Part shown: in pieces, positions 1-64,000 of the stretch | How the letters are laid out: each line of letters opens with the position of its first letter | Position numbering within the stretch: the stretch's first letter is position 1 | Position numbers and translations under genes: made by a program | Source: Gemmatimonas sp. | GTDB lineage: Bacteria; Gemmatimonadota; Gemmatimonadetes; Gemmatimonadales; Gemmatimonadaceae | Direction: 5' to 3' | DNA: 64,000 nt | Assembly (NCBI GenBank): GCA_965279375.1 | Contig: OZ257156.1 | Location: forward strand, 2,048,001-2,112,000 | The notes under the pieces: generated by a model | What the model saw: only the letters and a program-made list of their open reading frames with translations | The model's database searches: none | Told to the model about the DNA's origin: nothing

Positions 1-1
1 C

Positions 2-712
2 ACGGTCACACCGACGGGCGTGTCGGCGCTGCCTGCGGTGACCACGAACAGCACGGGCACCTACACGGTTACGAATGTGCCTGCGGGTGGCGGTGCGCTT
101 GCGCTCGCGTCGTTGCCGACTGGATGCACGCCTCCCGCGAGCCTGACGTACAGCGGACTCACGGCGGGCGGATCACTCACGAGAGACCTCGTGCTGAACT
201 GCGTGGCCGGACCGCACACCTATCCGGTGACGGCCACGTGGGGAGCGGTCACGACAGGCGGCCCGACAGGTCGTCAGGTGACGCTTACGATCGCTGTCGA
301 CATGGGTAGCGCACCCGGTCGACCGGATGTCGCTGGCAATGCAGCCGATCCGATGGCCGCCATCACGCTCGCGGTCGCGTACGACTCGACGAAGTTGGCC
401 TATCAATCCCGCACGCTGTTGTCGCCGAACGAGTTCGATCTGGGCATCGCCGGCACTGTCGCCGACACTATCCCCGCCAATGCTGGACAAAAGATCACCA
501 CCGTTGCAGTCGCGAGTTCGGCGGGCGTGGTGAAGACTGGTTCGTTCCAGCTTGTCAGGGTCCTGATGAACATCCGCACCGTGGGTGCTGGCACCGTTAC
601 TCCCACGCTCACGGTCAGACAAATGCTCGCGGACACTTTTGCTGCACCGCAGAAGAACGTGACCTCGAGCGTGGTGGTGCAGCCCATTCCGACATTGACG
701 ATTCCACCCTGA
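2..712 (+). CDS. 5'-truncated surface protein: Cys-bracketed Ig-like module plus C-terminal cohesin-like domain; paralog of 1320-3116
   Basis: Frame is open from the window edge (TVTPTGVSALP...). Shares motifs with 1320-3116: LPxGC...RDxVxxC, AV(D/N)MGSAPG, FDLGIAGTV, NVTSS. Cohesin-like segment AAITLAVAYDSTKLAYQS. Confidence 0.75.
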   Translation, partial: TVTPTGVSALPAVTTNSTGTYTVTNVPAGGGALALASLPTGCTPPASLTYSGLTAGGSLTRDLVLNCVAGPHTYPVTATWGAVTTGGPTGRQVTLTIAVDMGSAPGRPDVAGNAADPMAAITLAVAYDSTKLAYQSRTLLSPNEFDLGIAGTVADTIPANAGQKITTVAVASSAGVVKTGSFQLVRVLMNIRTVGAGTVTPTLTVRQMLADTFAAPQKNVTSSVVVQPIPTLTIPP

Positions 713-814
713 TGAATGACGACGCGGCGCGATGTTGCGTCGCACGTGGTGTCGTGACACAGAACCGATCGTGGCGCGTTGCGAGTATCGCAGTGCGCCA
801 CGATTCGCGTTTGA

Positions 815-958
815 TGTATCGACAGCTGTGTCGCGCTCTGCATCGGTCTCAGCGTCGACATTCAAAGTGAACGATGCATCGGCAATTGTATCGACGACTG
901 CATCGCGAATTGTATCGAGCATTGTATCGACCGTTGCATCGACATCGCGATCGCATGC
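815..958. repeat. Degenerate 12-bp tandem repeat, about 12 units, consensus TGYATCGnnnnn
   Basis: Units read directly, e.g. tgtatcgacagc, tgcatcggtctc, tgcatcggcaat, tgtatcgacgac, tgcatcgcgaat, tgtatcgagcat, tgtatcgaccgt, tgcatcgacatc. Confidence 0.8.
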
Positions 959-1094
959 GCATGCAACATCGTGTTCGACCGTGCGCGTGCGAACCTGTAA
1001 CATCTGCAGAGGGCCGATCTTTGATACAGAAGAAAGGTTTGGTTTGTGACAGGGGTCTCCGATGATAGGGCCGTTGGTCCCCCCCTGGTCTTTC

Positions 1095-1210
1095 CGCACG
1101 AGCGCACGACAACGGCAAAGCTGACGAAAGTCAGCGACGCAAAACCACGAAGCTACCGCGCAAACACTTCTTGATTCTCGACAGCAATGCGTTGCGCATT
1201 GTGGTCGCAA
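1095..1210 (+). ncRNA. c-di-GMP-I (GEMM-I)-like riboswitch aptamer
   Basis: GGCAAA-GCTGAC-GAAA-GTCAGC-GACGCAAAACCAC at 1114-1148 matches the GEMM P2 signature (GCAAA, stem with GNRA loop, GACGCAAA). ACCAC can pair with GTGGT at 1201-1205. The 3' half is atypical. Confidence 0.6.
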
Positions 1211-1319
1211 TCATCGCCCTCAGGGCAACACCGCTTTGCGCCATGCTGGTCGGGTCACCGAACGAACGAGCTGGAACGGACCTCTTGCTAACACCAATCG
1301 CGTAAGAGGTTTTCTCCAC

Positions 1320-3116
1320 ATGCAAAGTTTTGCGAACATTGGTCGCCGCGTTTCGGCGTTGACCGCCCTCCTCGCACTCGGCGCGTGCGCCGAGCAGAAT
1401 GCTCCAGCTCCTGTCGCGCCTGTGCTTCCGGGCGTCTCGGCGATTCCGACGCAGTATCGCGGCGCCGCGTTCATCATGGACGTGAGCTCGACGCGCAAGA
1501 CGGTGCGCATCACCGCGCCGTCCTCGAGCATCAACTCGCGCCTGAATCCGAACGTGCTCTCCGGCGACGCGAACTACTCGCTGCTCGGCGGTGACGCCAT
1601 CGAACTGGTCACCAGCAACTTCCAGGCTGGTGCACTTGGTGCCGTGGCGCCGAACAAGATCCTGATCACGTTCGACATGCAGATCCTCAACAAGCTCGCG
1701 GGTCTGCGCCTCGACACGCCGACGTTCCCGACTCCGCCGTCTGGCGTCACGGGTGTGCAGGCGTTCCCGTTTGAAATCAGCGTCACCAGCTCTGCCGGCA
1801 GCGTCGGCTCGAGCGGCAATGAAGTCGTCGTGACCACCCCGCGTGGTGGTGTGGTGGAGCCCAGCAGCGATTGGGGCAACCTGCCCCTCGGCGATGGCAA
1901 CAACCACAACTTCTTCAACGATGTTGGTTGCACGGCCACGTCGAACGATTGCTTCCGCTACGAGCCGTTCGCCGCTGTTGGACCGTCGGGCACGTCCGCC
2001 GCGCAGCGCGTCGGCTTCCTGATCGATCCGACCGTTGGTGACTTCCGCGCGAAGATCATCGTTGCGGCCGATCTTGCCCCGGCCGTTGCTGCGGCCCCGG
2101 GCACGGTTGACGGCACGGTGACGTCCAACATCGGCCCGGTCTCCGGCGCCACGATCTCGGTGACGGGTGGCTTCACGGGCACGTCCAGCGCGACGGGCAC
2201 GTACTCCATCGGCAGCGTCACGTCGGGCCCGAACAAGACGGTCTCGATCTCGAACCTCCCGGCTGGTTGCACGGCGAACCAGGCCTCGTTCAACAACCTG
2301 ACCGTTCCGGCGGCTGGTACGCTCACGCAGAACTTCGTCCTCACGTGCGCTGTCCCGACGGGCGGCATCACGGGCACGATCACGAAGCAGCAGGACGGTT
2401 CCGCGCTGGTCGGTGTCAGCGTCGTTGTGACGCCGAACGCTGGCGCCGCGCTCGCCGCTGTGACGACGGCCGCCAATGGTGGCTACAACCGCTCGGCCGT
2501 GCCGACGATCCCGAACAACGGCACGATCACGCTGTCGAACCTGCCCGCTGGTTGCGTCAACGCTGGCCCGTACACGTACACCGGCCTCACCACGGGTGGC
2601 CTGGTTCGCGACATCGTCGTGAGCTGCCCGCCGGCCCCGGTGACCTACGCGCTGACGGGCACGTGGACCACGACCGGCTCGCTGCCAGGCACCCGCACGG
2701 CTCGCCTGACGTTCGCCGTCAACATGGGCTCGGCCCCGGGTAACCCGACGATCAACGGCACCGCCGCTGACGAACTCGCCGGCATCACGATCGGCGCGAA
2801 CTACAACGGCACGCAGCTCACGTTCGCCAACCGCAGCGGCCTGCTCGATCCGCCGTTCGACCTCGGCATCGCCGGCACGGTCGGTGGTGGCACGGCCAAC
2901 GCGACGACGACGATTGCCGTCACGTCCGGCAGCGGCGGCACGCAGGCGGGCGCGTTCACGCTCGTCTCGCTGAACTTCACCATCCCGGCTGGCGTCGCGA
3001 GCGGCACGTCGATCACGCCGACCATCACCGTCAACCAGGCTCTGGCCGGTGTCGGTGGCGCGAGCAACGTGACGTCGAGCTTCACGGTCAGCGTCCCGGC
3101 CCTGATCGTCCCGTAA
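1320..3116 (+). CDS. Lipoprotein with two Cys-bracketed Ig/carboxypeptidase-regulatory-like modules and a C-terminal cohesin-like domain
   Basis: AAGAGG RBS upstream of ATG 1320; lipobox LLALGA-C; Thr/Gly/Asn-rich; two GTVT/GTIT...NLPAGC...C repeats; C-terminal LAGITIGANYNGTQLTF...LVSLNFTI; strong GC3 codon bias. Confidence 0.85.
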   Translation: MQSFANIGRRVSALTALLALGACAEQNAPAPVAPVLPGVSAIPTQYRGAAFIMDVSSTRKTVRITAPSSSINSRLNPNVLSGDANYSLLGGDAIELVTSNFQAGALGAVAPNKILITFDMQILNKLAGLRLDTPTFPTPPSGVTGVQAFPFEISVTSSAGSVGSSGNEVVVTTPRGGVVEPSSDWGNLPLGDGNNHNFFNDVGCTATSNDCFRYEPFAAVGPSGTSAAQRVGFLIDPTVGDFRAKIIVAADLAPAVAAAPGTVDGTVTSNIGPVSGATISVTGGFTGTSSATGTYSIGSVTSGPNKTVSISNLPAGCTANQASFNNLTVPAAGTLTQNFVLTCAVPTGGITGTITKQQDGSALVGVSVVVTPNAGAALAAVTTAANGGYNRSAVPTIPNNGTITLSNLPAGCVNAGPYTYTGLTTGGLVRDIVVSCPPAPVTYALTGTWTTTGSLPGTRTARLTFAVNMGSAPGNPTINGTAADELAGITIGANYNGTQLTFANRSGLLDPPFDLGIAGTVGGGTANATTTIAVTSGSGGTQAGAFTLVSLNFTIPAGVASGTSITPTITVNQALAGVGGASNVTSSFTVSVPALIVP

Positions 3117-3132
3117 CGACTCTAGATCCGAC

Positions 3133-3165
3133 GCCTGGGCTGGCGCGACATGCGCCAGCCCAGGC
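3133..3165 (+). promoter_or_regulatory. Perfect 14-bp intergenic stem-loop without a U-tract (mRNA stabiliser or attenuator)
   Basis: gcctgggctggcgc-gacat-gcgccagcccaggc between co-oriented genes. Confidence 0.6.
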
Positions 3166-3198
3166 TACGGTCCCCCTCATATTTCGGAGACACACCTC

Positions 3199-5496
3199 AT
3201 GAAGGGCTTTACTTTCCGGGGCGCCACGATCGGTCTGGCGTCGCTCGGACTTTTGGCTGCCTGCGACCGGAGCGAGATGCCCAGCGCGCCTGCGGCGCCG
3301 CTGGCCGCCCGCTCCAACCTGGCGCTCGAAGTCTCGAGCCTCACCGCCCGTACTGGTGACACGGTCGCCGTCGCGCTTGCGAACGGCACCGGCCTCGAAG
3401 TCGGTGGCGTGCAGGGCACGCTCCGCTTCGACCCGTCGCAGCTGCGCTACCTCGGCCAGCTTCGCGATGGCTCGAGCGAGCAGATCATGATGATCAACGC
3501 CAAGGACGCCGCCCGCGGCGAACTGCAGCTCGTCGTCGCCGACGGCAAGGGCATCGATCACAGCCAGCCCGTGCTCTTCGCCGTGGTCAACAACGGCTAT
3601 TCCGCCGGTCTCGACTTCGACGTGATCGACGCGACGCTCAACAGCTCCCCGGTTGCGCGCGTCAAGATGTCGGTGGAAGACGGTGTGCAGGTCAACGGTG
3701 CGCTGGCCCACTCGGGCACGCCGTCGACGATGTCGCTGCAGGATTGGAAGCAGGCGCTGGGTGGTGACGTCTCGCGCGATCCGGGCGAAGTCCGCAACGG
3801 ACTCGTGTTCGGCGATACCGATTTCAGCGGCGCGCTCGACCTCGTCGACGCGCTGTACGTGATCAACGTGCTCGTCGGCAACGCCGAAATCATCGTCGGC
3901 ACCGACGGCTCGGGCCCGAGCGGCGATCGTGACGGCGTGGTGGCCGCCAACGTGCAGCCGTTCAACCTGCCGGGTCTCGGCGAAGTTGGCGACGCGACTC
4001 CCCCGGGCCTCGAGCCCGATGGCACGCGTCAGATCGCACTCGATGACGCGCTCGCGATCATCAACGAGTTCGTGGGTAACAACCAGTCCGTGGTCGGCGA
4101 AATCATCCCGGGCCGTCCGGCTGCGCCGGCGACCAACCGCGTGCTCGTCGGTGACCCGGCGGTCGGAACGACCAACATCACGACGAACACCACGTGGACG
4201 AAGAACAACATCTACGAGCTGATCAACGAAGTCGTGGTGACCGGTGGCGCGACGCTGACCATCGAGGCCGGCACGCTCATCGAAGGCCGTCAGGGCCAGG
4301 TCGTTGGTGGTGTCTCTCAGGACGGCTCGGCGCTGTACATCGCGCGTGACGGCAAGATCAACGCGGTGGGCACCCCGTTCGAGCCGATCGTCTTCACCTG
4401 CAAGGGTGCCAAGTCGAAGGGCTGCTGGGGCGGCATCTCCATCCTCGGCAACGCCTCGAACAACCGCTCCGGCACTGCGACGAGCCCGGTCATCGCGGGC
4501 CGCGCGCCGACGGGTGGCTGCCTCGAGACGGCGTCGGAAGGCCGCACCGCGAAGCTCTACGGTGGCTGCAACGACGACGATGACAGCGGCACCCTGCGCT
4601 ATGCGCGCATCGAGTACGCCGGCTTCCGCTTCACGGCCACGAATGAGCTGAACGGCCTGGCGCTGTACGGCGTGGGCCGCGGCACGACGCTCGACCACAT
4701 TCAGGTGCACGCCGGCCTGGACGACGGCATCGAGTTCTTCGGTGGCACGGTGAACGCCAAGTTCCTCTATCTCACGGCCAACTCGGACGACTCGTTCGAC
4801 TTCACCGAGTCGTTCACGGGCAACGTGCAGTTCGTCGTCGTCCAGCAGGACTCGCTCGATTCGGACAAGGGTCTCGAGATGGACAACAACAACGTGAGCG
4901 TTGCACTGCACAGCACGACGCCGCGCTCGGCGCCGAAGCTGTACAACTTCACGGTCGTTGGTAAGCAGTTCGTGACCAGCACGTCGGGCGCCGCCGGCAA
5001 CAACTCCGTGGGCGGTCTGCACGCGCGCGTTGGCGCCCTGCCGAAGATGTTCAACTTCATCGTCCAGAACTTCCCGTTTGCGCTCGACCTGGACGACGCG
5101 GCCACCGGCGACAACTGCGGCACGGCCACGGGCCTGCAGCTGACGAACTCGATCTTCGTGCAGAACACGCGTCTGGACGCGTCCGACACCGGCGATCCGG
5201 CCACGTGCGGCGCTGACGAAGCGGCGTTCATCAGCAACCCGGCCTACAACAACACGACGACGGGTTCGAGCCCGCTCATCAGCCCGCTCAACGTGCTGGT
5301 GCCGGACTTCCGTCCGGCGTTCGGCTCGGCTACGGGCGGTGTCGCCCCGCCGGCGAGCCCGGTTGGCGCTCCGGCTGGCTTCTACGACGTCACCGCCACG
5401 TACATCGGCGCCGTGAAGCCTGCAGAAGCGACGAAGAACAACATCCCGTGGTACGCTGGCTGGACCCGCGGCTGGGCCACCGCTTCCACTCCGTGA
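3199..5496 (+). CDS. Lipoprotein: cohesin-like domain, dockerin-like duplicated Ca-binding motif, and C-terminal beta-helix-like domain
   Basis: GGAG RBS; lipobox LLAA-C; GDTVAVAL...VGGVQGTLRFDPSQLRY (cohesin-like); FGDTDFSGALDLVDALYVINVLVG and PDGTRQIALDDALAIINEFVG (dockerin-like pair); DDSGTLRYARIEYAG...NELNGL...DDGIEFFGG, a motif set I recall from uncharacterised surface lipoproteins. Confidence 0.85.
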   Translation: MKGFTFRGATIGLASLGLLAACDRSEMPSAPAAPLAARSNLALEVSSLTARTGDTVAVALANGTGLEVGGVQGTLRFDPSQLRYLGQLRDGSSEQIMMINAKDAARGELQLVVADGKGIDHSQPVLFAVVNNGYSAGLDFDVIDATLNSSPVARVKMSVEDGVQVNGALAHSGTPSTMSLQDWKQALGGDVSRDPGEVRNGLVFGDTDFSGALDLVDALYVINVLVGNAEIIVGTDGSGPSGDRDGVVAANVQPFNLPGLGEVGDATPPGLEPDGTRQIALDDALAIINEFVGNNQSVVGEIIPGRPAAPATNRVLVGDPAVGTTNITTNTTWTKNNIYELINEVVVTGGATLTIEAGTLIEGRQGQVVGGVSQDGSALYIARDGKINAVGTPFEPIVFTCKGAKSKGCWGGISILGNASNNRSGTATSPVIAGRAPTGGCLETASEGRTAKLYGGCNDDDDSGTLRYARIEYAGFRFTATNELNGLALYGVGRGTTLDHIQVHAGLDDGIEFFGGTVNAKFLYLTANSDDSFDFTESFTGNVQFVVVQQDSLDSDKGLEMDNNNVSVALHSTTPRSAPKLYNFTVVGKQFVTSTSGAAGNNSVGGLHARVGALPKMFNFIVQNFPFALDLDDAATGDNCGTATGLQLTNSIFVQNTRLDASDTGDPATCGADEAAFISNPAYNNTTTGSSPLISPLNVLVPDFRPAFGSATGGVAPPASPVGAPAGFYDVTATYIGAVKPAEATKNNIPWYAGWTRGWATASTP

Positions 5497-5505
5497 CCTG
5501 ATTCA

Positions 5506-5552
5506 TACACAGTCTACGGAGACGGCGAGTCGTCGTCTCCGTAGACTATGTA
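5506..5552 (+). terminator. Long (~22-bp) hairpin after the cohesin-dockerin gene; terminator or stabiliser
   Basis: tacacagtctacggagacggcg / cgtcgtctccgtagactatgta inverted repeat with one mismatch and one G-U pair; no clear U-tract. Confidence 0.55.
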
Positions 5553-5631
5553 GATCGACGCGTGTTGCGGGGGGGCGCCATCTGGCGCTTCCCCGTTTCG
5601 CGTCTCCCGACGACTGGTCTCCAGATCCCTC

Positions 5632-6963
5632 ATGTCCTCGTCGCTCCGCCGCCTGTTGGCGCGACTCGCGCTCCCCGCGCTCACCGTTGTCACCGTCGCC
5701 AGCTGCGTTACCGACGCTGCCACCGGTCCGACGCGTCAGCCGCCGTACCTCGCGATTCTCATCAACGTCGATGCGCCGAAGGAGCTGGCCACCGGCGGTC
5801 CGTACACGTTTCGCGTTCGTGAGCTCTCTGGCACGATCAAGTTCGACACGACCTTCCGCGCGTCCGTCCGCGACACGGTGATCATTCCCGTCACGGCGGC
5901 CACGTACCGCGTCGACATTTCCGACGTGCCGGCCACCTGCGGCGTGCGTGACGGCAACGCACAAGCGATCGTGGTGCCGCCCAACACGAACACATCACTC
6001 ATTCGCTTCTCGCTGACGTGTTCTGCGTCGCTCGTGGTGGCCGCCGCCGTCGACGGCTTCGGGATCGATTCCGAGTTCGTGGTGACCGTACAGGACAGCG
6101 CTGGCAAGGAGATTGGTGCCATTCTGCCGGCCAATGACACGATTCGACTCGAAGGAATCGCAGCGGGTCGCTACGATGTGACGCTGCGCCACGTGGCCGA
6201 TAACTGCGTCGTCATCAGCGATGGCGGACTCGTAGTGCCGGTCACGATCCGTCCGTCCGGTGGGGCCTTTGTGCCCTTCCGCGTGATCTGCTCAGAGGTA
6301 GCCAAGCGTCCGCGCATCACGCTGCTCGCCGGCACGTACGCGGACGGGTCGATCGGGTATGTGATTCGAGCGGCAGATCCGGACCGTGACGTGGAACGCA
6401 CCTTCGTGGACGTCACCGATTGCAATCAACGCTCGGTGCTCCCCGGCGGCGGACGACGACGTGGCGCATTCGGTGGCTGGCCGAACGTGACCGGTCGCGA
6501 CACGGCGGTGATCATGGGGGCGTACGATCTCAACGTCTCCGACTCACTCTTCACCAATCGCTGCCTCGGCGCGTGGGTGGCCGACAGCCGTGGCAACACC
6601 TCTGCCTTCGTCGAGATTCCGCTCAGGCGCAGCGATGTCGCGCGTCGACCCGTCGTGAGCGCCTTCAACGGGCGGCTGAACGGCACCAAAAGCATCTTCG
6701 TCGATCTGACCGTGCGCGATCCGGACAACGACTTCGTGGGCCTCTTCACCGTCTATCTCGTGCGCGACGGTGTGCTGAGTGCGTCCGACGGCGTGCCAGA
6801 CCGCGTCGTCTTTCAGCCGGCGGGTGTGCTAGGCAACACCGTGCCTGAATTCCTCGTCAACATCGGCTTTGGCAATTGGAACGACTACTTGGGCGTCGTG
6901 CTCTATGCCTTTGACCGTGCGGGCAACTTCACCCGCATGCAGGACCTGACGCTCGAGTTCTGA
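5632..6963 (+). CDS. Hypothetical lipoprotein with four Ig-like modules
   Basis: Lipobox VAS-C; two YxVxxxxVxxxCxV...FxxxC modules and two modules with DPDxD...DxxGN motifs. Confidence 0.8.
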   Translation: MSSSLRRLLARLALPALTVVTVASCVTDAATGPTRQPPYLAILINVDAPKELATGGPYTFRVRELSGTIKFDTTFRASVRDTVIIPVTAATYRVDISDVPATCGVRDGNAQAIVVPPNTNTSLIRFSLTCSASLVVAAAVDGFGIDSEFVVTVQDSAGKEIGAILPANDTIRLEGIAAGRYDVTLRHVADNCVVISDGGLVVPVTIRPSGGAFVPFRVICSEVAKRPRITLLAGTYADGSIGYVIRAADPDRDVERTFVDVTDCNQRSVLPGGGRRRGAFGGWPNVTGRDTAVIMGAYDLNVSDSLFTNRCLGAWVADSRGNTSAFVEIPLRRSDVARRPVVSAFNGRLNGTKSIFVDLTVRDPDNDFVGLFTVYLVRDGVLSASDGVPDRVVFQPAGVLGNTVPEFLVNIGFGNWNDYLGVVLYAFDRAGNFTRMQDLTLEF

Positions 6964-6978
6964 GTCTGCAGGCGATGG

Positions 6979-8748
6979 TTAGCGAAGTCGGGCGAGATAC
7001 GCGCGCGCGCCGGCAAACGCGACCGGTCCGCCGCTCTCGCTGCGCATGCGGAACGTAAAGGCGCTCGAGCCGGCCGGTCGCGACAACAGGAAGTAGTTGC
7101 CCGAACCTGAGGCGGACTGTGTGGTGACTTCCGTCGGCAAGGTGGTCATGCGCAGCGGGAACACGCCGCCGTTCAGACCGGACATCGCGTCGCGCATCGC
7201 CCACGACGTGAACTGATAACGCGAGGCGAGCCCCGGGCTCGTGGTATCGCCGACCGCCGAGATCAGAAATCCGGGGAGGATCTCGGAAAAGCTCACGCGT
7301 GCTCTGGCCTCGAGGTTTGCCACATCCACCTGAGGACCCGAGACGAGCGCTCGCGTGAACGTGCTCGGTGTGGTACCTGCGTACTGATCGATCGAGTAGC
7401 GCAGCAGTGCCCACGCCGCGCCGCGCGGTGCGAGGTCGGAGATCGCCTTGCGGCTGATGGGTGAAGCCAGATCGGGGCGATTCATCCATGCGCGGAGCCG
7501 AATCAGGTTCTGCTTGAAGAACGATTCGTAATCGTCGAGATCGATGAGGACGTCGTTGAACGTCAACCGCCTCGTGACGGCGAACCCGCGCACATTCCGG
7601 CCCACGAGTTCTTCTGCAAGATGCGACAGCCCCTCGTTCATCCAGTCCGTCTCGAGCGCCACGCCAAGTCGTTGCCGCACGCCTTGATTGATCAGGTGCT
7701 GGAGCTCATGCGCGACCGTCGCACGCATGGCGCGGAACACCGTGGAAACCGTGAATCGGTTGCCGTTCACCAGGCCGTTGGGATCTGGGGTGAGCAGGTA
7801 CATGATTTCCTGCTCATTGCTCGCCGGGCAGGCGAAGCCCTGCGTGGAGACGGCGCGAGGCAGCAGGTCGGGTGACCAGAAGTACCCGCCCACGTAGCCC
7901 AGAGACCCGGCCGGCGTCAGGCGATTGATCGCCGGCGTGAAGAGCAGCACCACGCGACCATCACCGTTGATGTCGGTGGGTTCGCCAAACCACTGCACAT
8001 CCGTCGGGTGCACCACGGCGTCATACTCGCTCGCGATCGCGGAGAAATCCGCTGCGGTGAATCCATTCGGCGGCGCTGCAACATCCTGCACGATCAGGGC
8101 GCGCGTGCTGATGGCACGCACGACGGCCCGTACGGTGCTGAAGTTGTTGCACATGTTCGAAGACGAGGCGTCGCCGACGCGATAGGACAGCGTATCGCCG
8201 ACCGCGACGGCGGCGACTGCGGCCGCGGACACATTGCGTCTGCCCGCGGCTGCGAGCGCGCCGACATCGTGTCCGGCCAACAGTCGCCGCGTGGCTTCGT
8301 GGCGGCGCGCTTCTTCACGCGCGGCGAGGCCAAGCGCGTCCGTGGACACCGCAGTGTTGCTCGCATCGAGGTCATTCTGCGTGCGCTGCAAGCGCGACGT
8401 CAGCGCGCCCGCTCCCTGCTCGCCTGTCACGCGATATGTCTGCAGCTCATCCTGCGTCGACGCGGCGTTCGCCGCGATCAGCACGTACTCGGACGCGTCA
8501 GACGAGCCGGCGACGACGACGCAGCCAAGTGCGGCGCCCCCTTCCACCATCTGCACCTGTCCGCGGGTGAGCGTGCGCGGCGTGGCGCACGACGCCGGAA
8601 CGACCGGGGGCGCTGTCTGGTCGCCACACGCCGTCAGCATCGCGCCGGCTACTGCGACCACGCCTCGCAAGATCCGGTCATGAGCGAGCCGAAACGGTCG
8701 ACGTATCGGGCCGCCGGGTGCCGTGTATTGCGTAGCAGTGTCACTCAT
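6979..8748 (-). CDS. Zinc metallopeptidase lipoprotein (M30/hyicolysin-like)
   Basis: AHELQHLIN followed by WMNEGLSHLAEE; DINGDGRV motif; lipobox MLTA-C; true start may be further downstream. Confidence 0.8.
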   Translation of the reverse strand: MSDTATQYTAPGGPIRRPFRLAHDRILRGVVAVAGAMLTACGDQTAPPVVPASCATPRTLTRGQVQMVEGGAALGCVVVAGSSDASEYVLIAANAASTQDELQTYRVTGEQGAGALTSRLQRTQNDLDASNTAVSTDALGLAAREEARRHEATRRLLAGHDVGALAAAGRRNVSAAAVAAVAVGDTLSYRVGDASSSNMCNNFSTVRAVVRAISTRALIVQDVAAPPNGFTAADFSAIASEYDAVVHPTDVQWFGEPTDINGDGRVVLLFTPAINRLTPAGSLGYVGGYFWSPDLLPRAVSTQGFACPASNEQEIMYLLTPDPNGLVNGNRFTVSTVFRAMRATVAHELQHLINQGVRQRLGVALETDWMNEGLSHLAEELVGRNVRGFAVTRRLTFNDVLIDLDDYESFFKQNLIRLRAWMNRPDLASPISRKAISDLAPRGAAWALLRYSIDQYAGTTPSTFTRALVSGPQVDVANLEARARVSFSEILPGFLISAVGDTTSPGLASRYQFTSWAMRDAMSGLNGGVFPLRMTTLPTEVTTQSASGSGNYFLLSRPAGSSAFTFRMRSESGGPVAFAGARAYLARLR

Positions 8749-8960
8749 GAGCGCGCTGTCACCTGCGGATCGCCGAGCGCACCATGCGCCGTGGACGTGA
8801 TCGCAGAAGGTGCCGGTTCGACACTGCGACAGACAGGCGCGTGGCGTATCACTTTCACCACGTCTCGGTATCGGCGACGGATTGGCCGCGGAGCTAAGGC
8901 GAGTTCGCGTGAAACGCGATCGGCAAGTTCAGGGCGAAGTAGGAGCGCGTCGAACGGCCG

Positions 8961-9167
8961 TTACGCTGCGCTCGCGTCGATCTCTTCGATGCGGACATGT
9001 GGAAATCGCGCCGTGGTGGCAGCGTGCTCGATCGTCATGCTGACGAGATTGCCGTGTTTGTCCAGGTCGACGTACACGTTCTCTGTAATCTCGCGCGTCT
9101 CCTCGACGATTTCGTCGGAGAATTGCAGCAGTGCCGTGTCCGTGTCTTTGAAGTATTTGACGTTCAT
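8961..9167 (-). CDS. DUF2283-family small acidic protein (putative antitoxin)
   Basis: MNVKYFKDTDTALLQF...VYVDLDKHGNLVSMTIEHA, a typical DUF2283 pattern; ATGA overlap with the upstream gene. Confidence 0.85.
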   Translation of the reverse strand: MNVKYFKDTDTALLQFSDEIVEETREITENVYVDLDKHGNLVSMTIEHAATTARFPHVRIEEIDASAA

Positions 9168-9400
9168 GGCGTGAACCTGCGGTCGAAAAATGCGTTGTGT
9201 ATGGTCTCGCCGTCGGGCAACAGGACAACGCGGAGGTAGCGGCGCTCTGCTGGAATGTATGCCCAGCGTCGGATTCGACCATCCCCTTGCACGGCCTCCG
9301 CCAGAGGTTGCGTCACGGCGAGGAGAATCCACTCGTCGATAATGCGATCACGATCGGGCCGTCGCCGAACGTGCTGGAAGTAATCGGTGACCCTGAGAAT
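9164..9400 (-). CDS. Putative toxin partner of DUF2283 (78 aa), no ATG/GTG/TTG start; probable ATT start
   Basis: Manual translation: (I)LRVTDYFQHVRRRPDRDRIIDEWILLAVTQPLAEAVQGDGRIRRWAYIPAERRYLRVVLLPDGETIHNAFFDRRFTP*; GGAG 7 nt before ATT; stop overlaps the DUF2283 ATG. Absent from the ORF track. Confidence 0.75.
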   Translation of the reverse strand: MLRVTDYFQHVRRRPDRDRIIDEWILLAVTQPLAEAVQGDGRIRRWAYIPAERRYLRVVLLPDGETIHNAFFDRRFTP

Positions 9401-9438
9401 GGTTCGGCTCCGGTTACGGCTGTGCGCGGACCCGTTCT

Positions 9439-9876
9439 CTAGATCGCCGAGATGAGTTCGAACGCATCGGTGCCGTTGGCAATCGCGTCCGTCGGAATGC
9501 GCCTGTCGAACGTGGCGAGTTTCGCGTGGTGCTGTTGCGCGAGTCGCAGCAGGTAGATGTCCGTGAGTGTCGATGGCGTGAGTCGCTCCGGCCTGATCAC
9601 GCTGTCGTCGAGCAGCGTGATGTCGTCGGCCACGAACACATGGCGTGTGTGCTGCGTGAACTCGCGCAGCAGTTCGCGGACCGCGCTGACGGTGCCAAGC
9701 GAATTCGGATACGACGGGAGCCCCGCGATACGCAGCACGCCGTTTTGTACGATGGGGCAGGTGAGCCAGTGCGTGTCACCGCTCGATTCGGCCCAGCGAT
9801 GCGCGGCGTCGTGGAACACGTGTCGCGGGTCGAGGAGGGCCAGCACGACATTCACGTCCAGCAGGAAGCGTGTCAT
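9439..9876 (-). CDS. vapC: PIN-domain ribonuclease toxin (VapC family)
   Basis: LLDVNVVLAL...H...LTDIYLLRLA...LATFDRRI PIN motifs. Confidence 0.9.
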   Translation of the reverse strand: MTRFLLDVNVVLALLDPRHVFHDAAHRWAESSGDTHWLTCPIVQNGVLRIAGLPSYPNSLGTVSAVRELLREFTQHTRHVFVADDITLLDDSVIRPERLTPSTLTDIYLLRLAQQHHAKLATFDRRIPTDAIANGTDAFELISAI

Positions 9877-9886
9877 GCGCTCGCGC

Positions 9887-10126
9887 TCACTCGCTGTCGG
9901 CCAGCAGTCGGGCGATGTGCTCGGGTGTCACCGGACCGCTGTCTGCGCCGACGGGGAAGAGCCGGATCCCGTTGCGTGTGCGCGCGGTCTCCCCGCTGGA
10001 CGTCGCCGCGGCCAGTCCGCGCCGAGCCAGGTCGGACACGACCTCGCCGATGGAGACGCCGCGGGCCTCCGATAGGCGACGAGCGGCGTCGAGGACGTCA
10101 TTGTCGAGTGTGAGAGTGGTACGCAT
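9887..10126 (-). CDS. vapB: Ribbon-helix-helix antitoxin (VapB family)
   Basis: MRTTLTLDNDVLDAARRLSEARGVSIGEVVSDLARRGL directly upstream of the PIN gene. Confidence 0.88.
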   Translation of the reverse strand: MRTTLTLDNDVLDAARRLSEARGVSIGEVVSDLARRGLAAATSSGETARTRNGIRLFPVGADSGPVTPEHIARLLADSE

Positions 10127-10162
10127 GACATCAAACATCACGCATCTCGCATCGGTGGTCAA
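10127..10162 (-). promoter_or_regulatory. Promoter/operator of vapBC: TTGACC -35 followed by 7-bp-period GATG repeats
   Basis: Minus strand reads ttgacc acc gatgcga gatgcgt gatgttt gatgtc ATG. Confidence 0.5.
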
Positions 10163-10308
10163 GTTTGTCGATCGCGGAAGCGGAGCGGGCAGCCCCGGTG
10201 CACGTGGCTCCGTGACACGCGGTCCAACATGTCGACTTCCGTTCCCCGTCCCTCACCGAATCGCCGCTGGCCTGTCCATTTCGACGCCCCGCGCCAAGAT
10301 TCGGCGCA

Positions 10309-12540
10309 ATGACCAGTCTGCCCTTGGGATCGCCCGCGACACCCGCTCCGGCCACCGCCGAACTCGCCCCCGACACCGTCCGCCGCCTGCGTGAGCTGGC
10401 CGCCCGTTGGGCCGACGTCGGCGCGGCCGAGCGCGCCAACTACCAGCTCTACCTCATCGAGCTGTGCGACGCGATCGGCGTCCCCCGCCCGAAGCCGGCC
10501 GCGACCGGCGACCGGGTCGCCGACAGCTCCGCGTACCAGTTCGAGTTCGCGATCAAAACCACCACGCGCGACGGGGCGATCGCCACGAACTACATCGATC
10601 TGTACAAGGCGGGGTGCTTTGCGCTGGAGGCGAAGGACTCCGACGACGGGACCACGACCACAAGATTGCTGACCAAGGCCTTTGGGCAGGTGTCCAACTA
10701 CGCCAAGGATCTGCCGGAGCGTCCGCCGTACATCATCGTGCTGGATGTCGGTAAGACGATGATTGTGTGGGATCGCTGGTCGGGGTCGTACGGCGGCTAC
10801 CACCTGGGCACGCGCATCGACCTGCGTGCGCTGGACTCCAGTGCCTCTAACGTTGCGTTGCTGCGCGACATCTGGACCGAACCGGCGGTGCGCGACCCTC
10901 GGCGGCACGCACAAAAAATCACGGTGGAGATTGCGGGGCTGCTGGCCGAACTCGCGGCCACACTCGAACAGCGCGGACACGATCCGGAACGCGTGGCGCG
11001 GTTTCTGATTCGTTGCGTGTTCTCGATGTTTGCCGAAGACGTGAAGCTGTTGCCCGACGCGTCGTTCAAGAATCTGCTGCACGCCGTTGCCGACGGTGGC
11101 CCCGATGCGTTTGTGGAGGCCGCCCAGGATCTATGGAGAGCAATGGATGTGGGCGGACGCTTTGGTTATCACCGCCTGCTGCGCTTCAACGGCCATTTCT
11201 TTGCCAACGCCGAGGCGTTGCCGCTCGAGCGTGCCGAACTAGAGCTGTTGCGCCGTGCGGCAGACGCTGACTGGAGCGCGGTCGAGCCGTCGATCTTTGG
11301 TACGCTGCTCGTTCGTGCACTCTCGGCCGAAGAACGGCACCGGCTGGGCGCGGAGTACACGCCGCGTGATTTCATCGAGCGGCTGGTGCGGCCGACGGTG
11401 GAAGAGCCTGTGCGCGAGCGGTGGACGGCGGTGCAGGCGGAGGTGCTGCAGCTGCGCGAGCGCGCACGACCCACGGATATTCGCGCGGCTGAAACGCGAC
11501 TGCTGGAGTTTCACGCGTGGCTACGTGGACTGCAGATTCTCGATCCGGCGTGCGGGAGCGGCAACTTTCTGTACGTGACGATGCATGCGCTCAAGCGCGT
11601 GGAAGTGGAAGTGTTCCGCTTGCTGGCCGACGTGCAGGGCGGGCAGACGAGCGTGCGCATGGCGGAGATCGATCCGGGGCAGTTTCACGGTATCGAGGTG
11701 AAGGCGTGGGCGCGCGAAATCGCCGAGCTGACGTTGTGGATTGGCTTCCATCAGTTCTGGCGGCAGCAGCATGGTGATGTACAGCCTGACGAACCGTTGC
11801 TGCGCGACACGGGCACGCTGGAGCATCGCGACGCCGTGCTGGCGTGGGACAGCATTCGGCATGTGCCGGAGAAGGACCGGCCGGACCCGACGCCGCGCAT
11901 TGTGCATCCGGTAACGGGGCAGTTGGTGCCGGATCCGAACGCGAAGCTCAAGTACATGGAGTACGTGGGGGCCAGAGCGGCTGAGTGGCCGCAGGCGGAT
12001 TTCATTGTGGGGAATCCGCCGTATTTGGGTAATAAGCGAATGCGCGAGGCGTTTGGCGACGGGTATGTCGATGCGCTGCGTGGCGCGTACTCGGACGTTC
12101 CGGATAGCATCGACTTCGTGATGTACTGGTGGGTTCGTGCAGCGCGCGAGGTCGCCGTTCGTCGGACGATTCGTGCGGGACTGATCACGACCAATTCTAT
12201 CACGCAGACCTTTCATCAGCCGCTTCTTGCCGAAGCCGCGAGCATAGGTGCTCAGATCGTCTGGGCCGCTCCGGATCATCCTTGGGCAGATGGATCAGAT
12301 GCTGCTGCGGTTCGAGTCGCGATGACTGTACTCGCGCGTGGAATCACATTCGCTACAAGGGTCGACGTGGACGAGCGCGGAGCTGTCGTTCTCTCGCGTC
12401 AAGTCTCGCGGTTGAACTCAGACCTGTCCGCGGACGCCGACGTGCCAACCGCGGCAAGTGTTCCGCTGCGGTCGAATGGTGGATGCTCTTGTCGTGGAGT
12501 GACGCTTGTTGGTGCCGGCTTCCTAATTGACCGCAGATGA
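10309..12540 (+). CDS. MmeI-like type IIL restriction-modification enzyme, N-terminal part (PD-ExK nuclease, helical spacer, N6-adenine MTase); ends at a frameshift
   Basis: YIDLYKAGCFALEAK nuclease motif; FNGHFF; GAEYTPR; LDPACGSGNFL (motif I); IVGNPPY (motif IV); DFVMYWW; GLITTNSITQ. Confidence 0.9.
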   Translation: MTSLPLGSPATPAPATAELAPDTVRRLRELAARWADVGAAERANYQLYLIELCDAIGVPRPKPAATGDRVADSSAYQFEFAIKTTTRDGAIATNYIDLYKAGCFALEAKDSDDGTTTTRLLTKAFGQVSNYAKDLPERPPYIIVLDVGKTMIVWDRWSGSYGGYHLGTRIDLRALDSSASNVALLRDIWTEPAVRDPRRHAQKITVEIAGLLAELAATLEQRGHDPERVARFLIRCVFSMFAEDVKLLPDASFKNLLHAVADGGPDAFVEAAQDLWRAMDVGGRFGYHRLLRFNGHFFANAEALPLERAELELLRRAADADWSAVEPSIFGTLLVRALSAEERHRLGAEYTPRDFIERLVRPTVEEPVRERWTAVQAEVLQLRERARPTDIRAAETRLLEFHAWLRGLQILDPACGSGNFLYVTMHALKRVEVEVFRLLADVQGGQTSVRMAEIDPGQFHGIEVKAWAREIAELTLWIGFHQFWRQQHGDVQPDEPLLRDTGTLEHRDAVLAWDSIRHVPEKDRPDPTPRIVHPVTGQLVPDPNAKLKYMEYVGARAAEWPQADFIVGNPPYLGNKRMREAFGDGYVDALRGAYSDVPDSIDFVMYWWVRAAREVAVRRTIRAGLITTNSITQTFHQPLLAEAASIGAQIVWAAPDHPWADGSDAAAVRVAMTVLARGITFATRVDVDERGAVVLSRQVSRLNSDLSADADVPTAASVPLRSNGGCSCRGVTLVGAGFLIDRR

Positions 12541-13687
12541 AGCGTCGTCGCTCGTAAGGTCTGATCCAAGCAACTCAGAGGTGATCCGTGCCTATAGAAA
12601 TGGACGTGACCTCATGGCGCGAGGAAGAGACGTATACGTCATCGATTTTGCAATGAAGTCGGAAAACGAGGCACGTCACTTCGCTGTGCCCTTTGACTTG
12701 GTGCGGTCACGAGTGAAGCCTGAACGCGACGGAATGCGCCGCGATTCACGGCGGAAGTACTGGTGGAGGTTCGGCGAACCCAATCCGAAACTTCGGAGGT
12801 TGGTGGCCGACTTGACTCGGTACATCGCGACGCCCTATGTGGCAAAGCATCGCCCCTTCATGTTCTTGGATGCTCGAACCGCACCGGACGACAAAGTAGT
12901 AGTGGTTGGCTCAGACCAAGCATGGATTCTCGGTGTGCTCTCTTCCGCGATTCATGGTGGGTGGGCGCTGGCTGCAGGCTCACTTCTCGAGGATCGACCG
13001 ACCTACAACAATCCACGCTGCTTCGACCCCTTCCCCTTCCCCGACCCTCCCGCCGCTCTCCGCGCACAAATCGCCACCCTCGCCGAGTCCCTCGACGCAC
13101 ACCGCGCCGCCGCCATCGCGCGTGACGAACGCGTCACCATGACCGGCATGTACAACGTCGTCGAGAAGCTCCGCTCCGGCGACCAGCTCACACCCAAAGA
13201 ACGCACCGTCCACGAACTCGCGGCCTGCGGCATTCTGCGCGACATGCACGATCAACTCGACGCGCTCGTCGCCGAGGCGTACGGATGGTCGTGGCCGCTC
13301 TCCACGGAGGAGATTCTCGACAAGCTCGTCGCGCTGCACGACGTGCGCGTGGCCGAGGAGGCGCAGGGGATCGTGCGCTGGCTGCGTCCGGAGTTTCAGG
13401 CGCCGCAGTCGGCTATGGCTGCTCCCGTCGCTGAACTGGCGCTGACAACCAACGTGAGCGCCGCTGCTGCTGTCGCCGAGCCCACGCCTTGGCCGGCGCA
13501 GGCCATCGAACAGATCTCGGCGCTCAAGCGTCTCGTCACCACACACACCCTGAGCGTCGACGATGCCATGCAGCAGTTCAGCGGCGCCAGACGCGAGCTT
13601 GTGGAGCGGCATCTGGAAACGCTCGCCATTCTGGGCGAGGTGCGCGTGGTGGAATCGGGGCGGTACAGCGCGGTGGCAGCGTTCTGA
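12527..13687 (+). CDS. MmeI-like enzyme C-terminal part (target-recognition and C-terminal domains), out of frame with the upstream part
   Basis: IRAYRNGRDL, VKPERD, WWRFGEP, RYIATPYVAKHRPF, GVLSSAIHGGW, RCFDPFPFP, TMTGMYNVVEKLR; TTG start with no RBS. Confidence 0.8.
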   Translation: MTADEASSLVRSDPSNSEVIRAYRNGRDLMARGRDVYVIDFAMKSENEARHFAVPFDLVRSRVKPERDGMRRDSRRKYWWRFGEPNPKLRRLVADLTRYIATPYVAKHRPFMFLDARTAPDDKVVVVGSDQAWILGVLSSAIHGGWALAAGSLLEDRPTYNNPRCFDPFPFPDPPAALRAQIATLAESLDAHRAAAIARDERVTMTGMYNVVEKLRSGDQLTPKERTVHELAACGILRDMHDQLDALVAEAYGWSWPLSTEEILDKLVALHDVRVAEEAQGIVRWLRPEFQAPQSAMAAPVAELALTTNVSAAAAVAEPTPWPAQAIEQISALKRLVTTHTLSVDDAMQQFSGARRELVERHLETLAILGEVRVVESGRYSAVAAF

Positions 13688-13773
13688 GGCGGGGCGAGCC
13701 GACTATCTCTGCGGTGTCTCCGCGGTGCGCCCCAATGCCATTCGCGCCGGGATCCGGTCCGACCTCTTGAATT

Positions 13774-13802
13774 TTGACTAGTCTGACCAGAATTAGTAGT
13801 TT
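13774..13802 (+). promoter_or_regulatory. Sigma70-type promoter for a leaderless TA transcript
   Basis: TTGACT-17 nt-TAGTTT ending 6 nt before ATG 13809; overlapping TGACTAG/TGACCAG direct repeats. Confidence 0.55.
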
Positions 13803-13808
13803 CCGGTC

Positions 13809-14099
13809 ATGCCAGACGAATACTCCATCTACGACGCCAAAGCCAAGCTCTCCGCGCTCGTGCGGCAGGTGCGCGAAGGGCAGACCTTCGTGATCACCGT
13901 CCACGGCGAGCCGGTAGCCGAACTGCGTCCGATCGAAAAGCCCGAGCGCAAACAGACGCTCGAGGAGCGTGTCGCGGAGCTGACCGCCCGCGGCGAGATC
14001 ACGCCGTCCAAGCTCAAGCCTGGTGAGCGGCCGAGCTTCCCCATCGGATCGACGCACATACCCGGTGCGTTGCAGCGCTTTCTGGACGAGCGCGATTGA
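13809..14099 (+). CDS. Phd/YefM-family antitoxin
   Basis: YSIYDAKAKLSALVRQVREGQTFVITVHGEPVAELRP. Confidence 0.9.
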   Translation: MPDEYSIYDAKAKLSALVRQVREGQTFVITVHGEPVAELRPIEKPERKQTLEERVAELTARGEITPSKLKPGERPSFPIGSTHIPGALQRFLDERD

Positions 14100-14476
14100 G
14101 GAGCGCATTCGTCGATACGTCGGCGCTCCTGTCATTGGCACTGGCTGAGGTGACCGCGGTGGAAGTTGGTGGTCGGCTTGCTGTGTTCGACCGTGTTCGA
14201 GCATCGGATCTGCTTGTGGCGGAACTCAGGAGCGCCTGCAAGCGTGACGGAATCGCTGTTGACCAACGGTTGATCGACAGTCTGGACGTGGTATTGCCGC
14301 GGCGATCGCTCGGCCCGGAAATCGCCCGCGTCCTCGACGTTGGCTACGTGCGTGGCGCCGACTGCTGGCATCTGGCGACGGCGCTGTATCTCGCGCCCGA
14401 TCCCGCCGAACTCACCTTCCTCACGCTCGACCTGCGACAACGCGACGTCGCCCGGGCGCTAGGCTTCATGGTCTGA
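14096..14476 (+). CDS. vapC: PIN-domain toxin (VapC family)
   Basis: FVDTSALL...E...RGADCWHLATA...FLTLDLRQ; TTGA overlap with the antitoxin stop. Confidence 0.87.
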   Translation: MRSAFVDTSALLSLALAEVTAVEVGGRLAVFDRVRASDLLVAELRSACKRDGIAVDQRLIDSLDVVLPRRSLGPEIARVLDVGYVRGADCWHLATALYLAPDPAELTFLTLDLRQRDVARALGFMV

Positions 14477-14565
14477 CCACCGCCAGCAGTGCAGCGACAC
14501 GCCGTACGGCACGCGGCGCGGCGCATGACGGTACGTTCTGCTTCCTCCTCAACTGGACCCTGCCC

Positions 14566-15069
14566 ATGCTGCGCCCTCGATCGTCGCCAACACGCTCGCG
14601 CGCCGTCGTGCTCGCGGCCGCTCTTCTCGTGGCCGCCTGCGGCCCCAAGGATTCCGATGTGCAGCTGGGCGTGAATGCGGCGCTCGTCGACGCGCCCGGC
14701 ATCACGGCGAGCGTGACCGATGGTGTGGTAACACTCGCCGGCGCCTACGCTGACAGTGCGACGGCGTCCGCGACCGAAGCGAAGGTCAAGGCACTGCGAG
14801 GCGTGAAGTCGGTGGTCGTCACGACCACGGTGACGCCGCCTCCACCGCCGGCGCCGGCGCCGGCGCCCGTCGTTCTCTCGCCGGATGATGCGATGCTCAA
14901 CGAGGTCGCCGGTGTGCTCGCCAACTTCCCGACGCTCTCCGCGTCGGTGGCCAGCGGCGTCATCACGGTGACGGGCGAGATTGCCAAGGCCGATGTGTCC
15001 GCGATGATGCAGGCGCTGTCTGCACTGCACCCGAAGAAGATCGACAACCAGGCGCGCATCAAGAAGTAG
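14566..15069 (+). CDS. BON-domain lipoprotein (two BON-like domains, Pro-rich linker)
   Basis: Lipobox VAA-C; ITASVTDGVVTLAG...GVKSV and LSASVASGVITVTG...KIDNQ. Confidence 0.85.
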   Translation: MLRPRSSPTRSRAVVLAAALLVAACGPKDSDVQLGVNAALVDAPGITASVTDGVVTLAGAYADSATASATEAKVKALRGVKSVVVTTTVTPPPPPAPAPAPVVLSPDDAMLNEVAGVLANFPTLSASVASGVITVTGEIAKADVSAMMQALSALHPKKIDNQARIKK

Positions 15070-15106
15070 CGTCGGCTGTGCGGACGATTCGCCCACTATT
15101 TGCGCA

Positions 15107-16396
15107 CTATTGCGCGAGCAGCTTGCGATAGGCCGCCAACGCCTCGGGACCTTCGGTGACCACGCGAAACGGATCGGTGCTTTTGACGGCCGGTCCGCCG
15201 ATGCCCCAGCTGAAAATCGTCACGAGCGCCGCGCCGTGATTGAAGTGGCGCGCGAGATACGTCTCCATCGACATCTTCGAACTGCCCGCAGCGCTCCCGG
15301 GAATGACGTTCGTGCCCTCCGATGACGCCCACGCGGGTGCGCCGCGCCGTGCGCGCTCCTCTTCGATCTGCTCGAATACGCCGACCACGGGATACGTGCT
15401 GAACCCGGGGCGAGCGTTGGCATCAAACGCGACGGACGGTCGCTGGGAACTTGGTGCGAGATCGAGCGCCGTCTCGTACGTGACGCCCGACGGCACGGAG
15501 AGCGTTGCGAAATACGCGCGACTGACGAACGCGACATGCGTGTAAATGCGCGTGCGATCAATCCCCGCCTGCGCGAGTCCGCTGGTCCACAGCCCGATGA
15601 ATTCGCCAACGATCGATGCGATCTCCGCACTCACATCGGTCGGTGGTCGATTGGGTCCGAAGCCACGATTGCTGAGCGCGTGAAAGCCGACGCGGTTCTT
15701 CGTGACCACGTCCTGCCCCATGTGTGTTTCCCAGCCAGCGATCACGCCAGCAAACTGCGATTCCTTGCCCTGTGCCTTGAGCGCGGTCACGTGCGAAGCA
15801 ATCGCGGCGCCGATCACGTCGCGTGCGCGACGCGTGACCTCGGCGCGGATCCTCGGCGCGTTGAAGCACATCTTTGCTGGCGGATTGGCCCACGTCAAAA
15901 GCAGTCCGTTGCTGCGGCTTCCAGAGAAATCCGTCCACTCGACGTTGTCCGGATCGTTGATCAGGTCCGTACGCTTGCTCCAGAACATCGAGTCGTCGAT
16001 GTGGAAGCCGACCGCGATGTTCTCCGCCGCGGCGATGGCGAATCCGTCATCGATGATCCGTCGCACTTCGTCGTCGGTGTGATCGAAGGAAATAGGACCC
16101 AGCATCAAGGCCAGCTTCGTGCGTGCGCCGCCCTTCACGCCAATGGTCGTGACGATGTCGTGCACCACGGCGGCGATCCGATCGCGAGGCGTGTACACCA
16201 TGGCCCGATCAAACGGGATGGCGGGATCCGGTCCGCCTTCGAAGACCTGAAACGCGAGATAGCGAGTCTCGATTCCAGCGAGAGGTTTGAGCGCTTCCGT
16301 GGTTGGCAACGTCGACGCCACACCGGACGGTTGCGATGCGCCGCAGGCGGTCCCCAGCAGTGCAGCACTCAGCGTCGACAGCAGGGACATTCGCAT
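15107..16396 (-). CDS. Hypothetical lipoprotein, possibly a TIM-barrel glycoside hydrolase-like fold
   Basis: Lipobox LGTA-C; GWETH and WASSEG motifs resemble clan GH-A acid/base and nucleophile positions (weak). Confidence 0.7.
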   Translation of the reverse strand: MRMSLLSTLSAALLGTACGASQPSGVASTLPTTEALKPLAGIETRYLAFQVFEGGPDPAIPFDRAMVYTPRDRIAAVVHDIVTTIGVKGGARTKLALMLGPISFDHTDDEVRRIIDDGFAIAAAENIAVGFHIDDSMFWSKRTDLINDPDNVEWTDFSGSRSNGLLLTWANPPAKMCFNAPRIRAEVTRRARDVIGAAIASHVTALKAQGKESQFAGVIAGWETHMGQDVVTKNRVGFHALSNRGFGPNRPPTDVSAEIASIVGEFIGLWTSGLAQAGIDRTRIYTHVAFVSRAYFATLSVPSGVTYETALDLAPSSQRPSVAFDANARPGFSTYPVVGVFEQIEEERARRGAPAWASSEGTNVIPGSAAGSSKMSMETYLARHFNHGAALVTIFSWGIGGPAVKSTDPFRVVTEGPEALAAYRKLLAQ

Positions 16397-16580
16397 GGGC
16401 TGGCTCTGTGTTGGGGAGAGAAGGCCTCGTCGGATGGGGTCACTACGGCACCGAAATCAGTCCGGTGTCCGCAGGCGCTCAGCACCACCTAGAGGCTGTA
16501 TCTGGCCGTTACTTTGCTCGGGTGAAACCGGGTGAACTCAGAATCCGTCGTGGATCGCACCTTCACCCCGTCCCTCACCC

Positions 16581-17960
16581 ATGCGCCTGATACCTCGCCT
16601 CGCCATGCCCCTCGTCCTGACTGCGGCGTCGCTCTCCGTAGCCAACGCACAATCCGCTCCGTCCGACTCTGCGATTCGCGCGATCCTCAAGGAGCGCGTC
16701 GATGCGGGGCGCTTTGCCGGCATCGCCGTCGGTGTGGTCACGCGCGACAATCAGCGGCGCGTGATCGCCTATGGTCCGCAGGCCGGCGTGACCCCATTCA
16801 ATGGGAAAACGGTCTTCGAGATCGGATCGATCAGCAAGACGTTCACCGCCGCGATGCTCGCCGACATGGTCGCGCGCAAGCAGGTGGCGTTGAATGATCA
16901 AGTGGCCTCACTGCTTCCCAAGGGCACCGTCATTCCGGCGCGCAGCGGCAAGCAGATCACGCTGCTCGATCTGGCGACACAAAGCTCCGGTTTGCCGCGC
17001 ATGCCCGACAACATGAAGCCCAAGGACGAGAACAACCCGTACGCGGACTACACCGTCGCACAGATGTACGCGTTTCTGGCCGGTCATTCGCTCGCCAACG
17101 ATCCCGGCGCGAAGTACGACTATTCCAATCTGGGCTTCGGCCTGCTCGGTCACGCACTCGCGCTGCGCGCAGGAAAGAGCTACGAAGCGCTGATGGTTGA
17201 GCGCATCGCGACGCCACTTGGCATGACGGACACGCGCATCGCGCTCTCGCCGAGCATGCAGGCGCGTCTCGCTCCGGGCCACACGGATACGGGCAAGCCC
17301 ATCGGCAATTGGGATCTGCCGACATTCGCCGGAGCCGGCGCGATTCGCAGCACGGTGGACGACATGCTCAGCTACATCCGCGCCAACGCGGACTCCGCCG
17401 CCACGCCGCTCTCGAAGACGCTCGCGCTCACACACACGGAGCGACACGCTGGCCCGTCGGCCACCACGACGATCGGTCTCGCCTGGCATCGCACGCGCTC
17501 GCGCTCGGGCAAGACGATCGTGTGGCACAACGGTGGTACTGGCGGTTACCGCTCATTCACTGGCTATGACGAAGCGACCGGCGAGGGCGTTGTGGTGCTG
17601 ACCAACACCTCGAACAGCGTGGACGAGATCGGGATGTATCTGCTCGATCAGACGATCCCGCTTCCCAAGCCGCCCAAGGCTCGTGTCGAGGTGACGCTGC
17701 CGCAGGCGACGCTCGATGCGTACGTCGGAGTCTATGAGTTGGCGCCCACCTTCTCGATCACCATTCTGCGCGAAGGCGCACATCTCTTCGCACAGGCGAC
17801 GGCGCAACCGAAGTTCGAGATCTTCGCCGAGCGGGAGGACGAGTTTTTCGTGAAGGTGCTCGATGCGCAGATTTCGTTTACGCGCAACGCCGATCGCACG
17901 ATTGCCGGTCTCGTGCTGCATCAGAACGGCCAGAACATTCCCGGCCCGCGAAAGCCGTAG
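16581..17960 (+). CDS. Secreted serine hydrolase (beta-lactamase class C-like fold) with C-terminal DUF3471-like domain
   Basis: Signal peptide; FEIGSISK (SxxK), YSN, WHNGGTGG; LDAYVGVY C-terminal domain. Confidence 0.9.
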   Translation: MRLIPRLAMPLVLTAASLSVANAQSAPSDSAIRAILKERVDAGRFAGIAVGVVTRDNQRRVIAYGPQAGVTPFNGKTVFEIGSISKTFTAAMLADMVARKQVALNDQVASLLPKGTVIPARSGKQITLLDLATQSSGLPRMPDNMKPKDENNPYADYTVAQMYAFLAGHSLANDPGAKYDYSNLGFGLLGHALALRAGKSYEALMVERIATPLGMTDTRIALSPSMQARLAPGHTDTGKPIGNWDLPTFAGAGAIRSTVDDMLSYIRANADSAATPLSKTLALTHTERHAGPSATTTIGLAWHRTRSRSGKTIVWHNGGTGGYRSFTGYDEATGEGVVVLTNTSNSVDEIGMYLLDQTIPLPKPPKARVEVTLPQATLDAYVGVYELAPTFSITILREGAHLFAQATAQPKFEIFAEREDEFFVKVLDAQISFTRNADRTIAGLVLHQNGQNIPGPRKP

Positions 17961-17986
17961 CCGTCACGGCGTTACGGCTCGATCGC

Positions 17987-19294
17987 TCAGCGCTTCTTCA
18001 GCAGCAGCAGCACGTTGCCGACCTCACGCTCGCCGGTGGGGTCGGTCGGGGAATTGACCACCGCTCCATCGATCACCATGGTGGTTGAGCCTCCGCCATC
18101 GAAGTTCATCGCATCCCACGCTCCCAATCGCTTGAGGGCGTCCGCGAGCTCCGCGACGGTCATCCCCACGCTGCTCGTGGAGCGGCCATCCACGACCACG
18201 AGCCAGAGCGTCTTGCGGTCGCGCGAGTAGCCGATCGCGGTGCGGGGGTGCCGCGCTTCCGCATTGCGTGAGATCGTCCCTTCGATCGTCGCCGAGCTCG
18301 CGGCAACGTTCTGTCCATGGTGCAGCAGCTGCGGCCACCCGCCGATCAGCAGTTGCGGCGCGCCGTGCGCGAGTCGCGGCACGGTGGTGAGCAGCACGCG
18401 CACCGTGTCACCGTCGGCGAGTTGACGAAGCGTGGTGATGCGAGGTCCAAAGGCGGTGAGCACCGCACCATCCGTGGGAATCGCGGTTCCTGCAGACGTC
18501 GAGATGGGACCGCGACGCACGAACAGCAGCGTGTCGCCGCGATGACCGGCCGTCACGAGTGGCAATTCGACCGTGGTGACCGAGGTATCGCGCGCCGCGT
18601 CCGGGTCGATGCTGCGCGGCGTGCCCAACGGCGATCCTGCGCCGGGCGTCTGCGCACCAAAGCGTGACGTGAAGAGCGCGGTGCCTTCGTACGTGCCCGT
18701 CGTCTTTGCATTCACGCTCAGGATGGGCAGCGCGGCCCCGCGCACCAGCGCCATGCCATCGAGAATGAAACGATCGATCTGCGGGTGTCCGTCCGCATCG
18801 ATCGCAAACTGCACATGCACATTGTCGTATGTGTCGAATGGCGAGTCGGTGACCTTGAGCCCCTTCCACCACTCGCCACCGATCACCTGGTTGTTCTCGT
18901 TCTCTCCAGATTTCAGATCGAAGAAGTCGGCATTGATGGCCGCGAGCACCGCTGTGCCGGCCTCGGTGTGTCGTCGAGCGATCGTTGACGTTCGCTCACG
19001 TCCGCGCAGCGCATCCTTGCCGTGCACCTGCTGCAACGCGAGGTCGCGATGTCGCAGATCGACACGCACGATGTGCAGACGCCACGGCCCGACGGGATCG
19101 CTGACTCGGCGATAGCTCACGCCGGGCGCCAGCGTGCGCGTGGTGTCGCCTCGTGCACGGCCATCGGATGCGCTCTGTGCCGCAAGCGCGACGGGGACCA
19201 AGCACGCCAGGAGCGCGACCACGCCACCAACTGCGCGGAAAAAGGTCGATTGTAACGGTAGACTGTTCAACTGATGGCCGGTATACTCTCGCAC
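17987..19294 (-). CDS. Phosphodiester glycosidase (NAGPA-like) family protein
   Basis: AAINADFF, RHPRTAIG, VVVDGR, AMNFDGGGSTTM, N..PTD..GEREV; true start probably downstream of 19294. Confidence 0.88.
   Translation of the reverse strand: MREYTGHQLNSLPLQSTFFRAVGGVVALLACLVPVALAAQSASDGRARGDTTRTLAPGVSYRRVSDPVGPWRLHIVRVDLRHRDLALQQVHGKDALRGRERTSTIARRHTEAGTAVLAAINADFFDLKSGENENNQVIGGEWWKGLKVTDSPFDTYDNVHVQFAIDADGHPQIDRFILDGMALVRGAALPILSVNAKTTGTYEGTALFTSRFGAQTPGAGSPLGTPRSIDPDAARDTSVTTVELPLVTAGHRGDTLLFVRRGPISTSAGTAIPTDGAVLTAFGPRITTLRQLADGDTVRVLLTTVPRLAHGAPQLLIGGWPQLLHHGQNVAASSATIEGTISRNAEARHPRTAIGYSRDRKTLWLVVVDGRSTSSVGMTVAELADALKRLGAWDAMNFDGGGSTTMVIDGAVVNSPTDPTGEREVGNVLLLLKKR
19259..19287 (+). promoter_or_regulatory. 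Sigma70-type promoter of the TonB receptor
   Basis: TAGACT-17 nt-TATACT about 50 nt upstream of ATG 19336. Confidence 0.5.
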
Positions 19295-19335
19295 AACACT
19301 CCCTCCCCAATCCCCTCAGAAGAGAGGCGGTCTAC

Positions 19336-22164
19336 ATGCACCATCCCGTGAGGCGGCTGTTCGCTGCCGCGTCGCTCGCTGCGATGCTCAGTGTACCAGC
19401 GTTCGCCCAGAACACCATAACTCTCGAAGGGGCCGTCAAGGGCGACGGCGCGCCAATCGCTGGCGCTCAGATCACCGTGGTCAACGTGGCTACGCGTGAG
19501 TCGGCGCGCGCGCTGACGCGCACCAACGGTGAGTTCCGCGTCCTTGGTCTGTTCAGCGGCCAGTACACCGTGAACGTGAAGGCCATCGGCTTCCGTCAGC
19601 GCACCGACACCGTCAATCTCGCGATCGGCCAGCGTGCGCGTCTCGAGTTCTCGCTGGAGAAGGGCGCCGCCGAACTTGAAGCGCAGACGGTCACCGCCGA
19701 ACGCGTCAAGCAGGTGGAAGTGCAGCGCATGTCAGTGTCGGCGCCGGTCATGAAGGAAGAAATCGAGAATCTTCCGCTCAGCTCGCGCGGCATCATGAAC
19801 CTCGCGGGCATCGCCCCGGGCATCAAGACGTATTCGCCGCAGTCTGGGCGTACGTTGCCCTCGGGCGGCGCGGCGCCGGACCTTCGCTTCTTCAACGTCT
19901 ACATGGACGGCGTCGAAATGAAGAGTCTCTTCAACGGCAACATCGTCGGCCTCGGGCAGACGGGTTCGCCGCTGCCGCAGGAAGGGCTCGAAACGTTCCG
20001 GGTGTACGTGAACCCGTACGACGCGGAGTACACGCGCGCGGGCTCGTACGTCATCAGCGCGGAAAGCCGTCGCGGTACCAACAAGTGGCAGGGCTCCGCG
20101 TTCGGCTTCCTGCAGAACAAGAGCATGACCGCGCGCAACGCGTTTCTCCCGACGGCTTCTCCGACGCCCAACTTCGGCAAGACGCAGGCAGGCTTCAACC
20201 TTCGCGGTCCGCTGGTGAAGGACAAGCTGTTCCTCGCCACCAGCTATGAGCTGACGTCCACGGATTTCTATCTCGACGTGAATCCCGTCAGCGGCGGCGC
20301 GCAGTGGGCGAAGTACAAGGGCTCGTTCCTCGCGCCCAACAAGAACCATTCGTCGTATGCGCGCCTGACGTACGTGCAGAGCCCGCGTCTGACGTACGAC
20401 TTCATGGGCTCCGCGCGCTTCCTGCGCGGCGAAGGCAACTTCGGTGGTCGCGTGTCGCCGGACGGCGGCATTTCACAGAAGTACGAGATCTACACCGGAC
20501 AGCTCCGTCAGCGGTACATCTCGGGCGGCGGCAACTTCGTCAACGAAGCGAGCCTGCAGGCGGTGAACTGGAATCACAACGAAGCGCCGCTGGTGCCGGG
20601 CCCGCAGTTCACGTACCCGGGCATCATCACGGGCACGGCGGGCTTCCCGCTCATTCTCAAGGAAACGCATCTTCGCCTTGTCGATCGCGCCACGCTCAAC
20701 ATCGACAACGGCTCGGGCTCGCACGTGATCAAGTTCGGCGTGGAGCTGAGCCGCATCGCGGCCACGCAGGACCAGCCGAACAACACCAACGGCTCGTTCA
20801 ACTTCCTCACGGACACGTCGTCGCTGCCGAACCTGGCGTCGATCGCGGTCGGCTTCACGGACCCGACGGGCGTGTCGGACGCCGTGGCCAGCGCCACGGG
20901 TTACACGACCGGCATCTACATCAACGACGAATGGCGCATCAAGCCCAACTTCACGTTGTCGCTCGGCCTGCGTCATGACGCCGAGTTGAACACGATGAAC
21001 AACGACTACGTCACGCCGTGGTCGAAGGATCCTGTGCTGACGGCGATTCCGGAGCTCAAGAACTATCTGAACGCCGGTAACCGCAAAAACCAGCTCGGCA
21101 ACATCTCGCCGCGTGTGTCGTTCTCGTGGGACCCGTTCAAGAACAACAAGACGTTCGTGCGTGGCGGCTTCGGTATCATCTACGACCGCGTCACGAGCTT
21201 CATGGGCTTCCAGGAGCGTCGCAACTCGACGTGGCGTACGTACAACTTCACGTTCAACAACACGAACAACCTGCCGACGAAGGATCCGGCTGTGTTGCGT
21301 CAGCGTGTGATCAGCGGCCAGTCCGGCTCGCCGGCACCGATTCTCATGAACCTCGAGATGAAGACGCCGCACAGCCGTCAGATGTCGGTGGGTGTGGGCC
21401 ATCAGTTGACGCCGGAGTTCGGCGTCAACGTCGACTACGTCATGCAGCACATGGACAACCTCTATGTGCAGCGCAACCCGAACTACCTCGATCGCACGGT
21501 GACACCGGCGCGTCGCAAGCTGACGGCGTCGTTTGGCGATATCCTGTTGTGGGATGACATCGGTCAGTCCGACTACTCGTCGGTGATGGTGCAGGCCACG
21601 TGGCAGCGCAAGAAGCAGCGCGTGAACATCGCGTACACGCTTGGCTACTATCAGGGTGACTTTGACACCGCCGGCCTGCCGAACTTCGCCTATCCGTTCC
21701 TCTTCAACCGCCAGCGTACCACGGGTGACGAGCGTCATCGTCTCGTGGTGTCCAACATCACGCCGCTGCCGTTCAAGTTCCTGCTGTCGGCGGTATCGAC
21801 GTTTGCGAGCCCGCGTCCGTTTGGTCAGATCGACGGTCGCGACATCAACCTCGACAACATCGTGGGTGACGACTACCCGGGCGGCACGGTCTCCACGAGC
21901 GGCATCCGCACGGCGATGCCGGCGAATGCGTGGGTGAACTGGTATCGCACCGTCGACGTGCGTCTCGCGCGTCCGTTGTTCGACTTCAACGGCAAGAAGC
22001 TCAGCTTCACCGCGGAAGTGTTCAACGCGTTCAACTTCAAGAACAACCTGTCGTACGGCGGCACGCAGTTCACGACGACCGGCGCAACGGTTGCCACCTT
22101 CGGCGTTCCGCTCAGCTCGTACGGCGCGCGTCAGGGTCAGGTTGGCATGAAGGTCGAGTTCTAA
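19336..22164 (+). CDS. TonB-dependent receptor with N-terminal carboxypeptidase-regulatory-like domain (Oar-like)
   Basis: GAGG RBS, signal peptide, plug IENLP...YDAEY...RGTN, beta-barrel, C-terminal F (MKVEF). Confidence 0.92.
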   Translation: MHHPVRRLFAAASLAAMLSVPAFAQNTITLEGAVKGDGAPIAGAQITVVNVATRESARALTRTNGEFRVLGLFSGQYTVNVKAIGFRQRTDTVNLAIGQRARLEFSLEKGAAELEAQTVTAERVKQVEVQRMSVSAPVMKEEIENLPLSSRGIMNLAGIAPGIKTYSPQSGRTLPSGGAAPDLRFFNVYMDGVEMKSLFNGNIVGLGQTGSPLPQEGLETFRVYVNPYDAEYTRAGSYVISAESRRGTNKWQGSAFGFLQNKSMTARNAFLPTASPTPNFGKTQAGFNLRGPLVKDKLFLATSYELTSTDFYLDVNPVSGGAQWAKYKGSFLAPNKNHSSYARLTYVQSPRLTYDFMGSARFLRGEGNFGGRVSPDGGISQKYEIYTGQLRQRYISGGGNFVNEASLQAVNWNHNEAPLVPGPQFTYPGIITGTAGFPLILKETHLRLVDRATLNIDNGSGSHVIKFGVELSRIAATQDQPNNTNGSFNFLTDTSSLPNLASIAVGFTDPTGVSDAVASATGYTTGIYINDEWRIKPNFTLSLGLRHDAELNTMNNDYVTPWSKDPVLTAIPELKNYLNAGNRKNQLGNISPRVSFSWDPFKNNKTFVRGGFGIIYDRVTSFMGFQERRNSTWRTYNFTFNNTNNLPTKDPAVLRQRVISGQSGSPAPILMNLEMKTPHSRQMSVGVGHQLTPEFGVNVDYVMQHMDNLYVQRNPNYLDRTVTPARRKLTASFGDILLWDDIGQSDYSSVMVQATWQRKKQRVNIAYTLGYYQGDFDTAGLPNFAYPFLFNRQRTTGDERHRLVVSNITPLPFKFLLSAVSTFASPRPFGQIDGRDINLDNIVGDDYPGGTVSTSGIRTAMPANAWVNWYRTVDVRLARPLFDFNGKKLSFTAEVFNAFNFKNNLSYGGTQFTTTGATVATFGVPLSSYGARQGQVGMKVEF

Positions 22165-22171
22165 GCGACCG

Positions 22172-23788
22172 ATGATGACGACTTCGTCGCGCGTCAGTGG
22201 CGCAGGATACCGGTGCTCGCCGCTCAGCATTGCGCTGAGTGCGTCGTTGGTGTCCGCGTCGCTGGCCGCGGCGCAGTCGAGTATTGCACCACCTGCGCGT
22301 TTCACTGATCCGGACCGCGTCGCCAAGCTGCGCGCCGCGCTCCCGCAGGTGGACAGCGCCATGCGCGCGTTCGCCATGCAGAATCGTGTGCCCGGCATCG
22401 CGTATGGTGTGATCGTTGACGGCAAACTGTTGCATGTAGCCGCGCTGGGGCTGCGCGAGGTGCCGAGTAAGGCGATCGTTGATACGAGCTCGGTGTTTCG
22501 CATTGCCTCGATGACCAAGAGCTTCACCGCGCTTTCGATCCTGCAATTGCGCGATGCGGGGCTGGTGTCGCTCGACGCGCCGGCGGAGCGCTATGTGCCG
22601 GAGCTCAAGGCGTTGCGCTATCCCACCAGTGATGCGCCGCGCATCACGGTGCGGCACTTGCTTTCGCACTCGGCGGGTTTCCCCGAAGACAATCCGTGGG
22701 GCGATCAGCAGCTCGCCGCCACCGACGCGCAGTTGGCGGCGATGATCAAATCGGGCATTCCATTCTCGACGGCGCCCGGCACGGCGTACGAGTACTCCAA
22801 CTTCGGCTTTGCGATTCTCGGCCGTATCGTGCAGAACGTCAGCGGCATGCCGTATGCGCGATACATCCAGCAGCGCGTACTGAAGCCGCTCGGCATGACC
22901 TCCACCACCATGCAGGCACGCGACGTGCCTGCCAGTCGGTTGGCGCACGGCTATCGCTTGCAGGATGATGCGTGGCTGGAAGAGCCGGCGCTTCCGGATG
23001 GCGCTTTCGGTGCGATGGGCGGCATGCTGACCTCGTCCGCCGATCTGAGTCGCTGGGTGGCGTTGATGCTGGATGCGTGGCCGCCGCGCGATGGTGCGGA
23101 ATCGCCGGTGCTCAAGCGATCTTCGTTGCGCGAGATGCAGCAGATCGCGCGCTTCGCCGGTGCGACGTCCGCACGCAACGCAGCGGGCGTGTTGACGATG
23201 AACGCCGGTGGTTACGCCTACGGCCTGCGGGTCTCGCAGAACTGTCTCTTCGGACATGTGGTCGCGCATTCGGGCGGCCTGCCGGGCTTCGGCTCGCAGA
23301 TGCGCTGGCTGCCGGAGTACGGCGTGGGCATCGTGGCGCTGGGCAATCTCACGTACACCGGATGGACGGGAGTCCTCGATCAGGCGTTCGAGGTACTCGC
23401 GAAGTCGGGCGGACTGAAGCCGCGTGTTCCGCAGCCTGCGCCCGTGCTGCTCGCCATGCAGGAGAAGGTCACTCGGCTCGTGCAGGAGTGGAAGCAGCCG
23501 CTCGCCGACAGTGTGGCGGCGATGAATCTCTTCCTCGATGAATCCGGGCCGCGACGTGCGGCGGCGATCGGAAAACTGACTGCCGCCGCCGGTGGTAACT
23601 GCAAGGCCGTTGGGTCGATCGTCGCAGAGAATGCGTTACGTGGGCTGTGGAAGATGCAATGCGATACGGGCGCGCTGAGTGTGGGCATTACACTCGCACC
23701 CACCGAGCCGGCGCGCGTGCAGCAGTTCACCGTGGTGCCTTTGCGAGCGGATGCCGTCGTAGGGGCCGCGCCGGCCTGTCGTCAGTAG
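22172..23788 (+). CDS. Secreted serine hydrolase (beta-lactamase-like fold)
   Basis: FRIASMTK, LLSHSAG, YEYSN, HSGGLPGF. Confidence 0.9.
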   Translation: MMTTSSRVSGAGYRCSPLSIALSASLVSASLAAAQSSIAPPARFTDPDRVAKLRAALPQVDSAMRAFAMQNRVPGIAYGVIVDGKLLHVAALGLREVPSKAIVDTSSVFRIASMTKSFTALSILQLRDAGLVSLDAPAERYVPELKALRYPTSDAPRITVRHLLSHSAGFPEDNPWGDQQLAATDAQLAAMIKSGIPFSTAPGTAYEYSNFGFAILGRIVQNVSGMPYARYIQQRVLKPLGMTSTTMQARDVPASRLAHGYRLQDDAWLEEPALPDGAFGAMGGMLTSSADLSRWVALMLDAWPPRDGAESPVLKRSSLREMQQIARFAGATSARNAAGVLTMNAGGYAYGLRVSQNCLFGHVVAHSGGLPGFGSQMRWLPEYGVGIVALGNLTYTGWTGVLDQAFEVLAKSGGLKPRVPQPAPVLLAMQEKVTRLVQEWKQPLADSVAAMNLFLDESGPRRAAAIGKLTAAAGGNCKAVGSIVAENALRGLWKMQCDTGALSVGITLAPTEPARVQQFTVVPLRADAVVGAAPACRQ

Positions 23789-23821
23789 CGAGCGTTTCGG
23801 CGACCGCACACATCTCGACAG

Positions 23822-26155
23822 TTAGCGTTTCGGCGGCACCAGTTCGAGTACGACGCCCTGCAAGGCGTCCATCGCAATGGGCAGCGCGCCCGCGAGCGTG
23901 CGCAGTGTGCCGAGTGTGCGTGAACCTGTCTGGTCGTGCCGAACGACTCGCGTCGCGGACGGAAGGCCGTAGGCATTCGCGTCCAGCTGCACCGTGGCGG
24001 TGATCGGCTGCTGATTGATGCCGGCCAGTGCGATCGCGACGCGCCCGTCAGCGGCGCGCCAAGCGCCCGTGAGCACTTCGGGTGACTGCAGGTGCGCCTC
24101 GGTGGGTCCGCCCAGTCGTGCGGCGTAGATGGAGATGCGCGAAAGCAGCAGGTCCGCTGACGGGGAGCTGACGGCGGGCGCACGCAGGAACGTGCCGTAC
24201 TGGAAGAACTCGCGCAGCCCATAGCGCAGCGTTGCAAGCCGCTCGAGATAGTCGATTTCGCGTCGCCGTGCGGTGAGCTGGTCGGGGAGGAAATTGGCGA
24301 TGGTGGGCTGCATCCCCCAGACGAACATGCGCGCTTGCTCGAGATGGAATTGGCGCACGTACTTCTCATCGAGCAGCGTCATCGCCGTTGCCGGCCGCTT
24401 GGACGCGGGCCACAGCTCGTCATACGGCGGGAGTGTGAGCGACCCGTACGTGCCGTAGGTCAGTGCGTAGGCATGATAGGCTGCCTGAAACATCGGAATC
24501 ACTTCCCACCCGGACGCGGGATCGGCGTAGCGTTCCTGGCTCACCTGTAGCGTGAGGAATGCGTCGAGGTCGGGCATCCAGCTCTCACCGCCCCCTTCGC
24601 CGGCGAATCCTGCGGGGCGCCGTACATTGCGTGCGCGCAAATCGCGCGCGAGAGAGCGAAAGCCCTGCATCCAGTAGTTGCCACCGCCGACGGGATGGCC
24701 GTGGTCTGCGCTCCAGTCGATCAGGCTCAGCACCGCCTGATCCATGTAGATGCCATCGATGCCGTACTGCTTGAGCACCGTGTCGGCGATTCCTGCGTAC
24801 TTGTTGCGCCAGAACGGCGTGGCGATGTCCATCGTCGCGCACGGCAGCGGATCGAAGACGTTGTACACCTCCTCCCGAATGCTTCCGTCGCGTTCGCGCA
24901 CCGCAAAACGCTCGGCGCGTTCGCGCGTCCAGCTGGGTGTGTTGGTGCACCACAGCCGCTGGTTCATGTACACGATGGCGTGGAGTCCGGCGGCGTGCGC
25001 CTTGGCAACCGCGGTTGTGAACGGCGCCGCACCTTCGCGCGGGGGCAGGTAGTCGGGGAAGCTGGTGTCGTAGGGCCCGTTGTGCCACCAATGCCAGAAC
25101 ACGTTCACCGGCAGCTTGGCATCGGCCTGGAGCGCGGCCGCCGGCTCGAGCACCATCTCCGACTTGCCGCGATTCCACACCCAGAGCCCCGTGTTGCGCA
25201 TCCACGCCGGCGTGGTGTTGGTGCGCAGCCGGCTGTCGCGCGCCCAGTACTGCCGTGTGCCCCAGCGGCGATAACGCTCGATTGCACTCAGCCAGTCTCC
25301 CGCGACGACGCCGACCCTCGCGGCATACGTTGGTGCGTAGCTGTCGCTGCGCCCGGGATCGGAGAGCACGTGCACGACGTCATAGCCCGCGGTTCCGTCG
25401 CGCGTTCCCCACAGTGCAAAGCTCTTGCGATACGCGAGCGAATCGTCGGCGGCGAAGTACAGCCCGCCATCCGCTGCATTCGCCAACGAGAGCATTTGCA
25501 TCGAGGTTGCGCCGGGATAGGCGAACTCCAATCGGCGTCCCTTGCCCTCGGGGCCGGCGAGCATTGCTCGCGGATTGCGCGCCTTCTGCCCCATCCACGA
25601 CGGAACCGCCAGTTCGTCGTTCGCGCCAATCGCGATTCCCGTCACGCGAGGAAAGTGCACACGTTCCACGCGCGCATCGGCTGCTGCGGTCGCGCGTATT
25701 CCCTCAACGCGAAGGCGCCACGACGCGGTGGAGTCCGCATCGACGCGCACGGTGGCGACCACGCGAAGTCTGGGCGGTGCGGTGGCGGCGAAGCGATCCC
25801 AGGTCAGCACCAGCGCATTGCCGCGGCGCGCGGACACAAAGCGTCCAGCCTGCGCCGCGTTGATCGCGGAGGCGGTGCCTCCGGAAGCGGTGCCGCCCGA
25901 TGCGGTACCGTTTGGGAGCAGGTCAATGGACCAGAGGCCGATCGAGTCGGACTCGGTGCCGGCACGTTGCCGGCCGCGTCCATCGTGCAATGCGACGAGA
26001 TGGCCGTCGGTCGCGGAGAATGTCAGGCGAAGCGATGCATCGCCGAGTACGAGCGGTGGCTGCGCCGATTGTGCGCGTGAAACGCCGACGGGTGTACTGA
26101 GCAGCGCTGCGCAGGCAGCGGCGGAGAGAAGTCCGGGCTGCCTGAGCATGCGCAT
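23822..26155 (-). CDS. Secreted putative glycoside hydrolase (DUF6259-like TIM barrel)
   Basis: Signal peptide; W..W...YD..FPDY; AIVYMN; IDGIYMDQ; HGHPVGGGNYW; AGEG. Confidence 0.7.
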   Translation of the reverse strand: MRMLRQPGLLSAAACAALLSTPVGVSRAQSAQPPLVLGDASLRLTFSATDGHLVALHDGRGRQRAGTESDSIGLWSIDLLPNGTASGGTASGGTASAINAAQAGRFVSARRGNALVLTWDRFAATAPPRLRVVATVRVDADSTASWRLRVEGIRATAAADARVERVHFPRVTGIAIGANDELAVPSWMGQKARNPRAMLAGPEGKGRRLEFAYPGATSMQMLSLANAADGGLYFAADDSLAYRKSFALWGTRDGTAGYDVVHVLSDPGRSDSYAPTYAARVGVVAGDWLSAIERYRRWGTRQYWARDSRLRTNTTPAWMRNTGLWVWNRGKSEMVLEPAAALQADAKLPVNVFWHWWHNGPYDTSFPDYLPPREGAAPFTTAVAKAHAAGLHAIVYMNQRLWCTNTPSWTRERAERFAVRERDGSIREEVYNVFDPLPCATMDIATPFWRNKYAGIADTVLKQYGIDGIYMDQAVLSLIDWSADHGHPVGGGNYWMQGFRSLARDLRARNVRRPAGFAGEGGGESWMPDLDAFLTLQVSQERYADPASGWEVIPMFQAAYHAYALTYGTYGSLTLPPYDELWPASKRPATAMTLLDEKYVRQFHLEQARMFVWGMQPTIANFLPDQLTARRREIDYLERLATLRYGLREFFQYGTFLRAPAVSSPSADLLLSRISIYAARLGGPTEAHLQSPEVLTGAWRAADGRVAIALAGINQQPITATVQLDANAYGLPSATRVVRHDQTGSRTLGTLRTLAGALPIAMDALQGVVLELVPPKR

Positions 26156-26171
26156 GGTCTTATCGGGTCGG

Positions 26172-27422
26172 TTACTTGTACAGCAAGTAGGGCTTCACCT
26201 GCGCGGCGAACTTCGCGGCGTCGGCATCCCACTGCTTGATGAGCGCGTCCACCGTGTTGTTTTCGACGGCCTTCGTGAGTTGATCCGTGCCGGCCAGTCG
26301 GTCGATGGAGCGAGTGCGGCCCGCCGCATTCACCGACGGTTCGCGCCACTTGAACTCGTTCGGATGACGCGCGTAGAAGGTGCGCAACATGCGAATGCCA
26401 AGTTCGACGGGGCGCACGGCGTTGCGATCCGTGACGCGGACCTTGATCATCGGAATGGTCTTGCCCGCGAACTTGTAGCCGGTCTCGATGGTGCGCGTGG
26501 CGGTGTCGAACTTCACGCCGGGCAGCTTGAGTGCATTCAGCTCGGCGGCGACCGCCACGTTGTCCTTGAGGTAGTCCGCGCCGATGAGCGTGAACGGATC
26601 GTCGGTGCCTCGTCCTTCGGTGGCATTGGTGCCTTCGAAGAACACGGTGCCGGGGTAGAGCAGCTCCGCATCGAGGTTGCGCAGGTTGGGCGACGGATTC
26701 ACGCGCGGGATTCCCGTCTCGTCGAACCACATCGAGCGCTTGTAGTTCTTCATCGGGACCACGCTGATGTTCGCATTGATCGCCTTGGTGCCGGCGAGGA
26801 AACGCATCAGCTCACCGGGAGTGAGCCCGTAGCGCAGCGAGACGGCGTGCTGTCCCACCAGCGACGCGAACTTCATCTCGAGGATGTTTCCCTCGAAGCG
26901 GTCCGCGCGAATGGGATCGGGACGATCGAGGACGATGATCGGCTTGTTCGCCTTGGCGGCGAGCAACGCCAGCGTCCATTGGAAGGTGTACACGCGCGCG
27001 CCGACATCCTGAATATCGTACAGCACGACGTCGACATCCTTGAGCATGTCGGCCGTGGGTGACTCGACGTCGCCGTAGAGCGAGTACACCTTCACGCCAG
27101 TTGCGGAGTCCACGCCCGAGCTGACCTTCTCGCCGGCCTTGGCTACTCCACGAATACCGTGCTCCGGACCATACAACGCGGTGAGCTTGACGCCCGGAGC
27201 CTTGAAGAGCAGGTCGATGGAGCTGGTGCCCTTTCGGTCACGCCCGGAGTGGTTGGTGAGCAGGCCCACGCGCTTTCCCTTGATCAGGTGGAGCGAGTCG
27301 GAAATCAGGACTTCGATGCCCGGCACCACGCCCGGTGCGCGTTGCGCAACGATCGAGGAGAGTGGGCTGGCGCTGGCCAACGTGACCAGCAGCGCGAGAG
27401 CGCGACGGCGCGTGAGGTGCAT
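26172..27422 (-). CDS. namZ: Exo-beta-N-acetylmuramidase NamZ (DUF1343/GH171)
   Basis: RVGLLTNHSG, PEHGIRG, YDIQDVGARVYTF, LDRPDP, PSPNL, EGRGT. Confidence 0.92.
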   Translation of the reverse strand: MHLTRRRALALLVTLASASPLSSIVAQRAPGVVPGIEVLISDSLHLIKGKRVGLLTNHSGRDRKGTSSIDLLFKAPGVKLTALYGPEHGIRGVAKAGEKVSSGVDSATGVKVYSLYGDVESPTADMLKDVDVVLYDIQDVGARVYTFQWTLALLAAKANKPIIVLDRPDPIRADRFEGNILEMKFASLVGQHAVSLRYGLTPGELMRFLAGTKAINANISVVPMKNYKRSMWFDETGIPRVNPSPNLRNLDAELLYPGTVFFEGTNATEGRGTDDPFTLIGADYLKDNVAVAAELNALKLPGVKFDTATRTIETGYKFAGKTIPMIKVRVTDRNAVRPVELGIRMLRTFYARHPNEFKWREPSVNAAGRTRSIDRLAGTDQLTKAVENNTVDALIKQWDADAAKFAAQVKPYLLYK

Positions 27423-27451
27423 AAGGTGATTCAGCAGATGAGTGGGGTACT

Positions 27452-27880
27452 TCAGGAGTGGATGTAGCTCTGCAGCTGCTCGATGGTCGACTCGTGATCG
27501 GCGATGATGTCGTCCATCAAGTCGCGAATGGAGATCATGCCGAGTACCGTGTCACCGTCCAGCACGGGGAGATGCCGGAACTTCTTGGCGCTCATGATTG
27601 CCATGCAGTCACGTGTGCGCGTTTGCGCCGTCACCGTGAAGACTTCTGAGCTCATGATTTCCGACACCAGCGTTTCCTTCGAGTTGCGTCCTTGGAGCGT
27701 GATCTTGCGCGTGTAGTCGCGCTCGGAGAAGACGCCGACGAGGCGGTCACCGTCGAGTACGAGCAGCGCGCCCACATCCAGTCGGGCCAGCGTGCTCAGT
27801 GCGTCGAAAACGGTTTGATCGGGACGAACGGCCCACAGGGTACCGTCGTGCTTCTTGAGCAGATCTGCAACGCTTTTCAT
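27452..27880 (-). CDS. CBS-domain pair protein
   Basis: VGALLV...GVFSERDY and FRHLPV...GMISIRDL. Confidence 0.92.
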   Translation of the reverse strand: MKSVADLLKKHDGTLWAVRPDQTVFDALSTLARLDVGALLVLDGDRLVGVFSERDYTRKITLQGRNSKETLVSEIMSSEVFTVTAQTRTRDCMAIMSAKKFRHLPVLDGDTVLGMISIRDLMDDIIADHESTIEQLQSYIHS

Positions 27881-28004
27881 GGCAGGCTCCCGGGGAGGGG
27901 CGGAGGGAGCCTAAAGCGTACGGCTCCCCGGGCGTTGGCGCCATACGGTTCCGCGAAGTGGCGGGGACGATAAACCCTCGCGCGGCGAGCGGCATCGTAT
28001 CAAC

Positions 28005-28601
28005 GTGTCGCTACCAATTCCGCTCGCCGTGAACCACTCTCCCCCTCGTGAGGCCCGGATCGACCCGACGGTGCTGGCCGCGCAGCGCGGAGAGGAGGCG
28101 GCCTTTGCGTTGCTCTATGACGCGCATTCGGCGCGCGTGTTTGCCCTGTGCCTGGGGCTGGCCGGCGATCGCGTGCTCGCCGGTGAGCTGGTACAGGACG
28201 TCTTCGTTCGCGTCTGGGAACGACTTGGCACCTTCCGCGGCGACAGCGCCTTCGGCACGTGGCTGCATCGCCTGGCTGTGAACGTGGTGCTGGAGTCGGA
28301 GCGGCGAGGGCGCCGTCGATCGCTGCGCGTGCAGGCCATGGCCGATCTCCGCGACGACACGCGGTTGGCGATGGGCAGCGTCCCGATCTCCGCGGCCGCG
28401 GGCGCGGACCCGGGGTTGTCGATGGACATGGAGACGGCGATCAGCCGCCTCCCAGCGGGCGCACGCACCGTTTTTGTGTTGCACGACATCGAAGGGTTCC
28501 AGCACGGCGAAATCGCCCAACAGCTTGGCATCGCCGAGGGCACCTCCAAGGCACATCTCTTTCGCGCACGTCGACACCTCCGGGAGATGCTTGGCCCATG
28601 A
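28005..28601 (+). CDS. ECF RNA polymerase sigma factor
   Basis: LVQDVFVRVW, FGTWLHRLAVN, LP...R.VFVLHDIEG..H.EIA..LGI..GTSKAHLFRAR. Confidence 0.93.
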   Translation: MSLPIPLAVNHSPPREARIDPTVLAAQRGEEAAFALLYDAHSARVFALCLGLAGDRVLAGELVQDVFVRVWERLGTFRGDSAFGTWLHRLAVNVVLESERRGRRRSLRVQAMADLRDDTRLAMGSVPISAAAGADPGLSMDMETAISRLPAGARTVFVLHDIEGFQHGEIAQQLGIAEGTSKAHLFRARRHLREMLGP

Positions 28602-29173
28602 CCTGTCAGCAGCTTGACCAGCAGATCGCCGCGTACGTCGCGGGCGAGCTTTCCGAACACGACGCGCGGGCGCTTGAAGCGCACGCGAGTGCGTGCGAGG
28701 CATGTGAGCGCCGCCTCGATGCGGCCACAACTGTCACCGCGAGGTCGTTTGCACCACCGGCGCCTCCCGAGTTGCGCGACGAGACGCTGCGCGCGGTGCG
28801 GGAGCGGCGCGCGCAGGCTGCATCGTCTTCGCGTGAGCGTCGGCGTTGGATTGGTGCACTCACCGGTCTCGCCGCAGCGGCGGTGCTGGTGATTGCCGTC
28901 TTCTCGTCCCGTCGGGGGCCGGTGCCGGTAGCGGACACCACGCTTGCCGTCGCACTGCCGGACGGCCGTGATAGTGCGATGCAGCTGACGCCTGACATTT
29001 CCGCGGCAGACTCGGAGGCGAGGACGGAGTTTGCTGCGCTGGATGCAGCGGCCGCGGAGCTGCGTTCGGCGCTCGAAGGCGCGCCCAATGATCCGGAGCT
29101 TCGCGCCTTTCTCTCAGCGGTGATCGATCGTCGCGCTGAGCTGGCCCAGCGCGTGAAGGACGCAAGCCTGTGA
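28598..29173 (+). CDS. Zinc-finger (zf-HC2) transmembrane anti-sigma factor
   Basis: MTC...HASACEAC (HxxxCxxC), one TM helix; ATGA overlap with the sigma gene. Confidence 0.88.
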   Translation: MTCQQLDQQIAAYVAGELSEHDARALEAHASACEACERRLDAATTVTARSFAPPAPPELRDETLRAVRERRAQAASSSRERRRWIGALTGLAAAAVLVIAVFSSRRGPVPVADTTLAVALPDGRDSAMQLTPDISAADSEARTEFAALDAAAAELRSALEGAPNDPELRAFLSAVIDRRAELAQRVKDASL

Positions 29174-30015
29174 CGACGCGGCGCTGGCAGGTCTTACTCG
29201 CATGCATCGGAGCGCTGTTGGGGCCGCGCGCGCTGCAGGCGCAGCAGGCAACACCGCTGCGAGGCTTCGCCGCTGCACCGGACGTGCGCATGCGGATTTT
29301 CGTGCCGACGGGTCGGGTGCGCGTTGGCGTGTGGGATCGCGACTCGATCGCGATCTCTGGCACGATCGGCAAGGCGTCGTCGATGTTCGGCGGCGGCACG
29401 CGGGCATACGTGAAGTTTGGCGTGGAGCCGCTGCGTACGGGTGACAGCAAGCTCGCAGAAGCGGACTGGGTGGTGACGATCCCTCGCAAGGCGCATCTAT
29501 GGGTGAAGTTGACCAACGGCGAGATCGAGACCGATGGGACGTCCGGTGAAACCGAGCTGTACGCGATCGGTGGGCGCATCACGGTGCGTCGTGCAAGCGG
29601 TGTCGTGTCGGTCGAGTCGATCGACGCAGCGGTCACGCTGGACGACGTGAGCGGAGACGTGCGCGTGCGTGGCGGAAAGGCCGCCGTGGTGTTGCGCAAC
29701 GTGCGTGGCACTGCATCGGTGGCCACGATCAGCGGACGTGTGAGCATCGCCGGCACGCGTGCGCCCGACTGTCGTGTGGAAACGATCGGCGGCGACATCG
29801 AGATCGATGCCGTACCCGACGGCGTCACCTGGGAGTTGCAGACGCATTCGGGCGCCATCGCGCTGCGTCTCGATGCCGCTCGTCTTCCCCTACTCGAATT
29901 GACCACACGCAGCGGCGTGCTGCAGTGGGACAAGCGCGGAGGGGACGCGCGCAACGGACGTGTCGTAGCGCGTTCGTTCAAGGGGGCGATCAGCGTGGGT
30001 TACAGAGCGAAGTAG
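29170..30015 (+). CDS. DUF4097-family beta-strand repeat protein
   Basis: Signal peptide; repeated TxxGxI units; GTGA coupling to the anti-sigma gene. Confidence 0.8.
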   Translation: MTTRRWQVLLACIGALLGPRALQAQQATPLRGFAAAPDVRMRIFVPTGRVRVGVWDRDSIAISGTIGKASSMFGGGTRAYVKFGVEPLRTGDSKLAEADWVVTIPRKAHLWVKLTNGEIETDGTSGETELYAIGGRITVRRASGVVSVESIDAAVTLDDVSGDVRVRGGKAAVVLRNVRGTASVATISGRVSIAGTRAPDCRVETIGGDIEIDAVPDGVTWELQTHSGAIALRLDAARLPLLELTTRSGVLQWDKRGGDARNGRVVARSFKGAISVGYRAK

Positions 30016-30112
30016 ACTCGAAGGCGAGTCGGAGTAAACGGCAAGCCGCATCGTGTCATCAAACCGGCGTAGGTACTGAACGTTCGTGTTCACCCCTTTG
30101 CCGGAGCCGACC

Positions 30113-30619
30113 ATGCTTCAACTCGCTAACCGACTGCTGCAGCGCGCCACGATACCAATGGCACTCGCTGCCACGATGGGATTCACCAGCCGCATGGGGC
30201 CACCGCGCGTGCATGTCGCGCCGGTGACCGACGCAGCGCTGGCCGCCTCGGGTGCTGTGCTTCAAATCGATGGTGCGCATCATGATGGAGTGGACGCGCT
30301 CACTGTGACCGGGCGAATGCTCATCACCGTGGACGGACGTCGCAACTTCAAGCCGATGACACTCGTGCGCCGGAGACCCGGTCACTACACCGTGACGCGG
30401 CAGTGGCCGGTGGGCACGCCGTCGGTGCTTGTGTTTGCTGCAGAGCAGGGGCCAAACGGCTCGCATGGCGTCGCCGAGGCGATCGTCGCGATCGATGCCA
30501 AGGGAGCGATCGTGTCGACGGACTATCCGGCGGCGGGGTGGATCACCAACACCGACATCCCCAAGCGGCTCACGGACCGCGAGGTGGTATCGGCGCTGTC
30601 GGCGATCCCGGTGCGCTGA
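30113..30619 (+). CDS. Hypothetical exported protein
   Basis: GGAG RBS before ATG 30113; hydrophobic N-terminus; GC3-biased frame. Confidence 0.65.
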   Translation: MLQLANRLLQRATIPMALAATMGFTSRMGPPRVHVAPVTDAALAASGAVLQIDGAHHDGVDALTVTGRMLITVDGRRNFKPMTLVRRRPGHYTVTRQWPVGTPSVLVFAAEQGPNGSHGVAEAIVAIDAKGAIVSTDYPAAGWITNTDIPKRLTDREVVSALSAIPVR

Positions 30620-30725
30620 TTTTCGACGCGGATTCGTATCATCAGCGCCACGGCCACCACCTTCTTGCCGTTCCTGCCTATTTTGCACGATCACCGAATG
30701 TGGTCCGTACTCATTCTCAGGTGTC

Positions 30726-33017
30726 GTGCTCCTTTCTCCTCTGATCACTCTGGCGGCGGGACTCTCCACGGCGCAGCTGCCGCCCGTGAGCGTCGACTCC
30801 ACCGGAATCGTGCAGGGTCGCGTCGTCGAGGCTACGACGGGACTTCCTGTGGCCTCGGCGTCGGTCGTATTGCGAGGGACGCGGACCGGTACCGCGAGTC
30901 GAGACGATGGTCGCTTTGTGCTCGCTCGCGTACCCGCGGGCTCCGCGGCGATCATCGTGGGGCGCATCGGATATCGCACTGATACGCTGCTCGTCACCGT
31001 GCGGCGTGGAGACACGACCACGCTCACGGCGACGCTGCAGCCGTCCACTGCGCAGCTGCAGACGGTGCAAGTCGCGGCGGCTGCGACGGAACGCGAGCAG
31101 TTTCGCCTGTCGGCCGGACCCGGCGTCGTCAGTGTGCGCGGCGAAACGCTCAAGCGCGTGCCGGTCATCGGCGAGCCCGATGTACTGCGCGTGGTGCAAT
31201 TGCTCCCCGGCGTCGTGGCGACCAACGACTTCACGGCGGGCTACAATGTGCGCGGTGGTGAGAGCGACCAGAATCTCGTATTGCTCGACGGATTCCCGAT
31301 CTACAATCCATTCCATCTGGGCGGCCTCTTCGGGACGTTCATCGATGAAACGGTGGGCGAATTCGAGCTGATCCCCGGCGGGTTTCCCGCACGGTACGGC
31401 TCGCGATTGTCGAGCGTGCTCAGTGTCGTACCCAAGGAAGAAGCGCGCAGCGGAGTGCACGGCGCGGCCTCGGTGTCCCTGTTGGCGAGCACGCTGTCCC
31501 TGGGCGGCACGGTGCGTGGCGCGACGAGCTGGAACGTGGCTGCGCGCCGCACGTATGCCGATCGATTTGTCGCGCTGCTGAGCGAACAGCAACTGCCTTA
31601 CTACTTCACCGATATGCAAGCGCATCTGCGTCATCGGCTGCGCAACGGCGGCGTGCTGTCGGTGACGGCCTACGGCGGCCAGGATGTGCTCGATGCATCG
31701 CTGGCGTCGTTCGGCGACTCCACGCAGGCCGGCGGCGGAAACCTGCGATTCGACTGGGGCAACTCCCTGCTCGGCGTGGCGTACACACAACCGCTCGGCG
31801 CACGATGGGGCGGCGACTCCACGCGCGTCATGCAGCGCCTCTCATTCACCGGCTTTGGCACGAAGCTCGATCTCGGCTCTGGTGCGCTGCGCTTCGTGAA
31901 TCGTTTGCGCGACTCGCGCGCATGGGGCGAGCTGTCGCGCTGGCGCGGCGCGCACGAGACGCTGTTGGGTTATGAGTTTTCCGCGCTGCGTACTAGGTAC
32001 GACGTGCAGGCGCAGGCGTCCGCTGACCCGATTCTCGCCGTGGGGCAACAACCGACCGCGGCGGCGGTCTACCTCGATCACACAGTGCGCGGTCAGCGCC
32101 TGTTGGTGCGAGCCGGACTGCGCGGCGAAACGGTGACGGGCACGGGGTGGTCCGGGCTCTCGCCGCGACTGTCGCTCAAGTGGTTCGCCACACCCAGCCT
32201 CGCGATCACGGTGGCGGGTGGGAGCACCACGCAGTGGACGCCGGCGTTGCGAAACGAGCAGGCACCAATCCGCATCTTCGATTTCTGGCTGACTGCAGAC
32301 CGGAATACGCCGGTGGCACGCGCGTGGCAGAGCAGCGTGGGCGGTGAGCAGTGGTTCGGTCGTTCGCGCTTCGTGCGGCTGGAGGGCTGGGTGAAGCGCT
32401 ACAGCAACCTGCCATCGTCCAACCTGTTCAACGACCCGGAGGTGCAGGGCGACGAGTTCATCGTGACCTCTGGGCAGTCACACGGCGTCGATTTGCTGGT
32501 CCGGCAGTTGGAGAGCGAAAGAGTGTCGGGGTGGATTGCATACTCGTACGCGCGGAGCTGGCGGAACGGTGCGACGGCGCGCTTTGCGCCGGTGCAGGAT
32601 CGGCGACACAACCTGAACGTGGTCACGTCATATCGGCCGGGCGGCAAGTGGAGCTACGGCGCACGTCTTGGCCTCGGCACTGGCACTCCGTTCACCGATG
32701 TCGTGGGTCAGCTGGTGCGTCGGCGATACGACCCACTCACCAACAGCTTCAGCACCGACAATCTGGATGTGTCTCGCGAGCCCATTGGCGGTGTGCGAAA
32801 CGGCGCGCGCTTTCCGCTGTTTCAACGAGTGGACTTGAGCGCCACGCGCACCAGACCGGGTCGGCGAACGTGGGCGCCGTACGTGTCCATCGTGAACGCG
32901 TACAACGCGCGCAACGTCTTCACCTACTTCTTCGACTACGGCGACAACCCGCCCACGCGCACGGCGATCTCGCAGTTCCCCTTCATTCCGACACTCGGGG
33001 TCACGGTCTCATGGTAG
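30726..33017 (+). CDS. TonB-dependent receptor
   Basis: GEPDVLRVVQLLPGV, VRGGESDQNLVLLDG, GGFPARYGSRLSSV, C-terminal W; start approximate (GTG). Confidence 0.9.
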   Translation: MLLSPLITLAAGLSTAQLPPVSVDSTGIVQGRVVEATTGLPVASASVVLRGTRTGTASRDDGRFVLARVPAGSAAIIVGRIGYRTDTLLVTVRRGDTTTLTATLQPSTAQLQTVQVAAAATEREQFRLSAGPGVVSVRGETLKRVPVIGEPDVLRVVQLLPGVVATNDFTAGYNVRGGESDQNLVLLDGFPIYNPFHLGGLFGTFIDETVGEFELIPGGFPARYGSRLSSVLSVVPKEEARSGVHGAASVSLLASTLSLGGTVRGATSWNVAARRTYADRFVALLSEQQLPYYFTDMQAHLRHRLRNGGVLSVTAYGGQDVLDASLASFGDSTQAGGGNLRFDWGNSLLGVAYTQPLGARWGGDSTRVMQRLSFTGFGTKLDLGSGALRFVNRLRDSRAWGELSRWRGAHETLLGYEFSALRTRYDVQAQASADPILAVGQQPTAAAVYLDHTVRGQRLLVRAGLRGETVTGTGWSGLSPRLSLKWFATPSLAITVAGGSTTQWTPALRNEQAPIRIFDFWLTADRNTPVARAWQSSVGGEQWFGRSRFVRLEGWVKRYSNLPSSNLFNDPEVQGDEFIVTSGQSHGVDLLVRQLESERVSGWIAYSYARSWRNGATARFAPVQDRRHNLNVVTSYRPGGKWSYGARLGLGTGTPFTDVVGQLVRRRYDPLTNSFSTDNLDVSREPIGGVRNGARFPLFQRVDLSATRTRPGRRTWAPYVSIVNAYNARNVFTYFFDYGDNPPTRTAISQFPFIPTLGVTVSW

Positions 33018-34243
33018 CGCGCCACAGAACGCGTGCAGCGATGCCTGGCGCGATACGCGGTGCGATGCGCGGTGCGATGCGCGGTGCGCGCCGCACGTCA
33101 CTCCTCGTGGGCACGCTCGCGCTCAGCGGACTCTGGGCGTGCGAGGCGGCGCCGGTGGAGGTGGTCTCGCCGGCGGCGTCCATCGTGATCCACGCCGTGC
33201 TCAATCCCGATGAAACTGAGCAGGTGATACTGGTGGAGGCCTCGCTCACGGGGCGCGTCGACATCAACTACGGGCTCAAGTTCGATCCGCTCGATCCGAT
33301 TCGCACTGCGGCGGGTTCGCCTCTCTCAGGCGCCGATGTGCGGTTGCTGCCGGAAGGCGACACGGTGGGGGTGCGCGCCGTCGAAACGATCGTGCGATCG
33401 CGCGGCACCGGGCGTTACGTCGTGTCGAGGTCCGCGCTCGTGGTCCAACCGGGTCGTCGGTATCGCCTGCGCGTGCGCACGACAGACAATCGTGAGGTGA
33501 CCGGCGAGACGCTGGTCCCCGGTGCACCACCAGGTTGGGCGGTTGGTTCTGGCGCACAGGTCACACCGCTCACACTCGACCGGAGTCGCGATACGCTGAC
33601 ACTGCGCTGGAGCGCGGTGCCGTCTGCGCGCACGTACGCCCTGTGGGTGGGAACGCCGTACGGACCGTGGGCACTCTTCGCTGACTCCACGGTGTTCACG
33701 CTCTCCGGTGGTCAGCGCAACTTCCTCGCCGGCGGACTGCCCTCGGTATGGTTTCCGGGGTTTGTGCAAACGGCCGCGGTGGTGGCGGTGGATGCCAACT
33801 TCTACGACTACAACCGCTCGGGGAATGACCCTTTTGGTGGCACGGGGCTGATCAGCAGTGTGAAGGGCGGCATCGGGCTGTTCGGCAGCGTCATCAACAT
33901 GCTGCGGCGTGAAGTCTCGGTGACCGATCGGGCGCGTGTGCCGCTCGACGCGCGTTGGCGCGGCGTCACGTCTTCAGGTTCGACCGCGGAGATGGATCTC
34001 TGGGTCGATGTGGCGGGACCGACGGTGAGTTCGGTGAGCGGCCGAGAATCCACGCTCGCTCGGCGCTTCCTGCTGGGGACGCTCCGCGGAGAAAGTTTGC
34101 GTCTCGTGACGCTGGCGGCCGGTTCGAGCGCGGACACGGTGGCGGTCTTCTCCGCGCGCCTTGCCGGAGACTCGCTGGTCGGCAGCTACGACGGACGGTT
34201 CGCCACGACCGGCGCACGCGTCTTTCGGCGGGTGGTGCGCTAA
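33011..34243 (+). CDS. DUF4249-like lipoprotein partner of the TonB receptor
   Basis: Lipobox LWA-C; PGRRYRLRV; NFYDY...SSVKGGIGLFGS; overlaps the receptor stop. Confidence 0.75.
   Translation: MVARHRTRAAMPGAIRGAMRGAMRGARRTSLLVGTLALSGLWACEAAPVEVVSPAASIVIHAVLNPDETEQVILVEASLTGRVDINYGLKFDPLDPIRTAAGSPLSGADVRLLPEGDTVGVRAVETIVRSRGTGRYVVSRSALVVQPGRRYRLRVRTTDNREVTGETLVPGAPPGWAVGSGAQVTPLTLDRSRDTLTLRWSAVPSARTYALWVGTPYGPWALFADSTVFTLSGGQRNFLAGGLPSVWFPGFVQTAAVVAVDANFYDYNRSGNDPFGGTGLISSVKGGIGLFGSVINMLRREVSVTDRARVPLDARWRGVTSSGSTAEMDLWVDVAGPTVSSVSGRESTLARRFLLGTLRGESLRLVTLAAGSSADTVAVFSARLAGDSLVGSYDGRFATTGARVFRRVVR
33038..33088 (+). repeat. 12-bp tandem repeat x4 in the start region (gcgatgcgcggt)
   Basis: gcgatgcctggc gcgatacgcggt gcgatgcgcggt gcgatgcgcggt, encoding AMPG-AIRG-AMRG-AMRG. 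Confidence 0.8.
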
Positions 34244-34288
34244 CCGAGTGCGCCTGCGCGGTCGCAGGCGCTGCACGCTGTCGGCGAG

Positions 34289-35356
34289 TCAGGAGATCGG
34301 CGTGCCCACGCCCTTTGGCACGACTGCACGGCCGATGGTACCGCGATCCGATCCGAACCAGATGCTCCGCGTCTGCCGGTCGAAGACCATGTGGCGCACC
34401 GTGTTGGGTGCCGCCGGACCGAGATCGGTTTGTGCGAAGAACTTGTCGGTCCGCGGATCGAATCCCACGAGCTTGTTGGGCTGCGAGCCGGTCTCCACGA
34501 ACCAGAGGCGGTCGTAGTCGTCGACGGTCATGGCATACGGCAGCGAGACGCCACCGCCAGGCATCGCCCATTCGCGCACAAGGCCGCTGACGGGATCGAG
34601 CTTGCCGAGGAAACCGCGCACGTAGTCCACGTACCAGACGGCGCCATCACTCGTGAGTGCGATACGGCGCCCGCGCGCCCGCGCGTCAGGCAGCGGATAC
34701 TCCGTCACCTTCATCGACACCGGATCGATCGTCCCGATGGCGTTGATGCCGAACAGGTTGAACCACGGACGGCCCTTGGCATCGATGACGATGCCGTACG
34801 GCCGAGAGCCGCGCTTGGCCATGCGCACCAGCTCGACCTTACCCGTGGAGCGCGACAGGTGGCCGAGCATGTTGCTGTTCTGGAGTGTGAACCAGAGGTT
34901 GCCGCTTTTGTCGAAGGCGATCGTGTGCGGGTCTTTCGCCTCAGGATCGGGCATTGGATAGCGTGTGATCGCGCCGGTCTTGGCATCGATGCGCCCGATC
35001 ATGCCGTTGCGATTGCCGGTGTACCACGCGTTGCCGTCGCGGTCCACGTTGACGGTGTGCGGGTTCGTTCCGGGATCGATCTCGATCCGCGTGAACTTGG
35101 CGTTGGTGGGATCGAAGCGTGCGACGTAGTTCCCTTCCTGCCCGACAAACCAGATGCGGCCATCGCCACCAAGCGCCGGGTCTCGTGGTCGGGTCGCGGC
35201 GCCCCAGGGCACGTTCCATTCCGTGAGCACCACGGAGTCTGCGCTCGGCGTCGAGCGTTGTGCGTGCAGCGCACACGGCGCGGCGACGATGAGAACGGAC
35301 TCGAGCAGCGAGAAGCTGGCGACAACGGAGCGCGTGCGTGTGCGCATCACGGACAT
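34289..35356 (-). CDS. Secreted Vgb (virginiamycin B lyase)-like beta-propeller protein
   Basis: Repeated P..I..D..G..WF...N.IG..DP..G blades; signal peptide. Confidence 0.85.
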   Translation of the reverse strand: MSVMRTRTRSVVASFSLLESVLIVAAPCALHAQRSTPSADSVVLTEWNVPWGAATRPRDPALGGDGRIWFVGQEGNYVARFDPTNAKFTRIEIDPGTNPHTVNVDRDGNAWYTGNRNGMIGRIDAKTGAITRYPMPDPEAKDPHTIAFDKSGNLWFTLQNSNMLGHLSRSTGKVELVRMAKRGSRPYGIVIDAKGRPWFNLFGINAIGTIDPVSMKVTEYPLPDARARGRRIALTSDGAVWYVDYVRGFLGKLDPVSGLVREWAMPGGGVSLPYAMTVDDYDRLWFVETGSQPNKLVGFDPRTDKFFAQTDLGPAAPNTVRHMVFDRQTRSIWFGSDRGTIGRAVVPKGVGTPIS

Positions 35357-35421
35357 CCTCGGGTGGGTTTCGGCGGGAAAGGTGCGCCACGGCCAGATGT
35401 CCAGCAAGCGGAGCCGTATCG

Positions 35422-36426
35422 CTAGCGGCGCCGGAACCGTTCGTAGTGATCCGTGGCGATGAAGTCGACACCCGCTTTCGTTGCCGCATTCCAGCGGGAC
35501 TCGACGGCAGCGGCGCCACCAAAATTGTACGAGCGCGTCAGACCGACACCGTCGTCGTTCACGAACCCATCGAGCGTGTAGAACCGGATCCAGAGCTGCT
35601 GGGCGTGCGCGCGCGCTACCAACGTCGACAATCGAGTGGAATCAGCGGCGGTCCATGCGCCGGCTTTAGTCGGTCCACCGGCTTCGACGACCAGCCACGG
35701 GAAGTTGACCCATCGCGCGTAGTTGGAGGCAGGCGCGGGAATCAGCTGGTCGGCGCTCATCAGCGAGAGCGCAGCTTCGCGCTCGTCGTCGTTCGCGCCG
35801 GGTGCATCAACCGGTATGACAGCGCCGAACGCACGCAGTGTCGCTCCCACGGGCACGGCGTCGTGAAAGCGCGCCCGTTGTGCCAAGTTCGAGCCCGTGA
35901 GCACCAGTAGGGGGCCCACACGCAGCGGCGACACGCGCTCGGGCGTGGCGGTGCGCGGCGCGGTCGTCAGCCACGACTCGTACTTGCCAAGCAGCGTGAA
36001 CACTGCGTCGAGCAGCGCCGGTTCGTTGGTTTTGAAATCCAGATTGAGCGTGATGACCGGCCACGTGGAGCGCTTGTTCTCCGCGAGCGCGCGCTCCATG
36101 ACCGGGCGAATCTTGTCGAAGAAGTACGACTCGAGCGTCGGTGCGCCGTCGAGTGCTTTCTTGTCGTGCGCCACCACAATCTGGTATGCGCCGTTAATTG
36201 CGTTGCGATACCAGAAGAGATCCTGTTCAATAGCGACGGGCGTGCCAGTCGCCAGCGCGCGATCGATGCGGTCGGTCCACTGGCCGCGCTCGGGATAGGC
36301 GTTGTGCGCGTCGAGCAGGACGCGCTGCCCCGGACCGAATCCTGCCTGCGCCGCGAGCGACATCGGCGGCGCACCGAGAAGCGCGCCGCCGATGGCCAGC
36401 AATCCAACCGCTGTTCGTACGTTCAC
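35422..36426 (-). CDS. Secreted PLC-like phosphodiesterase (TIM barrel)
   Basis: DAHNAY, AIEQDL, VVAHD, LNLDFK, IRFYT, GVDFIATD. Confidence 0.75.
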   Translation of the reverse strand: MNVRTAVGLLAIGGALLGAPPMSLAAQAGFGPGQRVLLDAHNAYPERGQWTDRIDRALATGTPVAIEQDLFWYRNAINGAYQIVVAHDKKALDGAPTLESYFFDKIRPVMERALAENKRSTWPVITLNLDFKTNEPALLDAVFTLLGKYESWLTTAPRTATPERVSPLRVGPLLVLTGSNLAQRARFHDAVPVGATLRAFGAVIPVDAPGANDDEREAALSLMSADQLIPAPASNYARWVNFPWLVVEAGGPTKAGAWTAADSTRLSTLVARAHAQQLWIRFYTLDGFVNDDGVGLTRSYNFGGAAAVESRWNAATKAGVDFIATDHYERFRRR

Positions 36427-36432
36427 TATCGT

Positions 36433-37125
36433 CTACTCGAGCCCGATCTGTTTGCGAATCGCCGCCGATGGGCCCTCGAACTTCTGCAACGGTACGTTGC
36501 CGATGTAGCCGATGTCCTTCCAGCCTTGTGGCGTGGTGTAGAACGCCGTGGCGGTCTGGTCGCGAATGGTGTCGAAGAACTGCGCCGCGAACGTGTAGCC
36601 GGGCTTGGCGTTGGGCAGGTAGCAGATGTCGTCGCAGATCGCGGCGCGCTGTGCGTCGGTGGCCAGATGAAAGCGCTTGCCGAATCGTGTCTGCGATTCG
36701 CGATCGATCCAGACCAGTCCGCCACGCACGCGCGCCAGCGACGCATCGCCACCCGGACGGCTGGCCCATTCGTTGATGTAGTCGGGCGCGCCGACGGTCG
36801 AAGCGGCCGGGCTCTTGGCGTCGGCCGGAATGATCATGTCGCACAACGCAGCGAGCGTGACCAGCTCGCGCGCCATCAGTCGCTTGGGCCACGTCACTTT
36901 CGCGCCGATGAGGATCGGATCGCTCGGCGTCCCACGCGGACCCTTGAGTGGCACCGGATCGAGCACGGGCAGCGGTGCACGCGCAGGCGAAATCACCGGA
37001 GCTGATTCTGCGGCCGCGCTGTTCGGGAGCATCGGTACGACGGCCGCAGCGGCCATCGCCTTGAGGGCATCGCGGCGCGACGTGTTGCCGATGCCGTTCG
37101 TGTTGTCGTTTGAATGCTGCGACAT
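36433..37125 (-). CDS. Gluconate 2-dehydrogenase subunit 3-family protein (Tat-exported)
   Basis: SRRDALK twin-arginine motif; LCDMIIP, FF..IRD....FYT...G...IGY.GN; TGATG coupling to the GMC gene. Confidence 0.9.
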   Translation of the reverse strand: MSQHSNDNTNGIGNTSRRDALKAMAAAAVVPMLPNSAAAESAPVISPARAPLPVLDPVPLKGPRGTPSDPILIGAKVTWPKRLMARELVTLAALCDMIIPADAKSPAASTVGAPDYINEWASRPGGDASLARVRGGLVWIDRESQTRFGKRFHLATDAQRAAICDDICYLPNAKPGYTFAAQFFDTIRDQTATAFYTTPQGWKDIGYIGNVPLQKFEGPSAAIRKQIGLE

Positions 37126-38915
37126 CAGAGGTTCCCCCGCTTCATTTCGGCGACGAGGTGATCGCAGCTGCGCCACGCGAGTGCGAGAATGGAGAGCGTC
37201 GGGTTCTTGTCGGCGTTGCTGGTGAAGGCTGCGCCGTCGGTGACGAAGAGGTTGGGCACTTCCCACGTCTGTCCGTGCGCGTTGAGCACCGACGTCTTGG
37301 GATCTGCACCCATGCGTACCGTGCCGACTTCATGGATGATCTGGCCACCCTTGGCGATCACCTTGTTGCCGTCGGTCTGCACGGTGCCCTGCACCTTGCC
37401 GCCCATCTTGTCCACGATCTCGGCGAACGTCTTCACCATGTGTGCCGCCTGATCGATCTCGTGCGACGACCACTTCCAGTGGAACTTGAGCACGGGGATG
37501 CCCCACTGATCCACCACATCCGGATCGAGCTCGCAGTACGAGTCTTCGTTGGGAATCATCTCGCCGCGCCCGTCGAAGTACATGAACGAGCCGTAGTAGC
37601 GACGCGCCTCTTCCTTGAACTTCTTGCCGTACGCGCCCTTGGTGTAGCTCTCGAGGCCGCCCATGAATCCAGCGCCCGGCATGCCACGTCCGCCACCGAA
37701 CTCGATGTGGTAGCCGCGTGCGAACGACATCTTGTTGGCCGCCTGATCCTTGTAGAGCCACCACGGCATGTACATGTGAATGCCGGCCGTGCCGTCTTCG
37801 TTGATCGGCGGAAGCCCTTCGAGGCGCGGGATCTGCGCCGAGAGGCCAGCGCCGACCGTGTCCATGAGATACTTGCCGACGACGCCACTGCCGTTGGCGA
37901 TGCCGTTGGGAAACTGCGTGCTCTTGGAGTTGAGCATGATGCGCGACGTTTCGGCGGCACTCGCCGCGAGCACGACCACCTTGGCGGTCACGTGGTGCTC
38001 GATGCGCGTGAGCTTGTCGATGTAGTGCACGCCACTCGCCTTGCCCTTGGCGTCCACCGTCACTTCGCGCACCATCGCGTCGGTGATCAGCGTGACGTTG
38101 CCCGTGGCCATCGCGGGCGGCATTAACACCGTGCTGCTCTGGAAGTTCGCCTTGATGGAGCAACCGCGGCCGCAATCAGTGGCGTAGAAGCACGCCTGAC
38201 GCTCGAGCATGCTCTGGCGCAGCACGCGCTGCGCGAGGGCGTTGCCCGGATGCAGCTTGGCCGGCAACCGCGCGGCGTCCTGCTTGGCCGTCAGTACAGC
38301 GCGGTGCGCGGGAATGACCGGAATGTTGAGCGGATCGCACGCCTGCTTGGTGAGCAGCTCGTACGTGCGCGGTGCGGGGGCGGGCTGCAGCACGCCCGGC
38401 GACGAACGCGGCGTGTTCTCGAGATCGTCGTCACCGCCGTACACACCGATGAGCAGTTCCGTCTTGTCGTAGTACGGGGCGAGCTCTTCGTACGTCAGCG
38501 GCCAGTCCGCGCCCAAACCGTCGCGGCTCTTGGGCTTGAAGTCGTACGGACCCATGCGGAGCGAAATGCGTCCCCAGTGGTTCGTGCGTCCGCCGACCAT
38601 GCGTGAGCGCCACCATTGGAAATCGGTGCCCGGCGCATTCGTGTACGGCTCACCCGGTACACGCCACCCGCCATCCACGGTGGCGTCGTAGAAGCCGAAC
38701 GGCTTGTCCGCGTTCCCCGAGCCGCGCAACGGCGCGTCCTTGGGGGTCTGGAACATCGGCGTCTCGGTGATGGGGTCGTAGTTACGCCCTGCTTCCAGCA
38801 CGCAGACCTTGAGTCCCTGCACGCTGAGTTGATAGGCGGCCATGCCGCCACCGGCACCAGAGCCAACCACGATGACGTCGTACTGCGTGTCGGTCTTGGA
38901 GCGACGCAAGGACAC
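37125..38915 (-). CDS. GMC-family flavoprotein oxidoreductase (sugar/glycoside dehydrogenase large subunit)
   Basis: VVGSGAGG FAD motif, GGRTNHWG, C...CGRGC, HEVGTVRMG, NPTLSILAL. Confidence 0.93.
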   Translation of the reverse strand: MSLRRSKTDTQYDVIVVGSGAGGGMAAYQLSVQGLKVCVLEAGRNYDPITETPMFQTPKDAPLRGSGNADKPFGFYDATVDGGWRVPGEPYTNAPGTDFQWWRSRMVGGRTNHWGRISLRMGPYDFKPKSRDGLGADWPLTYEELAPYYDKTELLIGVYGGDDDLENTPRSSPGVLQPAPAPRTYELLTKQACDPLNIPVIPAHRAVLTAKQDAARLPAKLHPGNALAQRVLRQSMLERQACFYATDCGRGCSIKANFQSSTVLMPPAMATGNVTLITDAMVREVTVDAKGKASGVHYIDKLTRIEHHVTAKVVVLAASAAETSRIMLNSKSTQFPNGIANGSGVVGKYLMDTVGAGLSAQIPRLEGLPPINEDGTAGIHMYMPWWLYKDQAANKMSFARGYHIEFGGGRGMPGAGFMGGLESYTKGAYGKKFKEEARRYYGSFMYFDGRGEMIPNEDSYCELDPDVVDQWGIPVLKFHWKWSSHEIDQAAHMVKTFAEIVDKMGGKVQGTVQTDGNKVIAKGGQIIHEVGTVRMGADPKTSVLNAHGQTWEVPNLFVTDGAAFTSNADKNPTLSILALAWRSCDHLVAEMKRGNL

Positions 38916-39161
38916 GAGGGGAACTCCTCAAACGGCGGGATGCGGGAGGGGAACGCGAGGCCACGCCAAGTTACGGCCGGGGCCAGCGGTTGCAAACGGG
39001 CGCGATGTCACCCCATCCCGCCCCGCGCGGTGAGGAAACGTCACGGCACGAGCAGCTTTGTTACGCCACTCGCCAAAGGCTCAAGTCGGCGCCCGGGACA
39101 GGCCGATACCCGCAAGGACGGGCGATGCCGCCCCACTGCATTTCTCCCGCGCCCACCTCCC

Positions 39162-40427
39162 ATGTCGCCTCGCGTTCTGCTCCACGTGTGCAGCGCACTG
39201 CTGCTGCCGCTGCCGCTGTTTGCCCAGCATCCTGTCGAAAAGCACGAGGCCAAGCCGGTTGCCACGGCAAGCCACGCTGCATCACACGACACCGGCTCGT
39301 CGTGCACGACCCTGTCGACGGTGGGCACGTCGCACTTCGTCTTTCCGGAGACTGCCGGTCCAGGATTCGCCTCCTACATCGATTCGTCCGTTCGCATCGA
39401 AGGCGGACAGCGCGTCATGATCGGGTGCCGCTCGTTCGTGGGCCCTTTTGCGTCGCTCGACGGATCGCTGGGGCCGATCGCGATCGGCGATGGCTCGGAC
39501 ATTCAGGACAACGTGCTCATTTCCGGGCGCATGGTCGTGCTGGGGGACAACGTCATCGTGGCGCATGGCGCGACGATCGTGGGGCCGGTCTCCATCGGCG
39601 CGCCCAACGGCAAGCCGGCGTTCGTCGGCTTCAACTCCTACATCGACGGCGCGACGATCGAGCCGGATGCGATGGTCACGCACCTCGTGCGCGTCTCGCC
39701 GGGCATCACGATCCACAGTGGCATGAAGGTGCAGCCGGGCAAGTGGATTCAGACGCAGGCCGAAGCAGACGATCCGTCACTCGGCAAGGTCGTGAAGCTG
39801 AATGAAGCCGACCGCGAGTTCATGGCCGGCGTGCTGCACGTCAACGTTGCGTTCGCGGCCGGCTACACGGACCTCTTTCACTCGGCGCCGGCGCAGGTCA
39901 GCGGTGCGGGGCGCGATCCGGGGCACAGTGACTTCAATCAAGACGCCGACATGCCGACGTTCGCGGGCAAGGCCGAATCGCATCCGGAGTTCGACAACCG
40001 CATCATCGGCGGCGTGGAGATGGCCGATTCCTACGCGAATCTGATCAAGAAGATGGGGCACAACATCGCGATTCGCGCCGACGAGGGTGAGCACTTCCAC
40101 TTCGGACTCGTCGGGCTGCTGCAGGATCGCGTCACGTTCCATGCACTCGAGCACTGCGACATCGACATCGGCAACAACAACACGTTTGGCTATCACGTGG
40201 TGGTGCACGGCGGCCCGGACGACGCGAGCGAGCCACATGCAGTCACGCGTACGGAAGACGACGTGACGGTACGCGATTGGGCCGTGCTCTTCCGCTCAAA
40301 GGTGGGGAAGGGAAGCACGATCGGCGTGAAGGCGTATGTGGATGGCTCACATCTCGCGCCGGGCACCATTGTCCCCGATCGCGCGATCATGATCAAGGAC
40401 AAGATCGTCGGCTACGTCGAGTGGTAG
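39162..40427 (+). CDS. Secreted gamma-class carbonic anhydrase-like protein with two tandem left-handed beta-helix domains
   Basis: Signal peptide; domain 1 IQDNV..., VAHGA, QAEAD, VNVAFAAGY; domain 2 IRADEG, QDRVTFHALE, VVHG, FRSKVG; these match Methanosarcina Cam motifs. Confidence 0.85.
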   Translation: MSPRVLLHVCSALLLPLPLFAQHPVEKHEAKPVATASHAASHDTGSSCTTLSTVGTSHFVFPETAGPGFASYIDSSVRIEGGQRVMIGCRSFVGPFASLDGSLGPIAIGDGSDIQDNVLISGRMVVLGDNVIVAHGATIVGPVSIGAPNGKPAFVGFNSYIDGATIEPDAMVTHLVRVSPGITIHSGMKVQPGKWIQTQAEADDPSLGKVVKLNEADREFMAGVLHVNVAFAAGYTDLFHSAPAQVSGAGRDPGHSDFNQDADMPTFAGKAESHPEFDNRIIGGVEMADSYANLIKKMGHNIAIRADEGEHFHFGLVGLLQDRVTFHALEHCDIDIGNNNTFGYHVVVHGGPDDASEPHAVTRTEDDVTVRDWAVLFRSKVGKGSTIGVKAYVDGSHLAPGTIVPDRAIMIKDKIVGYVEW

Positions 40428-40462
40428 CTGAGAGGTAGCCGAGCGTTAGGTCACGGAGCGCC

Positions 40463-42925
40463 TCAGGGCGCTCCGATGGCCTGGCGAAGTGAAGCGGCCC
40501 ATTCGGGCGGTGCCACGAACAGCTGTTCAGGAAACTTCTTGTAGCGCGCGATCTCGTTGAAGATTTCGCCTTCGGTGTATGCATTGAGGCCGACACCGGC
40601 GAGATACTGCAACCGCAGGTTACGGTCGGTGTTGATCGCCGAGCCTTTGAGCCATTCCTGCAAGTCGCGTCCGCTGCCCGCGTAGGTGGAGAAGAGATCG
40701 AGCGGTGACGAGAAGCCCGACTCGACGAGCGAGCCGCCAACCTTCATGTAGCCGGCGTCCTGAAAGCGACGCTCCATCGCGTTGATGTCGATGCGCGACG
40801 GACCATCCTGCCCCAGCAACACGATGTCGTAGCCGCGCCCGTCGATGTTGTTGGCCCAGACGGTGCCCTCGGGGAAGACCTCAAAGAACGTGGCGAGTTC
40901 GCTGCGCACCGCATCGAGCGTGCTTTCGTAGAGCGGTACCCACTGTGTGACCACACCGCCCGGCTTGAGATGCGCCTTGACCGCGTTGAAGTACTCGCGC
41001 GTGTAGAGTGAGGCCGCGCCCTTTACCCACGGATTGATCGGGTCCGACGTGATCACGTCGAACTGTTCGTCGCTGGTGAGCACGAAGCTGCGCGCATCGT
41101 CGAAGTAGATCTGCGTGCGCGGGTCGGAGACGACGTTGTTGTTCTCCTTGGTGAACCACGTCGACACCACCTGCGGAATGAGCGGTTCGATCTCGCAGAT
41201 GACCAGTCGCTTGACCGACGGATACGGCAGGAACGAACCGGCCGTGACACCCGCACCAAAGCCCACCACCAGCACCGACTGCGGATTGGGGTGCACGAGC
41301 GCCGGCAGATGCGCGAGCATCTTCTGCAGGCGCATGTCCTGCGGCAGGCTGGAGGCTTCGACCTTGCCGCTCACGTGGAATTGCGTGGCGCCGCTGGCGA
41401 GGACCTTGGTGACGGCGACGGAGCTGTTCATTCCTTCGCCGATGTAAAGCATCTCCGTCTTGCCCAGCCACGTGACCGCGTAGCGGCCGTGCGCGACGAG
41501 CGCGCCTGGAAGCGTGGGGAGCGTGACGATGCCAAGCAATGCGAGGACGGGCGCGAGCACCAACGCGATGCTCGTGCGCGGTCTCTCCGAGATCAGCACC
41601 AACAGCGCGGCCGCTGCCGCGCCAGCGATGAGCACGCGCTGCGCATCCTGTGTGCCCAACATCGGGATCAACACCAGACTGCAGAGGACCGCACCCGCAA
41701 TCGAGCCGATGGTGTTGGCTGCGTACACACCGCCAACGAGACGCGCGGCATCCTGTCCCGGACGCGCCAGCGCGGCGAGTGCGAACGGAAAGCTCGCGCC
41801 CCACAGCAGCGCCGCCGGAAATACCGCCAATGCACACCGCGCAAGATCGAGCTGCAGTGCGAACCACGCACTCGGCGCCAGCGACGGGTTGATGGGCCAG
41901 TTGGGAAGCGCGCGATAGATCACCCACGCGGCCCACGCGATGGCCAGCACGAGCAACAGCTGACACCACGCGAGCGCACGACGCGGACTCTCCACGATGC
42001 GCGCGAGCCACGACGCCACCGCACTGCCGATGCCCAACCCCGCGAGGAACACCGCGAGGATCATCGAGAAGGTGTAGACAGACGCGCCGAAGGTGAGTGA
42101 CAGCAATCGCGTCCACACGACTTCGGCGCCGAGCGCGCACGCGCCGGAGAGCCCGATGGCGAGATAGACCTCGCGAGCGCCAGCGATCGGTGCAGCCGAC
42201 GTCGCGCCTTGCGCCGACGCGTCATTGGCCGTGACCGCAGCAGCGTTGTCGCCGGACGCACGCGCCGGTGTGCGGAGAGAAATCACCCAAGCGATCGCAG
42301 CCACGAGCACGTTGAGTGCGGCAGCCACGTACGTCGCGTAGCCCTGGTCGTGGATGCGCAGCAGATAGAAGCCGGCCAGCACACTGCCGATGACCGCGCC
42401 CGCAATGTTGCCGCCGTAGAAGAAGCCGAGCCACGAGATGCCGCGTTCGCTCGATTCCACCCAGCGTGCGATGGCGGGAAGCGTCGCACCCATCAGCACG
42501 GTGGGCGGCAGCAGGCACAGCGCCGCCACCACGCCGCGCAGCGCGAGCGCCGCCGCGCCGTGGCCGACTGCGGGCGAGTACAGCTTCCCGACCAGCGGAA
42601 TCGCGAACAGTTCCAACACGCCGATGACGCCGATCGACAGCTCCAGCATGGCGTACAGCTGCAGCGGGTGCCGGGAGCGTGACGCGAGTCGTGGTAGCGC
42701 GAGACTGCCGATGCACATCCCGCCCATATAGACGGCGAGCAGCACGCCGAGCGAGATCGCTGACGAACCGATCACCAGCTCGAGGAGTTGAAACCACACG
42801 ACCTCGTAGATGAGCGCGCACACGCCGCTGCCGACGAACAGGAGCAACAGGAACGGAAGCAGCTTGGCGGACGCCAGATCGAGCGCGGCGTCGGCAGTGG
42901 AGGCGCGTAAGGTGCGGCTGGTCAT
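40463..42925 (-). CDS. Fused MFS-like membrane domain / spermidine synthase-like protein
   Basis: SG..ALIYEVVW duplicated TM block; VLVVGFGAGVT, CEIEP, DDAR, FDVITSDP, LYTREYF. Confidence 0.9.
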   Translation of the reverse strand: MTSRTLRASTADAALDLASAKLLPFLLLLFVGSGVCALIYEVVWFQLLELVIGSSAISLGVLLAVYMGGMCIGSLALPRLASRSRHPLQLYAMLELSIGVIGVLELFAIPLVGKLYSPAVGHGAAALALRGVVAALCLLPPTVLMGATLPAIARWVESSERGISWLGFFYGGNIAGAVIGSVLAGFYLLRIHDQGYATYVAAALNVLVAAIAWVISLRTPARASGDNAAAVTANDASAQGATSAAPIAGAREVYLAIGLSGACALGAEVVWTRLLSLTFGASVYTFSMILAVFLAGLGIGSAVASWLARIVESPRRALAWCQLLLVLAIAWAAWVIYRALPNWPINPSLAPSAWFALQLDLARCALAVFPAALLWGASFPFALAALARPGQDAARLVGGVYAANTIGSIAGAVLCSLVLIPMLGTQDAQRVLIAGAAAAALLVLISERPRTSIALVLAPVLALLGIVTLPTLPGALVAHGRYAVTWLGKTEMLYIGEGMNSSVAVTKVLASGATQFHVSGKVEASSLPQDMRLQKMLAHLPALVHPNPQSVLVVGFGAGVTAGSFLPYPSVKRLVICEIEPLIPQVVSTWFTKENNNVVSDPRTQIYFDDARSFVLTSDEQFDVITSDPINPWVKGAASLYTREYFNAVKAHLKPGGVVTQWVPLYESTLDAVRSELATFFEVFPEGTVWANNIDGRGYDIVLLGQDGPSRIDINAMERRFQDAGYMKVGGSLVESGFSSPLDLFSTYAGSGRDLQEWLKGSAINTDRNLRLQYLAGVGLNAYTEGEIFNEIARYKKFPEQLFVAPPEWAASLRQAIGAP

Positions 42926-43049
42926 GCGGTTGGGGCGCGTGGAAATGTGGGGGAGCGCACCGCAGTCGCGGGATTGTCCTGTGTGCGTCCGATCTGTAGC
43001 ATCTTACGGGCTCGTCTGACCGGCTGTTGTCCTTTTCTGGAGCGAAGCG

Positions 43050-43364
43050 ATGGGCGGAGCTGTCGTAGCGGTCATCATCCTTCGCAAGCAGGAAGATCTC
43101 GTCGAGCATTTTCGGCGCGCGCGCGCCACGTCGGCCGCGACCGCCAAGTCGCTCGACGAACTCGGTGTCGATGACCGGGCCGTCTGGCACAGCATGGTGC
43201 GGCGAGCTGTGGTCCGTGAGGTATCGCCCGGTCGCTTCTATCTCGACGAGCCGTCGTGGCAGGCGATGAAGGGGGGCCGCCGGGTCCGTGTGGGGCTCGT
43301 GCTGGCGGCCCTGGCGCTGCTCGCGGCGGCGCTACTCGTTGGCAAATCGATGGCGGCCCTGTAG
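43050..43364 (+). CDS. Small hypothetical protein with C-terminal TM helix
   Basis: GC3-biased ORF filling the gap; hydrophobic C-terminus. Confidence 0.65.
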   Translation: MGGAVVAVIILRKQEDLVEHFRRARATSAATAKSLDELGVDDRAVWHSMVRRAVVREVSPGRFYLDEPSWQAMKGGRRVRVGLVLAALALLAAALLVGKSMAAL

Positions 43365-43490
43365 GGCGTCGCGGGGCGAAACGAGCGTCACGCGGGTCCA
43401 ACTGGGGTTGAATCGTCCGAGTACGCGCGGTAGCGTTGCCGGTCCCCACCCCATCCTGCCCGCCGCGCTCGCGGCCTTTGAGGAGCCCCG

Positions 43491-45254
43491 TTGGAGCTCA
43501 CCCCGATTACGACACTGACGTGGATCGACTATGCCGTCATGGCGCTGTACTTCGCCGTGGTGCTTGGCATTGGGTTCGTTCTACGTAGCTCCACCAAGAC
43601 CAGCTCCGACTTCTTTCAGTCCGGCCGGTCGCTGCCCCCGTGGGTAACCGGGCTCGCCTTCCTCTCCGCCAACCTCGGCGCGCAGGAAGTGATCGGCATG
43701 GGCGCATCCGGTGCCAAGTACGGTATAGCTACCGCGCATTTCTACTGGATTGGCGCGATCCCGGCGATGGTCTTCGTCGCGCTGTTCATGATGCCGTTCT
43801 ACTATGGCTCGCGCGCGCGCTCGGTGCCGGAGTATCTCAAGCTCCGCTTCGATGAGAAGACTCGCACGCTCAACGCGCTGAGCTTTGCCGTGATGACCGT
43901 CTTCTCCTCCGGCATCTCGATGTACGCGATGGGGAAGCTGTTCAACCTGCTGCTCGGCTGGAGCTTCGACTTCAGCGTGCTGGTGTCGGCGGTGATCGTG
44001 CTGGCGTACGTGTTCGCTGGTGGACTCACGAGCGCGATATATAACGAAGTGCTGCAGTTCTTCATGATCGCGTTCGGCTTCGCGCCGCTGGTGTTTCTGG
44101 GACTGCGCTCCGTGGGTGGCTGGAGCGGGCTCACGGCCAAGTTGAGCGAAGCGGCGGTCACGAAGGGGCTGGCGGCCGGCGCCTACACGCACGCCTGGCA
44201 GGGTATGTCCAGTGCGGCCACCAATCCAATCGGTGTCGAAGCGTTTGGCCTCGTGATGGGGTTGGGCTTCGTGCTGTCGTTCGGCTACTGGTGCACCGAC
44301 TTCCTCGTGGTGCAGCGCGCGATGGCGGCCGACAGCATGCTCGCCGCGCGGCGCACTCCGCTCATCGCGGCCGTGCCCAAGATGCTCTTCCCGTTCCTCG
44401 TGATTCTGCCGGGGATGATCGCGCTGGCACTCACGAGCATGGGTGGCAATTCAGGCGGTGAAGGGATCATTCCGGCCAAGCTCGATGCGATGGGCAAGGC
44501 GTTGGTCGACACGAACGGTCGTACGGTGCTTGACTTCGACCTCGCGACGCCGATGCTGCTCATCAAGCTCTTCCCCGAAGGCATGCTCGGACTCGGACTG
44601 ACCGCGCTCCTCGCGTCGTTCATGTCGGGGATGGCGGGCAACGTGACGGCGTTCAACACGGTGTGGACCTACGACATTTATCAGAGCCACATCAAGAAGA
44701 ACGCGAGCGACGCGCACTACCTGTGGATGGGACGCGCGGCGACGGTGGGCGGAGTCGCGCTGTCGATCGCGGCCGCCTACGTGGCTGGCGCGTTCAACAA
44801 CATCATGGAAGTGCTGCAACTGGTTTTCGCCTTCGTGAACGCGCCGCTCTTCGCCACCTTCGCGTTGGGGATGTTCTGGAAGCGCAGCACGGGGCATGGC
44901 GCGTTCTGGGGTCTCGTCACTGGCATGTGCTGCGCGATGCTGCACCACGGCCTGACGCTGGCCGTCGGCGCGACACCCGGCGTAAAGGGCGGGTTCTTCG
45001 GGCTCGTGCATACGTATCCGAGCGAGATGGCGCAGACGTTCTGGACGGCGATCTTCGCGTTCAGCACGTGTGTCGTTGCATCGGTGATCGTCAGCCTTGC
45101 CACGAAGCCGCGCCCCGACTCCGAGCTCACTGGCCTGGTGTACTCACTGACGCCCAAGCCGAGTGATGGTGATCTGGCATGGCATCAGCGTCCTGTCGTC
45201 TTTGGCGTTGCCGTGCTTGGCGCGACGACGCTGCTCAACCTGATTTTCCTGTGA
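43491..45254 (+). CDS. Sodium:solute symporter (sugar SSS family)
   Basis: GAGGAG RBS plus TTG start; DFFQSGRSLP, SVPEYLKLRF, YWCTDFLVVQR, multiple TM helices. Confidence 0.93.
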   Translation: MELTPITTLTWIDYAVMALYFAVVLGIGFVLRSSTKTSSDFFQSGRSLPPWVTGLAFLSANLGAQEVIGMGASGAKYGIATAHFYWIGAIPAMVFVALFMMPFYYGSRARSVPEYLKLRFDEKTRTLNALSFAVMTVFSSGISMYAMGKLFNLLLGWSFDFSVLVSAVIVLAYVFAGGLTSAIYNEVLQFFMIAFGFAPLVFLGLRSVGGWSGLTAKLSEAAVTKGLAAGAYTHAWQGMSSAATNPIGVEAFGLVMGLGFVLSFGYWCTDFLVVQRAMAADSMLAARRTPLIAAVPKMLFPFLVILPGMIALALTSMGGNSGGEGIIPAKLDAMGKALVDTNGRTVLDFDLATPMLLIKLFPEGMLGLGLTALLASFMSGMAGNVTAFNTVWTYDIYQSHIKKNASDAHYLWMGRAATVGGVALSIAAAYVAGAFNNIMEVLQLVFAFVNAPLFATFALGMFWKRSTGHGAFWGLVTGMCCAMLHHGLTLAVGATPGVKGGFFGLVHTYPSEMAQTFWTAIFAFSTCVVASVIVSLATKPRPDSELTGLVYSLTPKPSDGDLAWHQRPVVFGVAVLGATTLLNLIFL

Positions 45255-45284
45255 TGACCTCTGTGGTGACCTCTGTGAGGAGCG
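45249..45284 (+). repeat. 12-bp tandem triplication spanning the stop codon and next RBS
   Basis: ctgtgatgacct ctgtggtgacct ctgtgaggagcg. Confidence 0.7.
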
Positions 45285-45288
45285 CACG

Positions 45289-45522
45289 ATGAGCGGTGGC
45301 GGTGCGAGTCTCGACCTGCGGTATCCGATCGGTGGCCTCTTTGCGGCGCTTGGCGTACTGCTGGCGGCGTTCGGCGGAGTGACCGCCTCCAACACGGCGA
45401 TGTACGAGAAGTCGGGTGGGCTGAACATCAACCTGTGGTGGGGCATCGTGCTCCTGGTCACGGGGTTGATCTTCCTGTTGCTCGCACGGAACGGTTCTCG
45501 CGAAAGTCCCAATACCAGGTAG
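45289..45522 (+). CDS. Small two-TM protein accompanying the SSS transporter
   Basis: LDLRYPIGGLF...NINLWWG, a pattern commonly found next to sugar SSS genes; GAGGAG RBS. Confidence 0.8.
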   Translation: MSGGGASLDLRYPIGGLFAALGVLLAAFGGVTASNTAMYEKSGGLNINLWWGIVLLVTGLIFLLLARNGSRESPNTR

Positions 45523-45524
45523 TC

Positions 45525-47009
45525 ATGTCTTTTCCGCGTAATGCCGGTGTGCTGTTGCATCCGACCTCTCTGCCAAGTGCGCATGGCATCGGAGACCTCG
45601 GCACGGAAGCACATCGGTTTCTCGACTTCATGGTCACGACTGGCCTGAAGATCTGGCAGATGCTGCCGCTGGGCCCGACCGGCTATGGCGACTCGCCCTA
45701 TCAGTGCTTCTCTGCGTTTGCGGGCAACCCCATGCTCATCGAGTTGCCCGGTGCGCCGGGTGTCTTCGATGCGCACACGGTGGAGTGGGAGCGTGTCATC
45801 GCGCACAAGCGCGCGCTGCTCGATGTTGCGTGCGCGCGCTTCGTGCCCGACGATCGCTATCGCGCGTTCGTGCGCGCCAACGCCGAGTGGCTGCCGGACT
45901 ACGCGCTGTTTGCGGCAGTGAAGCAGGCGTTTGGCGGCGTGCAGTGGACGTCGTGGGATGCCGACATCGCCGCGCGCGAACCTGTGGCGATGGAGCGCTG
46001 GCGCACGAACTTGGCGGCGCAGATCGAGCGCGTGCAGATCGAGCAGTACTTCTTTTTCGCGCAGTTCTACAATCTCAAGCGCGCGGCCACGGCCAAGGGC
46101 ATTCAGCTGATGGGCGATTTGCCCATCTACGTGGCGCACGACAGCGCCGACGTGTGGGCCAATCCGTCGCTGTTCAAGCTCGACGAGAAAGGCTTCCCCA
46201 CGGTGCAGGCCGGCGTGCCGCCCGACTACTTCAGCGCAACCGGTCAGCTGTGGGGCAATCCCATTTACGATTGGGAGGCGATGCGCGCCGACGGCTATGC
46301 GTGGTGGATCAAGCGCATGAAAGCGTCGTTCGATCTGTTCGACATCGTGCGCATCGATCACTTCCGTGGCTTCGAGTCGTACTGGGAAGTACCCGGCGCG
46401 GACACCACGGCCATCAACGGCCGCTGGGTGAAGGGCCCTGACGCCGAGCTGTTTCAGGCAATAGAAGCGGCGCTCGGCAAGTTGCCGATCGTGGCGGAAG
46501 ACTTGGGACTCATCACGCCGGAAGTCGCCGCACTGCGCGATGGCATGGGCTATCCGGGGATGGCGATCCTGCAATTCGCCTTTGGCACCGACTCGAGCGC
46601 CAACGACTTCACGCCGCACAACTATCAGCGGCACAAGGTTGTGTACACGGGTACGCACGACAACGACACGACGGTGGGTTGGTGGACGCAGGGTGCGGGT
46701 GACTCGACGCGCAGCGATGAAGACGTTGCTGCGGAGCGTGAGTACGCGATGCGCTATCTCAACACCGATGGCACGGACATTCACTGGGTGCTGATTCGTA
46801 CGGCACTCGCGTCGGTGGCCAACACTGTGCTCGTGCCGATGCAGGACATTCTCGGACTCGGCGGCGAAGCGCGCATGAATTTGCCGGGACGTCAGGCGGG
46901 CAATTGGGGATTTCGCTTCACGTGGGACCAGGTCACTCCTGACATCACCAAACGCCTGGCCATGTTGGTTGACACTTACGACCGGAAGCACATGACGGAG
47001 CGCACATGA
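45525..47009 (+). CDS. malQ: 4-alpha-glucanotransferase (amylomaltase, GH77)
   Basis: GVLLHPTSLP, WQMLPLGP, GVPPDYFSATGQLWGNP, RIDHFRG, AEDLG, YTGTHDNDT. Confidence 0.96.
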   Translation: MSFPRNAGVLLHPTSLPSAHGIGDLGTEAHRFLDFMVTTGLKIWQMLPLGPTGYGDSPYQCFSAFAGNPMLIELPGAPGVFDAHTVEWERVIAHKRALLDVACARFVPDDRYRAFVRANAEWLPDYALFAAVKQAFGGVQWTSWDADIAAREPVAMERWRTNLAAQIERVQIEQYFFFAQFYNLKRAATAKGIQLMGDLPIYVAHDSADVWANPSLFKLDEKGFPTVQAGVPPDYFSATGQLWGNPIYDWEAMRADGYAWWIKRMKASFDLFDIVRIDHFRGFESYWEVPGADTTAINGRWVKGPDAELFQAIEAALGKLPIVAEDLGLITPEVAALRDGMGYPGMAILQFAFGTDSSANDFTPHNYQRHKVVYTGTHDNDTTVGWWTQGAGDSTRSDEDVAAEREYAMRYLNTDGTDIHWVLIRTALASVANTVLVPMQDILGLGGEARMNLPGRQAGNWGFRFTWDQVTPDITKRLAMLVDTYDRKHMTERT

Positions 47010-48364
47010 GCGCGCAGACGCAAACGGCAGCGAAGCCTGTGTCATTCGGCACGCTGTGGAACATGAATTTCGGCTTCCTCGGCATTCAGTTCGGCTGGGC
47101 ACTGCAGATGGCCAACATGAGCGCCATCTACGAGTACATGGGCGCGAGCGCCGATCAGATCCCGATGCTGTGGCTCGCGGCACCGCTCACGGGGTTGATC
47201 GTGCAGCCGATCATCGGACACATGAGCGACAACACGTGGGTGCCGTCGCTCGGTCGTCGTCGTCCGTTCTTCCTGGTGGGCGCAGTGCTGAGCACGATCG
47301 CGCTGATTGCGATGCCCAATGTGACCGCGTTGTGGATGGCGGCTGGTCTGCTCTGGATTCTCGATACGAGCATCAACATTTCGATGGAGCCCTTCCGCGC
47401 GTTTGTGGCGGATATTCTGCCGCCCAGCGAGCGGACGAAGGGCTTCGCGATGCAGAGCTTCTTCATTGGGCTTGGTGCCGTCATCGCATCGGCGCTGCCG
47501 TGGATGATGACCAACTGGTTCGGCGTGGGGGCGAGTGCGCCCGGTACGATTCCGATGACCGTGAAGCTGTCGTTCTTCGTGGGTGCCGCGGCGTTCTTCG
47601 GTGCGGTGCTCTACACCGTAGTGATGCCGCCGCGCGAAACGCCGCCGCCGGACATGGAAGCGTTCAAGCGCGCCAAGGCCGCGAGCAAGGGACCGTTTGC
47701 CGGCGCGAGCGAGATCTTCGAGGCGGCCAAGAACATGCCGCAGACGATGAAGCAGCTCGCCGCAGTGCAGATGTGCACGTGGCTCGGGCTGTTCTGCATG
47801 TGGCTGTATTTCCCAGTCGCGGTCGCGCGTAACGTCTTCAACGCACCCGATGCCAACTCGCCGCTCTATCAGCAGGGCGTAGAGTGGGCCGGCGTTTGCT
47901 TCGGCGCGTACAGTGCCGTGACGTTCGTCTTTTCGTTCTTCCTGCCCAAGCTCGCGGCCGCTGTCGGACGCAAGGCCGCGCATGCCATCTGCTTGCTGTG
48001 CGGTGCGGCCGGACTGCTGAGCATCACCGTGATCACCAACCCGCAGCTGTTGCTGCTGTCGATGGCCGGTGTGGGCATCGCATGGTGCAGCATTCTCTCC
48101 ATGCCGTACAGTATCCTCGCCGGCTCGCTGCCGTCGAACAAGATCGGCGTGTACATGGGCATCTTCAACTTCTTCATCGTCATTCCCGAGATCGTCGCGT
48201 CGCTCGGCTTTGGCTGGGTGATGAACCACGTGCTCGACAACAACCGTCTCGCGGCGGTCATTGCGGGCGGTGCGTTTCTCGCGCTGGCGGCCGCGCTGAC
48301 GCTACGCGTCAAGGACGTGAACGAAGCATCCGATCGGGCGGCGGCACGGTTGGCCACGGCCTGA
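47006..48364 (+). CDS. MFS maltose/sucrose-type transporter
   Basis: NFGFLGIQFG, VQPIIGHMSD, GRRRPF, MEPFRA, MGIFNFFIVIP. Confidence 0.92.
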   Translation: MSAQTQTAAKPVSFGTLWNMNFGFLGIQFGWALQMANMSAIYEYMGASADQIPMLWLAAPLTGLIVQPIIGHMSDNTWVPSLGRRRPFFLVGAVLSTIALIAMPNVTALWMAAGLLWILDTSINISMEPFRAFVADILPPSERTKGFAMQSFFIGLGAVIASALPWMMTNWFGVGASAPGTIPMTVKLSFFVGAAAFFGAVLYTVVMPPRETPPPDMEAFKRAKAASKGPFAGASEIFEAAKNMPQTMKQLAAVQMCTWLGLFCMWLYFPVAVARNVFNAPDANSPLYQQGVEWAGVCFGAYSAVTFVFSFFLPKLAAAVGRKAAHAICLLCGAAGLLSITVITNPQLLLLSMAGVGIAWCSILSMPYSILAGSLPSNKIGVYMGIFNFFIVIPEIVASLGFGWVMNHVLDNNRLAAVIAGGAFLALAAALTLRVKDVNEASDRAAARLATA

Positions 48365-48391
48365 TACGTTCGCAAAAAGCTGAGGCAGACG

Positions 48392-50239
48392 ATGGTACGC
48401 TGGATCAGGGCGTCGATGGTGTTGTGCAATCTCGCCGCGGTCTCGATCGTCGCGGCGCAGGCTCCGGTCATCGAAAAGGTCGAGCCGCCCAGTTGGTGGG
48501 GAAATCACTCGATCAATCCCGTGCGATTGCTCGTGCGTGGACAGCATCTCGAGGGCGCGCGCTTCGTCTGCGCGCGCGTGTCGTGCGGGGCGGCCAAGGT
48601 GAATGCCAATGGCACGTACGCCTTCGTGGATGTCACCATTCCCGCCGGTGCCAAGCCGGGCAGCTATCCGCTGACACTGCGCACCGCGAATGGCAGCGCG
48701 TCGGTGCCGTTCAGCGTAGCACCCACGCTCGCGAGTGCGGGTCGCTTTCAGGGCTTCGGCACCGAGGATGCGGTCTACCTCATCATGCCCGATCGCTTCG
48801 CCAACGGCGACACCACCAACGATCAGGGCGCCACGCCGGGCATGCTCGATCGCGCCAAGGGGCGCTACTACCATGGCGGCGATCTGGCCGGCGTGCAGCA
48901 GAAGCTGCCGTATCTCAAGTCGCTCGGCATCACGGCGATCTGGCTCAACCCGATCTACGACAACGCCAATCGCCTGAACGAGAAGGAGAAGTACGACGGG
49001 CTGCCGATCACGGACTACCACGGCTACGGCGCGGTCGACTTCTACAACGTCGATGAGCACATGGGCACTGTCGCGTTGTTCAAGCAGCTTGTAGACGAGG
49101 CACACAAGCACGGCATCAAGATCGTGCTGGACATGGTTGCCAATCACACGGGCCCGTACCACCCGTGGGCTACCAATCCGCCCACGCCCACGTGGTTTCA
49201 CGGCACGCCGGAGCAGCATCCGAACAACACGTGGCAGACCTGGACCATCGCCGACCAGTACGCGTCGGCCGATGTGCGACGCAACACTCTCGATGGATGG
49301 TTCATCGACATCCTGCCGGACCTCAATCAGGATGACCCCGAAGTCGCGCGCTACATCATCCAGAATACGCTCTGGTGGGTTGGCGTGAGTGGCATGGATG
49401 GCATCCGACAGGATACGTGGCCCTACGTGCCGCGCGCCTTCTGGCGCGACTGGATGACCGCCATTCGCAGGCAGTACCCCAAGGTGCGTGTAGTTGGCGA
49501 AGTGCTGGATGGCGATGCGTCGCAGGTGAGCTTCTTCGAAGGCGGCCGCAAGCAGTTCGATGGCGTGGACGACAAGGTCGACATGCTGTTCGACTATCCG
49601 CTGCACTTCGCGATGCGCAATGCGTTCGGGCAGGGGAAGGCCATCCGCGAAGTCTCGCAGATGCTGTCGCGCGATCATGTGTACCAGAATCCGCATCGCT
49701 CGCTGCTGACGCTGTTTGGCTCGCACGACGTACTGCGCTTCATGAACGAGCCGGGCGCCACGGTGGACGGCCTGCTGTTGGCGTACACACTGCTCTTCAC
49801 GGTGCGTGGCACGCCGATGATCTACTACGGCGACGAAATCGCGCTGCCCGGCGCCCCCGACCCCGACAACCGGCGCGACTTCCCGGGCGGTTGGCGCACT
49901 GACGCGCACAACGCCTTCGAGGCGAGTGGACGTTCGCCTGACGAGCAGCGCGTGTGGTTGCACGCACAAGCGTTGCTCAAGCTGCGTGCCTCACGCGCCG
50001 AACTTCGCGCGGCAACGACCGAGCACCTCTTCGAAACCGAACAGCAGTTCGCCTATCGTCGTGGCAAGACGGTCGTAGCGCTCAACAACGCGACCGACCC
50101 CGCCACGGTGACGATCACACTCTCGGCCGCGCACGCGGCGGCGCTGAACGCACCAGTTGTCGGTACGTGCGCAATTTCTGGTCGGACCGGCAACAAGATC
50201 ACGATCACGCTCCCATCGCGAAGCGGATGCGTCTTCTGA
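48392..50239 (+). CDS. Secreted GH13 alpha-amylase/cyclomaltodextrinase
   Basis: KVEPPSWW N-terminal domain, DRFANGD, YHGY, DMVANH, DGIRQDT, VGE, SHD catalytic motifs. Confidence 0.93.
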   Translation: MVRWIRASMVLCNLAAVSIVAAQAPVIEKVEPPSWWGNHSINPVRLLVRGQHLEGARFVCARVSCGAAKVNANGTYAFVDVTIPAGAKPGSYPLTLRTANGSASVPFSVAPTLASAGRFQGFGTEDAVYLIMPDRFANGDTTNDQGATPGMLDRAKGRYYHGGDLAGVQQKLPYLKSLGITAIWLNPIYDNANRLNEKEKYDGLPITDYHGYGAVDFYNVDEHMGTVALFKQLVDEAHKHGIKIVLDMVANHTGPYHPWATNPPTPTWFHGTPEQHPNNTWQTWTIADQYASADVRRNTLDGWFIDILPDLNQDDPEVARYIIQNTLWWVGVSGMDGIRQDTWPYVPRAFWRDWMTAIRRQYPKVRVVGEVLDGDASQVSFFEGGRKQFDGVDDKVDMLFDYPLHFAMRNAFGQGKAIREVSQMLSRDHVYQNPHRSLLTLFGSHDVLRFMNEPGATVDGLLLAYTLLFTVRGTPMIYYGDEIALPGAPDPDNRRDFPGGWRTDAHNAFEASGRSPDEQRVWLHAQALLKLRASRAELRAATTEHLFETEQQFAYRRGKTVVALNNATDPATVTITLSAAHAAALNAPVVGTCAISGRTGNKITITLPSRSGCVF

Positions 50240-50739
50240 TCGACCGGCTGCGAAGCATCGATGCGCGGCGCATGGCGCTGCTCGATCGTGTCGCCGCGCT
50301 CGACGACGCCGTACTGCACCGCAAGCCGTCGCCGAACGCCTGGTCCATCATCGAGATCATCGAACATCTCGTGGTCGCCGAACGGCACGTGCTCGGCGAT
50401 GTACACCAACTCGCCGCCGCACCAGCGCTCGAACGCAGCCTCAAGAACCGGATTCGCTATCGCATCGTGATGTTCGTATTGCGCGCAGGCATTCCGGTGC
50501 GTGCACCGTCGCGCGCGATGCTACCCAAAGGTGGACAGACGTTCGCCGAGCTCCGTCGGCAGTGGGATGAGCAGTATCTGCTGCTGGAGCGATACATCGC
50601 ATCGCTCGATGCACAGAGCGCGACTCGCGCCATCTTCCGGCATCCCGTTGCTGGCGCGTTGCCCGTCGCCGAGGCCATCGCGATGCTAGATGCACACCTC
50701 GCGCGCCACGACGCGCAGATCGCGCGGCTACAGGGCTAA
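50227..50739 (+). CDS. DinB-family protein
   Basis: WSIIEIIEHL...HP..G...HLARH; overlaps the amylase stop. Confidence 0.85.
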   Translation: MRLLIDRLRSIDARRMALLDRVAALDDAVLHRKPSPNAWSIIEIIEHLVVAERHVLGDVHQLAAAPALERSLKNRIRYRIVMFVLRAGIPVRAPSRAMLPKGGQTFAELRRQWDEQYLLLERYIASLDAQSATRAIFRHPVAGALPVAEAIAMLDAHLARHDAQIARLQG

Positions 50740-50796
50740 CGATCGTTTGCTGCGCTAGCGCGTCAGTATTCGAGAGTGCTCCAACCTGATCCGTGT

Positions 50797-51067
50797 GCAG
50801 TTTCCGCGTGTTCCGTTCTTATCCGAGGCCGAGCAGTTCGTCCGTTGCTATCCAAACCAATCCCCCAGACGACAGCGCGTGTCGGCCGTATCGTGGAACG
50901 GGGGCACAGTGCGGCCGAGGGAGAAGATTTTTGGCGGATACTAGCGGATGAACTGCCCGGCCACGGATATGAGCTGATAAGAACGGAAACCGCTCGCGGA
51001 TACTGCTTGGAACTTGCTTCGGCCGATTCTGAATCGGTGGTTTTGTTGTCGTCTGGCCAGCGCGCTG
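50797..51067 (+). ncRNA. Candidate structured RNA or inverted-repeat element of unknown family
   Basis: Nested stems 50797-50808/50995-51006, 50811-50823/50976-50988, 50833-50853/50936-50956, 50882-50890/50910-50918, plus 50865-50876/51045-51056. Confidence 0.5.
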
Positions 51068-51122
51068 GGGCGTGATGGAGAGCGAGATCGCTCTGCGAAG
51101 GTGGACGACTACGAATGCGTTG

Positions 51123-52022
51123 CTACGGCGTCACGCGCGTGTGCTGCCAGCTGAAGCGTGATCCAGTGGCCGGGTCAAAGCCACGCGTCAGAGTGCTGCG
51201 CGAGGCGTTGGTGCTGACCACAACATCGCGACCGCGCTCAGCGAGACTGCGTGCCGCTACGAGATCTGCCGTCGTCGGAACATCGCGCGAGGCGCTGGCG
51301 AGTTGAATCACGCCCGCTGCGGGGAACGTGACCACACGACGCGCGGCGGAACGGTCGGTAGCGCGAACGAGAGAGCCGTCGGCGGCGCGCGTGATGACGA
51401 GGTCGCCACCAAGAATTACGGTGCGCGCAGTGCCGGCGGCCGGCAGCAGGAGTCCCTCGGTCGGCGCGTCGGCCACCGTGACCGGAACCGCATTCACGAG
51501 GCGACCCTGGCGACGGAGCACCGGAACGATGTCGCGACCAATGTCACGCATCAGCTTCCCCTCGCGGGCCACACGCACCGTGTCGATAGGGTCGACGAAC
51601 TTCGGACGAGCGCCGTCCAGGCGAACGAGAGTCAGGCGACGGACTTGCGTGAAGGCGGAGTCGATGTCGTACACGCCGCCGACGGGCAGGCCGTCCGCAG
51701 TGCGCTCGCAGTAGACGAGCTTGGGCGCTGATGCAGCCTTTCCGAAGGTTCCTGCTGCGCGTAGCCGCAGCACCGTTGCCGCGCACTGCTGGAAGAACAG
51801 CGCCGCCCGCGCGCGCGCATCGGCCGCAGCGAACGCGGCGCTGAATCCCATCGGCATCCCGTCGGCCGGAGGCGCCGGCGCTGCATCCGGAGGCAGCACC
51901 TGCACCGACTGCGTGGGTTCGTTAACCGCAGCTCCTTTTCCCGAGGCGCAGGCCCCGAGCAATGCCACAGACAGAACGACCCACGGGATGGTGCGGAGCC
52001 GTGCGGATACGGTGGGGCGCAT
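51123..52022 (-). CDS. Hypothetical lipoprotein
   Basis: Lipobox LLGA-C after MRPTVSARLR; GC3-biased frame. Confidence 0.75.
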   Translation of the reverse strand: MRPTVSARLRTIPWVVLSVALLGACASGKGAAVNEPTQSVQVLPPDAAPAPPADGMPMGFSAAFAAADARARAALFFQQCAATVLRLRAAGTFGKAASAPKLVYCERTADGLPVGGVYDIDSAFTQVRRLTLVRLDGARPKFVDPIDTVRVAREGKLMRDIGRDIVPVLRRQGRLVNAVPVTVADAPTEGLLLPAAGTARTVILGGDLVITRAADGSLVRATDRSAARRVVTFPAAGVIQLASASRDVPTTADLVAARSLAERGRDVVVSTNASRSTLTRGFDPATGSRFSWQHTRVTP

Positions 52023-52254
52023 GATGTATGATCGGTGGAGGCGATGGTCGCGGCGACGCATGGGAAACGTGCACGCGCACGCCCATGGGAAACGAGCCGC
52101 ACGGACGAGCGGAAGGCAATGGCCTTCCATGCATCGGCTGCCGAGATCGACGGATCGCTGCGGCTGATGGCTCATGGTTGCAGTTGTCGCGTTCGCGGCG
52201 CAGCGTTTGGTATCGCACCAATAACTCGCGTGCCCCCACTACCCCTCGCCGCGT

Positions 52255-54390
52255 ATGCGTCGCTTCCGCCCGATGGTCTCCGCAGTGCTCGCCGTCCTTG
52301 GCGTTGGGCTTCTCGCTTGTGAGCCGCCACCGCCGCCGCGTGTACTCGTCTTCTCTCGCACGGCGGGCTACCGGCACAGCTCCATCGAGGTGGGCAAGAA
52401 GGCGTTGATCGCCTTGGGCACCGCGAACGGCATGATCGTGGATACCACCGAAGATGCGTCGCGCATCACGGAAGATTCACTCAAGCAGTACGCGGCCGTC
52501 GTGTTTCTGCAGACGACGGGCAACCTGCTCGATCGCGCCGCCGAGGTGGATCTGCAGCGGTACATCCAGGCGGGCGGCGGCTTTGTGGGCATTCATGCGG
52601 CGGCGGACGCCGAGTACGACTGGCGGTGGTACGGCCGACTGGTTGGCGGATACTTCGAGAGTCATCCTGCGATACAGAAGGCCACACTGAGGGTTGTGGA
52701 GCGCGACGACCCTGCCACGAAGCATCTGGGCGCCGATTGGGTGCGCACCGACGAGTGGTACAACTTCAAGCAGCGCACCACTGGGCTGCATGTGCTCTTG
52801 TCCATCGACGAGAGCAGCTACACCGGGGGTACCAACGGCTTCGATCATGCGATGTCGTGGTATCACGAGGTGGATGGCGGTCGCGCGTGGTACACGGCGC
52901 TTGGTCATACGGAGGAGTCGTACGCCGACTCGAGCTTCCTCAAACATGTGCTGGGCGGCCTCCGCTACGCGATCGGCAAGCAGCGCGCGCTCGACTACCA
53001 GCAGGCCACCGCGATGCGTGTGCCTCCGGATTCGATTCTGACCAAGACCGTGCTGACGCAGGGCACGCTCACTGAACCCACGGAGATGGCGGTGCTGCCC
53101 GGTGGTGATGTGCTCATCGCGCAGCGTGGCGGCATCGTGCAGCTCTATCGAGACGCGGACAAGAGCCTCAGGCCAGCGCTGACGCTCAAGGTGTATGACA
53201 AGAGTCACACGCCTGCGGCCAACGCGGAGGAAGGGTTGCTGGGGCTGACCGTGGATCCGGACTTCGCCCGCAACAAGTACGTGTATCTCTTTTACAGCCC
53301 GGTCGATACGAGCGTGAATCGGTTGTCTCGATTCGTGTTCGATGGCGATTCGATCAAGTTGGGCAGCGAGAAGATCGTCTTGCAGTTCTACTCGCAGCGC
53401 GAGATCTGCTGTCATACGGGCGGATCGCTGGCGTTTGGCCCCAGCGGCGAGCTCTATCTCTCCACGGGCGACAACTCCACGCCGTTCGACGAAGCGAAGG
53501 AGCCGCACGCCACGCACGGCTTCAATCCGACGGATGATCGTCCCGGGCACATGCAGTTCGATTCGCGGCGCACGGCCGGCAACACGAACGATCTGCGCGG
53601 CAAGATTCTGCGCATTCGGGTGAAAGCCGACGGCAGCTATGAGATCCCCGCGGGCAATCTGTTCGCACCCGGTACGCCCGATACGCGGCCCGAGATCTAC
53701 GTGATGGGGAATCGAAATCCGTACCGGATCAGCGTCGATCAGGAATCGGGATTTCTGTACTGGGGCGAAGTCGGTCCGGATTCGAACGCCGACAGCCTCG
53801 AGACGCGGGGCCCGCGCGGCTACGACGAGATCAATCAGGCGCGGAAGGCAGGCAACTACGGTTGGCCGATGTTCGTCGGCAACAACTACGCATATCACCA
53901 GTGGGACTACGCGACGGGAACGTCGGGACCGCTCTTCGATGCGAAGGCGCCGATCAACAACTCGCGCAACTCGACGGGCGTGAAGGCGTTGCCGCCCGCG
54001 CAGCCGCCGTTGATCTGGTATCCGTACGGCGAATCGACCGACTTCGCGACGTTGGGCACGGGGGGACGCACCGCGCTGGCAGGTCCGATCTATCATCCGC
54101 GCCGCTTCACCGATCGTAGCCCGAGCGCGCTTCCCGACTACTACGACGGAAAGTTCTTCATCTACGACTGGATGCGCGATTGGGTGATGGCGGTGACGCT
54201 TCGTCCAAATGGCGACTACGAAGCGATGGAGCGCGTGCTGCCGAATGCCAAGTTCGCGTCGCCGATAGACATGGAGCTCGGTCCCGACGGGCGCATGTAC
54301 ATTCTCGAATACGGGAAGGGGTGGTTCGTGAAGGCGTCTGACGCGGCCCTCTCGCGCATCGGGTACAAGCCGACGAGCGCCGCCAAGTGA
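52255..54390 (+). CDS. ThuA-like domain plus PQQ-dependent sugar dehydrogenase (GSDH beta-propeller) lipoprotein
   Basis: Lipobox LLA-C; RVLVFSRTAGYRHSSI, GGGFVGIH, DEWYNF, YTALGH; EEGLLG, CCHTGG, GKILRI, GNRNPYR, GNYGWP. Confidence 0.9.
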   Translation: MRRFRPMVSAVLAVLGVGLLACEPPPPPRVLVFSRTAGYRHSSIEVGKKALIALGTANGMIVDTTEDASRITEDSLKQYAAVVFLQTTGNLLDRAAEVDLQRYIQAGGGFVGIHAAADAEYDWRWYGRLVGGYFESHPAIQKATLRVVERDDPATKHLGADWVRTDEWYNFKQRTTGLHVLLSIDESSYTGGTNGFDHAMSWYHEVDGGRAWYTALGHTEESYADSSFLKHVLGGLRYAIGKQRALDYQQATAMRVPPDSILTKTVLTQGTLTEPTEMAVLPGGDVLIAQRGGIVQLYRDADKSLRPALTLKVYDKSHTPAANAEEGLLGLTVDPDFARNKYVYLFYSPVDTSVNRLSRFVFDGDSIKLGSEKIVLQFYSQREICCHTGGSLAFGPSGELYLSTGDNSTPFDEAKEPHATHGFNPTDDRPGHMQFDSRRTAGNTNDLRGKILRIRVKADGSYEIPAGNLFAPGTPDTRPEIYVMGNRNPYRISVDQESGFLYWGEVGPDSNADSLETRGPRGYDEINQARKAGNYGWPMFVGNNYAYHQWDYATGTSGPLFDAKAPINNSRNSTGVKALPPAQPPLIWYPYGESTDFATLGTGGRTALAGPIYHPRRFTDRSPSALPDYYDGKFFIYDWMRDWVMAVTLRPNGDYEAMERVLPNAKFASPIDMELGPDGRMYILEYGKGWFVKASDAALSRIGYKPTSAAK

Positions 54391-54426
54391 GTTGACGATT
54401 TCAGAGCCTGCGTACGACGTGACGCA

Positions 54427-55872
54427 CTACAGCCGCCCAATGGTGCGCAGCGCCCACTGATACAGCCCCACATACTGCGACGCGGCATGCGCCCACGAGT
54501 TGTCCTCGCGCATGCCGCGCTCGCGCAGCACCGCCCAACTCGCAGGCGCGCGATACGCCGTGAGCGCCCGGGAGATCGCGTCGGTGAAGTGGCTGGCCTC
54601 GAACGGATGGAAGCGGAAGCCATTGCCTTCGTACCCTTCCTGCACGGTGTCGTTGAGGCCACCCGTCGCGCGCACGATGGGAACGCTGCCATAGCGCAAC
54701 GCGATCATCTGTCCGAGTCCACACGGCTCGAAGCGCGAGGGCATGAGAAACGCATCGCTGCCCGCGTAGATCCGCTGCGCCAGCGCAACGTCAAAGCCGA
54801 TACGCGCCGACACCCGCTGCGGATGCGCGGCGGCGTGCCCGCGAAACGCATCCTGCAGCGCCGCACTGCCCGAGCCCAGCACCACGAGCTGCGCATCGGT
54901 ACGCGCCATCAGCCACGGCACGATCGCGCTCACCATGTCGAGCCCCTTCTGCTCGGCGAGTCTCGAGACGATGCCCAGCAACGGCACGTCGGGAGCGATG
55001 CGCAATCCCAACTCAGCCTGCAGTGCCGCCTTGCAGCGTGCCTTGCCGTCGATGTTGTCCGCGTCGAAGCCAACGGCGATGTTCGTATCGGTGGCGGGAT
55101 CGTAACTGTCCGCGTCGATGCCGTTGAGAATGCCGGCCACGCGGTCGCCGCGCGAGCGCAGCAGTCCGTCCAGCCGTTCGCCGTACTCGCCCGTCATGAT
55201 CTCGCGCGCATAGGTGGGCGACACGGTGCTCACGATGTCGCTGTACAGAATGCCGCGCGCCATGAAGTTGAACGAGCCGGCGATGCCAGGCCCCATGCCG
55301 TTTTCGACGAACCCGCCTTCGTTCAGTCCAGCCAATGGCAGCGTGAAGGGACTGAACTGCCCCTGATAGGCGAGGTTATGGATGGTGAAGACCGTGGCGA
55401 TATTGCCGAACGTGTACGACAGGTACGTCTTGATGTAGTTGGGCACGAGCGCGGTGTGCCAGTCGTTGCAGTGCACCACATCAGGAAGCCAGCCGTCCAC
55501 TTCGCGCAGATGTTGCATCAGCGCGAGCACGCCACGCGCAAACAGAATGAACCGTCGATCGTCGTCGCGATCGCCATAAATGGTGGCACGCTCGAAGGCG
55601 GCCGGAATGTCGAGCAGGTACGTGGGCACCGACGTCTCCGACGCGCGCCAGATGCGCAGCTCCTCCTGTCGCTCGCCAGCAGGCAGGAACGACGCGGCGA
55701 TAGGTCCCGTCACCGGAACCGCGCGCTCACGCAGCTCGCGATAGCGCGGCATCACAACATGAACGTCGTGTCCCGCGGCACGCAGCGCTGCCGGCAGGGC
55801 CCCGGCCACATCGGCGAGGCCACCAGTCTTCATGAGCGGCGCGACTTCGGCCGCAACGAACAGAATCTTCAC
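54427..55872 (-). CDS. glgA: Glycogen synthase (GT5)
   Basis: KTGGLADV, HCNDWHT, TIHNLAYQG, SRLAEQKG, PSRFEPCGLGQ, TGGLNDTV; GTG start. Confidence 0.96.
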   Translation of the reverse strand: MKILFVAAEVAPLMKTGGLADVAGALPAALRAAGHDVHVVMPRYRELRERAVPVTGPIAASFLPAGERQEELRIWRASETSVPTYLLDIPAAFERATIYGDRDDDRRFILFARGVLALMQHLREVDGWLPDVVHCNDWHTALVPNYIKTYLSYTFGNIATVFTIHNLAYQGQFSPFTLPLAGLNEGGFVENGMGPGIAGSFNFMARGILYSDIVSTVSPTYAREIMTGEYGERLDGLLRSRGDRVAGILNGIDADSYDPATDTNIAVGFDADNIDGKARCKAALQAELGLRIAPDVPLLGIVSRLAEQKGLDMVSAIVPWLMARTDAQLVVLGSGSAALQDAFRGHAAAHPQRVSARIGFDVALAQRIYAGSDAFLMPSRFEPCGLGQMIALRYGSVPIVRATGGLNDTVQEGYEGNGFRFHPFEASHFTDAISRALTAYRAPASWAVLRERGMREDNSWAHAASQYVGLYQWALRTIGRL

Positions 55873-56095
55873 GGAAGGGCGACCGGGGATGGGGGGCGGG
55901 CGAACGCAACTGCCCAAAATCTACCGTTCAGCCGCACCCTCGCACGCTTTTGTTTCGCGGCCCCCTAACGGGAAGTAGGGCCGTGGCGCAGAATCCACGG
56001 AGCAGTGAAGGATCGATCGCCCGTGGCCTTAGAATTTGCAGCGCCGCCTCTCCCGCCTCGTTACGCGCTCCTGAACGCGCTACTGATCAGCCGAC

Positions 56096-57361
56096 ATGAA
56101 CTCCCCTCATCGCGCCGGAACCCTCGCGCGTACCGCCATGGCATATGTACTCGCCGGTGGTCGCGGATCCCGCCTCTACGAACTCACCGATCGTCGCGCA
56201 AAGCCCGCGGTGTACTTCGGCGGCAAGACGCGCATCATCGACTTCGCGCTGTCGAATGCGATGAACTCGGGCATTCGACGCATCGGCGTGGCGACACAGT
56301 ACAAGGCGCATAGCCTCATTCGCCACTTGCAGCGCGGCTGGAATTTCTTCCGTCCGGAGCGGAACGAATCCTTCGACATTCTGCCCGCCAGCCAACGCGT
56401 ATCGGAAACGCAGTGGTACGAGGGCACAGCTGACGCGGTCTATCAGAACATCGATATCATCGAGGCCTATCACCCGGAGTTCATGGTGATCCTCGCCGGC
56501 GATCACATCTACAAGATGGACTACGAGTTGATGCTCGAGCAGCACGTCGCGCAAGACGCCGACGTGACGATCGGGTGCCTCGAAGTCGCGCGGCGTGACG
56601 CAACCGGGTTCGGTGTCATGCAGGTGGATGTCGAAGACCGCATTGTCTCGTTCCTCGAGAAGCCAGCCGATCCTCCCGGCATTCCGGGCAATCCGGAGAT
56701 GGCGCTGGCCAGCATGGGCATCTACGTCTTCAAGACGGCGTTCCTCTTCGAGATGCTGAAGCGAGACGCCGCGGATCCAACCTCGAGTCGAGACTTCGGC
56801 AAGGACATCATCCCGTACGTCGTCGCCAACGGTAAAGCGGTCGCCCACCGATTCAGTACGTCGTGCGTCAAGTCGGACACCGAGGTGGAAGCCTACTGGC
56901 GGGACGCCGGTACCGTAGATGCCTACTGGGAAGCGAACGTGGACCTCACGAGCGTCGTGCCGTCGCTCGACCTCTACGACCACAACTGGCCGATCTGGAC
57001 GTACAGCGAGATCACGGCGCCAGCCAAGTTTGTGCATAACGAGGACGGGCGTCGCGGATTGGCGCTCAACTCACTCGTCTCCGGCGGATGCATCGTGTCC
57101 GGCGCGCGCATTCACAAGTCGCTGCTGTTCACAGGCGTGCAGATCCACTCCTTTGCCTACCTCGACGGCGCGGTCGTGCAGCCATACGTGGACATCGGTC
57201 GATCGGCGCGCTTGCGCAACGTGGTGATCGATCGTGGTGTGCGCATTCCGGCAGGGCTCGTCGTCGGTGAGGATGCCGCGCTCGACGCCCGCCGTTTCCG
57301 TCGCACCGACAAGGGCATCGTGCTCATCACGCAGCCGATGATCGACAAGCTCTACGCCTGA
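56096..57361 (+). CDS. glgC: Glucose-1-phosphate adenylyltransferase
   Basis: [50 protein letters not shown]. Confidence 0.97.
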
Positions 57362-57417
57362 GATGGCGTCTGAGATGACGTCTGAGATGACGTCTGAGAT
57401 GGCGTCTGAGATGGCGT
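57358..57417 (+). repeat. 12-bp tandem repeat x5 (CTGAGATGRCGT) at the glgC stop / peptidase start
   Basis: Five units read directly; each contains TGA and ATG. Confidence 0.95.
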
Positions 57418-59105
57418 CGCGCCGAGTCGTTTTGGGGCTGCTGCTCGCGCTCGGTGCGACGGCGCTCACGGTTGGGGCACGGGCGCTGCACGCGCAGCAG
57501 CCGTCGCGCACGGGAAGCGCACGCGCAGGCATCGACGTGATGCACTACGAATTCCGTGTGGACTTTCCAGCCGCACCGTTTCCGGAAACGATCGCGTTCG
57601 TCGCGACCACCACCGCGCGACGCACGACGGCGGTCGCATCGCTCTCGCTCGATCTCGCGGCGTCGCTTCGCGTGGACTCGGCGCAGGTGAACGAGAAGTC
57701 CGCAGCGTTCGCGCGCGCAGGTGACAGCGTGCGCGTGGCGCTACCTGAAGGCCAGTCGGATACGGTGCGGGTTCGCGTCTTCTACCGCGGCCTTCCATCC
57801 GACGGTCTGATCGTCCAGCGCGACTCTACGCTCGGCTGGATGGCGTTCGGCGACAACTTCCCCGATCGCGCGCGGCAGTGGTTGGCCACTGTCGATCATC
57901 CGTCGGACAAGGCACTCGTGGATTGGATCGTGCGCGCGCCCGCCACGCATCGCGTGATCGCCAATGGCCTGCTGGTGGAGGAGACGCCGGAGCCCGGCCC
58001 TGCCGCGTCGCGCATGGTACGCACGCACTGGCGCACCGTTCGACCGATCTACACCGCAGTGATGGTGATTGGCGTCGCGCCGTTCGCCGTGCAGGAGATC
58101 GGCGCGACGGCGTGCGGTCTGGGCGAACTGCCCGGTTGCGTGCCGCAGTCGGTGTGGATGCGCCCGTCGCAGCGTGCGCTGACGAGGGGCGGCGAGCTAC
58201 CCGGCGGCTTTGCGCGCGCGGGAGAGATCGTATCGCTCTTCTCGCGGCTGGCGGGCCCGTTTCCCTATGAGAAGCTGGCACACGTCTCTTCGTCCACGCG
58301 CTATGGTGGCATGGAGAACGCTGGCGCGATCTTCTACGCCGACCAGATCTTCGACCGCGGTGCACCCGACGAGAAGTTGATCGCCCACGAGACTGCGCAT
58401 CAGTGGTTTGGCGATGCAGTCACTGAGCACGAGTGGCCGCATGTCTGGCTGTCGGAGAGCTTTGCCACGTATTTCGCGGCGCTCTGGACGGAACATGCGC
58501 ATGGCGACACCGCCTTTCGCGCCGACTTGACCGCCATGCGGGCGAAAGTGCTCAAGGCGCCGATCGCGGTGGAGAAGCCCGTGATCGACGAGGGGCTCGA
58601 TGACCTCAGGCGCGTCCTGGGCATCAACGTCTACGAGAAGGGCGGCTTCGTGCTGCACATGCTGCGGCGCGAGGTTGGCGACTCGGCGTTCTTCCGTGGC
58701 ATCCAGCGCTACTATGCGGCACACCGGCATGGTAACGCGATGACGGCGGACCTGCAGCGTGCCATCGAAGCGGAGGCCGGGCAATCACTCGACTGGTTCT
58801 TTGATCAGTGGCTGCGGCGGCCGGGCTTTGCGGAGCTCACGGTGCGCTGGCAATGGAACGCGGCGACGCAGCGCTTACAGGTGGTCGTGGACCAGGGCGC
58901 CCGCTTTGCGCCGTATCGTTTGGCGCTCACCGCGGATGTGACCACGGCAAACGGGAAGGTCGAGCGAGTGCGGATCGCCGTTCCCGCCACACGGAGTGCG
59001 ACGATCACAGTGCCGCTTGCATTGACGCAGGCACCGAGCACGGTCGTCTTCGATGCGGACGTCTCCGTGCTCGGTACCGTGTCGGCCGCTGCAGCAGGGC
59101 GTTAG
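57363..59105 (+). CDS. M1-family aminopeptidase, secreted
   Basis: GGMEN, HETAHQWFGD...WLSESFA, YEKG; five alternative in-frame ATGs between 57363 and 57411. Confidence 0.92.
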   Translation: MASEMTSEMTSEMASEMASRRVVLGLLLALGATALTVGARALHAQQPSRTGSARAGIDVMHYEFRVDFPAAPFPETIAFVATTTARRTTAVASLSLDLAASLRVDSAQVNEKSAAFARAGDSVRVALPEGQSDTVRVRVFYRGLPSDGLIVQRDSTLGWMAFGDNFPDRARQWLATVDHPSDKALVDWIVRAPATHRVIANGLLVEETPEPGPAASRMVRTHWRTVRPIYTAVMVIGVAPFAVQEIGATACGLGELPGCVPQSVWMRPSQRALTRGGELPGGFARAGEIVSLFSRLAGPFPYEKLAHVSSSTRYGGMENAGAIFYADQIFDRGAPDEKLIAHETAHQWFGDAVTEHEWPHVWLSESFATYFAALWTEHAHGDTAFRADLTAMRAKVLKAPIAVEKPVIDEGLDDLRRVLGINVYEKGGFVLHMLRREVGDSAFFRGIQRYYAAHRHGNAMTADLQRAIEAEAGQSLDWFFDQWLRRPGFAELTVRWQWNAATQRLQVVVDQGARFAPYRLALTADVTTANGKVERVRIAVPATRSATITVPLALTQAPSTVVFDADVSVLGTVSAAAAGR

Positions 59106-59161
59106 ACGCTACGCGGGCGCGCCAACATCGCCGACGAATCGCCGATGTCAGGTGTCCGAAC

Positions 59162-59431
59162 CTAGAGCGCGTCCCGCAGCCCTTTGCCCGGTTTGAACTT
59201 GGGCACTTTGCGGGCCGCGATGCGGAGCGCAGCGCCCGTCTGCGGATTGCGGCCCATGCGCGCCTTGCGCTTGCTGACGCTGAAGGTGCCGAAGCCGGTG
59301 ATCGTCACCGTCTTGTTCTTCTTGAGCGTTGCCGTCACGCCACCGATGACGGCGTTGAGGGCGCGGCCAGCTGCCGCCTTGGAGATGTTCGACTGCTTGG
59401 CGATGTGCCCGATGAGTTCGGACTTGTTCAC
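59162..59431 (-). CDS. hup: DNA-binding protein HU
   Basis: MNKSELI, GFGTF, RMGRNPQTG, PKFKPGK; GGAGG RBS plus GTG. Confidence 0.95.
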   Translation of the reverse strand: MNKSELIGHIAKQSNISKAAAGRALNAVIGGVTATLKKNKTVTITGFGTFSVSKRKARMGRNPQTGAALRIAARKVPKFKPGKGLRDAL

Positions 59432-59605
59432 GAGGCCTCCTGAGGGTGGGAGAGTGCGCCCACGAACTTAGCATCGGCGGTCCACGGCGCTATCCGCACG
59501 CTCCGCGCTTTGACACCGCTGCCTATGCGCGCCAAACTCTGCGGGTTCTCGCCGCTCCATACGGGTGTCCCCCTCAGCCCTCCAGCCGGAGACTTCGTCG
59601 TGTCC

Positions 59606-62600
59606 ATGTCCTCCTCTCCTCGTACTCGCGCCCTGCGCGTCGCTCCTGCGATGGTCCTCGGGCTGGTGCTCGGCGCAACGCCGGTGGAGGCGCAGTCGCG
59701 CGCTGCGCAGACGGCCACGCCCGTTCGCTTTGCCGCGGCTCCCGGCCAGCAGGACAATTCGCCCGAGGCGCAGGCCTTACGCTCGCTCCGCTGGCGCTCC
59801 ATCGGCCCGATCAATCAGGCGGGACGCATCTCCGTCGTGGCGGGCGTGGCGGGCGATCCGCTCACGTACTTCGTGGCCGGTGCGAATGGCGGCATCATCC
59901 GAACGAAGAACGGTGGCGTCACCTTCGAGCCGGTCTTCGACGAGCAGACGTCCATTTCGATTGGCGCGATTGCCGTGGCGCCGAGCGATCCGAACGTCGT
60001 GTATGTCGGCACGGGCGAGGGCAATCCGCGCAACAACGCGTCGGTTGGCGACGGCATGTACAAGTCGGTGGATGGCGGCGATCACTGGACGCACATCGGT
60101 CTGACCAAGTCCGACAAGATTGCACGGCTGATCGTGGACGGAAAGAATCCCGACATCGTGTATGCGTGCGGAATTGGTCGCGAGTGGGGGCCGAGCGAAG
60201 AGCGCGGCGTGTTCAAGACCGTCGACGGCGGCAAGTCGTGGAAGAAGGTGCTCTACGTCGATCCGCAGACGGCGTGTTCGGATATTTCGGCGGACCCGAA
60301 CAACTCCAACGTCATCTACGCGGGCATGTATACGTACCGGCGCTGGGCGTGGCATCTGGAGAGCGGCGGCGGCAACACGGCGGTGTGGAAGTCGGTCAAT
60401 GGCGGTGAGACGTGGGAGCGATTGTCCGGGAAGGATCGCGAGCTCGGTCTGCCCAAGACCGAGATGGATCGAATCGGCATCGCCGTGAGCCCGAGTGAGC
60501 CCAACATCGTCTATGTGTTGACGGAAACGAAAGACGAAGGCGAGTTGTGGCGTAGCGATGATGGCGGCAAGCGGTGGCGCATGATCAATCGCGATCCGAA
60601 CATCAACTTCCGCCCGTTCTACTACGCCGACATTCGCGTCGATCCGAAGAACTCCAATCGCGTCTTCACGTTGTCCGGTTCGCTGTACTTCTCGGAGGAT
60701 GGCGGAAGGAACTTCACGACCATTGCGCGCGACATCCACGGTGATCATCAGGCGATGTGGATCGATCCCGTCGATCCGCGCCGCATTCTGTCTGGCTCTG
60801 ATGGCGGATGGCAGATCAGCAACGATGGCGGCAAGAACTTCGAGATCGTGAACACGTTTCCGTTCACGCAGTTCTACCACATTCACTACGACTTGCAGAG
60901 CCCGTACTGGGTGTGCGGCGGCTTGCAGGACAACGGCACGTGGTGCGGTCCATCCAACTCGCTCAATCCGCAGGGGATCCTGCGTCGTGACTGGTACACG
61001 GTCTCTGGTGGCGACGGATTCTTCGGCGTTCCCGATCTCGAGCGGCCGTGGATCATCTACTCCGACGCGCAGGGCGGCATGATTTACGTGACCGATCGGC
61101 GCAGCGGATCGCAGAAGATGATCTATCCGTATCCCAATCGCATTGGCTCGGTGGGTGATGCGATGGCGGGGCACAAGTATCGCTTCAACTGGAACTCGCC
61201 GATCGAACTATCGCCGCAGGATCCGGGCACCGTGTACTTCGGCGGCAACGTGCTGTTCAAGAGCACCAATCGCGGGCAGTCGTGGACGGCCATCTCTCCC
61301 GATCTCACGACCAACAACCCTGCCAAGCAAGTCTCGAGTGGTGGCCCCATCGTGGTGGACAACACCGCCGCAGAATTCCACTGCACGATTCTCAGCATCG
61401 CGCCGTCGCCACTCGACCCCAACATCATCTGGGTGAGCACCGACGACGGCAACGTGCAAGTGACGCGCGACGGTGGAAAGACGTGGAGCAACGTCTTCAC
61501 CAATCCGCCGGGGCTCAAGCCGGCCGCGTGGTTGCCGACGATCGAAGCGTCGCGCTTCGATGCAGGCACGGCGTACGTGGTGGCCGATCATCACCAGGAC
61601 GACGACTACGCGCCGTATGCCTTCGTCACCACCGACTTCGGCAAGACGTGGACGAGCGTTCGCGGTGATCTGCCGGACAACGCCGGCTGGGCGCATGTGA
61701 TTCGTGAAGATCCCAAGAATCGCAACCTGCTCTACATCGGCACCGAGATGGGCGCGTGGGCATCGTGGGACAAGGGCAAGCACTGGGTCTCGATCCTCAA
61801 CCACTTGCCCGTCGTGCAGGTGCGCGACATCAAGATTCACCCGCGCGAGAACGATCTCATTCTCGCCACGCACGGCCGCGGCGTCTTCATTCTCGATGAC
61901 ATCACTGCACTTCAGCAGCTGGGCACCACCACCACCGCCGATGCGGCGCTCTTCGACGTGCGGCCTGCCACCGAGTGGGTGACGTGGACCAAGGACGGCA
62001 ACTTTGGTCAGAAGAAGTGGGCCGGTGAGAATCCGCCGCAGGGCGCGATCATCTCGTACTTCCTCAAGTCGCAGCCGGTCGGTCAGGTCGATGTGCTGAT
62101 CACCGACAAGGATGGCAAGCAGGTACGCCGCCTCGCGCGCGTCCCCGACGAATCGGGCGTGAATCGCACGGCGTGGGATCTGCGCGGAGAGACGCCGGCG
62201 GGTGGCGGCGGCGGACGCGGTGGTGGGGCGGCTGCGGCGGCTCCGCAGGACACGACGCTTGCCGGGCTCCGCGCGCGTCGTCGCCTCGCCGCGCTCGACG
62301 GCGGCGCCGTCGCTGGAGATGGCGAAGGGTTCGGTGGCGCTGCAGTGCCAAACGTGTTGCCGGGTACGTACACGGTCACGCTCGTCGCGGACGGAAAGCG
62401 ATACAGCAAGACCGTCGAAGTGCGCGCGGATCCGCGCTCCGAGATGACGCAAGCGCAACTCGTGGCGCAGGCTGAAGCGACGCAGCGCATTCAGGCCGTG
62501 GGGGCGGGTGTCAATCGCACGATCGCTGCTGGCGACGACATCACGCGCCAACTGACGGCGTTGCAGGATCAGCTTCGCCGCGCGCCGCGCGCGCCGGGCG

Positions 62601-62947
62601 ACAGCAGCGGTGCGGCCACGCGCGTTGTACTCGGCGAAATCGATGTCACGCTCAAGGAGCTCAAGCAGTTCCGGGACTCCGTACTCGCACGTCCACTGCC
62701 AGGGCTGGGCTATCGCCAGTATCCACGTCTGCGCGAGGAAGTGCAGTCGGTGCAGCAGATGATCGCACGCCCCTTCGGTCCGCCCACCGAAGGTGAGTCG
62801 CTGCGCTCGGGTGAATTGCGTGTGGAGTCGGACGGGGCGCAGACGCGTCTCGATGGCATCATCCGCGATCGCGTGGGCAAGATCAATCAGCTGCTGGCGG
62901 GGACGCCGCATGTGATCACGTTACCGCCGCGCGGGTTTGTACCGTAA
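59606..62947 (+). CDS. VPS10/sortilin-like BNR-repeat glycosyl hydrolase family protein
   Basis: WRSIGP..GRI, multiple SxDGGxxW Asp-boxes, GGLQDNG, GGDGF, YRFNWNSP, ATHGRG. Confidence 0.9.
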   Translation: MSSSPRTRALRVAPAMVLGLVLGATPVEAQSRAAQTATPVRFAAAPGQQDNSPEAQALRSLRWRSIGPINQAGRISVVAGVAGDPLTYFVAGANGGIIRTKNGGVTFEPVFDEQTSISIGAIAVAPSDPNVVYVGTGEGNPRNNASVGDGMYKSVDGGDHWTHIGLTKSDKIARLIVDGKNPDIVYACGIGREWGPSEERGVFKTVDGGKSWKKVLYVDPQTACSDISADPNNSNVIYAGMYTYRRWAWHLESGGGNTAVWKSVNGGETWERLSGKDRELGLPKTEMDRIGIAVSPSEPNIVYVLTETKDEGELWRSDDGGKRWRMINRDPNINFRPFYYADIRVDPKNSNRVFTLSGSLYFSEDGGRNFTTIARDIHGDHQAMWIDPVDPRRILSGSDGGWQISNDGGKNFEIVNTFPFTQFYHIHYDLQSPYWVCGGLQDNGTWCGPSNSLNPQGILRRDWYTVSGGDGFFGVPDLERPWIIYSDAQGGMIYVTDRRSGSQKMIYPYPNRIGSVGDAMAGHKYRFNWNSPIELSPQDPGTVYFGGNVLFKSTNRGQSWTAISPDLTTNNPAKQVSSGGPIVVDNTAAEFHCTILSIAPSPLDPNIIWVSTDDGNVQVTRDGGKTWSNVFTNPPGLKPAAWLPTIEASRFDAGTAYVVADHHQDDDYAPYAFVTTDFGKTWTSVRGDLPDNAGWAHVIREDPKNRNLLYIGTEMGAWASWDKGKHWVSILNHLPVVQVRDIKIHPRENDLILATHGRGVFILDDITALQQLGTTTTADAALFDVRPATEWVTWTKDGNFGQKKWAGENPPQGAIISYFLKSQPVGQVDVLITDKDGKQVRRLARVPDESGVNRTAWDLRGETPAGGGGGRGGGAAAAAPQDTTLAGLRARRRLAALDGGAVAGDGEGFGGAAVPNVLPGTYTVTLVADGKRYSKTVEVRADPRSEMTQAQLVAQAEATQRIQAVGAGVNRTIAAGDDITRQLTALQDQLRRAPRAPGDSSGAATRVVLGEIDVTLKELKQFRDSVLARPLPGLGYRQYPRLREEVQSVQQMIARPFGPPTEGESLRSGELRVESDGAQTRLDGIIRDRVGKINQLLAGTPHVITLPPRGFVP

Positions 62948-62959
62948 CGCGATGTTACA

Positions 62960-62994
62960 CTCACCAAACCCACGACGCGTGTGGGTTTGGTGAG
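62960..62994 (+). terminator. 14-bp hairpin, probable terminator
   Basis: ctcaccaaacccac-gacgcgt-gtgggtttggtgag just after the stop; no U-tract. Confidence 0.6.
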
Positions 62995-63082
62995 CACAGC
63001 ACCACGTCGTTGATCTGCGACGACCGAAGTCGTAAGGTTCAGCCGATCGTACGATGCCGCCGCAACGGCGGACGATAGGCAG

Positions 63083-64000
63083 GTGAATTCCCGACGAAGG
63101 GGCAATGCCGCCGATGCGAACACGATGACGGAAGATGATGAGCGGCTCACCTGGACGGCGGAACATGCCGTCTGGACGGGCTCCTCTTCCGCGCAGTCGT
63201 TCCACGATCTCGCCAGACTCGCTGCACTCGCGTTCGATGTGCCCATGGCCATGGTCGCGCTGCGCGAGAGTGGGGTGGATCGCATTGAGGCGGGAGTTGG
63301 AATTGAAGATGCGCACACCGCGCCTGCCGTGCTTCGCCTCTCCGCAGCGCTCGACTCATCGAGCGACGAAATTCTCGTGGTGGCGGACACGCTCGACGAC
63401 CCCCGCACCGCGGTCGATCCGATTGTCACCGGTGTGCCCGGCGTCCGCTTCTATCTCCAGGCCCCGATTCGCGCCGCGACTGGCGATGCGGTCGGCACCA
63501 TTTATCTGCTTGGCCGTCATCCATTCAGTCCGGACGCGCGAGCGTTCGCGCAGCTTCGCGTGATTCGCAATCGCGTCGCCGAGGAGATCGCACGGCTTGA
63601 CGAGCGCTTGACCAGGCCGGACACCACGGATGTCCTCGCGCAGGAGCGTCGTGCGCTTCAGGAGACGGCCGCGGCGTACCGCATGTTGATCGAGCAGAGC
63701 GGGGACGCGCTGTTTGTGGTCGATGCCCGGAGCATGCGAATCGTGGAAACGAACGCCAGCGCCACGGGGCTCTTCGGATACACGCGCGACGAGATCCTGC
63801 AGCTGCGTACGAGTGATCTGATCCTTCCGGACGATATGCCGATTCTGCTCGGTGCCATCGCCGACATCGAAGCAGGCAAGCGCGTGATCGCGACGAGGAG
63901 ACTGCGTCGCAAGGATGGCTCGCTCTTCTGGGGTGAAGTTATCACCAGCAAGCTCGCGGACGGGCGACGCCAGAGCATCGTTCGCAACGTGGCGGAGCGA
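63083..64000 (+). CDS. 3'-truncated GAF + PAS sensory protein (histidine kinase or cyclase likely)
   Basis: Manual translation (not in the ORF track): FHDLARLAALAFDVPMAMV...VVADTLDDPR...VRFYLQAPI...GTIYL (GAF), then YRMLIEQSGDALFVVD...N...LFGYTRDE...RRKDGS (PAS); open to the window end. Confidence 0.88.
   Translation, partial: MNSRRRGNAADANTMTEDDERLTWTAEHAVWTGSSSAQSFHDLARLAALAFDVPMAMVALRESGVDRIEAGVGIEDAHTAPAVLRLSAALDSSSDEILVVADTLDDPRTAVDPIVTGVPGVRFYLQAPIRAATGDAVGTIYLLGRHPFSPDARAFAQLRVIRNRVAEEIARLDERLTRPDTTDVLAQERRALQETAAAYRMLIEQSGDALFVVDARSMRIVETNASATGLFGYTRDEILQLRTSDLILPDDMPILLGAIADIEAGKRVIATRRLRRKDGSLFWGEVITSKLADGRRQSIVRNVAER

Follow-up and report, generated by a model that had tools for sequence, protein, structure and literature searches.

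The window analyzed here is a 64,000-nt stretch of a Gemmatimonas sp. contig, and all coordinates are positions in that whole stretch. It opens with four open reading frames on the forward strand (g1-g4), as an earlier note made from the sequence alone had stated (Table 1). The operon has the order TonB-dependent receptor gene-g1-g2-g3-g4 plus a peptidase gene (g5), where g1 lies directly behind the receptor gene; the receptor gene and most of g1 are located upstream of the window. A lipobox-like cysteine, previously claimed for three of the genes, was found by eye at all four N-termini, including that of full-length g1. The full g1 protein contains FN3 and Ig-like domains, an internal cohesin, a PKD domain, three CarboxypepD_reg stalks, and a C-terminal cohesin. 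For g2, a TTG start at position 1236 was rejected, as it falls inside the riboswitch aptamer and the homologues begin at the ATG at 1320. A scan for sigma-70 promoters and terminators found none on the forward strand. The g3 beta-helix, the c-di-GMP-I riboswitch, and the TonB receptor context had been missed in the earlier note.

Table 1. Features of the operon and its leader region, in window coordinates
Feature	Position	Strand	Remarks
g1 3' end, predicted lipoprotein	2..712	+	full ORF 1024 aa, cut only by the window edge
g1 C-terminal cohesin-like domain	212..709	+	~50% identical to the g2 cohesin; profile-based
Six tandem 12-bp units TGYATCG-N5	875..946	+	
c-di-GMP-I riboswitch aptamer, RF01051	1104..1262	+	62.3 bits, gathering 35
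Predicted hairpin pairing the Shine-Dalgarno-like AAGAGG of g2	1272..1318	+	candidate translational expression platform
g2, 598-aa predicted lipoprotein	1320..3116	+	N-terminal beta domain, two transthyretin/CnaB-like stalks, C-terminal cohesin
g2 N-terminal (head) domain, ~residues 50-255	1467..2084	+	conserved
g2 cohesin domain, residues 441-598	2640..3113	+	fold match of model
g3, 765-aa predicted lipoprotein	3199..5496	+	cohesin - dockerin - beta-helix
g3 cohesin, residues 34-165	3298..3693	+	G69, G70, I96, V112, A114, D144 co-vary with the dockerin
g3 dockerin, residues 202-295	3802..4083	+	two symmetric helices
g3 pectate-lyase-like beta-helix, PF28492, residues 320-765	4156..5493	+	invariant acidic motifs
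g4, 443-aa predicted lipoprotein	5632..6963	+	no known family matched
g5, HExxH metallopeptidase-like predicted lipoprotein	6979..8748	-	

The cohesin and dockerin modules were assigned mainly from predicted structures. The models of the g2 C-terminal domain (Z 14.4, rmsd 2.2, 134 residues aligned to 6kgc_A) and of the g3 N-terminal domain (Z 12.8, rmsd 2.6, 121 residues aligned; the top 17 rows all cohesins) have the nine-stranded jelly-roll fold of cohesins. The next g3 module is modeled with the duplicated F-hand loop-helix arrangement of dockerins and matches 62/62 residues of 2ccl_B (Z 7.3, rmsd 1.6 A), as well as 5m2o_B and 4fl4_A; its pLDDT reaches only ~70-80 in the helices and falls to <50 where loops are inserted. 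The dockerin span proposed earlier, 3805-4083, agrees with these boundaries. Structure prediction, a check that the earlier note had suggested, thus supports both modules of g3 and the reported cohesin-like end of g2. The g1 cohesins are assigned by profile: both are matched by a g2-cohesin profile (E 4e-38 and 6e-9). In the HMM search suggested alongside it, the curated cut-offs of PF00963 and PF00404 were reached by none of the window proteins. With Pfam, the four full window ORFs, that of g2 included, yielded neither module at E<=1, NCBIfam gave no cohesin or dockerin match on the window proteins, g3 scored 15.7 bits against the PF00963 cut-off of 24.1, and it was absent from the nine PF00404 matches of the genome at E<=1. 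Among 30 homologues, weak matches to PF00963 were seen in 13 (best E 2.7e-6) and to PF00404 in seven, and searches of PDB sequences returned weak matches only (E 0.19-0.5). Loop 1 of the dockerin is canonical (D, D/N/T, D/S/N, D/T/N/S, D), with Asp at positions 1 and 12 of the first repeat in 30/30 sequences. In the second repeat, positions 1 and 12 are Asn and Asp, respectively, in 30/30 sequences, and loop 2 is split by an insertion of ~20 residues.

The recognition elements of dockerin-cohesin pairs, as given in the accessible part of PMC8063739, are dockerin positions 10/11 and the 8-3-6-5 face of the cohesin. The two repeats of the g3 dockerin are identical at position 10 in 82 and at position 11 in 64 of 115 representatives, against means of 32 and 22 (maxima 46 and 37) in shuffled controls. 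Concerted variation of the repeats was also observed at positions 9, 13, 14, 17, and 18, and was not seen in these representatives at positions 15, 16, and 19. Judged from the alignment, the recognition residues have the internal symmetry that characterizes a dual binding mode. The strongest covariation between the cohesin and the dockerin (153 sequences) falls on strands 3, 5, 6, and 8, and it does so twice, once per repeat (G70-L215/L281, G69-L219/L285, V112-A218/A284, and D144-V216/D282). The two best pairs, with z = 9.8 and 7.4 (96 sequences), exceed all controls (maximum z of 4.7 for helix-dockerin, 6.3 for cohesin-helix, and 4.1-5.9 for six shuffles), and the third and later pairs, with z of 4.5-5.8, are within the control range. 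The covariation points to binding of the g3 dockerin on the cohesin 8-3-6-5 face, and between species the recognition residues show compensatory swaps (Leu-Gly vs Gly-Val). Covariation inside g3 does not separate binding in cis from binding in trans.

At a single position, picked after the covariation table had been seen and compared across kindred, non-independent loci (the five small-residue loci come from four genera), the G70 equivalent of the g2 cohesin is Gly in 14/16 loci with L/I/V at dockerin position 10 and in 0/5 with G/T there, and the corresponding counts for the internal g1 cohesin are 13/14 and 0/3. In the C-terminal g1 cohesin, the one visible to the earlier note, Gly is found in 4/12, with no correspondence to the dockerin residue among loci; such correspondence is seen for the internal g1 cohesin, which lies upstream of the window. 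The repeats of the dockerin change together and in step with the 8-3-6-5 face of the g3 cohesin, and the g2 and internal g1 cohesins track the same residue; the g3 dockerin therefore likely binds the cohesins of g3, of g2, and the internal one of g1. The placement of cohesin and dockerin modules on predicted lipoproteins of a diderm bacterium is backed by modeled folds and by sequence evidence of cognate pairing.

The cohesin-dockerin unit of g3 could instead be a closed intramolecular stalk stabilized by Ca, with the cohesin-like domains in g1 and g2 serving only as Ig-like spacers. The joined g3 cohesin-dockerin model (pTM 0.76) is compatible with a closed clasp, and 130 of the best 150 representatives have the unit as a fixed cassette at the N-terminus. 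A tether should need no two symmetric helices, yet both repeats co-change and co-vary with the cohesin, and the cohesin of g2 and the internal one of g1 follow the dockerin residue; we regard such a stalk as very improbable. A complex prediction for the g2 cohesin and the g3 dockerin (score 0.03, mark 0.32), where the fold of the partner was uncertain, counts neither way. The cargo of the 130 cassettes from the best 150 representatives is a beta-helix in 95, other in 10, and a fragmentary end in 25; the cassette also carries subtilases and RHS proteins.

The cohesin-dockerin unit was detected in 14 of 250 genomes of the family. Among related loci with enough flank, the order receptor-g1-g2-g3 is preserved in 17/17, g4 follows g3 in 16/16, and g5 adjoins g4 in 10/13. 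The inventory of the genome revealed only one further dockerin over the cut-off with a credible context. Canonical dockerin matches at E<=1e-5 occur in 3/14 operon genomes vs 43/250 genomes overall, and the idea that operon genomes are rich in dockerin clients was rejected. A cellulosome, with a multi-cohesin scaffoldin and many dockerin enzymes, was likewise rejected: dockerins are few and no GH or CBM family was matched in the cluster, in agreement with the previously noted absence of a glycoside hydrolase. Our literature searches found no description of the operon.

The operon encodes one dockerin vs four cohesins: each g3 molecule has a single plug together with a socket, g2 has a stalk-borne socket, and g1 has two. 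Dockerins are described as binding in either of two alternative orientations. With one dockerin per g3 molecule and one orientation used at once, dimers and short capped chains would therefore form, and cohesin-dockerin bonds alone should not yield a mesh or lattice unless another interface exists. The surface scaffold suggested by the earlier note is thus upheld in part: scaffold lipoproteins agree with the folds, the likely cognate modules, and the likely abundance of g2 and g3, while a cross-linked mesh is at odds with one dockerin for four cohesins.

In codon usage, g2 and g3 stand out from the receptor gene, g1, and g4. Their ENC values are in the lowest 0.3% and 0.5% of 1558 long ORFs, which bears out the strong codon bias ascribed to them earlier, and they are the two most biased operon genes in 12/13 relatives; the codon bias of the receptor, g1, and g4 is average. 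By this measure g2 and g3 are likely abundant, and given the average bias of the receptor and g1, most of the g2 and g3 molecules could therefore not be receptor-bound.

The g1-g2 gap contains an array of TGYATCG-N5 units, which is the only one in the genome with at least three such units and is absent from 13 related g1-g2 gaps. It is followed by the sole c-di-GMP-I riboswitch of the genome, which scores above the RF01051 gathering threshold in the 5' leader, 58 nt before the g2 start, and fronts g2-g3. The loop of the second aptamer stem carries an insertion of 74 nt; as read from the alignment, the aptamer has a G at Vc2 position 20 and a C at 92 (PMC6140456). A riboswitch of this class lies directly before g2 in 6/7 genus genomes with g3, and none was found in 12 operon loci of other genera; it is therefore not a defining part of the operon. 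Two of the six operon copies have A20, which is a mark of c-AMP-GMP-binding variants. The predicted hairpin over the g2 Shine-Dalgarno-like sequence was the same with or without a locked aptamer in equilibrium folding, this sequence being paired in both states. The genome has 18 GGDEF matches, and g2 and g3 are likely under cyclic-di-GMP control. Elsewhere in the genus, the ORF downstream of the same riboswitch class is exported- or lipoprotein-like in 10/11 loci (by eye); several of these loci adjoin polysaccharide genes, and at the eleventh, L174, no ORF passed the filter.

The extreme codon bias of g2-g3 and the c-di-GMP riboswitch would also suit an adhesive or protective coat, in which g2 and g3 form a continuous S-layer-like lattice through a second contact of the g2 head or the beta-helix, with the dockerin as cross-link and cyclic di-GMP as a sessile switch. 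The g2 stalk domains match pilin and adhesin domains in fold searches, where the whole g2 model gave no match reaching the N-terminal domain, and this head domain, present in five copies in the genome (two stand-alone), occurs alongside g3 in 13/14 genomes. A self-association interface was not identified, the receptor gene is always in the operon, and cohesin-dockerin bonds would by themselves make no lattice, so that we consider a coat of this kind improbable.

The bulk of g3 is the beta-helix, and the receptor gene lies three genes upstream, so that a TonB receptor is encoded close to a predicted lipoprotein of pectin-lyase fold. The receptor resembles TIGR01782 (E 1e-68, below cut-off); its match to SusC covers the N-terminal part only (E 8e-10; TIGR04056 37.6 bits vs 368), and no SusD family or TPR lid was found among its neighbours in the cluster. 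In 67 of 78 loci of the beta-helix family, a TonB receptor of the operon type is encoded within 8 kb; PhoB-like genes are present in 24 of the 78, pst/phoU/ppx in 9, and the order helix-receptor-gspE/F in 6. The same order is described for elpS-cc0171-gsp (PMC2996285), the fjoh_0544-0546 genes are comparable (PMC8115612), and the accessible portions of both papers report ElpS/FII-type surface lipoproteins as very abundant under phosphorus limitation. On these matching gene orders, rather than an alignment to CC0170 or Fjoh_0546, the g3 beta-helix appears to be ElpS/FII-like.

This strongly pho-linked family context, together with one full operon (L061) that is followed by a PhoB gene, suggests a possible though unlikely alternative, a stoichiometric phosphorus-scavenging transporter complex: the receptor and g3 would be an ElpS/FII-type pair, the cohesins would keep g3, g4, and the peptidase at the channel, and the riboswitch would be a local add-on. 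The genome already has a separate receptor-lipoprotein pair inside a phoBR-pstSCAB-phoU-ppx-ppk cluster; its receptor is 36% identical to that of the operon, and its lipoprotein is on a different branch from g3 in a FastTree tree with long-branch warnings, used only to group the g3 helices. Both genes of that pair have strong codon bias, whereas here g2 and g3 alone do. No pho gene is near the other operon loci checked, and a scan ahead of g2 and the receptor with a consensus of the E. coli type, a weak test, gave no convincing pho box (the best site had 5 mismatches in 14).

We favor, as somewhat probable, a Ca-dependent lipid-anchored outer-membrane assembly in which the g3 dockerin is predicted to sit in cohesins and the riboswitch likely adjusts the levels of g2 and g3 to cyclic di-GMP. 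This model builds on the observed genes, synteny, riboswitch match, codon bias, and covariation, and on predicted folds. The single g3 dockerin would clip into cohesins of g2, g1, and other g3 molecules, giving dimers of g3 with g2 and short g3 chains, joined head to tail and ended by a g2 or g1 cap. Presumably exposed at the surface, the chains would present the acidic g3 beta-helix and the g2 head domain in many copies. Low-copy g1, whose gene abuts the receptor gene, may tie some chains to the receptor, and captured substrate could be handed to the channel, by analogy with receptor-lipoprotein pairs of the ElpS/FII type, the apparent origin of g3 and the receptor. A bolder version, which we consider doubtful, is that g2 and g3 constitute an undescribed type of surface layer, a head-to-tail polymer built through the g3 cassette, capped or cross-linked by g2, nucleated at the TonB receptor by the multi-cohesin g1, and governed by a riboswitch that may respond to c-di-GMP in some species and to c-AMP-GMP in others, with the cassette as a portable surface-display tag.

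The operon offers a natural set of non-cellulosomal cohesins and dockerins in a two-membrane bacterium, a single plug with several candidate sockets. As the recognition residues are named and swap between species, specificity is directly testable, and the swaps may yield new orthogonal pairs for protein display. The model would also tie the widespread ElpS/FII beta-helix family to a defined assembly.

Compared with cellulosomal type I pairs and adaptor scaffoldins (C. thermocellum 2ccl/1ohz, C. acetobutylicum 6kgc, and A. cellulolyticus ScaB/ScaC), the operon shares the predicted nine-strand cohesin, the symmetric two-repeat dockerin, and probably, judging from covariation, the pairing of positions 10/11 with the 8-3-6-5 face, and g3 resembles adaptor scaffoldins in bearing both a cohesin and a dockerin. 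Unlike the cellulosomal systems, it is found in a diderm, uses lipoprotein instead of SLH or sortase anchors, has one dockerin-bearing gene and no CBM3 or glycoside hydrolase, and includes a TonB receptor and a riboswitch; the second Ca loop of its dockerin is interrupted by ~20 residues. The best structural matches of the g3 cohesin are non-cellulosomal, from Clostridium perfringens GH84C/NagJ (2w1n, 2jh2) and GH33 (2vo8) and from Archaeoglobus fulgidus (2xdh), with Z of 12.8, 12.0, and 11.1, weak sequence matches (E 0.19-0.25), and no cellulose function in common. In C. perfringens and A. fulgidus these cohesins belong to enzymes or to small archaeal proteins, in monoderm or archaeal cells, and we know of none arranged as a group of lipoproteins about a transporter of the outer membrane. 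ElpS/CC0171 of Caulobacter crescentus and FI/FII/FIII with the TonB receptors of PUSIII/PUSIV in Flavobacterium johnsoniae, as far as the accessible text of the sources describes them, likewise have a pectin-lyase-fold lipoprotein next to a TonB receptor, and their gene orders recur among relatives of the g3 beta-helix. Unlike ElpS/FII, g3 adds the cohesin-dockerin cassette, and the locus has three further lipoproteins, a c-di-GMP riboswitch, and no detected pho link. The SusCD and PusCD1/2 systems of Bacteroidota combine a TonB transporter with cognate surface lipoproteins, as the operon is predicted to do; unlike in SusCD, the receptor here is TIGR01782-like and the cluster has no SusD or TPR lid. 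PusCD1/2 was rejected as the family of the operon, because PusD1/2 is SusD-derived according to the accessible part of the preprint (bioRxiv 10.64898/2026.09.03.749221). Finally, the riboswitch matches the c-di-GMP-I (GEMM-I) family RF01051 above its gathering score and has the G20 and C92 equivalents, differs by the loop insertion, and suggests a c-di-GMP target in the little-studied Gemmatimonadota.

The window lies on a single 5.31-Mb contig, and its four open reading frames, g1 to g4, stand where the earlier note had placed them (see the table). The DNA upstream of the window completes g1 as a protein of 1024 aa that contains FN3 and PKD domains as well as three CarboxypepD_reg domains and starts directly behind a TonB-dependent receptor gene; also encoded 5' of g1 are a beta-helix-RCC1 protein paralogous to g3 and a Big_2 lipoprotein, and on the opposite strand of this region a cyclophilin and two g2 paralogues. 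By family search the receptor is TIGR01782-like and not of the SusC type. A gene for an HExxH peptidase-like lipoprotein is convergent with g4. Lipoboxes read by eye predict that the operon proteins are lipoproteins, and their exposure at the cell surface is an assumption drawn from the analogous ElpS and FII.

Coordinates of the operon genes and of other features discussed in the text
Feature	Position	Observation
g1 (3' end)	window 2-712 (+)	
g2	window 1320-3116 (+)	
g3	window 3199-5496 (+)	
g4	window 5632-6963 (+)	
c-di-GMP-I riboswitch	window 1104-1262	g1-g2 gap; 62.3 bits; the only one of the genome
Six tandem 12-bp units, TGYATCG-N5	window 875-946	upstream of riboswitch; unique in genome, absent from related gaps
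Small toxin-antitoxin-like pairs	window 9126-9876 and 13809-14476	PIN/VapBC-like, Phd-like; by eye
DNA methyltransferase-like gene	window 10309-13687	between these pairs; divided between two overlapping frames
Four paralogues of the g2 N-terminal (head) domain	L001:3070-5778, L003:9507-11066, L002:11780-12880	elsewhere in genome; two stand-alone, two with cohesin; codon bias weak in those tested
Paralogous receptor-g3 pair of the conventional pho-linked kind	L004:3275-20000 (G000:C1 about 4561300-4578000)	phoB-phoR, TonB receptor, beta-helix lipoprotein, pstSCAB, phoU, ppx, ppk
Second cohesin-dockerin set of source genome	L060:7114-12474 (G000:C1 about 3449100-3454500)	Big_2 lipoprotein with C-terminal cohesin-like domain; stand-alone cohesin lipoprotein; secreted beta-propeller protein with canonical dockerin, then TonB receptor
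Riboswitch with A at Vc2 position 20	L011:12115-12272	
1892-aa protein (genome G154)	L059:4779-10457	N-terminal g3-type cohesin, without g3-type dockerin match

The cohesin and dockerin modules claimed from sequence were not called by Pfam in any full window protein, the sole cohesin match of the genome, g3, scoring under the cut-off; the folds themselves are supported by structure prediction. The g2 model (92 sequences, mean pLDDT 85) resembles cohesins at residues 441-598 (Z 14.4, rmsd 2.2) and transthyretin/CnaB-like domains at 258-438, and the predicted structure of g3 34-309 (30 sequences, pLDDT 77, pTM 0.76) has cohesin matches reaching Z 12.8 and fits dockerins across 62/62 residues at rmsd 1.6. 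With a g2-cohesin profile, two cohesins are found in g1 of the source genome and up to three in its relatives. The remainder of g3 is a pectate-lyase-like beta-helix (PF28492), whose acidic motifs are invariant in 15/15 sequences.

Three sequence tests indicate that these modules are probably partners. Among 129 aligned representatives, 115 of them gap-free at the tested sites, an identical residue stands at position 10 of both dockerin repeats in 82 cases (shuffled mean 32) and at position 11 in 64 (shuffled mean 22); the repeats likewise agree at positions 9, 13, 14, 17, and 18, and show no agreement at 15, 16, and 19. In the covariation set (153 of 158 sequences after near-duplicate removal), the strongest cohesin-dockerin signal maps to cohesin strands 3, 5, 6, and 8, once per dockerin repeat; for the 96 sequences that have the complete set of three domains, the two highest-scoring pairs (z 9.8 and 7.4) surpass every control (maximum 6.3), and lower-ranked pairs do not. 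Dockerin positions 10/11 and the cohesin 8-3-6-5 face are established recognition elements according to PMC8063739 and PMC12484212. The third test, a post hoc comparison of one position in 22 loci that are kin, concerns the equivalent of g3 G70, which is Gly in 14/16 g2 cohesins accompanied by a large residue at dockerin position 10 and in 0/5 accompanied by Gly or Thr; the corresponding counts are 13/14 and 0/3 for internal g1 cohesins and 12/16 and 1/6 for g3 cohesins, with no pattern for C-terminal g1 cohesins. A clasp closed solely in cis within g3 appears highly improbable.

With one dockerin for four cohesins, each g3 would fill one socket, a topology from which one would expect dimers of g3 with g2 and short chains of g3 that end in a g2 or g1 cap. 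The cross-linked mesh considered in the earlier note does not follow from it, as a two-dimensional mesh would need a further contact beyond cohesin-dockerin bonds, and we regard a true lattice as improbable. We favor, with modest confidence, an abundant, riboswitch-tuned array of such oligomers that would display the beta-helix and be partly tied to the receptor via g1.

The strong codon bias already noticed in g2 and g3 was confirmed, both having ENC values in the lowest 0.5% of the genome, while the receptor, g1, and g4 are average; 12/13 relatives follow the same pattern. The riboswitch precedes g2 in 6/7 genus genomes that have g3, and a search of 12 operon loci from other genera did not find it; the source genome contains 18 GGDEF matches. 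In predicted RNA foldings a hairpin overlies the SD-like sequence of g2, and these structures do not give the direction of the switch. At Vc2 position 20 the riboswitch of the window has G, as do three other operon riboswitches, and two have A (L011 and L171; genomes G028 and G325). As A at this position marks c-AMP-GMP-binding variants (PMC6140456), the A20 copies suggest a ligand switch to c-AMP-GMP within one genus. Genus-wide, 53/87 genomes have a c-di-GMP-I riboswitch, and other copies (loci L175-L184) lie ahead of genes for exported proteins, Big_2-type ones among them. Several of these stand beside genes that read by eye as Wzc-like, glycosyltransferase, or NfrB-like.

Those relatives of g2 and g3 that carry a name belong mostly to Gemmatimonas, Gemmatimonadaceae, or Gemmatimonadota, which points to this phylum for the source genome. 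The g3 cohesin-dockerin unit occurs in 14/250 family genomes and 6/86 other genus genomes and forms 136 clusters (50% identity, E<=1e-30); the g2 head domain is likewise present in 14/250 family genomes, 13 of them in common with g3. Excluding loci that end at contig edges, the receptor-g1-g2-g3 order is kept in 17/17 related loci with enough flank, g4 comes next in 16/16, and the peptidase is present in 10/13. Among the best 150 representatives, the cassette is followed by a beta-helix in 95, and in 10 the cargo differs, four of these being subtilases and two RHS proteins. N-terminal cassettes with subtilase or RHS-repeat cargo and no beta-helix were seen in P0217, P0221, P0248, P0249, P0254, and P0258. 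Canonical dockerins are present in 43/250 family genomes, and the genome-wide inventory proposed in the earlier note located one in the second set of the source genome, whose layout is resembled by loci L015-L017.

The beta-helix family was sampled in 78 loci from many phyla, the best matches among those listed; within this sample the same receptor type lies nearby in 67/78, a PhoB-like gene in 24/78, pst/phoU/ppx genes in 9/78, and the helix-receptor-gspE/F order in 6/78. The source genome also has a separate receptor-beta-helix pair within its pho/pst cluster. These neighborhoods are consistent with a phosphate-scavenging transporter complex, which we consider possible and rather unlikely for the operon; in a FastTree phylogeny the 17 cohesin-dockerin helices cluster beside five RCC1-fused ones and apart from the pho/pst-cluster pair, and PhoB adjoins only one related operon.

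Each single part of the operon has known relatives; their combination was not found in the literature, searched mostly outside subscription journals. Two reports describe the gene orders elpS-cc0171-gsp in Caulobacter (PMC2996285) and phoB-receptor-FII in Flavobacterium (PMC8115612). The same orders are seen among loci of the g3 beta-helix family, and because of this match in gene order, rather than from alignment, we infer that the g3 beta-helix and its receptor are of the ElpS/FII type.

Follow-up and report, generated by a model that had tools for sequence, protein, structure and literature searches.

In Methanosarcina thermophila, the γ-carbonic anhydrase Cam forms a homotrimer in which each chain has a single domain and which holds three active sites (PMC4519908). 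The roles of its residues have been described (PMC4519908, PMC7199487, PMC11721427, PMC12635333). In the literature covered, γ-carbonic anhydrases are obligate trimers. Because the site is interfacial and each mutation hits both neighbouring subunits, the roles of the two subunit faces are hard to separate. In Arabidopsis complex I, the site is built from His130, Asn99, Gln101, Asp102 and Tyr207 of one subunit and from His107, His135 and Arg86 of the other (PMC8290278).

Here, we report a gene from a 64,000-nucleotide stretch of DNA (the whole stretch that was analysed is called the window below). Its 421-residue product is a Cam-class subunit without the N-terminal arm, fused to a second subunit without the C-terminal helix. 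On our preferred reading, the two Cam-class β-helices, each bearing half a site, probably pack in the way that two subunits of the Cam trimer do, and would build one metal site for the hydration of CO2 outside the cytoplasm.

The gene and its two-domain product

The gene occupies positions 39162..40427 of the forward strand, an open reading frame that translates into 421 amino acids (P0001), and encodes a two-domain Cam/CcmM-class γ-carbonic-anhydrase-like protein. Its start methionine is common to 104 of the 107 homologues that have a residue in that column, and its nearest named relatives are Gemmatimonadota proteins of up to 81% identity. The gene stands alone at its locus, between a divergent GMC oxidoreductase gene and a convergent gene for an MFS/spermidine-synthase fusion. 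The convergent gene (40463-42925, reverse strand) encodes an 820-residue fusion of two MFS-like membrane parts and a spermidine-synthase domain (NF037959, 107.5 bits; cut-off 40), and on the divergent side (36433-38915, reverse strand) the GMC oxidoreductase is followed by a Tat-exported gluconate-2-dehydrogenase-subunit-3-like gene. Between the two convergent genes, a hairpin at 40445..40485 (no strand assigned; −35.6 kcal/mol, z −4.12, equalled in stability by 0 of 200 shuffles) is likely a transcription terminator; it is not among the calls of a U-tail scan. No σ70 promoter match was found for the two-domain gene, no RNA holder is listed at the locus, and the adjoining genes give no functional hint either at the window locus or across its clade, in which neighbours vary.

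The same genome holds three β-carbonic anhydrase matches, no α-type match and two single-domain γ-type genes. Given the three β-type matches, the two-domain gene should not be needed for basic CO2 supply. One of the β-type genes (L095, G000:C1:4815071-4815991) has an RR-containing, signal-peptide-like start, so that a second exported carbonic anhydrase may exist in this genome. A close paralogue able to serve as a third subunit was not found in the genome.

The two-domain protein itself is likely exported. By their pattern, residues 1-21 (39162..39224, forward strand) are a likely Sec signal peptide with cleavage after PLFA. The N-terminal hydrophobic stretch has a KD value of 2.52, a hydrophobic start recurs in 79 of 93 close homologues, compared with such a stretch in 368 of the 1860 internal windows that served as controls, and A21 is kept in 93 of 105 homologues. 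A low-confidence linker that ends in Cys48 follows (39225..39305, forward strand; pLDDT below 50 over residues 14-45). Cys48 and Cys89 (39426-39428) are both present in 74 and both absent from 27 of 110 sequences, with nine discordant; exported proteins with a disulfide should show such co-occurrence, and a Cys48-Cys89 disulfide is likely.

The AlphaFold monomer model, computed with 93 sequences, has a pLDDT of 90.6 and a pTM of 0.86. Its top fold matches are Cam and CcmM, with matched ranges that lie mainly in domain 1. This domain consists of a left-handed β-helix (39315..39761, forward strand) and Cam-type C-terminal helices (39756..39884, forward strand), the long one spanning residues 215-241 in the model; it thus has the β-helix and antiparallel C-terminal helix of the Cam/CcmM class, and it superposes on the Cam fold 1qrl with a Z of 23.2 and an rmsd of 1.4 Å over 163 residues. 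When domain 1 is aligned to Cam chains, Q115, D116, H135 (39564-39566) and N228 (39843-39845, within the motif VLHVNVAFAAGY) correspond to Gln75, Asp76, His117 and Asn202, and the lost positions of Arg59, His81 and His122 hold D100, S121 and V140. The side that is kept, that of His117, also includes F154 and F157. At the position of Cam Asn73, the window protein carries Asp113 (60 of the 75 genome loci described below have Asn), and at that of Tyr200 it carries His226.

Domain 2 opens with an arm (39900..39992, forward strand) homologous to the β1-β2 arm of Cam. What looks like a linker, residues 247-277, is the Cam N-terminal arm, with F258 as the Trp19 equivalent: in the basal member P0218, the arm aligns both with that of Cam (Phe on Trp19) and with that of P0001 (F258). 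Among the 75 genome loci, F258 is found in 73 and P265 in all. The left-handed β-helix that follows (39993..40394, forward strand) keeps the His81/His122 side, with R305, D307, E308, H327 (40140-40142), E330, H349 (40206-40208) and F377, and aligns to CcmM via IRADEG and HALE. In an alignment with a single-domain Cam-class protein, Y344 is matched to His117, H345 to Gln118 and H349 to His122. A phmmer register that placed H359 on His122 was rejected, as H359 is kept in just 58 of 119 homologues among the matches listed. A β-hairpin with a conserved VEW end and the stop codon (40383..40427, forward strand) replaces the C-terminal helix; in the AlphaFold model, strands 408-411 and 414-418 close domain 2, and the helix is absent. 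The last residue, W421, is present in 75/75 genome loci and in 42 of the 55 triad-bearing representatives. With the chain order β-helix, helices, arm, β-helix, pieces of two neighbouring subunits would line one site.

The earlier note on this DNA had read much of this from the letters alone. Its motifs are all present: in domain 1 QD (115-116), VAHGATIVGP (H135) and the helix motif with N228, and in domain 2 IRADEG (R305/D307/E308), QD (321-322), HALE (H327/E330), GYH (Y344/H345) and VHG (H349). The Cam alignments agree with its statement that domain 1 has retained, of the three histidines, just the His117 equivalent together with QD and the Asn202 helix, having lost RxDE, His81 and His122; the alignment and the model likewise agree with Tyr at the His117 position and a missing C-terminal helix in domain 2. 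The retention of IRADEG, HALE and VHG in domain 2 also stands, but its QD does not hold up as a kept catalytic feature: Q321, the Gln75 equivalent there, is not conserved, with Gln in 75 of 396 pooled sequences. In three Chloroflexota loci (L064, L071 and L077, from Thermoflexus and an uncultured member), the His117 position of domain 2 carries a His too, without Gln75; overall, position 344 is His in 3 of 75 genome loci and 9 of 396 pooled sequences.

Conservation, covariation and origin of the family

Homologue searches returned 411 and 603 proteins at E ≤ 0.001, of which the best 120 of each were listed. A genome search gave 285 stretches; 80 were kept, and conservation was counted on 75 loci, with 19 loci left out of this set as partial, single-domain or own-genome copies. 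The search patterns for the genome loci included RADE, HALE and VxHVN, which inflates those columns and leaves Q115, D116, H135 and H349 unaffected. A library that had been clustered at 50% identity gave 192 representatives at E ≤ 1e-30, with the best 150 listed. A pooled set of 484 sequences was reduced to 396 after gappy and identical rows were dropped; P0231 and P0237 were excluded from it.

Record names place the family in Gemmatimonadota, Planctomycetota, Actinomycetota, cyanobacteria, Bacteroidota, Chloroflexota, Acidobacteriota and Proteobacteria. Databases label these hundreds of proteins from many phyla as 'acetyltransferase', 'hypothetical' or generic carbonic anhydrase/acetyltransferase-like. 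For two loci, L013 and L076, the record names (Kuenenia, Klebsiella) mismatch the nearest relatives of the proteins, which possibly come from mislabelled or mixed bins. The spread is patchy: a full-length match occurs in two of 300 other genomes of the phylum, both of the same genus (2/13; six candidates per genome scored), and six other matches among the 300 are single-domain Cam-class proteins. Loci L088-L093, from another taxonomic family of the same order, encode Cam-class proteins of a single domain that have the full catalytic set and His-rich tails.

In the pooled set, H135 is present in 364, H327 in 372 and H349 in 364 of 396 sequences. The three histidines do not come together in one domain; they are complete per chain in 363 of 396. 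Stray His residues occupy the His81 position of domain 1 in three sequences, its His122 position in none and the His117 position of domain 2 in nine. With 411 homologues at E ≤ 0.001 and the same three histidines throughout most of the pooled set, the split is not a matter of chance. It also extends past the histidines. The Gln75, Asp76 and Asn202 equivalents are kept on domain 1 alone (Q115 372, D116 391 and N228 371 of 396), and the Arg59, Asp61, Glu62 and Glu84 equivalents, together with the Trp19 arm, on domain 2 alone (R305 390, D307 395, E308 375 and E330 333). The full catalytic and bridge set of Arg59, Asp61, Glu62, Gln75, Asp76, Glu84, Asn202 and the Trp19 arm is therefore found once per chain, a residue pattern that permits one predicted site per chain only. 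The survey of homologues that the earlier note had proposed hence recovers its reciprocal pattern and supports, at the level of sequence, a division of the site across the family that reaches beyond three residues. The two subunits at the Arabidopsis complex I site share out their residues in a like manner (PMC8290278).

Among the best 150 of the 192 representatives, 84 are two-domain proteins in which each domain is almost complete: 55 carry the triad, 20 carry no His, eight H327 alone and one H349 alone. Within the 55 triad-bearing representatives listed, Q115 is kept in 52, D116 in 54, N228 in 54, E330 in 40 and Q321 in at most two, and R305, D307 and E308 are each kept in 55/55. None of the 84 two-domain representatives among the matches listed has H135 without H349; one sequence of the pooled set has H135 and H327 without H349. 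The losses of His map to one clade of 27 representatives (support 1.0), to P0146 and partly to P0095, and the joint loss thus corresponds to about two independent events. Many members of the His-less clade (P0167-P0230) begin with a leader of the type 'RR..E.LE.R.LLS', which we take to be planctomycete-specific. In the tree, the window protein groups with triad-bearing members and not with this clade. Outside the clade, the catalytic residues hardly vary even where identity falls to about 28%. Twenty-eight pooled sequences lack both H135 and H349, and of these D116 is kept in 26, R305 in 24 and D307 in all 28; the equivalents of these three residues form the inter-subunit bridge of Cam (PMC12635333). 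The 27 representatives of the His-less clade have likewise lost H135 and H349 and kept the inter-domain salt bridge.

Conservation of the faces was compared in 55 sequences, with positions set by the hexapeptide register and the three histidines excluded. Domain 1 scores 0.74 on the His117 side and 0.42 on the His81/122 side, and domain 2 scores 0.47 on the former and 0.88 on the latter, against baselines of 0.54 and 0.52. Gaussian covariation was computed on a shallow alignment (Neff 174-207). The leading cross-domain couplings at Neff 207 include H226-D257 (rank 24) and K194-E420 (rank 26), as well as G156/N158-V347, V227-L329, N117-T325 and T173-Y392. Pairs that join the His117 side of domain 1 to the His81/122 side of domain 2 make up 21 of the top 50 couplings with all sequences and 12 of the top 50 with triad-bearing sequences, where 1.9 are expected. 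This face test is supportive but not blind, since the face classes were defined after the coupling list was known.

The domain tree places 22/22 domain 1 copies in one clade (87) and 22/22 domain 2 copies in another (100), and the two-domain design therefore arose once in the family. It is domain 1 and not domain 2 that branches with the single-domain proteins of the Cam class (96), and for this reason the tree fits two origins: the protein could have arisen by duplication or by fusion of two already diverged paralogues. Of the note's proposal of duplication followed by reciprocal loss, the reciprocal split is thus backed by family conservation, and duplication becomes one of two options. Compared directly by BLASTP, the two domains share a match of just 23 residues (E 8e-4), the repeat being visible through outside relatives. 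Basal members, which divide the histidines in the same way, hold traces of a whole subunit; P0236, for example, has a full IRADEG in its domain 1. Two chains, P0231 (824 aa) and P0237 (828 aa), carry three intact Cam-class repeats each and are, by sequence, likely single-chain trimers; as natural proteins, they indicate that the helix-to-arm link is tolerated. P0237 is circularly permuted, with its Asn202 helix first.

The module also occurs in fusions. P0214 (1084 aa) joins it to HAMP, MCPsignal and a below-cut-off 4HB_MCP_1 domain with all three histidines kept, which makes it a candidate CO2/bicarbonate-linked receptor, and in P0238 it is fused to 4HB_MCP_1. In P0089, P0112, P0141 and P0144, the module is preceded by DUF4214, FG-GAP, Ig and copper-amine-oxidase N-terminal domains.

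Proposed reaction, competing readings and the third trimer position

In the proposed mechanism, the two β-helices would pack in parallel after export, as do two Cam subunits. Domain 1 would supply His135 (His117), Gln115/Asp116 (Gln75/Asp76) and, on its C-terminal helix, Asn228 (Asn202); domain 2 would supply His327/His349 (His81/His122), Arg305/Asp307/Glu308 (Arg59/Asp61/Glu62), Glu330 (Glu84) and the arm with Phe258 (Trp19). H135, H327 and H349 would converge to hold the metal, presumably Zn or Fe, which would activate a water molecule. The orientation of CO2 and bicarbonate would fall to Q115 and N228, and the movement of the proton to E308 and E330, with E330, the Glu84 equivalent, as the shuttle. 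The enzyme would then serve the local balance of CO2/bicarbonate and pH in the cell envelope.

The best-surviving alternative, which we nevertheless consider unlikely, accepts the split metal site and assigns it a main reaction other than fast CO2 hydration, either another hydrolysis or the binding of bicarbonate/CO2 for sensing. PaaY-type relatives suggest hydrolysis substrates such as COS, an ester or a thioester. The fusions to chemoreceptor domains (P0214, P0238) and the replacement of Glu330 in 15 of the 55 triad-bearing representatives among the matches listed point the same way. Many γ-carbonic anhydrases are nearly inactive (PMC7199487, PMC11721427, PMC12635333), and roughly half of those studied show no measurable activity (PMC7199487). 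However, the window protein has the complete Cam set of Arg59, Asp61, Glu62, Gln75, Glu84, Asn202 and the Trp19 arm, and a halophilic γ-carbonic anhydrase gained 17-fold in activity when Glu62, Gln75 and Asn202 were installed (PMC7199487). Its top NCBIfam matches are also CcmM and Cam-type carbonic anhydrase, above PaaY and CaiE.

A further question is what occupies the position of the third subunit, as this seat of the trimer is likely empty. In 41 of the 48 loci L037-L084, the two-domain gene adjoins one that encodes a roughly 160-residue exported protein (e.g. L055:4294-4773) and that lies mostly directly downstream and sometimes upstream; of the seven misses, two have fewer than 300 bases downstream and one is from the close clade. 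In the reverse search, 46 of 50 partner loci (L097-L146) hold the two-domain gene, and two of the four misses end at a contig edge. The partner gene is found in 0 of the 34 loci L005-L036, L086 and L087, several of which are short, and it was not found in the window's genome (99.95% complete). A hydrophobic start is seen in 91 of the 97 partner proteins compared, and a lipobox-like motif in 62. The partner model (pLDDT 91.2) shows a weak likeness to fibronectin type III (FN3) domains (Z 7.4-8.7; Atlas compared too). There is no common Pfam match (no family for the first member, and five weak matches each in a single member) and no PDB sequence match.

The partner-less loci carry instead a ladder of R323, H345 and W373 (28, 31 and 28 of 34), whereas among 40 partner-bearing loci H345 is found in four and W373 in fewer than five; since the two groups of loci are largely clades, this counts as one contrast and not as many. 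On this pattern, the third seat may be covered by the Arg323/His345/Trp373 ladder in the window's clade and by the adjoining FN3-like lipoprotein, a putative partner, in most other phyla. More speculatively, and on balance doubtfully, the family may represent an active 'two-seat' γ-carbonic anhydrase without threefold symmetry, with one chain and one site, in which seat 3 is closed by a membrane-tethering FN3-like lipoprotein or an aromatic ladder, the module, thanks to its compact single-chain form, having been reused as a CO2/bicarbonate sensor of chemoreceptors and as a metal-less surface pseudo-enzyme.

The ladder could also be a patch for self-association, which bears on a second and still less probable reading: that the site forms in trans, where domain 1 of one chain meets domain 2 of a second chain, either in a swapped dimer or in a ring of four barrels, with the oligomer as the working unit. 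Conservation and covariation are blind to whether a contact lies within or between chains, and are compatible with a site that could form either way. Two repeats per chain misfit threefold symmetry, and four-barrel assemblies of left-handed β-helices are known, namely (ApN)4 and (ApN)3:CM (PMC12929058). Against this, the single-chain model is confident over both domains, and the couplings expected of a closed ring, from the His117 side of domain 2 to the His81/122 side of domain 1, are not enriched, with two (all sequences) and one (triad-bearing) of the top 50 against 1.2 expected.

We regard it as very improbable that the protein is a non-catalytic structural or adhesive β-helix with leftover old residues. 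The 27-representative clade did lose its His while keeping the fold and the Asp116/Arg305/Asp307 bridge, and fusions to FG-GAP, Ig and DUF4214 surface domains fit such a role, but the near-invariance of the catalytic residues outside that clade and the place of the window protein among triad-bearing members argue against it. Little credence at all can be given to ordinary homotrimeric sites in domain 2, with the GYH histidine His345 in place of His117 and domain 1 as a non-catalytic scaffold. This was favoured at first for the near-invariance of H345 among the closest proteins (118 of 119 close homologues among the matches listed), and His at the true His117 position of domain 2, as in the Chloroflexota loci, lends it some support; yet H345 drops to 35 of 75 genome loci, 174 of 396 pooled sequences and 22 of the 55 triad-bearing representatives listed, it aligns with Gln118, domain 2 lacks Gln75 and the Asn202 helix, and domain 1 would have no reason to keep H135, Q115 and N228 or to lose them jointly with the His of domain 2. 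His345 was rejected as third ligand, and the refuting case that the earlier note had set for its split site, domain 2 using the GYH histidine, fails.

Comparison with known systems

The CamH-type proteins YrdA, PaaY and CaiE have one short domain that lacks the Cam arm, Glu62/Glu84 and Asn202. They were rejected as the class of the window protein, which has the arm, Glu308, Glu330 and Asn228 and scores 45.9 of 319.6 bits against PaaY; in the domain tree, neither of its domains branches with the YrdA- and PaaY-like proteins of the same genome. Hexapeptide acyltransferases (LpxA/LpxD/GlmU) were likewise rejected, with models at or below 26 bits and a fold Z of at most 17 against 23 for γ-carbonic anhydrases. 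A putative acetyltransferase of Desulfovibrio desulfuricans G20 (PDB 3C8V) superposes with residues 257-431 of its 453 on domain 1 (Z 18.9, rmsd 1.7 Å, 144 residues); just the one domain aligns, and 3C8V is absent from the best 60 sequence matches to the two-domain family profile. In the literature covered, from which subscription journals are largely missing, we found no description of a two-domain split-site γ-carbonic anhydrase.

Such a protein would matter in several respects. A natural single chain with one site would make the roles of the two faces directly testable. It is putatively a secretable and possibly monomeric Cam-type enzyme with the full catalytic set, which is of interest because most studied γ-carbonic anhydrases are barely active. 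It also defines a broad family, accompanied by an uncharacterised putative partner lipoprotein.

Cam itself (1QRF, 1THJ, 3OTM) and the γ-carbonic anhydrase domain of CcmM (3KWC) share with the two-domain protein the β-helix, the short and long C-terminal helices, the arm and a single full complement of metal and catalytic residues, which the two-domain protein holds per chain. The difference from Cam is that one chain has two unequal domains and one residue set, domain 1 being without the arm and domain 2 without the helix. Scores stay far below the family cut-offs, at 59.3 of 380 bits for NF040597 (carb_anhyd) and 61.4 of 550 bits for NF053794 (CcmM). With such scores and no domain that has all three histidines, the protein would work like Cam, yet is not a member of the Cam family as defined.

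The plant complex I assembly of γCA1, γCA2 and γCAL is alike in having a single full-His interface, split likewise between two subunits (PMC8290278). It differs in being a trimer of three separate chains bound to a respiratory complex, with N-terminal amphipathic-helix anchors, whereas ours is one bacterial chain with a signal-peptide-like start. Both site-forming γ-carbonic anhydrase subunits of the plant complex have conserved active-site residues, and the available sections of PMC8290278 do not describe a reciprocal trimming of arm and helix. The CcmM-CcmN (ApN) hetero-trimer and hetero-tetramer (7D6C) are alike in combining unlike β-helices in one assembly, with non-threefold rings (PMC12929058), and differ in their separate chains and scaffolding role; a split catalytic site is not described in the sections available of that paper. 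The chemistry proposed here is thus known in kind, and the single-site heterotrimers of complex I and the mixed β-helix rings of CcmM-CcmN were known already.
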